DNA from: the human T2T-CHM13v2.0 reference genome, Homo sapiens
Direction: 5' to 3' (one strand)
Assembly: GCF_009914755.1 (NCBI RefSeq)
Contig: NC_060930.1
Length of the DNA: 64,000 bases
Positions 1-64,000 of this stretch are shown here, piece by piece. The position numbers were made by a program, and so were the translations under genes. Numbering within the stretch: position 1 is the first letter of the stretch; each line of letters begins with the position of its first letter. A model generated the notes under the pieces. That model was not told the DNA's origin and did not search any database. It saw only the letters and a program-made list of their open reading frames with translations.

Positions 1-817
1 GTTTTATCTGTATACTTTATGGATCATCGCATGGAGTCAGGCAGAGATGGCATCCATCTCATTCATTAAAGCTATTGTAGAAAGTGGCAGTGTGTGTGTT
101 GGGCCTCTAGGGTGAGCCTGCTGTAACTTTCTCCTCAAGGGCCAGGTTATTACTGGGATCAGTCCAGTTTCTGTTTCCATATTTTCTGTATTGAAAAGAG
201 AGGTTCTACCTGGGCTCCTCTCTACATCGACTTTTGTCAGCAGTTTCTTCCCATCTATCTGGCTTTTAGTAGGAATAATTAAGACATTTGTAACTTGGGC
301 TGCTAACACTACAGTTAGGTTTTAGGATAACATACTGCAGGTTCAAGACAGTAACTAGTGGATTCCATGCCTTTGGTGATGGTACAGGCTTTCCCTTCCA
401 TTGAAATTCTGTGTCTTCTTTAATGTCACAGTCAGTAGATTTTAACTGTAATCTGTATGGGTCCATCTCTTACTAATGATCCAGCGTGAAATGCTTTAGT
501 GAGATTGGATTTTCTGAGCTAGCCCAGTAGTGGAGGTGTAGTAGATATAGGCAGAGGATGAGGAGGAAAAAGAAGAGGAAGATGGCAGGCTGGCTGCAGC
601 AGTTTGGAAGGAAGTGCAGCCCAGCATTCTGCAGCAGGTAGTTAGAGCACAGACAGGCACATTTATAAGTTTACTACTCATGTGACACACTTGACCACAG
701 CTTGGCAGGAAGAATTTTCTGAAAACGTCTTGATTTGTAGCCTCATTACTTCAATCTCTGTTTCTGTGATCACATTGTGCCTCCTTTTTTCCATGTGTAT
801 TAAAGTTGAATTCAAAA
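1..817 (-). pseudogene. Large 3' exon remnant of candidate pseudogene
   Basis: Strong acceptor ttttttttttag at 818-829; frame FEFNFNTHGKKEAQCDHRNRD*SNEATNQDVFRKFFLPSCGQVCHM... has one stop before TAA at 496; ORFs 466-266 and 309-37 tile the remainder, implying frameshifts. Confidence 0.5.
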
Positions 818-1023
818 CTAAAAAAAAAAATTATCATAACAGGGCCACCAGTAAACAGCCACCATTTTGGCATCTCTGAGTCAAAACTTAAGCTTAATGA
901 TGTTACAGACATGATTGAAGCACCTGAACCCATACAAGGTCATTTGTGTATAGACCTTGATTGACACTATTGTTTGGATACAACCAGAGAGAAGGAATGC
1001 ATAGGACAATTTTATAATCTTAC

Positions 1024-1081
1024 CCGTTTGGGTTTTTCTTATGTTAAATCACCTTGGAAGTACAGTTGCATTTAAAACTTC
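1024..1081 (-). pseudogene. Candidate exon, 58 nt
   Basis: ttaatctgtacag | GAAG...AACGG | gtaaga. Confidence 0.5.
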
Positions 1082-1420
1082 CTGTACAGATTAATGCAGA
1101 AAAGTTGGGACATTTGGAGATTAGTTGAATAAAAATAGAACTTCGGTAGAGTTGGAATAAATGAAAACTTTCAAATCCAAATAGATGTTTTACAGATTTG
1201 CAATAGTTTACAACTTATCGTATTTGGAAGTAAATACTTAAAAATTGGCTAAGGAGACGCATAAAGGAATCTGCTTCCCTTTCCAAAAGACAGACTGAAA
1301 ATAACAGCAGAGATTCTATTGCAGAATTTAAGAGTAGGACATCAATGGGCGACGATTGAATATTTTTCTCCTTCTGTTGTTCACCTCCTCAGAAACATGT
1401 GTGAGATTGAATTTTTTCAA

Positions 1421-1545
1421 AAAAGAGGAAAGAAGGAAAGAAAGAAAGAGGGAAAGAAAGAAAGAAAGAAGGAAAGAAAGAAAGAAAGAAAGAAAGAGGC
1501 AAAGAAAGAAAGAAAGAAGGAAAGAAAGAAAGAAAGAAAGAGGCA

Positions 1546-1581
<36 letters not shown>

Positions 1582-1729
1582 GAAAGAAAGAAGGAAGGAA
1601 GGAAGGAAGGAAGGAAGGAAGGAAAGAAAGAAAGAAAAAAAGAAAGAAAGAAAGAAGGAAAGAAAAAGAAAAAGAGAAAGAAAAAAGAAAGAAGGAAAGA
1701 AAGAAAGAAAGAAAGAAGAAAGAAAGAAA

Positions 1730-1789
<60 letters not shown>

Positions 1790-1790
1790 G
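1421..1790. repeat. (GAAA)n/(GGAA)n polypurine microsatellite
   Basis: About 370 bp of almost pure A/G; explains the K/E/R and F/L/S ORFs. Confidence 0.98.
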
Positions 1791-2060
1791 AGATATGTAA
1801 AAAGCACAAAAAAACCCAGGACAGCTATCAGTTCACAAAGACAAAAGTACACTACAAATACTTAGCATCTTGTCATTAATTGTCACACTGTTGCTTTTGG
1901 ACATTCTTGATTAGAGGAAAGGAAGTTGAAGTCTAGCCTGGCAAAGAGAGTATTTTCATTGCAAATCTACAACTTTATGGCTATAATTTTGAAAAATACA
2001 CTATTTTATAATACCTAAAGCAAAACGTAAAAAGTGTTTCTATAGAAAATTGAAACTTAC

Positions 2061-2133
2061 CAAGGTCTCCACATAGGTGAAAGAGCTTGCAACCTCTTCA
2101 ATCATACTCTCTCAGGTTGTACACATTGTTTTT
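2061..2133 (-). pseudogene. Candidate exon, 73 nt, acceptor degenerate (AA)
   Basis: ttcttttctaa | ...GACCTTG | gtaagt; strong donor. Confidence 0.4.
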
Positions 2134-2478
2134 TTAGAAAAGAACATTCATATGTGATATAATAAAAATGACATTCATTGTATGTTCTAAAAAATGTTTA
2201 AATACTTAAGAAAAAGAGAAAAAATCAATGTGGAGAAACTGGCCACTTTTAAAAATCCATTCTTTTGGAAGTGCACTGATATTAGACATTTCCAGGCAAA
2301 ATAAGATGAATAAAAAATGAAGTTGGTGAAACCTGCCTTCAATATTCTTTCTCTTAACTTTTAACATCATTTTCCTACTTTATGTTGCTCAAGCTCTGGT
2401 TTTAACATTTTTTTCTTGTATCTTCCTAGAAAAAACTTTTTGTACCTTGAGATAGCGCAACAAGCATAGGAGACTTAC

Positions 2479-2491
2479 CAATCTTTTCCTT
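2479..2491 (-). pseudogene. Candidate microexon, 13 nt
   Basis: ttttatttctattag | AAGGAAAAGATTG | gtaagt. Confidence 0.5.
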
Positions 2492-2959
2492 CTAATAGAA
2501 ATAAAACAAGCAAATTTAGCCTGGGCTTATCTTCTTTTGATATAGATTTTCTTTCAATAAGCTAGAAAAGACCCCCTTTCTAGCAGGTATTAATATTTGA
2601 GAATAGGAAAATATGTCTTTTTCATATCATTTCTTACAGAAATAAAATTTATGCTAAGACAGAGAAAATAAAGTGTGTAGGCTGTGGTGAGACGGGCTAT
2701 AGAAATTACCACAGGTGAGAAAAGATACAGAAGGGCTATAGAAGGATAAAGAATTTGACTTCCAGAGTCTAATCTATAATGTTTATTGTCTCTATTCTTT
2801 GAAATTTGACATTGGAGCAAATTCTGGATGATGTGTGCCATAGCTTGGCTTTAACTTCCTCACCCTCAAATAAATGTATTTTATTTTCTTTATATCAGTC
2901 ACCCACAACCATAATTATAATTTTGGTCTTGTTATCTCTCCAAATTACATCACCACTAA

Positions 2960-3293
<334 letters not shown>

Positions 3294-3309
3294 TGAAATC
3301 TCAGTTTTA

Positions 3310-4445
3310 AGCATTCTATTTTCTGACCATAATTCCTAGATTTTCAACTAATGTTTTGTGTCATTTTAACAATCCTTTATCTATACGATATTGTCTCCTA
3401 CTTCATTAAAATATATATATAAACAATTGGTTGAGTTCCTTTATAGTCTTATACCAACTCTATTAGTCTTCCTGTATCTGTACTCAAGATCCGTACTCCT
3501 ACCTAAGGCCCAAACTTCTTTTGCTTTGAACTCCATCTCCTTTTGTCTTCTCAAGTAATTCTTTCTGCAAATGGTCCATTATTTCCCTGGAGTCATAATT
3601 GTGCTTCCTCTTGGATGTTTCTCATCACCAGATAAAAATGTTTTATCAAGTATATAAAAATTTTAAAAACCATCGAACCTAAAACTAAACAAAAATAGAC
3701 TCCATATTCATCCATTTCCCCTTCAGCTACTATTTTATTTCTGGGTAATTCATTGTATTAAAACACTTAATATTTTTTAGAATTTCTATTACCAAGTGCT
3801 CACATACCACTTTTTCAACCCACTGTTAGCAGGTTACTTTTACCAACACTCTATGGAAATTATTGTTGTTTGAATTAATGATGACCTGCATGTTTCTTAA
3901 GATCACTTCAAAGATCATTGACTCCTCTTTGAAATTATTATTGGTGATCGCTTTCTCTTTTTTGAAAAGCTGCCTTCTGGTACTACCTCTTCTGATTTTC
4001 CTTCCTGTTTGGTCTTCTCTGTCTCCCTTGCTAGCTTATTTATTCTTTGGCATCTAAATGTTGGAATGTCTCAATATTCTGTTCTGGTTCCCATCTCTTC
4101 TCAACTACACACACTCCCTGGTTATTTCCTTCGGTCCTATGGCTTTAAGTGTGGTCCCTAAAGCAATTACTCCAAGGTTAAAATTTTCGTCTTTCACTTC
4201 TCCACTAAATTGCAGACTTAGTTGTTCAAATTTCTAGTGCTTTGATGTTATGCCAAGTAAACTTTTCAAAATTGTCATGTCCCAAACAGAACTCTCCTTT
4301 TTAATAAAAATATCTTCATGAATTCTAATCTATTTTTACTACTATTTTCTGAGTCCAAGCTACTTTCATTTTTCACCAGGAGTACATAAAGTCTCTCCTA
4401 ATTTCTCATCCTCTTTTAATCTTATCCCTCTATTATCTATAGTAT
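3310..4445 (+). mobile_element. L2 LINE ORF2/3' fragment, highly diverged
   Basis: Pyrimidine-rich sequence resembling L2 consensus motifs; boundaries approximate. Confidence 0.6.
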
Positions 4446-4865
4446 TTTCTTAAGTTATTTTTAATATCAAGAATTTTATTTCCAAGAAATAGTTATTATA
4501 ATATTTTATGCATATATCATCCCATTTACTACATTGTCTATTTACAGGTACTTATTTATTTCAAAAATTTATTTTAAATAAATGTTGTCTGTGATAATAA
4601 TACCTACATCAAATGCAAATCTGCTACTATTTGATAGTTAGAAGGGACAAATTATTTAGTATATTTATGTTAAACTTAGGTTTTCGGTGACCAAATCAAC
4701 AGACATAACTTACATTTAATTTAAGCATAACACACTCTTCATATCAATAATATGAATATCAACATATACTGAAAAACAAACCTAACCTCAAGCTAAGGAA
4801 GTAGATGTGATATTGACATACATAGTTGATTTGCTGTAACATTTCTCAGAGCTTTAGAAAGAAAA

Positions 4866-5400
4866 TATGTTGAAATATAACCAAAAGAACTGAAAGCAGG
4901 AACTCAGACATATTTGTACACTCATGGTCATAGCAACATTATTTAAATAGCTAAAAAGTGGAAACAACAGAAATGGCTATTGGTGGATGAATAGATAAAC
5001 AAAACTTGATATGTACAGGCAATTAAGATTATTAAACCTTAAAAAATAAGGAAGGTCTGACACATGGTACAACATAGATGAACTCAGAACAATAATGAGT
5101 GAAATAAGCCAAATACAAAAACACATGTACTGTATGATTCTATTTATATGAGGTGCCTAGATTGATGAAATTTATAGAGACAAAATGTAGAATGATAGTT
5201 GCCAGGACTTGGGGCAGAGGAGAATGGGAAATTGTTTTTTAAAGAGTATAGAGTTTCAGTTTTGCAAAATGAAAAGATTCCTAGATATTGGTTGCAGAAC
5301 AATGTGAATGTACTCAACACTGTGGAACTGCACACTTAACGATCAAGATGGAAAAATGTTTGTTGTATGTATATTACCATAATTTATTTTTATATGTTAT
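4866..5400 (+). mobile_element. Old L1M (L1MB/MC-like) 3' end
   Basis: L1 3' motifs such as gaactgaaagcagg, gatgaatagataaac, actgtatgattc. Confidence 0.85.
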
Positions 5401-6088
5401 ATGTATATTATATATATGTATGCTTCTCTCTTTCTAAATATATATCTCAATACTTCACTTGGTGAGACATGCTAATTTTTATAGTACAAAAATCTGCTGT
5501 AATTTATTTAGTGGAGAATTAAAGGGTTCATTTCATCTTTACTCCTCAGGTAGAACTCACATTCCACCTCAGAAGCTGTGAGAACTGTGCAGATTAGGAT
5601 GTAAATGAAGAAGATTCAGTCAAAGTACCCCAAGCTATTTATCAAATTTTAAATGGACTAAGGAATCAAAGTGGGAAACTTTTTCTAATGGGAGAGGGCA
5701 TTGGGAGATGCTGTGTAGCAGCAAGGAGAACACTGCGCAAGTAACAGACCAGCAAATCTGGGTATATCTTGCTTTTAAAAACTAAAATATGAAAGTTCTT
5801 TTCCTTAAGTGGGGCAATTTAGCTTGTTTTTTTCTTATTGTTCTCTCGATGTTATAGAATTTTTTTTCACAAAAAACTGGCACAGTGCAGAGCGATTGGC
5901 TTGGTGAAGGATGTGTAACAGTGTCCCTGGGGAATGATATGTCTGAACTGTCTCTTGCATGAACTCGAAAATTCAGCATGGGGTGACGAGTCCACTCCAC
6001 CCACGTAAATATTCAGATGGTGAAATTCTGCAGAATCAGGCAGTGACAGGGAGGTCTTTCAGTGAAGAAAGGAGCTGAAAAGACTCAC

Positions 6089-6127
6089 TTGTTGGAGACC
6101 ATAAAACCACTGTTTTTGACTGTCCCT
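6089..6127 (-). pseudogene. Candidate exon, 39 nt
   Basis: ttttcctgattccag | AGGGAC...CCAACAA | gtgagt. Confidence 0.5.
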
Positions 6128-7669
6128 CTGGAATCAGGAAAATGTGGGGGTGTAATATAGGTGCCATACTGTCATGCACTTAAGACATCAAAACTACTTT
6201 GCCTTCCAAGTTGAACTGGGAGTTCTGGGCTTGGCAGATTGATGCCTCACTCTGATATGCAAGGTGAATGGTTTTTCTATGTGGCAGCTGAGATTAAGTC
6301 TGTTTAGGAAAGGGAACAAAGAATCTCTTATTCTTTTTCTGGATCGCGATCCATCCAAACATAGAGTCCTGTTCTTCCATGAGCTTCTTGAAGGCAAGTA
6401 TGTCTTGTATTATGATGCTCCCCTTCACCCCTTCACCTTCTACTCAGCCCCCAATGTTGTTATATTGGAATGTGCATAAATGATTGGAAGGAAAAGTAGC
6501 AGAAGCCCATAGAAATGTAGAGAGATGAGGAGAATGCTCCCCACTAGTTGGTAATGGACTAGGGTCCTCTTTGTGCACTAGACCAGAGAAAGGAGCTTTC
6601 ATTTACATCCACATTTTGTTGTATAGTAGCTGTGTGCCAGCTTCTGTTCTTTAAATTCTCTAAGCTTCAGACTTTGGGTTTGTAAAAGAGTATGTCTACT
6701 CCATAATTTTGATGCTCAAACAAGATAATGTAAATAAAATTATTTGATAAAGCTCTTTACAAATTTAAAGTATTATTATATAACCCACATTAGATGTTAT
6801 CTAAATGTTATAGCTTTATCCCTTTGTGGATTGACATATCTTCCTAACCGAAGTGTTGGGATGAAGTGTCATTCCTTCCAAGAGAGTCATGTAGTCTTCA
6901 AAGTTTATGAAATGTTAATACAGATTAACAGAGATAGTTGGTATATTGGTGAGATTTATCCATATCTCACCAGACCCTAGTGAGCTATCTCAAGACTTGA
7001 AAAATGCAAGTATGTTTGCAGTATAGGGAGAAGAGGTTTGACAAAAGATTCTTTTATAAAAATGACAGAATTATGTCAAAATTCACCTAACTGAAGTGAA
7101 AAACTACATTAGATGTTAATGTGTCTGAAAACAATTTTAAAATACATTCAGAAACACTTTTATAAAAAAAATGAAAACAGACTGGGAGCAGGTTTCAAAG
7201 AGTGGAAAAATTATTTTGTGAGCAAATTGTAAAAGAAGAGCATAGATTTAATTACTTATATATTTCGGAAAACTAGAAAGATGGACTGCAAGGAATGCTG
7301 CTAGGACTTAGAGACCTTCAGCAGCTGTTGCTTTCCCATTGATTCTTTCATGGGATTTCCTTATGTAACTTTACACTCACTAATGTATTTGCAAATACTA
7401 TTAAATCCTAAATTATATGCAGGCTTTTTTTCCACTTTATGGAGAACGGGCCTCAATGGGGAGCTGAGTTTATTATTAATGTATCCAGCTTTCTCTCTCC
7501 CTCTGAAAATAGTAAGTAATGGCTAATGTAGAATAAATCATTTCCTGCACTTAATGAGTCCCTGTCCATCGATAATGTTAAATTAACTGTTGACTCAGTT
7601 TCAGACTCCAAGCACATAATATTTGTTAACTCTTGTAAGTTTTCGAAGTGATTTCTCAAATTTCCTTTA

Positions 7670-7810
7670 TCTTTCACCCTTTCCTTTCCTTTTTCCTTTC
7701 CCCTTTCCTCTCCTCTCCCCTCCTCTCCTCTGTTCCCCTCCCCTTCCCTCTCTTCCCCTCTCCTCTCCTCCCCTTTCCCCTCCTCTCCTTCCTTTTCTTT
7801 CATTTCATTT
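7670..7810. repeat. Polypyrimidine (CCTCT/TTTCC) low-complexity tract
   Basis: Direct inspection. Confidence 0.9.
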
Positions 7811-7939
7811 TTTATTTCTTTCTTTGTTTACAAAGCAGGCACATACTCTTGCCCTCATATTTCAAACGAAGAACCTAAGGCTCAGGAAATATATATGGTT
7901 TTACTGCCTAAGGGCACATAACTTAGATTGAGAAATCAT

Positions 7940-8620
7940 AATCAAGAATATTTTATTTATTTATTCCTGGATTAGAGAATTCCCATAGATGCGTGGGACC
8001 ATGCTAAGCACTGGAGAGGGACTGGTGGACAGGAAAGACCCAGGCCTAATCCTCCCCCATAGATGCCTGGGACCGTGCTAAGCACTGAAGGGAGAGTGGT
8101 GGCCTCATCCTCCAGCAGCCTAGAACAGCAAATGAGCAGTGAGCAAATAACTGAGAAGTTAAGAAACAATTGTGAAGGAAATTGCAAAATACATTTTAAA
8201 TGAATGACAATGGGATAAAATTAGGGCTAACAAAGTTACCTTTGAGAAATGATGTTTAAGTTGTGACCTGAAGAAAAGAAGTTAGATAAAAAGTGAATAT
8301 GGAGAGAGAATGTTAAATCTAAGGTAGCATAAAGGATAGAGGGAGAAAAATGAAGACCAGCAAATGGACAGGGGCAGGTCTTTTAAGACATCATATGCTA
8401 TGGTGATAATTGTGTCCTTTATCTTGACAATAGTGAAAAAGATTGTGGTTAGATTTAAATAAAGAAATAATATGTGTGTTTCTAAAAAAAGAATACTATG
8501 GCTTTAATGTGGAATTGGTCTCAAATGGAGAGGAGTGAATGAAAAGTAGATAGTGAGAAATTCACTACAGTGATTGAAATTACAGATTGCAGTGATCTGA
8601 GATTAGAAGAATGAAATTCA
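7940..8620 (-). mobile_element. L2 3' fragment(s), diverged
   Basis: Purine-rich L2-like motifs (tgctaagcactgg, tgtgacctgaag); boundaries approximate. Confidence 0.45.
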
Positions 8621-10018
8621 TGGTCCTCACTGGAAAGGGCCTTGTTGTGAAGCTTAACTTTGCAGACAGGAGGGTGCTATGCTAGGTGACTTTTATCCTG
8701 GAATGTGTGTGTTTAGTGTGGTGTTTTGGATAGATGACTCCTACAGTAGTATCTGGGAAGTTAAATCAAGACTTGATTTTAATAATTGTGCCAATTGGAG
8801 ATTAAGCTCAAATTTATACAACAAATAGATAACACAGTTGAAATCTTGATGTCAAATTTAATGTTACTGCCACTAAACCAAGCCACCTGTTTGTTATAAT
8901 GTTATTGTATAATTAGTATTATACTAATTGTATAAGTATTATACTAATTGTATAATACTAATATTAATATTACATAATATTAATATTGATATAAAATCAA
9001 GTTTTTTTTAGATGCTAAGTTTTACTGTGTACGCATCATCTTATGTATTTCTCACACATGCTTAGAGGTGTAGCAGTCATCGGTCTTCCAGGCTCCAAGC
9101 CTAGAAGGCCCATGTCACTTCAGAACGGCCCTCGCCTACTAGTCCCAATCTCTTCTTGAAGTTGGAAGTTGGCTGCTTTTGTTCATTTACCCTGCAAAAC
9201 TCTTTTATTCACCTTGTTCTAGGAGACACTCCCTTAGAGTTTCCTCTGATTCCATAACCTGAGTAAAGTACTCATTCCCTGGCAGTTTGAGTCTTGGAGA
9301 ATTTGGGGGATTGATTAAACACATGCTGTTGAATTATGTTATTACTTTATTATGTGAAAGCAGAGCTCATAGACAATAGCCTGTGGGTCACATGCAGCCA
9401 TTCCATGGAGAAGGCAATGGAAGTGCAGAGAAGGAAGATAATATAAAGCAAAGAAAACAAAACAAAATAAACCTTCCACCCACAAAAAAATGCAAAAACT
9501 AACCAAGTTATTTCCGATGACAGAAACTATAATCTTTCCACTATATCACCCTACTTTTATATCCTCTTACAAACATATGTAAAAGTGTAACATATTTTAG
9601 AAAAATTGTAAGTTTCAGTTTAAAAATGGAAAGCTTCAATTTTGCAAAAAAAAGATAATTTATCTTAAATGCCTTATTCTCATTCAGACTGGATTATTGA
9701 AGAAAAAGAAAATGTTTAAAAACTATACTTTGTGAAAATAAATTTGTATTCATTATGGCAAAAAGAGAGAGAAATCATCCAAAACAACTCAATTTTTCCA
9801 TTTTCACGCTAATTAAGATGGTAATAAAATAGAGTATTAATCCTTGCTTACATAACTTGGCTCCTATAGGAAGGCAAGATTTTGATTGTTAGGTAAACCA
9901 TATTTGCCCTGCAGCTATTTTACAAAATATTCCTCTAACTGGTGATGTAATTCTGCAATTCACACTTAGTGTTTACCTTAAATAATTCTCACTTTCTATT
10001 GAGGTACTGGCTACTCAC

Positions 10019-10075
10019 CATTAAATTAGTTTTGGCTCTTTAAAGTCAACATCATTATATAAGAAACATTGACTC
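10019..10075 (-). pseudogene. Candidate exon, 57 nt
   Basis: ttttactttgacctctaagtag | GAGTC...TTAATG | gtgagt; reads SQCFLYNDVDFKEPKLI*. Confidence 0.5.
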
Positions 10076-11748
10076 CTACTTAGAGGTCAAAGTAAAAAAA
10101 TAATTTGGCTCCTGTGCATGTGTCCAAGATAATTAGCTATAAATAAAATTCATCATCTCTTTGATTTGCAAAGAGCAATCACAGCAGGGGTCTCAAAAGC
10201 ATAGCGCAGCCAAGTAAAGTTGTGCAATGTTTGTCTTGTGCAGAGATGCCAGGCCTGGAAAGGGTGTGGGCTAAAATCCAGCCAACACTCAGCCTGCAGG
10301 TACGCAGCGAGAGTAACTTTTTCCAGTGTATCCAAAATCTTGCAGAGTCTGAGTGAGGCTGATGAGCTATATGACCTTGGCAATACTTTCAAACTCTTTT
10401 GAGTCTCAATTTCTAAAACTACAGAATGGAAATAGCAATATATAGGCCTCATAATGCATATTTATATAATTATAAATTATATATTCAGGGACACACATGT
10501 GATTTGTTCATAATTTTAGTGAAATTTAAACTTTCCCCAGATGTACTCTTATCTCTTCCCTTGAGCAAATATTATTTCCTGTTAAGTATTTTTTAGTAAA
10601 ATATTATTACCTGATAATTATTTCTTAGTAAATTAAGTTCTCCTCCAAATTCGTTAAAATTGATTCCATTTTAAATATTTTATATTGGCAAATGCTGGTA
10701 TTATGAATAATTTATAGACGAGTTAACAAAAGAGATCAAACACTTGGAACTTAATTTTAAGAACTTTCGAACATACATCTTTAATGTGGTTAGAAGTGAA
10801 GACGTTGTTTGGAAAATATTTTCAAGTGCATACCGTAAAAAAAAAAAAGATGCAAATTTCCATCAATTCATCTCCCACATAACAATGTAGCTTTAAGTGA
10901 GCACTTCTTTTTTCACTTTGCATAAGTCAATAACAGACTCAGTGTATGCTCACATTCCCTGAAATAATCCAGTCAAATGAAAAGCATCTAGCATCAGTGG
11001 GCTATGCAAATTTCATTGAAAAGATTGTGATAAGTCTGTAAGAAGATGTTACAAGATGTAAGAATCTCCTATTGTCAATTAGTTTTATCAATAGAACAAT
11101 TTAAGTCAATCAGTTTTATTCCATGCAATCCCTTTCCAACCGATTTTTAGTTTCCATCTTCTTTCTCTTAATTCCCCAGACTGCAATGATTTCTCACTTT
11201 ATAACACAGAACAGATCGGCAAACCTGTACATCCACACCTATTCTACAGCTGTCCAAGCAAAGATGGACACTCCATTTATCAGGAAGCATTTCTGCAAGG
11301 GTTGATGACAATTATGATGATGATGATGATAAAATCTTGACACTTAGATGTACACATTTTCTTATTTTATTTAGTGGACAAGATTTTGTCAAGTGTTTAT
11401 TTTTTTCATGCCCATCTGGCAATCCTGCTTAGAGAAGGATATCACTATATTTTAATGTATTTCTCCTGCTTAGGCTGAGTTAATTCTTCTGTATATAGTG
11501 GCTTTTTTTCAAATACTTTGGAGTTAGGCAGTGTAAACCTAGTAGTTTATTTGCAGTGCTCTCCAACAGCAGAAAGTGAGATTTTGGAAGTTTCTTCTGT
11601 AAACCAGAATGCTCTCTGGAGCACCTGATCTCTTGGTACCTGTCTTAGAAATTTTCCCATATTTGGGCAGTCAGGAAATGTATGTGCATGTAGAGATGCT
11701 AAAGGGCATAAAAAAACCTCGGTCTTTTTACATCCATCCACGACTTAC

Positions 11749-11754
11749 TCTTTT
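11749..11754 (-). pseudogene. Candidate microexon, 6 nt (AAAAGA)
   Basis: ccttttctttatcgtttgcag | AAAAGA | gtaagt; both sites near consensus. Confidence 0.5.
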
Positions 11755-13176
11755 CTGCAAACGATAAAGAAAAGGATTACTTATGACATTTTACGGACAT
11801 GCATACTGAGCAGTAAAATTTGAACTAGGTTTAACTTAGGGCATAGATGGTGCTGATGTTGAAAAGCTTTCTCCATGTTATGTATACCCAAAAGTGTGCT
11901 TATACACATATCTATGCACAGAAATATTTGTTTTTTAAGAGGGAGAAAAAACACAAGTCGGTCTTGCCCCAGTAATTCAGGAGAAAATTAAGGGAAGATA
12001 GATATGTGTGTATATGGTTGGGTGGGGGACAACTTTTGCAAAATTATGAGACTTTGGGTACAAGAAGAACTGCTTTTTGACCTAAGAAATAATGCTGACA
12101 AAGAGCTAAGAAGAAGGCAGTATTTTATATCTAGCATGCAACTCAAAACTCCTCAGCATGGTTGAGAGTATCAAAAGGAAGCACATGTGGCATAAAGAGA
12201 ATTGGCCATGATGTAGATTCTTCAAAGAGCTTTTTATTTCATGACAAAAGGATAATAATAGTTGCTAACATTTATTGAGCTAAAGCCACAAGGTGGTCAG
12301 GTAAAGAGATCAGCACCTAGAACTTCTGTGAAGAGTGTTAATGTGCGATGGTGATTGGAAGTCCGGGGCATGGGCAGAGTGGGAGGAGGCTTAGATTATA
12401 TCCGTTTCCCTGGTGAGGACTTAGAACCTAAAGTACTCTTACACCTACATCTCCTCAGTTATATCTTCCCAGGTTGTGGTGGCCTGGAAAAATCTGTATT
12501 ACTTGGGGTTTAGCTAGGAAAATGAACCAGATTTATGAACAGTAAACTGGAAAACAAGTATAGTCCATTAGGTAAATGCAACAAATGTGCCTCCTTTTCC
12601 TCGGATCCTGTTTCACTGACTGCTGATAATATACTTTATGATTTCAAGATGAGAAATAACCTCAGAAGGAGAAATCATTTTTACTAAGATTGATGACTAA
12701 AGCTTTGGCAGCTGCAGCTGACAAAAATTGAATTTATACAAACAGCCAGGGAAGCAGTTTCTCCAAAAGAGAGGAAATCCAATGAGGGTAATTTCTTGGT
12801 CTCTGCTTTTCCATGTACCTATTTAGTAATCATTTTAAAGTTAAAATATTAGGGTTCATTTTTTTCTTTATAATTTGTCTACTCTTGAAACCCTAGGCAA
12901 TAAAAGTAACTCTTTCTCAGCTTCTGGAATATGTATTTAGCAGAAAATGTATAAATTATGGTGATAGGGGAAAGTTATGTCATTCTGAGACAGAAACCTT
13001 TTGTTTATTATAATTGACAATTTCTTTCTTGGAAGGCAATATTCTTAAGAAATTATTTGATGTAAGTTTACTATGATTAAAATTTGCTCAGGGAAACCAA
13101 TCATGCCATTTATCCATGTGACGTTCAGTCAAGACTCTATAAACCTTTAATCAACATTTTTTCTTGCAGTAACTAC

Positions 13177-13223
13177 CTCAGAAATGTTTTTCCTGACAAC
13201 GTCTTGTCCCAGAAAATTTGTTT
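13177..13223 (-). pseudogene. Candidate exon, 47 nt
   Basis: Long polyT-ccttgag acceptor (weak gag), GAG | gtagtt; reads KQIFWDKTLSGKTFL. Confidence 0.35.
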
Positions 13224-14861
13224 CTCAAGGAAAAAAAAAAAAGATTTGAATCAGTCTGTTGTAAAGCATGTTTGTAATAAAACTTTGATATGTCTAACAA
13301 ACCAAGTTGCCTGAAAACTATTTTTGAACAGTAAGATTTCACTGCCCAACATCACTCATGTACATGTATGCAGGCTGGCCCTGACTCACATTATGGATGG
13401 ATGTTGGTAATCAGGAAGAGTAACTTGGAAAAAAGATGAAGGTTACTCCTTGGAACCCCAGGCTTTCTCTAGGTTTCTCCTCTTTCTATCACAATAGATG
13501 TTATCTTTCTTTGTTACTTTAAATTTCATATTAGCAGGTTTATAATTTAAATCAATCTGTCTAGCTCTCAAAAAAATTTTTAATTATCTCTCCCCATAAA
13601 ATAATGAAACTGTCTTCTACAGTGCTCCCCAAGTGTCCTATTTACTAATTTGTGAAATCTGGATTTGGAGAACCACTGGAGACTCAGGGAGCCAGCCTTT
13701 GAGGAAATGCATTGTTAAAACAAAATGGCTGTCTCAATAGGAGGCCATGATACATCTTTATGGAAACACTACACTATTTGCATATCTGTATAGTAAGACT
13801 TCTCATAAACAAGTATAATGCCAATGGGGGAAATTTAGTGAAAGAATGGGGAGGGAAGATTAAAAAATAAAGCAGAGAGAAATGCTAAATCAAGCTGAAA
13901 ATCTGGAGGCACTGATTTTAATCCACAGATAATAGGATCACTGGCCTCAGGCTAGAATAACTTATTTCTACAAAAATATAACAAGTTTTTCACACTGAAG
14001 GAAAGATATAACATATTTTTTAAAACATCATAGGGGGAGTTTTCTGAGACAGCCCTATCAATAATTGATGCCTTGATTCTATTTAGTGTCCAAGCATATC
14101 TATTTTTCACCTCCTCATTTAATTAAAAAGGCTTTACGTAACAGGTGGAGAAGGGAGATTTCCTTATTTTAGCAATTACGAATATATCAAGAAAATATAA
14201 ATCACAATATTCAGCTGAACCCCAATTATTCAGAGATAGCTTACCATTTCTGAGTTATTTGTGCTTCTTTAAAGAATCTTTCTTGTCATTTGATTGTCAA
14301 AACAGCATGTGTTTTTAAATCTAACAACAGTAGGCAATATTACTCATTAGTTTACAGATGAGAAAAAATGAGCCCTAGATTGGCTGAGTCTTGTCAAGGA
14401 TCTCAAGGCTGGTGGGTAGCAGAAATAAGACTTGAAATCTAGCCTGCTGTTTCCAGTCCACTGGGTGCTCAGGGAGGTGTTGTAGGAGAGCCTTGGGAAA
14501 AGGTAGGGAAATCATCCAGAAAAAAAACAAAGAGGAATAAATTTCTCTATGAAAAGACAGTAAGTGTATGCATCATAGCCAAAGGTGAACTGACCCTAGA
14601 ATTCATTTCTGGAAAAAGGACAGAATGTAGGGAATCAGAGCAAAACACACAGAGAACTTCAGTAACCTGAAGAGCTTAGAAAAAACACAACTCAGATCAA
14701 GCGTTAAAAGAGAGTGGAAATGAGGTACAGAGAGGTTTCTCAGCTACTCAGAAAGAGCAATATGGACAAGAGGGTGAATGGATACATATCATTAGAAAAA
14801 AAATACTCAGAGATATAAAAGGTTCCAAATCAGAATAAACTAATGAGAGTTGTCGCCGTAC

Positions 14862-14960
14862 ATTCTTTCTGCACATAGTATGCCAAGATACCTGTGCAGC
14901 TATGGCAGATTTTATGCCTTTGAGCTAGTTGTTTCAGGCATGTAGTAAATCAATTCCTTG
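14862..14960 (-). pseudogene. Candidate exon, 99 nt (alternative in-phase donor gives 14892-14960)
   Basis: tatctcttctctgtag acceptor; reads QGIDLLHA*NN*LKGIKSAIAAQVSWHTMCRKN. Confidence 0.5.
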
Positions 14961-15959
14961 CTACAGAGAAGAGATAAAGTGGATTTAAAAAATAGCAGAG
15001 AAAGAAAAATCTATCTTCCTAATTCTGTCAACTCAAAATTGTAGAACGCCAATTTTGAAATGCTCTTTAAATATAATTTTAATAAATGTCCTTGACATTT
15101 ATGTCCATGGTTCATTTTCCATTTTTCTATATATGCTCTTTTGGGGTCAATGTTCAGAAAGAAATAAATGTTTCCTTTCATCATTAATGCATATTCTTTA
15201 TGTTGTTGAGTAAGAGAATAAAGTTTTCTGAATTAATCACATGCCATGGAAGATATGTCAGATAGTCATATCTAAATACTTATCCTTATTCCCAAACCAG
15301 GTTCTACTTTCTCCATAAACTTTGGATATTCCTTCCTATCTTCATTCATTAATTCACTCAATAATTAATTTATTGGGCACACAATATATATGGCAGGAAC
15401 TATGACATAGGATAAGGTGGTGAATAAGACAATCTTGATGCATGTTTTCATGGAGCTCAACCTGGGGGGAAAGATACATTTTTCCAAACTTTCCCCACCT
15501 AGATCACATTGCTTTCTCTTTCTCTAAACTGTGTTACTTGGCAGCTGATATTGCAAAGTTTAGGACTTACTATGCTCTAATGATTTGTTTGTATTATACT
15601 CCTCCCAACTAAATTATGTAAACCAACATAGAGCAGTTAACATATAGTTCTTATTTTAAGTTCCCATGATACCAATCACAGTGCTAATCATAGAAAAAAC
15701 TCCTGATAATATTTGTTGATAAGTTGATGGACATGTGAATTATTAAGTATTGAATATTCTAATAGGGACCTCTATAAAAAATATTAACTCTTTATTGTAA
15801 AATTCTTTAAAACAAAAAGCAGTATTTAAGTAGCTCTTTAAAGGTATGAATTTTCCAATTTGCTAGGGAAGAATGATTTATATTACATGCAACAGTTTGG
15901 AAGCATGAAATGGCATAAAATATAATTTAATCATAAAATAAATATTTAGTGGCTACTCT

Positions 15960-16190
15960 GTTCCAGGAGTATTCCATGTGCTTATTTATATTGACTTATC
16001 TACTCCTCACAACTACTCTCTAAGGTAGTATTATAAATATTCCAATTTCACAAATTAGAAATTTGAAACAGAGAGAGCTTAAGTAATTTACCAAAAGTCA
16101 CAAAGCTACTAAGTGGCGTAGAAAGATTTTAAACTCAGCAATCCAGTTCCAGAGCCCATGTCCTCATGCAACCTACTATACCACATCTCA
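15960..16190 (-). mobile_element. MIR SINE
   Basis: MIR core: ctcacaac...aagtaatttaccaaaagtcaca...ccagagccc. Confidence 0.7.
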
Positions 16191-17264
16191 GAGTAAAACT
16201 TTTTTGGACTTGATTATGTTACAAATAATAAAATATGAGAATAGAAGATAAGTTGGAGTCAGAAAGAATCAATTATAATGTACTAAGTATTATGAAAGTC
16301 ATTTTTCAAAAGGACCAAGATGTGTTGAATTGTTTTTTTAAGGCAACACTTTTGCAAGACTATATAGAAAGAACTGAAGATCTAAGGTGTGAGGAGAGAA
16401 TTTAAAAACAGGAAGGTAGCATAAGACTTAAAAAGAATAAACTCTGGAATCAGTCTGATGCAGGCTCAAATCTTGACTGACTAATCATTAGTGCTGGTTA
16501 CTGAAATTTCCAGTTCTCTTTCTTCTAGCCATACCTTTGAATCCCTATTAAGTTAAGCAAGCCCAGGTGTCTCGATTTAACCAAAGAAATGTGAACACAA
16601 GTTATATGTATTTTTTATGGGTGGAAGACAAAATATTTCATAGTTTGCTATTTCCCCTATCACTGTGGGGAGAAGTTCACCTTCAAGGTTTTCATTCTCA
16701 GAGATTTTGATGTTTGCTGCTGTAGCATAAACTAGTCTATCCCGAGAGGCACACAGGCTTTAGCACTTAATAGTTTTATCTTAAATTATTTAACAACTCT
16801 GAGCCTTTCTTTATTTCCTCATATATAAATAATGGGGTAATGATGATATATGATTTTTAATTTTTTGTTGCTCTTTTATTTTGTTTGGCATATTTTTTTC
16901 TTAAAGTCTAGCACATAGCTGTTACTCAGCAGATGCTAATTCATAAGGACTGAGATAAATAAATAGCAGAAACACAAGGAACAGATTCTAAAGACAGTCT
17001 GAGGCAAAATAAACAGAACTTGAGTCCAATTTGGTATAAAGAATAGAACAAAAAAAGTAGCTAGAGACGATCCCAAGTTTCCAGTTTACAGACAATATGA
17101 TGGACTGCCACATTATTAACTAAAATAAGACATAAAGGAGGTCAAGTTGAGAGATGATGTCCTCCAAGCCAGGTATATGTATTCAAGTCAGATATTACGA
17201 AGTAAAGACAAGGAACTCAAGTGCGCGTATAAAATATAGAGGAGTTTTAACATTTTTTTCCTAC

Positions 17265-17305
17265 ATGAAGATGCCTAAAATGTTGACTGGTTTTTTGCAG
17301 ACCAC
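17265..17305 (-). pseudogene. Candidate exon, 41 nt
   Basis: aaatttcag | GTGG...TTCAT | gtagga; reads GLQKTSQHFRHLH. Confidence 0.4.
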
Positions 17306-18126
17306 CTGAAATTTAATTGACTGTCAGTATAAATATTCCAGGCACAATACAGAGAAAAATAATTCAATAGGTGAATTTATTCTGTTACAATTTTTGGCTT
17401 CCTTTTCAGTGTTTTCCCCCTTGGAATCTTTTTTGGAGTCACACATAACTGACAGTAAGTATAAGAAACAGAATTCTAACCCTGTTTAATAAACTGAATT
17501 CATGTGTTACTGAACTCCCTGAGCCTCGTGTTCCTTAACTAGGAAAAAAAAAATGAAATGATGCCATGTAACTGATAGAGTTGCTCAAAGTTTAACTGTG
17601 ATGGTATGTGTGAAATACAGAATCACACAGCAGAAACTCTGTAAATATGTTTCCTTTTTCCTTCCTTGTATTAATCTTAGTTATTCCCTTTCTAGAGAAA
17701 GTTTTCCAGGTGACTTTCATAAAATTCTTTGTATTTTATTCCTTCCCAAGATCTTATTGCTGGAAAAGGAATCTATATTTTACTATAAGATTATTTAAAA
17801 AATAATTTTTATAAACTCAATTCTATAATTCCATGTTTATCTCCCTTTTATTTTCTTAAAATGTTTGATCTGGCATGATTTAGCTCAAAACAAAGATGTG
17901 CAAGCAATAAGAAAAGAACCAATTTCTAAAATTTATTTTTGCTATAAGTGGATTCAGCTACAATATTCTCATTAATATATTGGTCAGATGTGATACTGAG
18001 CCAGTCAAATGTTATCACTGCTTGCAGAGAGTTTAACCCACTGAGAGTAAGGATTAAGAGCCATAGCATGAAGTAAAGTTGGCACAAGAAACATCTCATT
18101 TTCACAGAATCATGGAATAAATTTAC

Positions 18127-18151
18127 CTACAGAATGTGCAGTAAAGTAATC
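18127..18151 (-). pseudogene. Candidate microexon, 25 nt
   Basis: ttttaactgttgtag | GATTAC...TGTAG | gtaaat; reads DYFTAHSV. Confidence 0.45.
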
Positions 18152-18176
18152 CTACAACAGTTAAAATTCCTTTTAA

Positions 18177-18557
<381 letters not shown>

Positions 18558-19119
18558 TCATAAACATTGTAAGATATAGGCAAGTAGGGGATATCTTATA
18601 ATTATTTTAATGTTTTAGATCAGCCATTCGAATAGTTTTTATAAGTCTACTCTAAATTCCAAAATTAGAAACAACTCATTTAAGAAGAAAACCAAAAGCC
18701 AAACTTGATATTATAGGACGGTACAGTTTCTATCAAAAATGCTATTATGATGGATTACAAGAAGTACTTTCTTTTAGGGGAAGAGAAAGGTAATGTAAAC
18801 ATAGTTTTAATCCAACTTTATGATTAGATAATCCAGATTGATTGTAAGCATTACTAACTGAGTAAAAAGAGTATGTGCAATTTCCAGTTAATTTTATTAT
18901 TTTATAATGGACAAAATACATTATGCAAGATTATCTAAGTGTTGGTGTTGAGGAATGTGATGTTTAAATACATTATGTAACTTGGAGTAAAATGTAAATC
19001 AATACATTTATAAAATAGTATAGGTGTTTTCTTAATGATATCTTACTTCTGAACCTCTAAATTTTTCTAGTGTTTCAATAATTTCAAAACCAAGGGACTT
19101 GGTTTTGAAAAGGAATATT

Positions 19120-19980
19120 TTCCTCTCTCATCCATGATGGAGTAACTGGCACTGAACATGTCCTCCTTCCATAAACAAATTTAAAACTAGGAAAAATATA
19201 TGAGGCAATGGAGACTGACACTAAACAACAGGCTATAATCCTTTGGAGAAGAAAAGCATATAATGTGAGTTCTGCATTCTCTTCAGCTTCATATCTCAGG
19301 GCAATTGCTGAACTTCTATCAGTGAAGAGAGGTAGCCAAAACTGGGTATGACAGCTGCACTGAGCTGATGATGTTGTGGTCTGATCTCTCTGAGATCAGC
19401 TTTGAGCTACACAAGTGCTAGGACTTTTGATGTACGGTACTGGAGAGGTGGGACCCGAGGAAAATAGGAACACCTGAAATCTATGTGAGGTTTCCTCAGT
19501 GATTATTTGGGCCTGACAGAGGATGGCTCTTGTAGGACTCAAATCTAAATAGAAATGACAGATCAAGCAGAGATCAAGCAGTGCTGAGATGCTGGAGTTC
19601 CGGTACAACCAAAAAAGAGTCCTCAGTGATTACCTTATATGCTCAGGTTAGTCTCCCATAAAGACCATACCTTAAGAGAAAGGAGTATGACCTAGAGCAA
19701 AGACCATAGCCTAGAACTAAATTGAAATCTACCCGTCTACAAAGAATGAAACCAAGAGTCTGCTAGTAAATCAACTTCTGCCAGGGAAAAATTCAGCATC
19801 TTTCAAAGAAGGCAACATGAGACAGAGTCTACACAATATATCATCCATAAGGTGCGTCATATAAAAGAGGTTAAAAAATCCTGATAATTAAGGAGGAAAA
19901 CAGTAAATAAAAAGAAATTTCAACATGACCAAGATGTTGAAATTAGCAGACAAGTATTTTAAAACATCATGTGTAAAGTA
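19120..19980 (+). mobile_element. Old L1M 5'UTR/ORF1-proximal fragment
   Basis: Resembles ancient L1M 5' regions (gatggagtaactgg...; agatgttgaaattagcagacaag). Confidence 0.6.
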
Positions 19981-19984
19981 AAGG

Positions 19985-20765
19985 AAAAATCAGCAGAGTG
20001 AAGAGGCAAACTATGGAATGAAGAAAATTTGCAATTTATATATTGCAATGTATATATTTGATAAGGCCTCAGTATCCCGAATATATAAGAAACTCAAACA
20101 GCTCAACTGTAAGAAAATAAATAATCCAATTTAAAAATATACAAAGAACATGAATAGACTTTCAAAAGAATACATACAAAGGACCAACAAGTATATGAAA
20201 AAATGCTCAACATCGTTAATCATAAGGGAAATGCAAATTACAATTACAATGAAATATCACCTCACATCTGATAGAAAGGCTATTATCAAATGATGAAAGA
20301 TAATTGTCGGTGAAGATGTAGAAAAAATTAAATCCTTGTTCACTGTTGGTGGCAATGTAAATTAGAACAGCCATGTTGATAAACAGTCTGGAGATTCCTC
20401 AAAATATTAAAAATAAAACCACCATCCAGCAATCTTACTACTTGGTATATATCTAAAGGAACTGAAATAAATATACTGAAGAAATATCTGCCCTCCCATG
20501 TTCATTGCTGTATTATTCACAGTAGCCAAGATATGGAGTCAACCTAAGTGTCCATCAGTGTATGAATGCAAAAGAAAAGGTGCTATATATACACAATGGA
20601 ATAATATTCATCCTTCGCAAAGAAAGAAATTCTGTCACTTGTGATAACATGGATGAGCCTGGAGGACATTATGTTAAGTGAAAAAAGCCAGGCACAGGAA
20701 GACAAATACCACATGATCTTATTATATGTGGAAACTAAAAAGGTCACACTCATAGAAGCACTGGG
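19985..20765 (+). mobile_element. L1MA-type ORF2 end/3'UTR
   Basis: Clear L1 3' motifs (ggaaatgcaaatt, caacctaagtgtccatcag, ggaggacattatgttaagtgaa). Confidence 0.9.
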
Positions 20766-21113
20766 TTGAAAGCATACACTCGCTTAGTTGGGGAAGATTC
20801 TGCCACACCTGGAGTACCAAATCACATTCAAAATGAATTTCCTAAGGAAACAATATTATAAATCATGGTTCAGTATGCCTGAAAGTCTAAATCTTCTTAA
20901 GTATCTATTTTACTACTTGTTTCAACATTTGTTAAGTGCTATTCATGTATAAAAAATTAAATCAGAAGATATTTAAGACACAGTCTTTGACTTGAAGGGC
21001 TTTCATAAATTAAATCTGTATAGGTTGTCTCACCTGCTAGACTGTGTTCATCCTTCCACCTTTACCATAACAAACCATGGGAACATTTAATGTTGCATTT
21101 GAAAATATATTAC

Positions 21114-21280
21114 CACTATTTCTAGTAAGTAAAAATCTCCTGGGAATAGTAAGACCTGGAATTTGTTATTTCTTTTGAGATTTGATCATCTCAACAAAAT
21201 CTTTACTGTTATCATGAAGTTCTATATTGATTAAACATGAAGACCTTTAGTTTTTTTGTGTGTGTGGCTATGCCATCCTT
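21114..21280 (-). pseudogene. Candidate exon, 167 nt
   Basis: ctatctttcaaatttcag acceptor, GTG | gtaata donor; 3 stops in chain frame. Confidence 0.45.
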
Positions 21281-21633
21281 CTGAAATTTGAAAGATAGTA
21301 TTCAAAAGAGAAAAAGCGAAGTAGAGTGATCAAGTCCAAGAGTCAAGCATTAAAAAAAAGTATTTCTTATGTTAGCCACTACCAAACATGTTTTTATGTG
21401 ATATGTGAGGGAATTACAAAAAATACAACACAATTTTGTCTTTCAGGGAATGTATAAGTGGATATAAACCTGACACATGTGACAATATAATTAGCTATCA
21501 ATGCTGAATGTGCTAAATCAGATGGATGACGCATTTTTGTTATAAGTATTTAAGAATGAAGAGATTATATAATTGAGTTCCTTACTATCATATTGAGTGC
21601 TATGTTTCATGCAGTGCATTAAGCTCTGTTTAC

Positions 21634-21749
21634 CTCACAGGACAATGTTTTGGAGTGATTTCCTCATAGTAATAAGATGCTTTCCTGGAAGTTTGCCCAA
21701 TGTTTCTCTAAGCTTGGTCAATGTCTCCCTAAGCCCCAAATATCCTTTT
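21634..21749 (-). pseudogene. Candidate exon, 116 nt, acceptor degenerate (AA)
   Basis: GAG | gtaaac donor; reads KGYLGLRETLTKLRETLGKLPGKHLITMRKSLQNIVL*. Confidence 0.4.
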
Positions 21750-22570
21750 TTAGATAGAAATTATCTTAATTTTGTAATTAAGGAAGTTAAATATCAGAGG
21801 TGTTAGAATATCTATATAAGTTTATAAAGATGTTAAGTGAAAGAAATAGGATATGAAATCAAACTTGACTCCTTCCAAAGCTCCTCTTCTTTTCATTTGG
21901 CTACCTTATCCCTGTTCTTTCTACATTTCTATGGTATTTTAAATAAAGTAATAGCAAAACCAAGGCTATTGAAATAACTGCACAGAAATTGTCACTTTTA
22001 ATGTTGATCTTCCCAACAATCCTGAGAATGTCAGTTTTTTTTTTTTATAATCAGTACATTTATAGCCCATAATGCAGTGATAATTTATTTTGGTTATTAG
22101 ATTGTCTTATAATTATTTGCTAAGATGTCTGTTGCCATACTGTGAGTTCTATGACTCACTCGTTGTATCTGTAGGTCTAGCATAACACTAGTCCCATAAT
22201 AGGCACTCTGTAAATTATATCGCCTTGACTCTCTCTGAACCTATTTTTTTCACCTCCCTGATAATATAAAGTAATAGAGAAAATGTATGATATATATGTG
22301 TGTGTATAAATATATATGTATACATATGTATACATATATATGTGTATACATATATATTTGTTTTAAAAGTACCAGGTAGATTGCAGGTATTGTAATATAT
22401 ATAAATGGCTTTGAAATTGTATCATTATTCAAAGGTAATGTATATTATTATTCATAGTAAATTTATATTAAAGGCCACCACACCATTTTGTTTATAGAAG
22501 CTCTATTGAGAAAATTTACACACCATGAAATTCACCTTTTGATTCTTATTGCAAAGCATCTGAGGGGTAA

Positions 22571-23010
<440 letters not shown>

Positions 23011-24134
23011 GAGACTAAGTTTTATATAAGTTAAGTAACTAGCACAGCCATTTAGTAAATAACACGGTTTGAATTGGACTTCAATTTTTCTTGATTCCAA
23101 TCCACTCCTATAGAAGTTGCCTATATTGAGAGGGGAGTCCTCCTAAATAAATTTCATAGGAGCTAGACGTTTAGACTCCTTTTTTGTACATCTAAGATCC
23201 CAAATCCCAAGGACCTTTTCTGTGAAAATATTCCTTCAAATTTTCTCCAGAGACAAAGGGAATCAAAGTAATATCTGTGCTGAACTTTGATGCAGACATG
23301 ATGTTTGGAAGCTTCCAGACTGAGTTTGGGGTTGATGAAAGGAAGCAGATAATAGTAGGTAACAAGAGGTGTTGGTGACATGAATGCTACATATCCACAC
23401 TTGAGACCTGCTCACTGAAGAAGGCTTAGTTATCACATTGTGAAGTAATTACAACAAATAAAAGAATTGTATAGTCTATTAATAAACCAAGCACCATCAA
23501 ATGTAGCCCAAACTTAAAAGGATTCCTGAATCATTTACAGCCTGGTCCCAGTGGGAAGCAGAATGACCACTTTTAATCTGTTAGAAAAGGTAGTGTTCTG
23601 GTAATGTTGTCTTTTTAAAGATAACCTACTTTGGTACAGGTATGAAAGAAGGAAATCAAAAGCATAAAAGGTCAAAGAAGACAGTGATTTGACTATTTTG
23701 TCTAACTCTGTATTTTCATCTCCAAGAACATAGTAGGCACTTACAATGTTATTTGTTGAATGAATGAATGTATGCCAACTGACATAGAAGGAAAATGCTT
23801 GTACACGGCAAGTGACTGTTTTATGGTGCTCATGTATTTTGAGTTGTGTGACTTTTTAGGTTGACCAATTACAGGCTTCAAGAGATTTTTCCAGCATCAA
23901 TTGCATGAAATATCTTAGTGAATTTTCATTAACGCAGTCTCAGATATGTCAAATTAGTAAATAAGATGAGGTCACTGTTCTCAAGTTTATGAATGTCAAC
24001 CACCAAATCACTCCAGTGAAGTAATTTTGCAACGCACAAATGGAATGATCCATCTATGAACAAGGCTGGCTGCGCCTCCGTGGTAAACTTGGCTGAGACC
24101 AAGGATTATGGACCAGGAGATCATACGCTCATAC

Positions 24135-24177
24135 CCAAGAGACCAACTTTGTTCCAAATACTTGTCATGTTCTTGCC
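24135..24177 (-). pseudogene. Candidate exon, 43 nt
   Basis: catttatcag | GGCAAG...CTTGG | gtatga; reads QEHDKYLEQSWSL. Confidence 0.4.
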
Positions 24178-24867
24178 CTGATAAATGTCACTTTCCAGAG
24201 CATAGAAAGTTAGTGATTTTCAGTTTCGACCACTCAGAGGAATTTTATGTCCTTCACAATATGAGGAGGGGGAGTTCAATTCATACATTAAGTTATTATC
24301 TTAGGTACCACACTAAGCAAGGGAGACTTAGCACATCTTAGTAATTTACAACCTGAAAATCACATCTCACACAAGATGTGTCCCTCTAGGCTGTCTGAGA
24401 ACACCTAAGATTCTGTCCAATGGAATTGCCTCGGGTTGGCGTTATCAAGCTCACAAGCCTCAAAATCATTGCCCTAGGGAGTCACAAAACTGAGACTAGC
24501 TGTTCTGGGAAAAAATTGCTAGTTTTAATTATTTTGCTATTTTTGAGATACATTTCTTGCAAATCACTCAAACTATTTCTAAAACTGAAATATTTCTACC
24601 AACTGATACAGTACGACTAAAGCAATAGACACTTTGTGTTAAAAAATCATCAAATAACACCAAAGAATTGATAATTTGGGACCATGTTCTTCATACTATA
24701 GGGTGACTGCAAGGTGCTGGGTAGTTTCTCTGTTTTTCTCCCTTAATTCTTACTCATGTCTACATTTCCATACCAGGAATTTATAGATTTACCTTGAGGC
24801 TTTGATCTTTGTTAGAATACAAATTCTCCAGGGTTAGTTATATTAATAATTCATGTGGTTCACTTAC

Positions 24868-24878
24868 TCTTTGTTAGA
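24868..24878 (-). pseudogene. Candidate microexon, 11 nt
   Basis: cttccttctgcaag | TCTAACAAAGA | gtaagt. Confidence 0.3.
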
Positions 24879-25871
24879 CTTGCAGAAGGAAGACTGGCAA
24901 GGAGGCAAGGGAAATAGTTGAGGCTATAAGTACTGGAGACATCATTCATCCTTAAACTGAGACATGTGCCCAGTAGTCTCACAGGGTTCATTTTAAGTTC
25001 ATCTTTAACAACATATATTGGGCATCTACTGATTAAATGACACTATCTAAGCACTAGTAAGACACTTTATTATATTAGCCTTCAAGAAAAATATGTTCAA
25101 ATTAGGGAGAACCCAGTTTAATATGTGAGAATAAATTCATGTACCAAATGAATTTCTATTTGTATTTACTCCTCTTTAACTTAAATCTTTAAACATAGTC
25201 TGAAGCAAAATATTATTTTAGAATTGGTTAAATCCATAAAATTTCTAGAATTTATATGCAACTATTGGAGTTAATCACTAAAGAAACGTAAGTACAAGTT
25301 AACATTAGAAACTATATTCTAATGTTTGAGTCTGTAAAATAATCAACCCATATTATTTTTCCAAATATCCTTCTTATTCTTAACTATCAAGAAAAAGTCA
25401 TTTATTATTTTTAAATAAAGACATAAGTCATATTATAAACAACAGACGAAAATGCACTAAATTAGGTATGTTCAGTTTCTAACCCTGACATATATGTCTA
25501 TGAAACTGTGTAACATTCCGTAGGTTATTTAGAATCCCTGATCTCTCTTTTATTGCTATAAGTTATCAGGAGGAGATGATTTTAAGGTATCATCTGGGTC
25601 TAAGTTTATTTAATAACATTATATTCTATAAAGTTTAAGTTTCGGCTAGGCTGGTTCCCTTGTTAATTATTTTAAATGGATTAAGAATGACAGACTACTG
25701 TAAGGAGTACAGGAAAATCCAGGGACCTTTATGTTTAACACTCATTATAGCTTTGTGTAGTGAGTTAGTCACTGAGCTTTGAGAGAGGAAGATGCAAAGT
25801 AAGTGAGTGTTTATTATAAGGAAAGTGAGTTTTAACATAAGAGTTAGATTTTAGGAAATACTTATTTTATA

Positions 25872-26545
25872 CAGTCATGCATCACTTAACAATGGGGATA
25901 TGTTCTGAGACATATGTAGTTAGGAAATCATATGAACATCATAGAGTGTACTTACACAAACCTACATGGTATAACCTCTCACACATCTAGACTATTTGCT
26001 ATAGCCTAATGCTCCTAGGCTACAAACCTGTGCAACATATTACTGTACTGAATACTGGAGGCGATTGTAAAACAATGGTAAGTGTTTGTGTATCTAAACA
26101 TAGAAAAGGGACAGTAAAAATACAGTATAAAAGATAAAATACAATACAACTGTAGAGGGCACTTGCCATGAATGGATATTGCAGGACTGGAAGTTGCTCC
26201 AGATGAATCAGTGAGTAAGTGGTGAGTAAATGCGAAGGCCTAGGACATTACTGTACACTACTGTCGACTTTATAAACACTGCACATTTAGGATACACTAA
26301 ATTTATACAAATATTTTTATTTCTCCAATAATAAATTAACCTCAGTTGAATGTAACATTTTTATTTTAAAAACTTTTTAATACTTTTTATGTTTTGACTC
26401 TTTTGTAGTAACACTTGTCTTAAAACACAAACATATCGTACAGCTGTACAAAAATATTTTCTTTATATCCTTATTCTATGACCTTTATTTATTTATAGTT
26501 TTATTATTATTTTATTTTAAAGCCTTTTGTTAAAAATTAAGACCC
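25872..26545 (+). mobile_element. Tigger3-family (Tigger3b/MER7-like) DNA transposon, one end only
   Basis: TA followed by TIR cagtcatgcatcacttaacaatggggata; second TIR not found. Confidence 0.85.
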
Positions 26546-26546
26546 A

Positions 26547-28952
26547 TTTTTTTTCCAAGATGGCAGATTGGAGACATTGCTAGCATGCCTCTTCCACTTG
26601 GAAAGACAAAATAGTGTGTAGAGAATCACACTGAACTTTTTCCCAAGAAGCAACACAGGAACTTAAAAAAACTAAAAGAAATCATAGACCCTTTGAAAGA
26701 AACATCAGGCTGCAGCCTACACTGTGAGCTAGGTGAAAACTGTTAAGTGCCTCTAGTGTGAGAGGGGGATAAAGTGACTTTGGGATATACTCTCCGACTG
26801 GGGAACCTGGCAATACAGGCCACTGGGAAAGGCCCTAATCCTACCCAGCGCTGGAGGTGAGTTAATGAGCAGTGGGGAGTATATAAAAATGAATGGCTCT
26901 GAGATGGACTTTGTGTGAGCTCCCAGTTTCCAGTGGGGATGTAGGGAACCCATACCTGATCCTACTTTACAGGAGACTTCATGCAAGTCTGCTAGCTAAC
27001 TCAGGCAGCAAAGGTTGAGAGAAGCTCCCAACTGAGATTTATGATATAATCTCAAATGGGAATAAAAGACCTTGGCAAAAACCGTGGGGCGAGTGGAGAT
27101 TGTGCTGCAGCCGCAGGCATGAGAGCTAGACACGCATGCTTCACAGGCAGACTTGGAGAACGTGGACTGAAAGCCTTGGTTTCTGTCTCTGCAGGGAAGG
27201 CTTGTGGCCTGGGGTGGTTCTGAGTTCTGAGCACACTGCCTGGAACCTAGTTAGTTGCTGCTAGTGGGACACCGCAGGTGTGAGGTCGCTTTGCCAAATG
27301 TGTGGGAGCTGGGTGGGGCTTACTGCTGCCTGCTGTTCCCCACTCCTCATGTGGTCTCTTCGGTATGGCAGAGGCAGATGTGCTCCTCCCTGGAACACTA
27401 CCCCAGTGGCCAGAGAACTGCCCTCTGATTCTCACTGGAGTTGTTGCTTGTGCCCACATATGTGGAGCCAGTGTGGACTTGCCTGACCCAGCCCCCACCC
27501 AGATTTGCCCCTCCATCCACTCTGGTGACTTAACACTAAGGACAGAAACTCTTGGGAGTTCCATGGCCCTGCCCATTGCCTGAGATGCAAAAGTACCTCT
27601 CCTGGGTCACATAAGGCAAACACAAATCTTACTAATACCACCATGGCTGTTGTTTTTTTTTGCAAGTTCCACCTCCTGACAGGAGTCCAAACAACACAGT
27701 CCATTACACCATCTGCAGGCACAATAATACAGTGCTTGGAAAAGAGAAAACTTGTGTGTGGCCTCAGCTATCACCATTGCTTACATCATTCTGGCTAACC
27801 AGGAGGTCCTGAACCTGTCCGCAAGACAATTTTATTACCACTACAACTAGCATTTGAGAAAGTCAACACACTAAGGCTATTTATAACCAAGGAATCTCAC
27901 AAGGTATATGCCAATGTCACTCCCCTGCCAATACCATCAGAGCTGGTGTTGGTAACCACTGCTGGGAGATTTGAGGACAGGTCACATCACAGAACCCCTT
28001 GCAGACATTCCCTAGCACCAGCCTGGAGTGAGGCACCCCCACCGAGTGGCTAGACCTAGAGGAGCAGCAGCACTCACAGTAATCTGGCCCTTGAGATAAG
28101 TTTCAAGAGACCTCTGTCATTCCAACTGCACAGAAGACAATGAACCTGATCATACACCAAGCACATTGCTACTACAACTAGCTTAAAGCCATCATACAAA
28201 GAATCTATAACTAGGTTACTCATACAGAAGCTTCACCCCTGAAGGCACACAGAGCTGTATTAGTTTACAAGAAATTTAAAAAATTAAAGTTACATCCTCA
28301 AGAGGAAGAAAAAGAAAATTTAAAAACACTGTTGAATTCAAAAATAATTCAAAAATAATTAGAAGAAATAGTCTACCCCAAAGAGAAGGAACTAGAAAAA
28401 ATATTCTAGCAGGAGGACAAACAGGGTTCACTAGCTCACCAGCAATGAATCCAAACCAAGATGAAATATTTGAAATACAGATAAAGGATCCAAAATGTTG
28501 ATTATTAAGCTACTTAAGGAAGTATAAGAGAAAGGTGAAAACCAACATAAAGATTTTTTTTAATTTAGTATCTAATGAGAAATTTTCTAAAGAAATAGAT
28601 CTTTTAAAGAAAAAACAATCAGAACTTCTGGAAATGAAAGGTGCACTTAGGGAATTACTAAATGCTGTGGGAAGTTGTAACAAAAGAATAGACCAAGTAG
28701 AAGAAAGAATTTCAGAGGTTGAAAACAAGGCTTTTGAATTAACCCAATCAAACAAAATTAAAAAAATAAAAGGCAACGAACAAAGCCTCCAAGAAATATG
28801 GGATTATGCATAATGGCCAAACTTAAGAATCTTTGCTGTACCTGAGGGAGAATAAAAAAATAAAAGTTTGGAAAACTTGTTTGAGGGAATAATTCAGGAA
28901 AACTTTCCAAGCCTGACTGGACATTTAGACAGTCAAATACAAGAAGCTCAGA
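26547..28952 (+). mobile_element. L1 (L1PB/L1MA-type) 5'UTR plus ORF1 N-terminal half, 3'-truncated
   Basis: ccaagatggcagattggag start; ORF1 coiled coil EIDLLKKKQSELLEMK...RIDQVEERISEVE...SLQEIWDY. Confidence 0.9.
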
Positions 28953-28964
28953 AGGTAGATTTAC

Positions 28965-29002
28965 CTTAAATGGGGAAGCAAAAAATATTTTAAACTTTTT
29001 TT
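28965..29002 (-). pseudogene. Candidate exon, 38 nt
   Basis: tttgatatttag | ...TTTAAG | gtaaat. Confidence 0.35.
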
Positions 29003-29390
29003 CTAAATATCAAATTATTTTCCATATAATTTTTATATAAAATATCCAGTGTAGGATTCTCCAAATATCTACAACTGAAGTTGGAACATTCTTAGTTAAT
29101 CAGTGTTTGTTAATACGTGATAAAATATACTATACTTCCTTTCACTGTACTATGGAAGATATTTTTTAAAAATCATATATAATTCTGGGTGCTGAGTTCT
29201 AGGGGAGATATAGCCAATCTGAGATATATTCAAACATGTTAATACTACAAGAAATTAAGTCTTAATTTTCTGAGCATCTCTTTGGGGGAAATGAACAAGT
29301 TTAAATTGCAGAAAAAGGAGAGCAAAACATTATTATTAAATACACGGACTGGATAACAATACAGTTAGCTTCAAAAACTTAGGGATGTAC

Positions 29391-29428
29391 TTGTGGGAAG
29401 AAATACTTTATTTTTGTGGTCTTGTGGG
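29391..29428 (-). pseudogene. Candidate exon, 38 nt
   Basis: ctctaattttag | CCCAC...CACAA | gtacat. Confidence 0.35.
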
Positions 29429-29914
29429 CTAAAATTAGAGTGGAAGTATAAATCTTATAACTGGCAATATTTTAACTCTACATTAAAGACTTTCTTAAGG
29501 TATTTTGAAAAGCTAGAAGGAGCTATCTCAGTAAGAATTAACTTTCCCTTTAGCATAAATAGCTTAATCGAAAATTTGGTAGGTATCTTGTAGAGGAGGT
29601 TAAAGCACAGGGTGATTTTTCAGTTGCAGATAATCCATAACTGAATTGATACTGAATTCAAATAGTAGGGCCCTTGTCTTCCAGTAGCTTACATGTGTTA
29701 AGAGGTTTACATATCAATGAAAATGATGTGCCAAATGACATCTCGAGGCTATATTCATTGCAAGGTTCTCATTAAATGAATCACAGAAATTATAACCATG
29801 CTAAAGGATAAACTTGACATGAAAAGAAGCTTGTTTTAATTTTTTAGGATTACTGGTAGGATAGTATTAACAGTATATCCTGAGTGAGGTGCTCCTGAGA
29901 GTTCCTCCCTCTTT

Positions 29915-30352
29915 CCTGGTCTATTGATTTTCTACAGATGCTATAACAAATTACTACGAACTTGGTGTTACAAATTACCACAAGTAACAGTTATGTATTC
30001 TCACGGTTCTTAAAGACAGAAGTCTCATATCAAGGAGTCAGTAGGGCCAGCCTTTCTATGAAGGCTGCAGAGTGAAGTTCTTCCTTACTTCTTCTTAGCA
30101 TCCAGTGTTTCCAGGCAATTCTTGATAGTTTATTGGCTTGTATCTTTATCATCCCAATCTTTGCCTCCATCATCACAAGACTTTCTTCTCTGTGACTATA
30201 CTGCCAAATCTCCTTCTTTTTAGGCCCACTCTAAATCTAGAATGATTTCGTCTCAGAATTCCCAACTAATGACATCGGCAAAGACCCCGTTTCTAACTAA
30301 TGTTACATTCTGAGATTCCAGGTGGACCTGATTTTTTGGGGCATGCTACTCC
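29915..30352 (-). mobile_element. MLT1 (MaLR) solo LTR
   Basis: gctataacaaattac...agaagtct...gcaaagacc...cacctggaatctcag (reverse) motifs. Confidence 0.8.
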
Positions 30353-30569
30353 TAGGGACCTCGACAAACCACTGAGAGGGAAGTGGGTCTGTGATTACAT
30401 TGTATTTTTATACTCATAATTCTGGTCTTAAGATTTTTGTAATATTGATTGAGGTGGTCGAACCCCCTCAAGGCCATCAAAGAAGACTGAGGTGACAAAT
30501 GAATTGAGCCAAAATTTCAATCACACAGTACTACATTGATGTAGTGAATGCTGTCTTCAGAAGTCCTTT

Positions 30570-31724
30570 TGTGTCCGGAATTGGTGGGTTCTTGGTCTCA
30601 CTGACTTGAAGAACGAAGCCATGGATGCTCGTGGTAAGTGTTACAGTTCTTGAAGGCAGTGTGTCCGGAGTTGTTCCTTCTGATGTTTGGATGTGTTTGG
30701 AATTTCTTCCTTCTGTTGGTTTCGTGGTCTCACTGGCTCAGAAGGGAAGCTGCAGACCTTTGCAGTGAGTGTTACAGCTCTTAAGGTGGCGTGTCTGGAG
30801 TTGTTCATTCCTCCTGGTGCGTTCGTGCTCTCGCTGGCTTCAGGAGTGAAGCTGCAGACCTTCGTGGTGAGTGTTACAGCTCATAAAGGCAGTGTGGACC
30901 CAGAGTGAGCAGCAGCAAGATTTATTGCAAAAAGTGAAAGAACAAAGCTTCCACAGCGTGGAAGGGGATCCCAGTGGGTTGCCACTGCTGGCTGGGACAG
31001 CCTGCTTTTATTCTCTTATCTGGCCCCACCCACATCCTGCTGATTGGTCCATTTTACAGAGAGCCGATTGGTCTGTTTTACAGAGAGCTGATTGGTCCGT
31101 TTTGACAGGGTGCTGATTTGTGCATTTCCAATCCCTGAGCTAGACACAAAAGTTCTCCACGTCCCCACTAGATTAGCTAGATACAGAGTGTCAATTGGTG
31201 CATTCACAAACCCTGAGCTAGACACAGGGTGCTGATTGGTGTGTTTACAAACCTTGAGCTAGATACAGAGTGCTGATTGGTGTATTTACAATCCCTTAGC
31301 TAGACATAAAGATTCTCCAAGTCCCCACCAGACTCAGGAGCCCAGCTGGCTTCACCCAGTGGATCCCACACAGGGCCGCAGGTGGAGCTGCCTGCCAGTC
31401 CCGAGCCGTGCGCCTGCACTCCTCAGCCCTTGGGTGGTCGATGAGACTGGGTGCCATGGAACAGGGGACAGTGCTCATCAGGGAGGCTCGGGCCATGCAG
31501 GAGCCCATGGTGGTGGGGTGGGGGAGCCTGAGGCATGGCGGGCTGCAGGTCCCAAGCCCTGCCCCGCTAGGAGGCAGCTAAGGTCCGGCGAGAAGTTGAG
31601 CACTGCAGCTGCTAGCCCAGGTGCTAAGCCCCTCACTGCCCGGGGCCAGCGGGGCTGGTGGGCCACTCCGAGTGCGGGGCCCGCAATTGCGGCCAGAGTG
31701 GGTGCCAAGGCCGAGGAGGCACCA
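30570..31724 (-). mobile_element. LTR12 (ERV9) solo LTR copy lacking about 47 bp of its 5' end
   Basis: Reverse complement of ...cccaccaattccggacaca terminus; CCAAT tandem repeats; colinear with the 31921-33124 copy. Confidence 0.95.
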
Positions 31725-31920
31725 AAGCTTTATAATATAAACCAGGCTTAAGAGTTTATTGAAAGACCAAAAAAAAAAGAAAAAGAAAACCCTTAAGAAA
31801 ATGTTCAACTGTTATCGCTGCTTCAGATTTGGGTGTTGGCTTATATTCCATAGCCAATATTTATAGGACTTTCGGTAACTTCTTGTACCTAATTGCAGAA
31901 ATAACAGATGTGTGTCAAAG

Positions 31921-33124
31921 TGAGAGGTGACAGCATGCTGGCAGCCCTCGCAGCCCTCGCTCGCTCTCGGTGCCTCCTTGCCCTTGGCACCCACCCTGCC
32001 CGCGATTGCAGGCCCCACACTCGGAGCCGCCAGCTGGCCCTGCCGGCCCTGGGCAGTGAGGGGCTTAGCACCTGGGCCAGCAGTTGCTGTGCTCCACTTC
32101 TCGCCGGGCCTTAGCTGCCTCCCCACGGGGCAGGGCTTGGGACCTGCAGCCCGCCATGCCTCAGCCTCCCCAACCCCACCACCGTGGGCTCCTGTGTGGC
32201 CCGAATCTCCCCAATGAGCACCACCTCCGCTCCACGGCGCCCAGTCCCATCGACCACCCAAGGGCTGAGGAGTGCAGGCACACAGTGTGGGACTGGCAGG
32301 CAGCTCCACCTGCGGCCCTGTGCGGGATCCACTGGGTGAAGCCAGCTGGGCTCCTGAGTCTGGTGGGGACTTGGAGAATCTTTATGTCTAGCTAAGGGAT
32401 TGTAAATACGCCAATCAGCACTCTGTATCTAGCTCAAGGTTTGTAAACACACCAATCAGCACCCTGTGTCTAGCTCAGGGTTTGTGAATGCACCAATTGA
32501 CACTCTGTATCTAGCTAAACTAGTGGGGACGTGGAGAACTTTTGTGTCTAGCTCAGGGATTGTAAACGCACAAATCAGCACCCTGTTAAAACGGACCAAT
32601 CAGCTCTCTGTAAAACAGACCAATCAGCTCTCTGTAAAATGGACCAATCAGCAGGATGTGGGTTGGGCCAGATAAGAGAATAAAAGGAGGCTGCCTGAGC
32701 CTGCAGTGGCAACCCGCTTGGGTCCCCTTCCACACTGTGGAAGCTTTGTTCTTTCACTCTTTGCAATAAATTTTGCTGCTGCTCACTCTTTGGGTCCACA
32801 CTGCCTTTATGAGCTGCAAGACTCACCGTGAAAGTCTGCAGCTTCACTCCTGAAGCCAGCGAGACCACAAACACACCAGGAGGAATGAACAACTCCAGAC
32901 ATGCCACCTTAAGAGCTGTAACACTTACCGCAAAGGTCTGCAGCTTCACTCCTGAGCCAGTGAGACCACAAACCCACCAGAAGAAAGAAACTCCGAACAC
33001 CTCCAAACATCAGAAGGAACAAACTCCAGACACGTTGCCTTTAAGAACTGTAACACTCACCATGAGGGTCCGCGGCTTCATTCTTGACGTCAGTGAGACC
33101 AAGAACCCACCAATTCCGGACACA
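31921..33124 (+). mobile_element. LTR12 (ERV9) solo LTR with both termini
   Basis: tgagaggtgacagc...ccggacaca; 4-bp TSD AAAG at 31917-31920 and 33125-33128. Confidence 0.97.
32400..32720 (+). promoter_or_regulatory. LTR12 U3 enhancer/promoter (CCAAT cluster, GATA, AATAAA TATA-like box); mirrored at about 30980-31300 on the minus strand
   Basis: Multiple ccaat motifs and gataagagaataaaa at 32671-32685; LTR12 is a known NF-Y/GATA-driven promoter; activity here untested. Confidence 0.6.
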
Positions 33125-33439
33125 AAAGAACATGGTTAACTATATAGAGCTAATTTGACAGTTTTTTTTAAAGTCAGTGAGTAACAATGAGTTAACTGCT
33201 TGTATAAATAAGCAATTCCTGTGTAGACTGATGAAATGGTTTGAAAGATGAGTATTGAGTAGTAATGACTCTGAGATTCGAACACATGTTTAACTCCAAA
33301 TTCCATACAATTCCTCTTTATATATTGTCTCAAGGAAATAAAGTTTGAGCCAAGAAACATTCTTCAATGAATAATAATAACACTGGTAAAGTGTTATGCT
33401 TTTGAATTTTACAAAGCTCTAGCAAATTCATTGTAACTT

Positions 33440-33610
33440 ATGTTACTTATTATTATACAATTATATTATATTATACAATTATAAGTTAATTATTTTATAC
33501 AATATACTTTATATTGTATATAAATATATTGTATATAAATATAAATACAATATTTATATTGTATTATTTTATACAGTATACTTATACAATTATAAGTTAC
33601 TTTATTTTAA
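33440..33610. repeat. AT-rich low-complexity sequence
   Basis: Direct inspection. Confidence 0.8.
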
Positions 33611-36111
33611 TTTTTTCCCATAAGAATTGACTGTTAGTGGCTTCCTCATATTCTTCTGAAGTAGATTAAAAAATAATACAAACCTAAATTACTGCCTGGA
33701 ATCCTTTCTTTTTGCCTTATGGAATTAAAGTAAAAACTTGTGGATATGTTCATTTGGTTTTAGGGTGTCAGATATTTCATTAATGAATAATATATTAAAC
33801 AAAAACAATACTTTGTAAAATAGTTATCTCTGCTAATAATATTCAGAAAAGGAATTGTATCTGAAGAAAATTTTCATTAGCAGTTCTTATAAAATATATG
33901 CTACATTCCAGAGGAAAATGACAGATAGGAGGCAGGACTAATTTTCAGCTCCCACTCGGACAGACAGAACAGCATGTGGAGATTCTCACATCATGAGTTT
34001 TTGCTCCAGAAACTACCACAGGGATATACCAAAAAAGCCGATAGAATCCACAGACCCTTTGAAGAAAGAGAATTGGTGCTGCAGGCCCTGAGTAACAGCT
34101 GAAAATCTGTGAGTATCCAAAGTGTGAAAGCATGAAAGGGGGATTGTTTAACCCTGAGCACAAACCCGCACTGGGGAGCCTGGAGGTCCAGATGATGGGA
34201 GAAAGATTTGACCTTATCTGGAGCTAAGATAAATTGAGAAGGCCAAGCAAAATACAAGGGTAGAAGAAGCAGCGGAAAGAGCCCTGTGGGCTTTCTTGGT
34301 CCCCAGGGAAGCTATTTCTGACTTCATCTCACAGGAGTCCTTGGGGGTGGAGGCTGCCAGAGAAATTGGGAAGACCACAGGGTGAAGGAAACTTCCAGCT
34401 GAATTTGTAACAATTTCAACCCAACATGAAGTTTTCTGGACAGAACCTGGGATAGGGTAAATTGGGAGTGCAGACACAGCACAGAAGCCATGGCAGGCAG
34501 GGAGGTGTGAAACCTAAAAGACTTGCTTGTTTTATCAGCCAGGAAGCTGGTAACCTGGAACAAGGTCTCAGACCTGCTCACTGGCTGCCTGGAAATAAAC
34601 TCAGTGCTGTTGAGGGGGCATAGTGTGAGTGAGACTGGCCTTTTGGGCTGTGTGGGAGCTGGATGAGCCCTGTAACTGCTGGCTTTCCCCCCTTCCCTGG
34701 TGACCTGCATGATGTAGCAGAGGCAGCCATAATTTCCCTGGGAACATAACTCCATTGGCCTGAGAACCATACCCCTATCCCCCACCACAGCCACAGCAAG
34801 CCTTGCCCAAGAGTCTGAGCTCAGACACGCCCAACCCTGCCCCCACCTAATGGTCTTTTCTACCTGCCCTGGTAGCCGAAGACAAACGACATAATCTCAT
34901 AGAAGCTTTAGGGCCCTGCCCAACACCTGGTCCTCCCTATACTACTGCAGCTGATACTCTCCTGAAAGCAAAACCAGCTGGCTGGAGGCCAACCATTGCA
35001 AAATAAACACAATAAACAAAACTACAACTGAGGACCTTCACAGAGTCCACTTCACTTCCCTTCTACCTCTACCAGAGTAGGTGCGGCATCGGTGGCTGAG
35101 AGACTTGAAGACAGTTCACATCACAGGACTCTGTGCAGACACTCCCCAGTACAAGCCTGGAGCCTGGTAGCTCCACTGGGTGTGGCTAGATCCAGAAGTG
35201 AAAAACAATCACTACAGTTTGGTTCTCAGGAAGCCACATCCCTAAGGGAAGGGAGAGAGCACCATATCGAGGGAGCACTCCATGGGAAAAAAGAATATAA
35301 ACAGCAGCCCTTGAGTCCCAGATTTTCCCTCTGATGTACTCTACCTAAAGGAGAAGGAACCAGGAAAACAGTTCTGGTAATATGACAAAATGAGGTTTAT
35401 TAATGCCCCCAAAAGATCACACTATCTCACCAGCAATGAATCCAAAACAAGAAGAAATCTCTGAATTTCCAGAAAAATAATTTAGAAGGTCGATTATTAA
35501 GCTAATCAAGGAGGCACAAGAGAAAGGTAAAGTCCAACTTAAAGAAATTAAAAAAAGATACAAAATATGAAGGGAAAAATCTTCAGTGAAATAGATAAAA
35601 TAAATTAAAAAAAAAACACAACTTCTGGAAATGAAGGACACACTTAAAAAAAAACCCAAAATACACTGGAAAGCCTCAGCAATAGAACTGAATAAGTAGA
35701 AGAAAGAACTTCAGAGCTCGAAGACAAGGATTTTGAATTAACCCAAACCAATAAAGACAACAAAAAAATTTTTTTAAAAATGAACAAAGCCTCCACAAAG
35801 TTTGGGATTGCGTTAAACAACCAAACCTAAAAATAATTGGCATTCTTGAAGAAGAAGAGAAATCCAAAAGTTAGGAATATGTATTTGAGGGAATAATCAA
35901 GGAAAATTTTTCCATCCTTGCTAGAGATCCAGACATCCAAATACAAGAAGTTTAAAGAACACCTGGGAAATTTATCTCAAACAGATTATTACCTAGAAGC
36001 ACAGTCATCAGGTTGTCTAAAGTCAAGACAAAAGAAAGAATCTTAAGAGCTGTGAGGCAAAAGCATCAGGTAACCTTTAAAGAAAAACCTATCATATGAA
36101 CAGCAGCTTTC

Positions 36112-36308
36112 TTTTTTTTTTTTTGAGACGGAGTCTCACTCTATCACCCAGTCTGGAGTACACTGGCATGATCTCGGCCCACTGCAACCTCTGCCTCCTG
36201 GGTTCAAGCGATTCTTGTGCCTCAGCCTCCCTGAGTAGCTAGTATTACAGGTGCCCACCACCACGCCCAGCTAATTTTTGTATTTTTAGTAGAGATGGGG
36301 TTTTGCCA
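36112..36308 (-). mobile_element. 5'-truncated AluS within L1 ORF1
   Basis: Right arm plus part of left arm; TSD agcagctttctt. Confidence 0.9.
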
Positions 36309-37528
36309 ATAGCAGCTTTCTTAGGAAAAAACCTACAAGCTAGAAGAGATTGGGGCCCTAACTTTAGCCTTCTCACACAAAACAATTATTAGCTAAGAAT
36401 TTTGTATCCAGCAAAACTAACCTTCATAAATGAAGAAAAGATAGTCTTTTTCAAACAAATGATGAGAGAATTCACCACTGTCAAGCCAGCACTACAAGAA
36501 TTGCTAGAAGGAGTGCTAAATTTTGAAACAAATCCTTAAAATACACCAAAATAAAACATCCTTAAAGCATGAATCTCAGAGGACCTATAAAACAAAACCA
36601 AAATAATAAAAGAAAAAGGTATTCAGGCAAAAAAATAGCATGATGAATAGAATAGCACCTTAGATCTCAATACTAACATTGAATGTAAATGGCCTAAATG
36701 CTCCAATTAAAAGATACAGAATAGCAGAATGGATAAGAATTCACCAACCAAGTATCTGGTGTCTTCAAGAGATTCACCTAACACATAAGGACACAAATAA
36801 GACAAAAGAGTGGAAAAAAATATTCCATGCAAATGGACACCAAAATTGAGGAGTAGCTATTCTTTTATCAGACAATACAAACTTTAAAGCAACAGCAGTT
36901 AAAAAAGATAAAAATGGACATTATATAATGATAAAAGGCCTTGTTCAATAGGAAAATCTCACAATCCTTAATATATATGCACCTAGCACTGGAGCTTGCA
37001 AATTATAAAACAATTACTACTAGACCTAATATATGAGACAGATGGCAATACCATAATAGTGGGAGACTTCAACACACTCCACTGATAGCACTAGACATGT
37101 CATCAAGACAGAAAGTCAACAAAGAAACAATGGATACTATAATATACCCTAGAACTATACCTTAGAACAAAGGCACTTAATAGATACTACAGGACATTCT
37201 ACCCAACAACTGCAGGACATAAATTCTATTCATCAGCACATGGAACACTCTCCAAGACAGACCATATGTTAGGTCACAAAACAGTATCAATACATTTAAG
37301 ATAATCAGAATTATATCACCTACTCTCTCAGACCACAGTGAAATAAAATTGAAAATCAACTCCAAAAGAAACCTCAAAACCATGCAAATACATGGAATTT
37401 AAATAACCTGCTCCTGAATGATTATTGGGTCAACAATGAAATCAAGAAATAAATTTAAAAATTCTTTGAACTGAATGATAATGGTGAAACAACCTATCAA
37501 AACCTCTGAAATACAGCAAAGGCAGTGC

Positions 37529-39114
37529 TAATGGCAGCAGCAGCCCATCTGGAGTGGTTGCTGCAAAGACGCTGGCTATAGCCAGGGAGGTGCGGCCTGT
37601 GCTGCATGCTCCATGGAGCTGGTGAGAGCCAGGAACAGGCAGGAGACCCACCTCCTTCTGAGTTGGTAGGGCAGGAACCCCACCCTCCCAGGTGCAGCAG
37701 CAGTTGCCCTGCCACAACTATGGACCCGAGCATCCCTGCATTCTCAGGAGCCCAGGATGCCCCTCTGCCTCTACAGGCTTGGAAGTCCCTGCTTCCACAG
37801 CCTGGCCTCTCCCCTCTCCTCGTGCCTGCTCTGGTTTCAGAATAAAGTTGGGAACCCATATGCTGTCATGACCTAGCCAGGTGTACCCGTGCTTGGGGCA
37901 ATGCTGACACACCAGCCCCCAGCTACCTAGGCCCCCCTCTGGACTTTAGGTGCCAATGAGCATGAGAGAGAGGCTGAAGTGGGGCTGAGGGTGGCTCAGC
38001 ATGGGCCTGCAGGTGCCCCTCAGCATGAACAGCCTGGGTGACATGGACAACATGATTGATGGTGTCAGGAGGTATACAGGCTCCTGGGCAGAAAGGGACA
38101 GGTCCTCAGTGAAGCCCCATCTTCAAGCCAGAAGCATGGGGGCCAGGCTGTCAGTTCTGGGTGGAGTCTGCAACTGTAGTGAGAATGTAGGTTGCTTTTT
38201 CTGGGCCCACTCATGGCTGCGCATGGACTAGTCAGCATGCATTTCCTCCTTCTGAAGCCCATAAAAACCCTGGACTCAGCCAGATTCACAGAGACATCAG
38301 GACTACCAGCAGTTGGAAGGGGCTATTCCCTTCAGATCTCTTCAACTCATCAGGATAAACTGCCTGTGGAAAGCAGCTACCCACCCCAGGTCTCCTCTCT
38401 GATGAGAGCTGGACACTCATCGGGAAAGCCTGCCTGTGTATAGGAGCTACCCACTTTGGGTATTCTGAGAGCTGTTCCATCAATGAAGCTCCTCTCTGCC
38501 TTGCTCACCCTCCAGTTGTCCACATACCTCATTCTTCCTGAATGCAGGGCAAGAACTCAGGACTTGCTGAATGGTGGTACTGAAAGAACAGTAACACAAA
38601 CGGGGTTGAAATATGCCTCCTGCTCACCAAGTTGTGGATGACAAGAAGGAGAGAAGAGCTGCAGCTCTTCAGGGAACCTAGACCTAGGGGCTCCCTGAGC
38701 CAAGGCTATGACACCCTCTTTGGGTCTCTGTGGTTTCTGGTGTCTCCAAGCTTTTGGGCCCCACTGCATTCCCTGGTGCCCACAGTGGAAACTGCTTACA
38801 GTACACCCGTCCCAGCCTCAGGCCCACATGGAGCCAGTTCTTGTGTTGTTGCCTGGAGCTGCCTGCCCCACTATAGCCTGCAAGCTTGGCTGTGCACTGT
38901 GGCTGGGCCCTGCACTCATTCACACACCTCTCACCACTTGGTGACTGGCTCACCCTTGGCAAGCATGGAATTTGAGCTGGTAGCCCAAGCCAAGTCCAGC
39001 CTGCTGGGCAGAGTGGGCAGAAGGTGCCTAGCGGGCCTGAGCAAACTTGGGCAAATGTGCCTCCGGCCACAGAGGTTTCCACAGGAAAAGCGACATCCTA
39101 AGGACCCAGTGACA
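37529..39114 (+). mobile_element. MER52-type ERV1 solo LTR inserted in L1 ORF2
   Basis: t(a)atggcagcagcagcccatctggag...cccagtgaca; 4-bp TSD gtgc/gcgc; L1 resumes colinearly. Confidence 0.85.
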
Positions 39115-41862
39115 GCGCCAAGAAGAAAGTTCATAGCATTAAATGCCTACATCAAAAAGTCTGGGAGAGCACAAATAGACAATCTAAGGTCTCACAACAA
39201 GGAACTAATGAATCAAGAACAAACCAAACCCGAACTCAACAGAAGAAAAGAAATAACAAAGATCAGAGCAGAACTAAGTGAAAGTGAAACAAAAATAATG
39301 CAAAATATAAGTGAAACAAGAAGCTGGTTCTTCGAAAAGATAAATAAAATTGATAGACCATTTGCAAGATTAGCCAAGAAAAGAAGAGAGAAGATCCAAG
39401 TAAGCTCAATTAGAAATGAAATGTGAGATATTACAAACAATATCAAAAAAATACAAAAGATCACTCAAGGCTACTACGAATACATTTATATGCATAAGCT
39501 AAAAAACTTAGAGGAAATGAATAAATTCCTGGAAATATGCAACTCTCCTAGATTAAACCAGGAAGAAATAGAAACTCTGAACAAACCAATAACAAGCAGC
39601 AAGATGGAAATGGTAATAAAAGAATTGCCAAACAACAACAAAAAAGGAGCAGACAGGAACAGACAGATTCAGGGCCAAATTCTGTCAGGTATTCAAAGAA
39701 GAATTGTACCAATCCTATTGACACTATTCCACAAAATAGAAAAAGAGAAAATCCTCCCTAATTCACTCCATGAAGCCAGTATCACTCTAATACCAAAACC
39801 AGGAAAGGACATAACAAAAAAGAAAACTACAGACCAATATCCTGGATTATTATAGATGCAAAAATCCTTAACAAAATACTAGCTAACCTAATTCAACAAC
39901 ATATCAAAAAGATAATCAAGCGTGATCAAGTGGGTTTCATGCCAGGATGCAGAAATGGTTTAACATGTGCAAGTAAATAATTGTGATACACCACATGAAC
40001 AGAATTGAAAACAAAAATCACATGATTATCTCAACAAGTGCAGAAAAAGCATTTGATAAAACCAGCATCTTTTTATGACTAAAATCCTTATCAAAATTGG
40101 CATAGAAGGGACATACCTCAATACAATAAAAGCCATCTGTGAAAAACAAACAGCCAACATTATAGTGAATGGGGAGAAGCTGAAAACATTCCCTCTGAGA
40201 ACTGGAACAAGACAAGGATGCCCACTCTCATCCCTTCTATTCAACATAGTACAGGAAGTCCTAGCCAGAGCAATCAGACAAGAGAAGGAAATAAGGAGCA
40301 TCCAAATTGGTAAAGAGAAAGTCAAACTGTTGCTATTTTCCGTATATTATTGTATACCTAGAAAACCCTAAAGACTCCTCCCAGAAGCTTAGATCTGATA
40401 CATGAATTCAGTAGTTTCAGGATACAAAATCAATGTATACAAATCAGTAGCTCTGCTATACACCAACAGCGACCAAGCTGAGAATCAAATCAAGAACTCA
40501 ACCCCTTTTAAAATAACTACAAAAACTTATAAATATACCTAAACAAGGGGGTAAAAGACCTCTACAAGGAAAACTACAAAACATTGCTGAAAGAAATCAG
40601 ATGACACAAACAAAAGGAACCACATTTCATGCTCATGGATGGGTAGAGCCAATACTGTGAACATGACCATACTGCCAAAAGCAATCTACAAATTCAATGC
40701 AATTGCCCTCAAAATGCCACCATTATTCTTCACAGAACTAGAAAAAGCAATGCTAAAATTCATATGGAACCCAAAATGAGCCCACATAACCAAAGCAAGA
40801 CTAAGCAAAAAGAACGAATCTGAAAACATCATATTACCCAAATTCAAACTATACTATAAGGCCATAGTCACAAAAACAGCACAATACTGTTATAAAAATA
40901 GGCATATAGATCAACGGAATGGAAGAGAGAACCCAGAAATAAAGCCATATACTTACAGCCAACTGATTTTCAACAAAGCAAATGAAAACTTAAAGTGAGG
41001 AAAAGACCCTGTTCAACAAATGGTGCTGGAATAATTAGCAATCCACACGTAGAAGAATGAAACTAGATCTGCATCTCTCACCTTATACAAAAATCAATTC
41101 AAGGTGGATCAAAGACCTAAATCTAAAGGCCTGAAACCAAAAAAAGTTTAGAAGATAACATTGGAAAAACCCTTCCAGACATTGACTTAGGCGAAAACTT
41201 CATGATCAAAAGCCCAAAAGCAAGTGCAACCAAAATGAAGCTAGATAGATGGAACTTAATTAAACTAGCTTCTGCATAGCAGAAGAAACAATCAGCAGAG
41301 TAAACAGAAAACCCAAAGAGTGGGAAAAAGTCTTTGCAATCTGTGCATCTGACAAAGGACTAATATCCAGAGTCTATAAGGACCTCAAGCAAGAAAAAAT
41401 ACAAACAAACCCATCAGAGCATGAATAGACAATTCTAAAAAGAAGACATACAAATGGCCAACAAATATATGAAAAAATGTTCAACGTCACTAATTATCAG
41501 AGAAATGCAAATCAAAACCACAATGCAATATCACCTTACTCCTGCGAGAATGGCCATGATCAAAAAATAAATAAATAATAGATGTTCACAGGGATGTGGT
41601 GAAAAGGGAACACTTTTACACTACTGGTGGTAATGTAAACTAGTTCAACCACTATGGGAAACAGTGTGGAGATTCCTTAAAGAACTAAAAGTAGAACTAC
41701 CATTTGCTCCAGCAATCCCACTACTGTGTATCTACCCAGAGGAAACAAACTCATTGTACAAAAAAGACACTTGCACATGCATGTTTATAGAAGCACAATT
41801 TGCAATTGCAAAAATAGGAAAACAGCCTAAATGCCCATCAAAGAGTGTACAAAGAAATTCTG

Positions 41863-41937
41863 ATATATATATATATATATATATATACACCATGAAATAC
41901 TACTACATATATATATACACACACCATGAAACACTAC

Positions 41938-41975
<38 letters not shown>
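41863..41975. repeat. (TA)n microsatellite with triplicated accatg(a/c)aa unit inside L1
   Basis: Direct inspection. Confidence 0.9.
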
Positions 41976-42565
41976 CCATGCAAAACTACTCAGCCATAAA
42001 AAGGAATGAAATAATAACATTCACAGCAACCTTGAAGGAATCGAAGTTCATTATTTTAAGTGAAGTCACTCAGGAATGGAAAAACCAAACATTGCTTGTT
42101 CTCACTCATAAGTGGAAGCTAAGCTCTGAGGATGCAAAGGCATAAGAATAATACAATGGACTTTAGAGACTTGTGGGAAAGGGTGGGAGGGACAAGGGAT
42201 AAAAGACTACACATTGGGTATAGTGTACAGTGTTCGAGTGATGGGTGCACCAAAATCTCAGAAATCATCACTGAATAACTTATTCATGTAACCAAACACC
42301 ATCTGTTCCCCCAAAACCTTTTGAAATTAAAAAAAAAGTGAAAAAATATATAAGTTTCAAAAAGGCTGTATTATAATGTCACAAACATGACATCTGGCCC
42401 ATGGTGATGGTGAATTCAAATACTGAATACTTAGACTGTGGTTCCTTTAAAGGGACACAACTGAGTAGCTGTGCAAAGGGCTAAAATACAGAAATTTTAC
42501 AATATGAAGTCTGAATGTATTTTAAAATATAAACCTGAAACACTTTTAGGAACAAGAATACTCAC

Positions 42566-42770
42566 CCATATTTCTCAGGTGGGCAGAGACCATTTATTTG
42601 CTGTTTTGTTGTGCCTACATTTGTCACCCTAAATGGCATGCTCTCCATGTCTCTTTATATCTGTCATTATCCCAGCTGTTTATTTGCTGCATTATATTGG
42701 TGTTGCAATATAAAAATCTAATGGTCACTCTTTTAGAATTTGGGATTATTGTGACAACAAATGTCACAAA
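42566..42770 (-). pseudogene. Candidate exon, up to 205 nt (acceptor uncertain)
   Basis: Strong donor ATGG | gtgagt; 48 open codons FVTFVV...RACHLG, then 3 stops. Confidence 0.4.
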
Positions 42771-42869
42771 CTATTGTGATTAATGTCCTCCAGAAAAGAT
42801 GATAAACTAAAATGGGAGCTAGATGCCCGCCTGAACTCAACTTTGATGGATTAGAGGAATTAATATAAC

Positions 42870-43233
42870 CCTGTGTTAAGCCCCTAGAGGCACAGAAGGT
42901 GTTTGGCAACAGGGTGAGTGGGTGGCAGAATGGCAATGCAAGCTTAAAGCTGCAGGAGAACCCTCTGGTGGTGACTTTTCTCTCTTCACTTTGTTCTGGG
43001 TAGACCTTTGCCCACTCTCGCTGCTACTGGAGTGGAGGGCAGGCAGCCAGTAAGAGTTGGCAAGGCCATATTGGGCCAATCAGCTGCCCAGCTGTGCTGG
43101 GAAGCAGGTACCACAGTGCTGACAGATGGTCAGTTGCCTTTGAACATTACTCCTCCCCATAGGCTCACCCTCCACACAGAATGTTTTAAGGAGGACTTCC
43201 TTCCTGTAGCCTGATCATAGATTGGTTTGCCAC
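42870..43233 (-). mobile_element. Old ERVL-type LTR fragment (family uncertain)
   Basis: GC-richer block with TG...CA-like termini. Confidence 0.4.
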
Positions 43234-43657
43234 ACCAATTTCTAATCTCATTTCCCCCTCCCCATTTTCTCTTTCACTTTCTGGTTTATATTATTAATCA
43301 GGTTATAATTATACCCAAGAAACAATTGTACTAACTTATGTTTCATTTGTCAGAGTTTTATCTTATATTTGGAACTTAGATATTTGACAATTGGAGGTAA
43401 ATTCTGTCCTGCTGAGTCCTGCTCACTGTTCTAGTGGTAGAATATAAATTTATTATCATACAAAAGGAAGGGGATCTCACCAATAGGACATTACCAGCCT
43501 AAAGGAAACCACTTATCTGGCATGAGAAATCCATCTTTATGAAAATCACTGAACCATATCATATGACATGAAATTGTGGTTTAGATCATCCTGTCCTAAA
43601 TCTATATTACTAGATTTGACTAAAATTTTCTGCAAACAAAATCAAAATAATATTCAC

Positions 43658-43679
43658 CTGAATTTGGATATTTTGATAA
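43658..43679 (-). pseudogene. Candidate microexon, 22 nt
   Basis: cattctttccag | TTATC...TTCAG | gtgaat. Confidence 0.45.
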
Positions 43680-43789
43680 CTGGAAAGAATGATACATTAG
43701 CCAATTTTCACGTTAGCAAAAAGTTGTTCATACAACACAGTATTTAAACCCTCTGTGTGAGAAGGCAAGCAGCAAACACTGAAGTCCTG

Positions 43790-46090
43790 TTATGGGAAAG
43801 GCACTCTGAGAGGCAGTATTAGAGAAAAAATTGAAAACGGAGAATTGAAAACAAATCACAGAAAGTCATTTCCAACCTAACAACCAGAAAGAAACTGAAT
43901 AACATAAAGACTCATAAATTTTCTTGAGACCATAAGAGAGTTGAAGTCATGAAACTGAGAAAACTGAATCCCAAGGAGTAACGGGCATCTCCAAGAAAAT
44001 ATGAGGCACACAGCTGTTTTGTTTTAGTCAGAGCACCAGACAGGAGAAAGAGATGCCTTCATACAAGCAGGTAAAAATAAATCAACTAAAATATTAACAG
44101 ATTTTAAAGGCCAAGTGGGAGCTAATATGTTAATTGGAAAATACTGAAGGATGCAGACCAAAAGAGTAGCACACTTTTAAAAACTCTTTTCTATAGTCCC
44201 ATCATCAAGGGGATCACAGGAAAGATATAAGGCAGGGTAGGAGATCATACAGTAGCTCTCAGTGACAAGGACATGAGAGATGTAAATGAATGCTCCTGGG
44301 CCAGTTCCCATCCTCCCATAAGAAGAGAAACCCTTAAACTACTGAAGGAGAGGCCTCAATCTCTCTATATCCCAGGCAAGAGAGAGAATTAGACACAAAA
44401 ACCATTACTCACTGGAGGAGAGGTAGGAAATCCTCCCACACTAGGTCACAGGCAAAAAATCCATTGTTGTTGGTGAAGTGTAGAAGCAATAATAGGTAAA
44501 AGGGACAGGAAATGTTCTTGGGATAGAATCTCATGTCAACAACAAGTAGAGGTCTTTTGCCACGGGGAGAAGGGAAAGAAACTACGTTTCAACAGAGATC
44601 AAACAGAGGTAAGCCACATAGTTGTTTCAACCAGCTGTACCCACGACTGGAGTCACACCAAAAGCAGCAGCAGGAGAGTCCCTGCAAGGGACTGCCCCAA
44701 ACTGTCCCCAGATAGGGCTGGTTGGGATTCCAAAGAAAGAAGCACTAGATGCCAAGATGATCAATCCAAAGCATTTATTAGAGAAACTTGCATAGAGAGT
44801 GCTGCTGTGGTCCTATAGACAGATAGCAAGAAAATAAATGTTCTACCAAGGTATATACACAACAAGGGGGTTGGGTTACGGATTTATATGAGGGTTTAAG
44901 AAACTTGGCTCAGGGCCAGTGCTAGGTTTTACATGTTTAGCAACAGGGCTAAATTCTCAGTGTTTCGAGCAACAATTTGAACAAGTTTATCAGTGCCTGG
45001 GGATGTTCAAAATCCTGGTTTAGGTTCATGCTTACAGGGAAAAGCATGCATCTGGTTAAATTATGGGGTCGTCAAGGTACTCCATCTTTCTTGGTGAGGA
45101 CAAAGAAATAAAATGGGGGGCTGTGTGTGGTGGCTCATGCCTGAAATCCCAGCACTTTGGTAGGCCAAGGAGGGTGGATATCTTGAGTCCAAGAGTTTGA
45201 AACTAGCCTAGGCAACATGCCAAAACCCTGCCTCTACAAAAAATACAAGACTTAATTGGGACTGGTGCATGTGCCTGTAATCCCAGCTACTTGGGGGGCT
45301 GAGGCAGGAGGATCACTTGAGCCTGGGAAGTTGAGGCTTCAGTGAGCCAAGATTGTACTGCCACTGGATTCCAGCCTGGGTGGCAGAGCGAGACCCTGTC
45401 TTAAAAAAAAATTTTTTTTGAGGGAACTAGGGGACTCTACAAGAGTCTAGTTACCATGAATCAGTGCGGCAGGAGTTCTGAGAAAGTCTTACCCACAAAA
45501 CATAATTCAGAGGGCCTAAGAGTGAACCAAGACTGGGACAACAGATTACACCTCCTTATCCTTTAATGGGCCTAGTACTGAGTAAAGAGCTGAAGCAGTA
45601 GACTGCTGAGAGAGGGGCAAACTAGGAAAAAAATAGACAGGGACAGTTGAAAGCAGAAGGAAGATGAGGAACACTGACAAAATCCTCTACCTCCCAGCTT
45701 GAATTCAAAGCACAACAAAATGGCAGCCAGTTGGTGGAATTTTAACCTGTGTGGCACTAAAAATGATGGTAATGACAAAACACCAATGACGCCCAACTTC
45801 CAATTGGGTTGATTTAAGCCCCACAATGGCAGCCTAACAGAAAAGAAGGCATGTTCACTTCCAAGTGTGAATACCATTTACTTCAACCTCTACTATCCTT
45901 CAACACTTAACAGGTATCACATAAAAAATCATGAGACACAAAACAAATAAAAATATTGGGAAAATCAGACCCAGAAATAGTCCAGAAGTTGGAACTATCA
46001 GATAGGGACTTCAGCATACTGTGACTAATATGTTAAAATATCTAGTGGAAAACGTGGACTATACGCATGAACAGATTGAAAATTTCAGCA
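43790..46090 (+). mobile_element. Ancient L1M 5' region with nested LTR (about 44702-45441) and Alu
   Basis: Ends in ORF1-start-like gaagttggaactatcagatagggact...gaaaatttcagca; boundaries approximate. Confidence 0.6.
45119..45411 (+). mobile_element. AluJ-type SINE
   Basis: Full dimer with AluJ-like ggatcacttgagcctgggaagttgaggct. Confidence 0.92.
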
Positions 46091-46175
46091 GTTTGTTTTT
46101 TATTAACTAATCCTTTTCAGTAATCCTACAATTTACTAAATGTGTAACAAAGCATTTTTCTCTTAGTATTTCTAC

Positions 46176-46241
46176 CTGCATTCTAAATTCATAATCTCAT
46201 CTTTCAAAAAATTTCATTGTCAAATCAAGTTCACCAAAATG
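46176..46241 (-). pseudogene. Candidate exon, 66 nt
   Basis: tttttaaaatag | CATT...TGCAG | gtagaa; reads ILVNLI*Q*NFLKDEIMNLEC. Confidence 0.45.
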
Positions 46242-46392
46242 CTATTTTAAAAACATTTTATTTTATCTACTTGCTCTTTTTTGCATCAAAGTTACTATTG
46301 ATTTAAACTTCATATTGGTTTAAAAGCACTTCCTAGGATTATCACCTTCTCTGCTTTTCACAATAGGTAAACCTAATTGATGCAGTATTAAC

Positions 46393-46472
46393 CTTTCTCT
46401 GCTTTCCACTGAAGAATACACCTTCTCTTTCACTCTTGTCTTTCTCCTTTCTTTCTATCTAAGGAACTTATT
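46393..46472 (-). pseudogene. Candidate exon, 80 nt
   Basis: ttcttagttctgttgcag | AATAAG...GAAAG | gttaat; purine-rich, charged-residue coding. Confidence 0.45.
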
Positions 46473-46599
46473 CTGCAACAGAACTAAGAAATTTGAACTT
46501 TAGAAGTAGTTAAAGTTATATATTATCCATCTATACCACTTCTAATCTAAGGAGTTTTTATATTAAATTGTAATTTTAGTTGCTACTTAAGAATTTGGA

Positions 46600-46785
46600 T
46601 ATACTTCATTGATAAATAAAAATATTTATAAATAATAGAAAAAATTATATTGTTTTGTATATTAGATTTATATGTTATAGTATATAAATAATAAATATAA
46701 TTAATAAATATTTATTATTTATAATTTACTATTTATATTTAATATTAATATTTAATATTTATAATTATATTTATTATTTATAAAT
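46600..46785. repeat. AT-rich low-complexity sequence
   Basis: Direct inspection. Confidence 0.85.
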
Positions 46786-47769
46786 CATGTTCATAATACA
46801 TTGTCTATTAATTGCTTATTTTTTAAACATTGAAAAAGTGGTGAGTGGAGAAAGCAGACAACTACATGAAGTATTTGAAAGGCATCTGCTGGTCTCTGAT
46901 TGTGGACATTTTAGGTCAATCATCAAGCTAATTTGGCAATCAATAAAAGTTAAAGCAAAAATGGATAGTTTTCAGAGAGCTAATGTACCAAATCTAAGTA
47001 CATTGTCAACCATATATAGTGAATAAGTTTAATCAATAGCACATAAGGAGAGGTGAATAAATGAGAAGGTTGTAGGAAACGGAGAAAGAGAAATTAATGG
47101 CAAAACATTGATAAAGACTTTTGACATGGCTGTGTGACTTTGGATAAATTTAACCTTTCTGAAGGTCAATGTTTCCAATTTTTAAATAGAGGTATTTAAA
47201 TAGTAATTTATGAGGATATTTTACAGTGTTGTAAGTTTTTCATTGTGGTTTACAGCTGGATCTATAGTAATAGTTAATGGTTAATAGTTAAATTCCCAAC
47301 ATTATGTTATTATGTACAGCAGGCAAAGAACAATTAGAAAACTCATAATCGTTTCTGTTTGTGCTTTAGTCCCCAACATTCAAAGTTAATCTTTTTGAAT
47401 CACTGTTATATTATGATCAAAGTAATTTCCATACAAAAATATTGTCACATTTATATAAAGTCTAAAATTATACATATTTTAAAAGAAATAGATTAGTTTA
47501 AAAGCAATAAAACCATTTCCTTTATGTACTAGATGAATTGAAGATAATTAATTAGTTCACTAATTCATTTTAATCAGACATTTACCTACACTAAAGGAGT
47601 ATAATTTTAAAGAGAGTCTTGCGTATCAAGATGAGGGTCAATGCTGAAAGACTTCTAATTCTGTAAAATTCTATCTGGTGAAACTCTACCCCAGTACTCA
47701 ATGGCTGCTGCTCTAATATTATACCAAAGTAGCCCATCGCAGTTTCAGGTGTGACTGTGAAACAAGAGT

Positions 47770-47774
<5 letters not shown>

Positions 47775-47805
<31 letters not shown>
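47775..47805 (+). repeat. Poly(A)31 run
   Basis: Direct inspection. Confidence 0.95.
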
Positions 47806-47807
<2 letters not shown>

Positions 47808-48175
47808 GTTTATAAGCCATGATGTTACTATGATTAAAAGCAGTATTTTAACTTTTGAGTGACTGAAAGTATTACAATGTAAATGAAAAGATAATGTTTC
47901 ATAGCCACATATTACAATATTTAAAAATTAGTTATTATACTCTAGTGCCAATGATTATGGAGTTAATATATGATGTCTCAAATCAATTTTACATGTTGCT
48001 TCTAAGGAAGAACATGGTGTTTCTAAGAAAAGGTTTTTTGTGTTTTTTTTTTTTTTAAATACCTAAAGCATGAAAACTAGAAATGCAGTTGCAACTGAGT
48101 TAACTTGGAAAAATGTTGTCCTAAATATGTGCCATGATTAGCTAGGCATTTGAAATGGGCTTTTACAGATATTAC

Positions 48176-48186
48176 CTGTTTTCTTC
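48176..48186 (-). pseudogene. Candidate microexon, 11 nt
   Basis: ctaatacttattag | GAAGAAAACAG | gtaata. Confidence 0.4.
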
Positions 48187-49019
48187 CTAATAAGTATTAG
48201 TACCAACTCTAGTTCATGAAAGAGAAAAACCAAGTTTGGATCATTTACAGAACTTGGCGACATTACTCAGCTATAAATAATAAAAATGAGATTTAAACCT
48301 GCAGGATTTAATGTGCAAGTCCAATGGACCACACTGTCTTTCAGTCATCAAGCTGCTTTGGGACTCAGGTATTGCAGAAGCAAAAGTTCCTGTTGTATAT
48401 TTCTTATTGAATTATCTCACTCCCACCAACCAGGAAATTTTATTTCATTGGGAACCCTAGTGGCTCCCTTTATCATTCAACTTCAGGGGCTACTGAAAAG
48501 TCCTGAATCACCCATATTCTCCTCCACTTGAAATTTTTAGTTTAATCTCTTCTTACAATTAAACTTTGTTTGTTGTTTAAAATATAAACCTCAGTTAGGG
48601 ACTTTCATCTGGAGTTCCACTGTGTATTTATTTCATGGTAAGATTGACAGAACCTTCAAAGATAGGGTATGATATGGGATTGTAGATGAAAGAATCAGGC
48701 TGAGAGAGCAGGAAAGTAGGAACTTCTAAAAATTAAGGCAAGGTATAGAGCAGGAATGTTTAGGTTTCTGAATATAAATAATATACACTAGAAAATCTTA
48801 CTAATAATTCTATTTTAATTTGACTCCTAGGTTAGAAAACAGAGTGCAAAACTGAGGATTTCACTGTTATAACATTTCAAAAATTCAATTTTCTCCACAG
48901 GAGCTAGTTTTTAAATGCAGGCTCCAAAGATTCAATCTGTCTGGGAGTGGTGAGTAGCCAGAAATCTGATTTATTTATTAAACTCATACTATAGTGCAAT
49001 ATGCTTTAGCAAAAATATC

Positions 49020-49490
49020 ACAGGTAATCTTCATATTGGCTTGTAAGTTAAGTGATTCATTGACCTTATTTTACAGGCAAGGAAACTGTAGCTGAGATAA
49101 ATGACACTACTAGTCTACGGTTTCTAAGCTGGTAGGTAACAAAGCCAGGATTTGGAGACAGAGTTCATGATTCCAGAAGCCTTTTCTTCAACAACTATCC
49201 TTAGAACTTCCTGGAGTAAAGAATGGAGGTACAGGGGTGGACAACAGTGTTAATAATACAATACTGAAATTATAATGACATTAATATAATCATTATTATA
49301 GTTAAGAATTGAGGTCTTTCCATTTGTTTTTAACTGTTCTAAACCAGTTATATGTATGCAAAGTAGACATTATAATTACCACATTTTACTGATGAGGAAT
49401 ATGAGACCCAGAGGGATTAATAACTTGTCCAAAGTCAACAGCTAATAGCTGGTAGAGCCTGGATTCAAACTAGCACTGCTTGACTCAGCA
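49020..49490 (-). mobile_element. Two adjacent MIR fragments
   Basis: attttacaggcaaggaaactg and attttactgatgaggaa...taacttgtccaaagtc cores. Confidence 0.7.
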
Positions 49491-49733
49491 AGTTGTGAAA
49501 TCAAGCTTGATCTATTTAGATTCCTAATATTGTTAGCAGGTGTGCCTGAGAATTTAAGGTATGTCTGAAAGAAACATACATGAAATTATTAAACGTCCCA
49601 TTTTATAACTCACAGCGTGTGTCTATATCTAGCCTGTAAAGTACTCAAAATTATAATCACCTTAACTGTAAATTACTGAAGAAAGATTTAGGCAATATCA
49701 AAGAAACACAAAAAGTGATCCTGACAGCCTTAC

Positions 49734-49795
49734 CATCTCCATCAATGTGTTTCCCTTCTTCCTCCTCACCCATTAAGGCTGGGTTAATTTTATTT
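49734..49795 (-). pseudogene. Candidate exon, 62 nt, acceptor degenerate (AA)
   Basis: GATG | gtaagg donor; open frame NKINPALMGEEEEGKHIDGD. Confidence 0.45.
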
Positions 49796-51461
49796 TTAGA
49801 GAAGTAGAATCTTAAAGTCATGAATTCTTGTTATAACTTTGCAGATATAAGTCACTTAGGCCTATTTTAAAATGCCACATAGTTCTCATTCTGGAATTGA
49901 AACTCTCAGGGGCACACTGCAATGCTTTTTGGCAGAGGTTTTCCTAAAATTGGATTTTCTTCAAGTCCTTCCCTCCTGCTCCTCTCTTTGTGCCAGGTCA
50001 CCTCCTTCTCCTCTGTTATGTATTCAGATGACAAGGAACTGTGTTCTCTGCCAGGTCATCCCTCCCATGAATCACCCTGACATTAGGGCTTCCCTCTCTT
50101 CACTTCTCTTTACTATTTTGTTCAGTTTTGCTGTAATTTTCCAAGGGAAGTGACATTCCCATAGTATTGCTATTCACTGAACAATGTTTGTATGTGTTCT
50201 GAATAAGAAAAATCCATCTGCTAGGAAAAAAATCAGTCCAAGTTTAAAGCAAAATCTTCTTCTTTAAACTAGAACTTTTATACTTAGAAATAGAAGAAAG
50301 TTACCCAAACAGGGCTAGTCCCAGGACACATGCCAGCAAGATGCTCATCAAATCTATGTTAATGTGAGATGACATTAAACAACAATCAAATGCTTTGTAA
50401 TGAATCAGGTTTTCATCAACATTTGCTTACTGTGAAATGTAACATTTTAAAATATGTTTTACAGAAAAAAGTACACTTTAATTATTGTTGCTAAAATACA
50501 ATGACTTAAAATGCTTTATGTTGCTGTATGAGAAGTGAACTTTTAAATGTAAAATACATTCTTAATACTAAATACACAGAAATTCAAAGGATGATTCTGG
50601 CAAAGCTATTCCTATAAGTCAATATAGTCATCTGTATATCTTTCACTTGCCAGACATATAATTGCTTCAAAATGAACCAACAAGAGAAATAAGAGTTCTA
50701 AGTGAAGTGCTGACAAGTTGAATGGATTCATGTAATTAGCATTTGGTAAGATGTTTTCTGCTTGTTTTCTGAAGGTTATGCTCAGGTAAGTATGGAATAG
50801 AAATCTTGTTCATATTTGAGTGGGACTAAACAGCTATTGTTAGAGAATGGAAAGTGTATGGACTTTGGAGTTAGACAGATATACAGCAAGTTATTTAATC
50901 AATTTTAGCCTCAATTTTATCATTTGTAAAACTAGAATATTAAACTTTCCTTGAACTATTGCCCTAAGTATGAGTTATCAGATATATGAATTATCCCTTA
51001 TATTGGTTGACACATTGCAGATGGTCAGTAAGTATTATTATTAGAAGTGAAAACTTGATTGAAAAATGAGCTATAAGTAATATCTATTTTCAGCTTTTAA
51101 ACATACATGTAAACAGAGATTAAGTGGGATCAAGAGAGATTTTATCCTGTTAATTTTTACTGTGCCTCTATTGCTGTGCAAATATATGCTGCAATGGTTG
51201 GGAAGTTAAATGTTGAGTCAAACCCAGTATGATCATAAATGTTAGTTTAAAATTTTCTTTTTATTTTGTTTGGTATACTGTCCAATTAATTTTTAAAATG
51301 AATAAACACTCTTTCTATATATGGTGGTAGTTTATCTTGGCTGCTGTTGTCTTTTTATTCTCTTTTAAGTCTATGCCTTTTTGTCTTCTAGTTATGATTT
51401 TATTACTGACAAATGCATTACTAGTCTCTGCGGTGGTTCATTTATTTGCTAGTACATTTAC

Positions 51462-51683
51462 TTCCTTATCGAGAATGAGATAGTTATTATTTCCAGACTC
51501 CTGCTGACATTGTTTCTAAATCCAGGCCCACTTCCTCCTGCCATAGCATCATTTGCCAGGTGCTTTGTCTGTAGATTATTTTCATTTTTCAGCTGCTGTT
51601 TTCCACCCCATGGAGTTAAATCTATTCATACAGTTTATTTCTGCTTTTACAAAGATTTTCTGATAAAATATGCGAAATGGCTC
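51462..51683 (-). pseudogene. Candidate exon, 222 nt
   Basis: ttttttctttctgcaaatactttatgcacag acceptor, GAA | gtaaat; the phase inherited from 58693-58886 selects the frame with a 55-codon open stretch IDLTPWGGKQQLKNENNLQTKHL... Confidence 0.55.
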
Positions 51684-52681
51684 CTGTGCATAAAGTATTT
51701 GCAGAAAGAAAAAAGATGAGAAACATGGCATTAAATTAGGCCCTGATGTAAAAAGAAAAAGCCTAGTTTTTTGAAATAGCTCACACAACAAAATATCTAA
51801 TTTATCAAATTAAAAAAAAACCTAATTCTGAAGTTAAATTTGTCTTGGAAGAAAACCAAAAAACAATAATAAAAGGAGCAGAGTCAAAGTGAAATATTTT
51901 AATGTATATTTGTGATTTATAAACTAGAGAACAATTATTTTAAGAAAAGAAGTTTGACTTAGTAAATAATATGTGTTCCTCCACACAGAAGAAAATTTTC
52001 CATTGAGAAGGGCTATCAAAGCCTATCTTTTAATAGTCTATTGAACTACACAAATTCTATGTAAATTTTCTTAAGCTGTGTGTTGTGTCAGTGTTTGTGT
52101 GTGCTTGTGTGTGTTTGAAAGGATATACAGAAATGTCATTGAAGAATTTCAAGAAACTGGTAAGCAAAGAGGGGACTAGGGATTTTCTAACAGTTTTAAC
52201 TATTCTTAGAACTCAAGAAGATGAAGATGCCATCTCATGTAGCTCAAACATTTCACTTTAAGGGTGATATATGTTTAGTACAGTAATTTAGATTTACTAG
52301 GTCTTATCTAAAATATGACATAATGGCCCTTGCCTGAATGCTAATACTTTTGTAAACGTACCAAGGAAAGAAATATCTTACCCCAGGTGGAAATAAAAAT
52401 GTTTCTCAATCATTGAGAAGAGTAGTATCAGTGTTTTAGCACAGGTAGGCGGTTTTTCAACTGAAAAGACCAATTGAATGCGAGGGGTGATGGGCACCTT
52501 GGCAAAAATAAAGATTCTGTTTCAAAGGTCTGGACTAGGACCTAAGATGCCGCTAATTTGTTGACCACACTTTTAGTATCAAAACTGTATATAATCTGTG
52601 TTTCTCATTGCTGCTGGATTAAATTTCAGGGGTTTCCTATTGACTACCTTAATCTCCAAATGCCTCAACATTGTGGTAGAA

Positions 52682-53023
52682 CAGTGGTTCTCAAAATGTG
52701 GTCCCTGGACTAATAGCATCAACAGCATCTGAGAACTTGTTGGACGTGAACATTTTCAGCACCTACCACAGTCCTAGTAAATCAGAAACTCTGGGGTGCC
52801 CAGAAATTTGTGTTTTAACAAGGTCTCCAGGTGATGCTGATCCCATATGCTAAAATTTGAGGGGGAAAAAAAGCATTTCAAACGACTGGTTATCCAGCCT
52901 GCAACACATTACAACCATCTGGTAAGCTTTCTAAGAGTAACAATGGTTGGGCCTCACCCCTGTCCAGTTAAACCAATATCCCTGGGGCTATGTCTAATGT
53001 GCAGCCAGAGTTGAAAACTACAG
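52682..53023. mobile_element. MER5A plus MER5-type hAT DNA transposon fragments
   Basis: cagtggttctcaaa...atcagaaactctgggg...aacaag...ccaggtgatgctgat. Confidence 0.8.
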
Positions 53024-54261
53024 TTGTGTGCTATTGATAGTCTATCTATAGAACTGATTCATCCCTCCTCATGCTTCACTCTTTCCCAGGGTAACTCCTC
53101 CAGGCTCTCTCTTTGCTCCTCTATCTTCTCATGGTATTTCACCTCTGCTTTGTACGGCCTTCTCATTCCTTGTATTAAAACACTTTTTTCCTTTACTCAA
53201 AGCCTTCATTTTGATTCTATCTCATGTCTCCTAAAGTAACCTTACAAAGGAAATGTTGTTCTTTCTTAAATCTTCATGCTTAATACCACATATTTGTACA
53301 TACATGATTTTGAGACATTTTTCTCAGGTGTTTTAATAAAAAGAACATTGTTTTTCTACCAGACTCTTAATTTCTTTGGATAAAATATCATATATTTTCT
53401 TGCATTTGCAGCTTCAATTGTTTTCAGCACAGATCCAAGGACGCTGGTGATTCTACAACAAGTGCTTTTTAAATTTAAATGAAGAATGCACAATTATGGT
53501 TATTCAGTAAGAGCCTTTTTGTATGATTACTTAGAGAAAAAGAGAACAAACACATTTTCATATGTTTATTTAGAGAAAGAGAGAACAAAATAATCAGTTT
53601 AGCTGGAGGATTTTTCTTCCCTTTGAATAGATAAAATAATTAATACTGCACTGTTGATTAGCTTGATAAAAAATGTTATTCTCTTAATAATTGTATGAGC
53701 AATAATCATGCCTATCTCCACCGATCTAATTCATAAATGCAGATAAAAATTTCTAAGGACTTGTTATGCCAAATCATAAACAAACACCATTATTATTTTA
53801 ATTATAATAATAAATTTTTCCAGTATTCTATTAAAATACTATTAATGGTTCACTCCAAATAATTCTATTTCTAGTCAATGCTATAAGATAGTAACAAAAT
53901 AACTCACTCCTCACAAAAATCATTTTCTTGTTTAATATAATTTACATTATAATTAATAGTTTATGGTACAAACATATTTGTGGTGAAAGAAATTATAGCT
54001 ATAGAGATAGAATGCAGGCAAAATTACAAAGGCTTGTTTTATTTTATTTGTTTAGTTCAATATAGCCCTACTGATCTGACATCCCCTTAGAGTTTGGGTA
54101 GAGTTTAATGAAAAATCTGAAAAATGAAATAAATTCTTCCTTTGACTGTGTTGCTCTGAGGTATGAATGTAAAGCAATGAGACTGAATGCATAAAACTCA
54201 TATGTAGGTAAATTGTGTATATGGGTTATATAAAACCACGTTACAAACATGTACAATTTTA

Positions 54262-55300
54262 AAAATAAATTTTATATTTTAGAATAGATTTAAACCTACA
54301 GAAAAATTACAAAGATACTACAAAGAGTTTTCATATACCCCACATTGTATATGTATATAATCCCTGTTATTAACATTTTATATTGGTATGACACATTTAT
54401 TACAATAAATCATATTTTATTGACACATTATTAACAAAGGTCTATATTAAATTTAGATTTTTTTTAGTTTTTTTCTAATGTTTTTCTGCTTCAGGACCCA
54501 TCCAAGATGTCATAGTGCATTTAGCTCTCATGTCTCCTCAGGCTCCCCTTGTCTATGACAGTGTTTTAGACTTTTCTTGTTTTTGATGACCCTCACTGTT
54601 TTGAGGAGTACTGATCAGATATTTTGTAGAATATCCTCAAATGGGATTTTTCTGATGTTTATCTCATGAATTGACTGGGTTATGTGCCTTTGGGAGTGTT
54701 CCACAAAGATAAATTGTCATTCTTATCACATCATATCAAGAGTACATATTATCAACATGATTTACAACTCATCATTGTTGATGCTGATGTTGATCACTTG
54801 CTTTAGATAGTTTGTGTCATATTTCTCCACTGTAAAGTTACTCTCTTTTCACTTTTTCTATATGTGCTTTTTGGAAGGGTGTTCCCATGTGAAGTCCATA
54901 CTTAATGGAGTAAGAACTCGACCTCCTTGAAGGCAAAGCATTTACATAACGTATTCAGAATTCTCTTGCAAAAGAAATTACTGTGCAGGAGAATTGCGAA
55001 TACTTTTTGGGTATTCAGTTATTTAAGTATGATAGTATGGACTCATGGATATTTATTTTATACTTAGGTTTATAATCCAATACTATTTTATTTATTTTAT
55101 TACTTGAATTAATCCAGGGTTGGCCTTTGGGAGCTCTTTAGATTGGCTTCTGTATCCCTTTGACATAATCCCATTTTTAGCTTTTTTTTTTTAACTTTCT
55201 GGGACAAGATGGAGTATATACTCATCTTGCATATTTCTCACCCCAGTCCTATACTCAGCCATTTATCTAAGGAGTCCTAGCTCCTTTTATTAAAGAACCA
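54262..55300 (-). mobile_element. Old L1M (L1MC-like) 3'UTR
   Basis: cagaaaaattacaaagata...catataccccac; tccactgtaaagttact motifs. Confidence 0.75.
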
Positions 55301-56464
55301 TAAAGTATCAAAAACAGCTAGAAAATTGTCTTATTCTCTCTGCTCAGAAATAATAACAACACAATAAATAAGAATAGGTAATACCCTCTTCAAAGATATT
55401 TTGCTAAGCATGTTAATCTTTGCTAAAAATGTAACAAGTAATTGTATTAATTATCCTCATTGTACAAATGAAGAAATTAGAACAGAAAGAGTTAACCTAA
55501 TGACCAATGTCAATTGGCAGAAAGGCGGCAGAAAGGCAGCAGAAAAGACATTTGAACCCATGTTATTTTTATTTCAAATGTGCCCAACCAACTTTTCCAA
55601 ACTCCTGGTTTCATGTCTAGTACCTCTACCACTGAGCACCAACTTGCCTCATTCACTTTATATCCCAGTTACTCCCCACATCTGTTCATCCCTGCCAGAG
55701 TTCTCTGCTCATCTTCCTCTATATGGGTTGAGAATATAAGATCTACTAGAAATGACTTTTTTTTAATCTCTACTTTTCTAAACTCTGTTGTCTTTTACAT
55801 TCTACATCCTCTGTGAAGCCATCTCTAATCATATAAACTCTCTTCTGAAATTTTATAAACTTATAATTTATTCTAATCATTTGCTAGGTGGCATATGATC
55901 TTTCTCCAATCAAAAAGTTCCTGAGCAGAATTCTTAGTTATTGAACTTCTCTCCATTTTCAGCAAATGGGTTAGTGCTTTGTAGTCAATCTGTGCAGAAA
56001 ACATTTAATAAGCACATACAGATTATTATGGTGACAGTAATGATAGTGATTTTCATGACACATAAGTAAATTTCAAATGACCAGAGCCTACATGTGTGCC
56101 TGAGGTAGGCTCAGGAATCAGTAATAGATGAGAAAATATTCTATCAGCCGATATTCTACAGGGATACAGAAAGTAGAAAAATGAGAACATCTTTATACTT
56201 AGTGCTAATTTAAATGTTCCTTAGGCACCATTAAGAGTTGTAGACTCCATAAATAATATTAATAGGCAGAGGGCAAGTATAATAATTTGAAAAGGATTCA
56301 AAGAAAAGCCAAAAGATTAGGTCAAAAGCTGGAAAAACAATCTTTAAGAGATTATAAACTCTTCACCTTAGAAAAAAATGAAGAAAAATGTAGAAAAAAA
56401 TAAGGCAATTCATTGTAAGCAAATTAAATAAAGCACAATTAAAAGAGGAAAAGGTTAATTATTA

Positions 56465-58497
56465 GTTTTTATTTATTTATTTATTTATTTTATACTCCTG
56501 ATTTTTTCTTTTCTTTTTTTCTTTCTTTTTTTAACTTTAAGTTCTGGTATACGTGTCCTGAAAGTGCAGGTTTATTACACAGGTATACATGTGACATGGT
56601 GGTTTGCTACACCTATCAACCTGTCATCTAGGTTTTAAGCCCTGCATGCATTAGGTATTTGTCCTAATGCTCTCCCTCCCATTTTTCCCAACCCCACAAA
56701 AGACCCTGGTGTGTGATGTTCCCCTCCCTGTGTCCATGTGTTCTCATTATTCAACTCCCACTTATGAGGGAGAACATGAGTTGTTTGGCTTTCTGTTCCT
56801 GTGTTAGTTTGCTGAGGATGAGGGTTTCCAGCTTCATCCATGTCCCTGCAAAGGACATAAACTCATTCCTTTTTATGGCTGCATAATATTCCATGATGTA
56901 CATGTGCCACATTTTCTTTATCCAGTCTATCGTTGATGGGCATTTGGGTTAGTTCCAAGTCTTTGGACTTAGTAGAATGATTTATAATCCTTTGGGTGTA
57001 TACGCAGTAATGGGATTGCTGGGTCAAATGGTATTTCTGGTTCTAGATCCTTGAGGAATCATCACACTGTCTTCCACACTGGTTTAACTAATTTACACTT
57101 CCACCAACAGTGTGAAAGTGTTCCCATTTCTCCACATCCTCTGCAGCATCTGTTGTTTCTTGACTTTTTAATGATTTCCATTCTAACTGGCATGAGATGG
57201 TATCTCATTGTGGTTTTGATTTGCATTTCTCTAATGACCAGGGATGATGAGCTTTTTTTCATATGTTTGCTGACCACATAAATGTCTTCTTTTAAAAAGT
57301 GTCTGTTCATATCCTCACCCACTTTTTGATGGGGTTGTTTGTTTTTTTTCTTGTAAATATGTTTAAGTTCTTTGTAGATTCTGGATATTAGACTTTTGTC
57401 AGATGGATAGGTTACAAAAATTTTCTCCCATTCTGTAGGTTGCCTGTTTACTCCGATAGTTTCTTTTGCTGTGCAAAAGAAGCCCTTTAGATTAATTAGA
57501 TCCTATTTGTCCATTTTGGCTTTTGTTGCCATTGCTTTTGGTGTCTTAATCATGAAGTCTTTGCCTATGCCTATGTTGTCCTGAATAATATTGCCTAGGT
57601 TTTCTTCTAGGGTTTTTATGGTTGTAGGTTTTACGTTTAAATATTTAATCCATCTTGAGTTCATTTTTGTGTAAGATGTAAGGAAGGGGTCTAGTTTCTG
57701 TTTTCTGCATATGGCTAGCCAGTTTACCCAGCACCATTTATTACATAGGGATTCTTTCCCCATTGCTTGTCAGGTTTGTCAAAGATCAGATGGTTGTAGA
57801 TGTGTGGTGATATTTCTGAGGCCTCTGTTCTTTTCCATTGGTCTATATATCTGTTTTGGTAGCAGTACCATGCTGTTTAGGTTACTGTAGCCTTGTAGTA
57901 TAGTTTGAAGTCAGGTAGCATGATGCCTCCAGCTTTGTTCCTTTTGCTTAGGATTGTCTTGGCTATACAAGCTTTTTTGTTTTGTTTTGTTTCATATGAA
58001 ATTTAAAGTAGTTTTTTCTAGTTCTGTGAAGAAAGTCAATGGTAGCTTGATGGGAACAGCATTGAATCTAGAAACTACTTTGGGCACTATGGCTATTTTC
58101 ATGATATTGATTCTTCCTATCCATGAGCATGGAATGTTTTTCCATTTGTTTGTATCCTCTCTTATTTTCTTGAGCAGTGGTTTGTAATTCTCTTGAAGAG
58201 GTCCTTCATGTCCCTTGTAAGTTGTATTCCTAGGTATTTTATTCTCTTTGTAGTAATTGTGAATAAGAATTCACTCATGATTTGGCTCTCTGCTTGTCTA
58301 TTATTGGTGTATAGCAATGCTTGTGATTTCTGCACATTGATTTTGTATCCTGAGACTTTGCTGAAGTTGCTTATCAGCTTAAGGAGATTTTGGGCTGATA
58401 TGATGGGGTTTTCTAAATATACAATCATGTCATCTGCAAGTAGAGACAATTTGACTTCCTCTCTTCCCATTTGAATATGCTTTATTTCTTTCTCTTG
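56465..58497 (-). mobile_element. 5'-truncated L1PA (ORF2 3' part plus 3'UTR)
   Basis: [19 protein letters not shown]...; T-rich tail; TSD agg(t/c)taattatt. Confidence 0.95.
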
Positions 58498-58692
58498 AGG
58501 CTAATTATTTTTAATGAGCCAGAACTTTGCCACATTCCCTCTAATGACCTCAATTATGGCAGAGCTTTTTTATGAAATGGCTTTTCAAAGACTAAAATGG
58601 GAGACTTGAAATTAAAAAATGAGTGAAAAGTGTATTTAAAAGCCTTTTTTCAGCTAAAAAATGGGCAGTGTCCGATTTAAAATAGGACATAC

Positions 58693-58886
58693 TGCACATG
58701 TCTGTGTTTCTGATTCTGCAACATTTTTTGTGCTTCCATGTTAGCCTCATTATTCCTTATGAAGGATATAAAACTTATAATTCCAGTCTCAAACACAGAT
58801 GAGTCCTTATTACCTGCTTCTGAGAAGTTCTGACTAGATTCTGATTCATATTGACATGCTTGGCATCTCACACTCATATGGTCACC
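58693..58886 (-). pseudogene. Best-preserved candidate exon, 194 nt, fully open
   Basis: ccttttttctttttcag | GGTGAC...GTGCA | gtatgt; 64 stop-free codons GDHMSVRCQACQYESES...QNQKHRHV; frame closes shortly after the donor. Confidence 0.6.
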
Positions 58887-58899
58887 CTGAAAAAGAAAA

Positions 58900-59390
58900 A
58901 AGGACCCCTCCCATTCCAAATTGGGTTCAGATGTTGAGACTGAGGATACAACACACATACTAAGATGCCATGACGATGTTTATTACTTGCGTAATTAAAG
59001 TCTATGGAGAGAGCAGGACAAACTTCTCAAGCATGTCCAAAATGGCTTGAGAAATAAACACATTGTGGCAAATACATTATTTCACCTTGCCTGCCTGTAT
59101 CAAAATATATTATGTACCCCATAAATATATACACCTACTATGTACCCACAAATTTTTTAAAAAAATAAAATAAAAAAAGGCTTGAGAGAGCAAGAAGAGA
59201 ATTCCCCGTGGTTAGGGGCTGGGGCTGGGTTGAGAGTCCCTGCCTGCAGGCAGGGCTTGTATGGCTTAAATGCCTCTAAAGGAGTGGGTCTTATCAGCCA
59301 GCACAGATGTGAGGCACAAGGGAGAAGTAAGCTAAAACCTGTCAGCAAATATCAGAAAATGGAGTTAGATTCACCACTACAGAGACCCTG
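58900..59390 (-). mobile_element. Old LTR element (family uncertain) interrupted by a short + strand L1 3' fragment (about 59054-59178)
   Basis: TSD ggcttgaga flanks the L1 tail (tgtaccccataaatatatacacctactatgtacccaca...polyA). Confidence 0.6.
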
Positions 59391-60350
59391 TCTCTATGTG
59401 AAAATAAACTTTAATGATATTATCAAAAATATAGAAGTCATTATACTAATCTTTGATCCCATCTATATAACACCTCAATTTTCATACCTTACTCCAAAGA
59501 ACAGTTTTGCTGTCCCCTTGCTTGTGCTTTTACTACTAAATCATTAAAATATAACCCATGCACAGAAAAATTTGCCCAAGAAATTTTATTATTGGCATGC
59601 TATAGTCAGTTTATTCATTCACTTAACTATTTATTGGTCCTTTTCTGTTTCTTTAATTAAGCTAGGCATATTGTAGAGTGAGAGATGAGCAGAAGTTAAA
59701 GTTACAGAGGTAGACATGACTGCATAGAATACTAACAGGCTGAGATTTTATGTGTTAAATTTTTCAAGTTAAAGATAATTTTTAGGACAAGAATGCCATA
59801 ATCATATTTAGAAACAGGAAGTTTAGTATGATAACGACAGGAAGAAGCATTAGCAAAAGCTAAGAAGAAAGAGCAGACTTAGAATAAGAAGAATCTATAA
59901 GATAATAATGAACAAAAACTTTATTTTGGAAATAAAAATAATAGAATCATGAAGAGGAGAAAGCATTTGACTCTGGGCTAAATTACTTGGCTATTGTTAT
60001 ACATAATTTGTTATATATACTAAGTATGTGTGTGTGTGATATGTATATTTATGCATACATGGATATCTATAAATATATACTTATTTCCAAAGCTCTCTTG
60101 ACTCAGTTTTGAGGCCCTGGTAGAGGCCTATTAGTTCTTCCTGTGCAGTTCATTAAGTCCACACTCTGATCACTCCTCTCATTAGGCTTTCTCACTTTGA
60201 CCACTATTCACCATCCCTAATCTTCCCAGGGCCAAGTACCAGAAAACTGGGGACAGCCTCTATGACTAGAGCCTGCAATATTATTCAAATAAGCAAGCTC
60301 ACAAGCAGCCTCAAAAACCTAGCTAACTCTGTGTTGATTGATCTGCATAG

Positions 60351-60748
<398 letters not shown>

Positions 60749-62205
60749 AGCAACTTTCTTTCAGTTGGAGCTGTAAGCACCAAAGAGTTCTGCCTTTCAT
60801 CTGTCTGAGTGTCAGTTTGCTGTGTTCTGCCAACAAAAGAATCTTTAACTCTTATAAAACAGCCATTTACCCAAGTAGGGAACTAAAGAGGGAAAAAAAG
60901 AAATAAGAAAAAGAGTATTTATTTAGTTTTTGGTCGTGTCATCTGTGAGGTATTTGTGGGCCATCCAGATGGAGATTCATGCAGTTGGATATTCAGTTCT
61001 AGATATTAAGGAATACCTGGAACTACAGAAAGAGAATTTAGAATTATTGGCCCATGGCAGTTAAAAACATGAAAATAGACATAATTTTTAGAAAATGAGT
61101 TATAAATGAAAAGAAGACAGGACTGAACATTAAATCCTGGGTGGGAAAAGCAAGAATTGGTTACATACTACATATGTCAATTAGATAATGCCATGTGCAC
61201 AGCAATTCATACAGCTCTTAAAGGAAAACAAACAAGCACAGGACAAGGTCACTTAGCACCCAGATGAGCTTGTGCCTTTGTGTCAAGATGAAAAATTTGG
61301 AAAACAGGAGTCAACCCTCACCTCCAGAAAGATAACCAATATGTAAGTGTGACTTAAATGTGTTACATATGATTAAAAATGGAATTGGCCTTAGACAAGC
61401 TTTTAGAAATATGTATTGAGAAACATGTAGATTAAGCATTTACTAGAGTATTCTGAAATAGAATAGACAACTAATTGCAATTCCCCCAAGCTGCATTTAA
61501 ACAACCCAGTTGTTGGAGATGAGATGCCAAATGACTGGGTTTTGATAGCACTGATGTGATGGAGAGATGGGGTTGAATGGTTCCAGGGAGCTGTCTGTGT
61601 GTGATTAAAATGAGGTATATTAGAGCTTATGCTGAATAAGCAAGAGATAGAAATCAACAAATAGGCTTCTATCTGTAGGCTAGAATAGGCTTTCCTTCCT
61701 CTATAGGAAGGAAAATGTGATATAAGATAGAATTAAGAAGGGCAATATGCCCACTCCAAATCTTGATGATTGGTGTTTAGGAGGTTTCATATCCTTTACT
61801 AGAGTGACTCTGAAAAAATCATTTCTTCAGTGGGAAGCAAAGTTTTAGTTCAAGTAAAGAAAAATATAAGGTAGAAGAAGGTTTTTATAAGATTGAGAGT
61901 ATAAAACAGTTGTTCCTGGATAAATGGGAAACTATGAATGTCTAGAGGGAGTTTGGTACTGAGGAATGAGAAAGAATAGACAATTGTAGAGCTTACATTT
62001 TGTGAGAGTGATCGAGGAGAATAGGGATAAAAGATTTTGAAGAAACTAATAAGTCTCAAAATTCTAAGTACAATTTTGGTGTAAAGTTTTCCAGCTCTGA
62101 AACTACTCTAGGTCTCCAGGTAGTGGAGAGTCACTGCATGTAATCTGTAGCCACATAGGGTTTGGGAAAGTAGGAATTAAAGCAGCACTCTAACTGCTTG
62201 GGGGC

Positions 62206-62564
62206 TATATTAGTTCATTTTCATACTGCTATAAAGAACTGCATGAGACTGGGTAATTTATAAAGGAAAGAGGTTTAATTGACTCACAGTTACACATGAC
62301 TGGAGAGGCCTCAGGAAACTTACAATCATGGTGGAAGGCACCTCTTCACAGGGCGGCAAGAGAGAGAATGAGTGTCAGCAGGGAAAATGCTAAATGCTTA
62401 TAAAACCATCAGATCTTATGAGAACTCACTATAATGAGAACAGCATGAGGGAAACTGCCCCCATGATTCACTTACCTCCCATCAGGTCCCTCCAAGACAC
62501 ATGGATACTGTGGGGATTACAATTCAAGATGAGATTTGGGCAGGAACACAGCCAAATCTTATCA
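62206..62564 (-). mobile_element. THE1/MST MaLR solo LTR
   Basis: Typical MaLR LTR sequence; 5-bp TSD ggggc. Confidence 0.92.
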
Positions 62565-62631
62565 GGGGCATTGGTTATTGTCTATAGTTGACTCAAGTGT
62601 GTGTCTTTCTAGGGTCCCTGAAATGCAATAC

Positions 62632-62787
62632 ATGACTGGTAAACTTTTTTTTTCCTTATCAGTATTTTCTGCTTTGGACTGGAATATAGCATCCCAAAGC
62701 TCCACTTGAATTAAGTCACTAATGATGAGAATGCAAGGGATTAATGATGCTGTACTTGCTGCCACTGGAAGAATTAAGGGAATGATC
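62632..62787 (-). pseudogene. Candidate exon, 156 nt, fully open
   Basis: aataatttcttcag acceptor, weak CAT | gtattg donor; reads IIPLILPVAAST...VELWDAIFQSKAENTDKEKKSLPV; needs an intervening exon to phase with 58886. Confidence 0.3.
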
Positions 62788-63559
62788 CTGAAGAAATTAT
62801 TTAAAGCAGAGCTACATCTCAGACATCCAGTATGTATTAAAAAATTGAAGTTGGGTGACAATAAATATGCCAATAAACAAATGTCTACCCATGCTAAACT
62901 TTGACCCTAGTTAAAAAATGATAGTTTTTAAAGAAATGTATAAGGCCAGTAAAAATTCCTTAGAAGATGAATTAATGAATAAAAAGAAGTTAAATGACTT
63001 TATCATAAAGTAATTAATAACCAATATGCATTATTTGTAAAATGTGGGTTATTTAATAAATCAAACTGAAGTAACTATCAAACTTTAGAAATTTTTCATC
63101 ACATGCTTAACAAATTATTAAATTTAAGGCATTAGAGTGAATAGGCAAACTTAAAACTCATTAAGCTCCATAATTCTATAATCCAATAAATTAATTCTGC
63201 AAATCCGCACAATATAAAAATAGTACCTATGTGATAAAATAACACAAAAATAAGGATACAACTAGATTTATAGCATAATAATTATTCATTATATTATAAG
63301 ACTCTCTCAATGTAGAGAAATTCCTAAGAAAGCTGTACAACTATTCCTGAGAATCAGGTAAGGATCAAAATTGTAAATTGGTTTAAACTTCGTATTTTAA
63401 TAGGAAATAACTGGACGACAGGACTCAAATACCTGACTTCTAATACTGTTATCTTTCCTAATACAATTATATGTATACTTCAAAATAAATCAGTTGGCCT
63501 ACCAGTAGCTTTAATATTTTCCTGAGCTATAAATATTTTTAACTTCCTCTTTCAATCAT

Positions 63560-63950
63560 TATTTTCATTTAACCACCTTTTATGGAGCAAAAGTGGTCTT
63601 CCTAGCACAAATGCTAGCCTTGGGATCGTAAAGATGACTAATAGATTCTGCCCTCACTGAGCTGGAAGTCTGGAAAAGATAATAACAGATTTATAAATGT
63701 AGTTCTATGTTAAAAAATCAACAAATTAAGCATATATAACAGATAACTGAGGGTAGTGGACAACTCTACTTGGTAAAATGAGAAAAATCTTAATAGAGAA
63801 GGGGCTACTTGAATGAAATGTGATCAAAGTGAGCAAAACTGATCAGCTGCAGTGATAGTGTGTAAGTTGGTTGTGGGTTTGTTTGGGAAGCTTGAAGGTA
63901 GAGAAAATCTGTTGGATGGCCATTGTAGTTGTCTATGAAAGCATTTTTAA
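63560..63950 (-). mobile_element. L2 3' fragment
   Basis: ctgccctcactgagctggaagtctgg motif; boundaries approximate. Confidence 0.5.
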
Positions 63951-64000
63951 AGATTTTGTTATCTTCACGTTTACAATACTTCAGTGGTTTCCCAAAACCA

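What the first reader, a model, noticed from the sequence alone, without database searches (positions are those of the whole stretch)
30570..33128. Back-to-back inverted LTR12 pair that looks like a local inverted duplication
Seen: about 1.15-kb arms separated by a unique spacer of about 196 bp. The right copy has both termini and an AAAG TSD. The left copy lacks about 47 bp of 5' end and has no TSD of its own, yet its 3' flank (aaaggactt) resembles the right copy's (aaagaacat). Both carry gcacAaatcag where neighbouring repeats have ccaat (31113-31123, 32568-32578) and the same repeat count; from my recollection of the LTR12C consensus, they also share the same two U3 deletions. The central ~340 bp differ at roughly 10 positions; the CpG-rich part is more diverged. 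A provirus gives direct LTRs, so this is not a proviral remnant. Inference: microhomology-mediated template switching copied the solo LTR in reverse, possibly followed by arm-to-arm gene conversion.
Basis: partly seen in the sequence, partly recalled or inferred. Interest (0 to 1): 0.7.

Follow-up and report, generated by a model that had tools for sequence, protein, structure and literature searches.

The report
Old inverted self-copy of one LTR12
Two back-to-back, oppositely oriented copies of an ancient viral promoter (LTR12) on human chromosome 6 share private mutations and are likely one insertion that was copied in reverse by a DNA-copying slip millions of years ago, a known kind of accident with no function shown.

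Summary
The inverted pair is real: left arm 30570-31725 (-), right solo LTR 31921-33124 (+) with an AAAG target-site duplication (TSD); 98 substitutions in 1154 columns. The arms are sisters. Both lack a 171-bp U3 block whose exact junction motif matched nowhere else in the genome. They share two substitutions found in under 1% of other copies and form a supported tree pair (97/90). The left copy's 3' flank also starts AAAG. Best reading (0.83): a microhomology-primed template switch copied the solo LTR in reverse. The event is old: the shared stem is about one fifth of the tip length, roughly 12-25 million years under assumed rates. Ape orthologues were not available. No gene is annotated nearby and no function is shown. 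A new member of a known kind, low interest.

The parts
30570..31725 (-). Left LTR12 copy, lacking the first 46 bp; likely the duplicate
30566..30569 (+). CTTT (AAAG in LTR sense) abutting the left copy's 3' end; inferred priming microhomology, 7 of 9 match to the right copy's 3' flank
31728..31731 (+). Second CTTT, within 2 bp of the left copy's truncated 5' end; forms a 4-bp direct repeat round the left copy, identical to the right copy's TSD
31726..31920 (.). Unique AT-rich spacer of 195 bp (the loop between paired arms is 241 bp with the unpaired 5' end of the right LTR)
31917..31920 (+). 5' copy of the AAAG target-site duplication of the right LTR
   Evidence: exact 4-bp TSDs in 25 of 39 other copies with both ends
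31921..33124 (+). Right LTR12 solo LTR, both termini intact (TG...CA); likely the donor
33125..33128 (+). 3' copy of the AAAG target-site duplication
32007..32008 (+). Junction of the private 171-bp U3 deletion (left copy: 31685/31684), with a shared substitution at 32005/31687
32162..32162 (+). Shared rare substitution (left copy 31530); 8 other copies against 923 with the common base
32572..32572 (+). Shared rare substitution that destroys one CCAAT box (left copy 31119); 6 other copies against 807
32360..32710 (+). Right enhancer/promoter core: 41-bp and 24-bp repeats, 6 CCAAT, 2 GATA-type and 2 GTGGGGA motifs, AATAAAA at 32679; start-site inverted repeat changed at 32702
   Evidence: motifs from PMC11853044 section 5
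30981..31331 (-). Left enhancer/promoter core: the same motifs, AATAAAA at 31012, start-site motif intact at 30992-30981
   Evidence: motifs

Best explanation
The right element is an LTR12 solo LTR and the left element is its sister copy in reverse, likely made by a replication or repair template switch primed on the 4-bp target-site sequence. Shown: the inverted geometry, the right copy's termini and TSD, the private shared deletion and substitutions, sister position in trees, and the AAAG/CTTT matches at the junctions. Inferred: an HERV9 provirus inserted at AAAG and collapsed to a solo LTR; it lost 171 bp of U3 and gained a few substitutions; a nascent strand ending in CTTT about 1.4 kb upstream annealed to the LTR's 3' AAAG, copied about 1.15 kb backwards and rejoined its own template at or a few bases before the point of departure (1-4-3-2 or '4 before 1' order in the four-point model). 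Since then the arms have mostly mutated independently. The pair is likely neutral; both promoters point outwards, but activity is untested.
For: 171-bp block absent from both arms and present in 42 of 43 other copies; the exception, L029, lacks its whole 5' part. The junction pattern matched exactly only in the two arms genome-wide; the five hits at 3 mismatches were two intact LTR12s and three non-LTR12 stretches, and 36 of 42 fetched copies would have passed the pattern had they carried the deletion. Two shared substitutions occur in 8 against 923 and 6 against 807 other copies, with no locus on both lists. Each arm is the other's best hit among 40 scored. The pair is a cherry at 97/90 in the full non-CpG tree and also in three partial trees at SH-aLRT 81, 71 and 88; stem 0.005, tips 0.025 and 0.027. 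The left 3' flank matches the right's at 7 of 9 bases (window frequency 0.0016); 0 of 43 other 3' flanks begin with AAAG. A back-to-back pair that looks independent (L055) is 75% identical and of different length. Template switches of this order give single inverted repeats (PMC7954356).
Against: No outgroup genome was available, and flanks and spacer are unique, so the pre-duplication allele is not seen. All four shared non-CpG rare states lie in the 5' 650 bp; the 3' 440 bp has none (p about 0.10), and there each arm has slightly closer non-sister copies by raw distance. The CTTT direct repeat round the left copy has the length of a true integrase TSD. The return junction has only 1-3 bp of microhomology and is ambiguous. 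The tree's bootstrap had not settled. Genome searches scored only 40 of 400-4464 candidates each. The 1.15-kb copy is much longer than the short-range events of the cited model.
Confidence: 0.83

Rival explanations
1. Two independent HERV9 integrations about 200 bp apart in opposite orientation, each reduced to a solo LTR; an old conversion tract then copied the deletion and substitutions across the 5' 650 bp, and a later deletion trimmed the left 5' end.
For: A 4-bp direct repeat brackets the left copy. No shared non-CpG rare state lies in the 3' part. An independent-looking back-to-back LTR12 neighbour occurred at 1 of 43 loci.
Against: It needs the same 4-mer target twice (frequency 0.0086; 7 of 9 match 0.0016), a deletion ending at the TSD edge, and a conversion tract of about 600 bp. 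The arms still pair in the tree of the 3' part alone, weakly (SH-aLRT 71).
Confidence: 0.09
2. Two sibling viral DNAs from one deleted parent integrated side by side in one infection, both made by integrase; the shared changes come from the parent virus.
For: Short stem relative to tips; 4-bp repeat round the left copy; intact CA end on the left copy.
Against: No other copy of such a parent was found; the identical target 4-mer is unexplained; it needs two solo-LTR collapses and a precise 5' trim.
Confidence: 0.04
3. Add-on to the best reading, not exclusive of it: later arm-to-arm gene conversion homogenised the central enhancer repeats.
For: The centre differs at 8 of 395 sites against 22.6 expected; lowest centre/outer ratio of 665 pairs; simulated scan p 0.008. 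A no-conversion, equal-rate count model fits worse than one conversion (6.6e-5 against 9.0e-4).
Against: Against real unrelated pairs the same scan is not extreme: 16 of 253, and 10 of 46 arm-versus-other pairs. Conversion predicts about 8 shared derived sites in the centre, but 1 non-CpG site is seen (p 0.003). A slower-evolving centre fits best (0.046, one free rate factor). The longest identical run between the arms (108 bp) is shorter than that between the left arm and unrelated L023 (174 bp).
Confidence: 0.25

Closest known systems
LTR12 (HERV9/ERV9) solo LTRs, long C/D/E-type with 5' extension (PMC11853044; passages and section 5 read)
   Same: 41-bp U3 repeats with CCAAT, GATA-type and GTGGGGA motifs, AATAAAA about 20-30 bp before the start-site inverted repeat, U5 repeats, TG...CA ends, 4-bp TSD.
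   Different: Private 171-bp U3 deletion, short repeat array, and an inverted sister copy 195 bp away. The exact subfamily could not be assigned.
Template-switch inverted repeats, four-point model types 1-4-3-2 and '4 before 1' (PMC7954356; passages and part of section 8 read)
   Same: A reverse-complement copy of nearby sequence inserted close to its source, giving one inverted repeat with a spacer.
   Different: The copied tract is about 1.15 kb and is a retroviral LTR; that study searched tens to hundreds of bases and had ape outgroups, which were not available here.
Fold-back inverted duplications in human CNVs (PMC3907307; search listing only)
   Same: Inverted copy with a single-copy spacer.
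   Different: Small, old and 91% identical, in a gene-free stretch; no associated large deletion is evident.
Sex-chromosome palindromes kept by arm-to-arm conversion (PMC8600007 passages; PMC3723533 listing only)
   Same: Arm-spacer-arm geometry.
   Different: Those arms exceed 99.9% identity; these are 91% identical and show no clear conversion signature.
Closely spaced inverted Alu pairs (PMC3215922; passages read)
   Same: Head-to-head repeat pair with a short spacer, a class that is somewhat depleted and potentially unstable.
   Different: Alu pairs are treated there as separate insertions; this pair descends from one copy. Depletion at 51-205 bp spacers is mild (ratio 0.898), so survival is not very surprising.

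Membership tests
LTR12/HERV9 LTR | About 41-bp U3 tandem repeats carrying CCAAT, TCTGTATCTAGCT and GTGGGGA | tested here: met
   against the description
LTR12/HERV9 LTR | AATAAAA upstream of the start-site inverted repeat | tested here: met
   intact on the left, one change on the right
LTR12C, D or E subfamily | Best match to a Dfam/Repbase subfamily model | not testable with these tools
   No repeat library held; length and GC-rich 5' extension fit the long types
Integrase-made solo LTR (right copy) | TG...CA termini and 4-bp TSD | tested here: met
   family norm 25 of 39
Integrase-made solo LTR (left copy) | Intact 5' TG terminus | tested here: not met
   first 46 bp missing
Integrase-made solo LTR (left copy) | Own, independent TSD | tested here: inconclusive
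   CTTT repeat present within 2 bp of the arm end but identical to the right copy's TSD
Local inverted duplication | Arms are sisters with private shared characters | tested here: met
Template-switch (MMBIR-like) product | Microhomology at the junctions | tested here: inconclusive
   4 bp exact and 7 of 9 at the outer junction; 1-3 bp, ambiguous, at the inner
Template-switch (MMBIR-like) product | Single-copy ancestral allele with contiguous flanks | not testable with these tools
   No primate genomes; flanks and spacer unique
Palindrome kept by arm-to-arm conversion | Homogenised tract with an excess of shared derived sites | tested here: not met
   1 shared non-CpG site against about 8 expected; scan not extreme among unrelated pairs
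Proviral remnant | Direct LTRs with internal sequence between them | tested here: not met
   LTRs are inverted and the spacer is unique

The most novel reading that the evidence does not exclude
A solo LTR duplicated itself locally, without retrotransposition, by using its own 4-bp target-site duplication as the microhomology for both template switches: in at the 3' AAAG, out at the 5' AAAG, back to one host CTTT. That yields a full inverted copy with a counterfeit TSD identical to the donor's, later trimmed by about 43 bp. If general, some apparent independent LTR insertions are DNA-level copies, recognisable as close inverted pairs with the same TSD, and they create outward-facing twin promoters.
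Probability: 0.2. Interest if true: 0.5.

Novelty: new member of a known kind. Interest (0 to 1): 0.24.

Why it matters
As it stands it is a clean, datable example of a kilobase-scale template-switch inverted duplication of a retroviral promoter that persisted at 91% identity with a short spacer. It warns that LTR copy counts and TSD-like repeats do not always mean separate insertions. It would matter more if same-TSD inverted pairs recur genome-wide, or if the twin outward-facing NF-Y cores prove active or constrained. No gene is annotated within about 30 kb apart from a pseudogene, and nothing functional was shown.

Tried and rejected
Subfamily explanation of the shared characters: rejected for the 171-bp deletion and two substitutions, accepted for the 43-bp block. 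My first count of 28 of 28 copies with the 171-bp block was wrong for L029, which lacks its whole 5' part; corrected. Two shared rare states in the 3' part (32932, 33062) lie in CpG-prone columns and were not counted as evidence. Gene conversion looked significant under a simulated null but not against real unrelated pairs. Testing flank contiguity through paralogues failed because flanks and spacer are unique. Rows dropped: eight of nine copies with identical flanks (a segmental-duplication family) were collapsed; L029 was left out; copies with other repeat-array lengths were left out, with four kept as outgroup; duplicate loci were removed. Seven literature searches (listings only) showed no paper on this locus. 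The supplement of PMC5398296, an inverted-duplicate catalogue that may list it, could not be read. Earlier scan notes were not available.

Full report
Observation. The sequence holds two inverted arms. A local alignment gives 1154 columns with 98 substitutions, 34 of them CpG-type, and 4 gap columns. Comparison with other genomic copies places the true 5' end of the right element at TG 31921 and its 3' end at CA 33124. It is flanked by AAAG on both sides; 25 of 39 other copies with both ends have an exact 4-bp TSD. The left arm spans 30570-31725 and lacks the first 46 bp. The 195-bp spacer and both flanks matched only themselves (that search can miss old or common repeats). Motifs described for LTR12 in PMC11853044 (section 5 and passages) are present in both arms. 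The subfamily letter cannot be assigned without a repeat library.

Are the arms sisters? Yes, by four tests. First, both lack a 171-bp U3 block that 42 of 43 other fetched copies carry; the other, L029, lacks its whole 5' part. A 28-letter junction pattern with up to 3 mismatches found exact matches only in the two arms. The five weaker hits were two intact LTR12s and three unrelated stretches, and 36 of 42 copies would have been caught had they carried the deletion. Second, the substitution at 32162/31530 is in 8 other copies against 923 with the common base, and that at 32572/31119 in 6 against 807, with no third locus in both lists. These frequencies fit scattered independent mutation, not a subfamily (inference). 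Third, each arm is the other's best genomic hit among the 40 scored per search, out of 3058-4464 candidates. Fourth, in a tree of 29 copies on 911 non-CpG columns the arms form a cherry at 97/90, the only starred clade within the ingroup, though the bootstrap had not settled; they also pair in three partial trees at SH-aLRT 81, 71 and 88. Against this: the shared non-CpG states all fall in the 5' 650 bp (none in the 3' part, p about 0.10), and in the outer segments the arms are no closer to each other than to the nearest non-sister copies.

Age. The stem is 0.005 and the tips 0.025 and 0.027 changes per site, so the duplication came early in the element's residence. Non-CpG divergence of 45/911 gives 12-25 million years for assumed rates of 2.2 to 1.0e-9 per site per year (rates from general knowledge), and 18-39 million years on the outer segments alone. 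The review dates ERV9 entry to about 30 million years ago and the main expansion between the gibbon and gorilla splits. I therefore predict that the pair is shared among great apes; this is untested.

Junctions. In LTR orientation the left copy's 3' flank begins AAAG like the right copy's and matches 7 of 9 bases; such a match has frequency 0.0016 in the window, and none of 43 other 3' flanks begins with AAAG. On the + strand a second CTTT lies at 31728-31731, two bases beyond the firm arm end, or abutting it if one single-base deletion is allowed. So the left copy is bracketed by a 4-bp repeat identical to the right copy's TSD. By chance this would occur a few percent of the time, so it is only suggestive. 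It can be a '4 before 1' scar of a template switch (PMC7954356, passages and part of section 8), the trace of a copy that ran through both TSDs and was later trimmed, or a true integrase TSD. The last needs the same 4-mer to be chosen twice. For contrast, 1 of 43 fetched loci (L055) had an opposite-strand LTR12 neighbour: 75% identical, shorter, with its own 5' end, which is what independent insertion looks like.

Mechanism. Most likely (0.83) a nascent strand ending in CTTT annealed to the solo LTR's 3' AAAG, copied about 1.15 kb in reverse and returned close to where it left. The geometry, shared characters and junction matches are shown. The order of events and the pathway (replicative switch or break repair) are inferred. 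Independent insertion with old conversion (0.09) and sibling integrations (0.04) remain open.

Gene conversion. The centre (32290-32684) differs at 8 of 395 sites, 22.6 expected from family-wide variability; a simulated scan gave p 0.008 and the lowest ratio of 665 pairs. This did not hold against a real null: 16 of 253 unrelated pairs, and 10 of 46 arm-versus-other pairs, have a window as quiet. Conversion should leave about 8 shared derived sites, and 1 non-CpG site is seen (p 0.003). Count models gave likelihoods of 6.6e-5 (no conversion), 9.0e-4 (one conversion) and 0.046 (slower centre, rate factor 0.3). The left arm shares a longer identical run with an unrelated copy (174 bp) than with its sister (108 bp). 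Both enhancer cores simply carry few changes. Low mutability, chance or constraint on the NF-Y repeats could explain that; I cannot separate them. A bias of conversion towards the ancestral state was not found in Y palindrome P6 (PMC8600007, passages).

Function. The two promoters face away from each other. Each keeps six core CCAAT boxes and AATAAAA; the left keeps the start-site motif intact and the right has one change in it (27 of 43 other copies have it intact). A transcript crossing both arms would form a long hairpin (inference; only the inner 421 nt were folded, as DNA, without a shuffled control). The supplied annotation lists no gene or functional element here, and no expression data were available. 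Depletion of inverted Alu pairs at 51-205 bp spacers is mild (PMC3215922, passages), so survival of this pair is not very surprising.

Known and novel. Inverted duplicates are abundant in the human genome (PMC5398296, abstract and methods; its supplement could not be read and may list this locus). Seven searches showed no paper on this locus in their listings. Interest 0.24. The boldest reading still open, TSD-primed self-duplication giving a counterfeit TSD, has probability 0.2 and would merit 0.5.

Noticed in passing
L055:393-2976 (G000:C14:67772598-67775647): A second back-to-back LTR12 pair: a long copy on the minus strand and a short copy about 450 bp away on the plus strand, 75% identical; looks like two independent insertions.
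   Followed up: partly
L006, L008, L012, L013, L015, L016, L017, L030, L064: Nine LTR12 copies on contigs C3, C4, C8, C11 and C16 share near-identical flanks on both sides, so one insertion was likely spread by segmental duplication.
   Followed up: partly
L005 and L027, just past the LTR 3' end: Both are followed by the same short sequence, recalled as a primer-binding site, so they are probably 5' LTRs of proviruses rather than solo LTRs.
   Followed up: no
L010:2620-2951: A 332-bp self-complementary stretch (78%) starts just after the LTR's 3' end; possibly a small DNA transposon.
   Followed up: no
window 27961-28946 and 35095-35950: Direct repeats 72-78% identical at about 7-kb spacing bracket the LTR12 pair; they look like old L1 pieces (name recalled).
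   Followed up: no
window 40413-41762 and 56969-58357: Inverted repeat pieces 71-78% identical, 15-18 kb apart, probably two old L1 fragments (name recalled).
   Followed up: no
window 33432-33607: AT-rich low-complexity tract with short direct and inverted repeats about 300 bp right of the pair.
   Followed up: no
window 1367-1816: Long degenerate tandem array with 8- and 12-base spacing.
   Followed up: no
window 31725-31732: The inner junction of the left copy sits on a short perfect palindrome (AAAG followed by CTTT, 31724-31731), which could have aided or marked the switch.
   Followed up: partly
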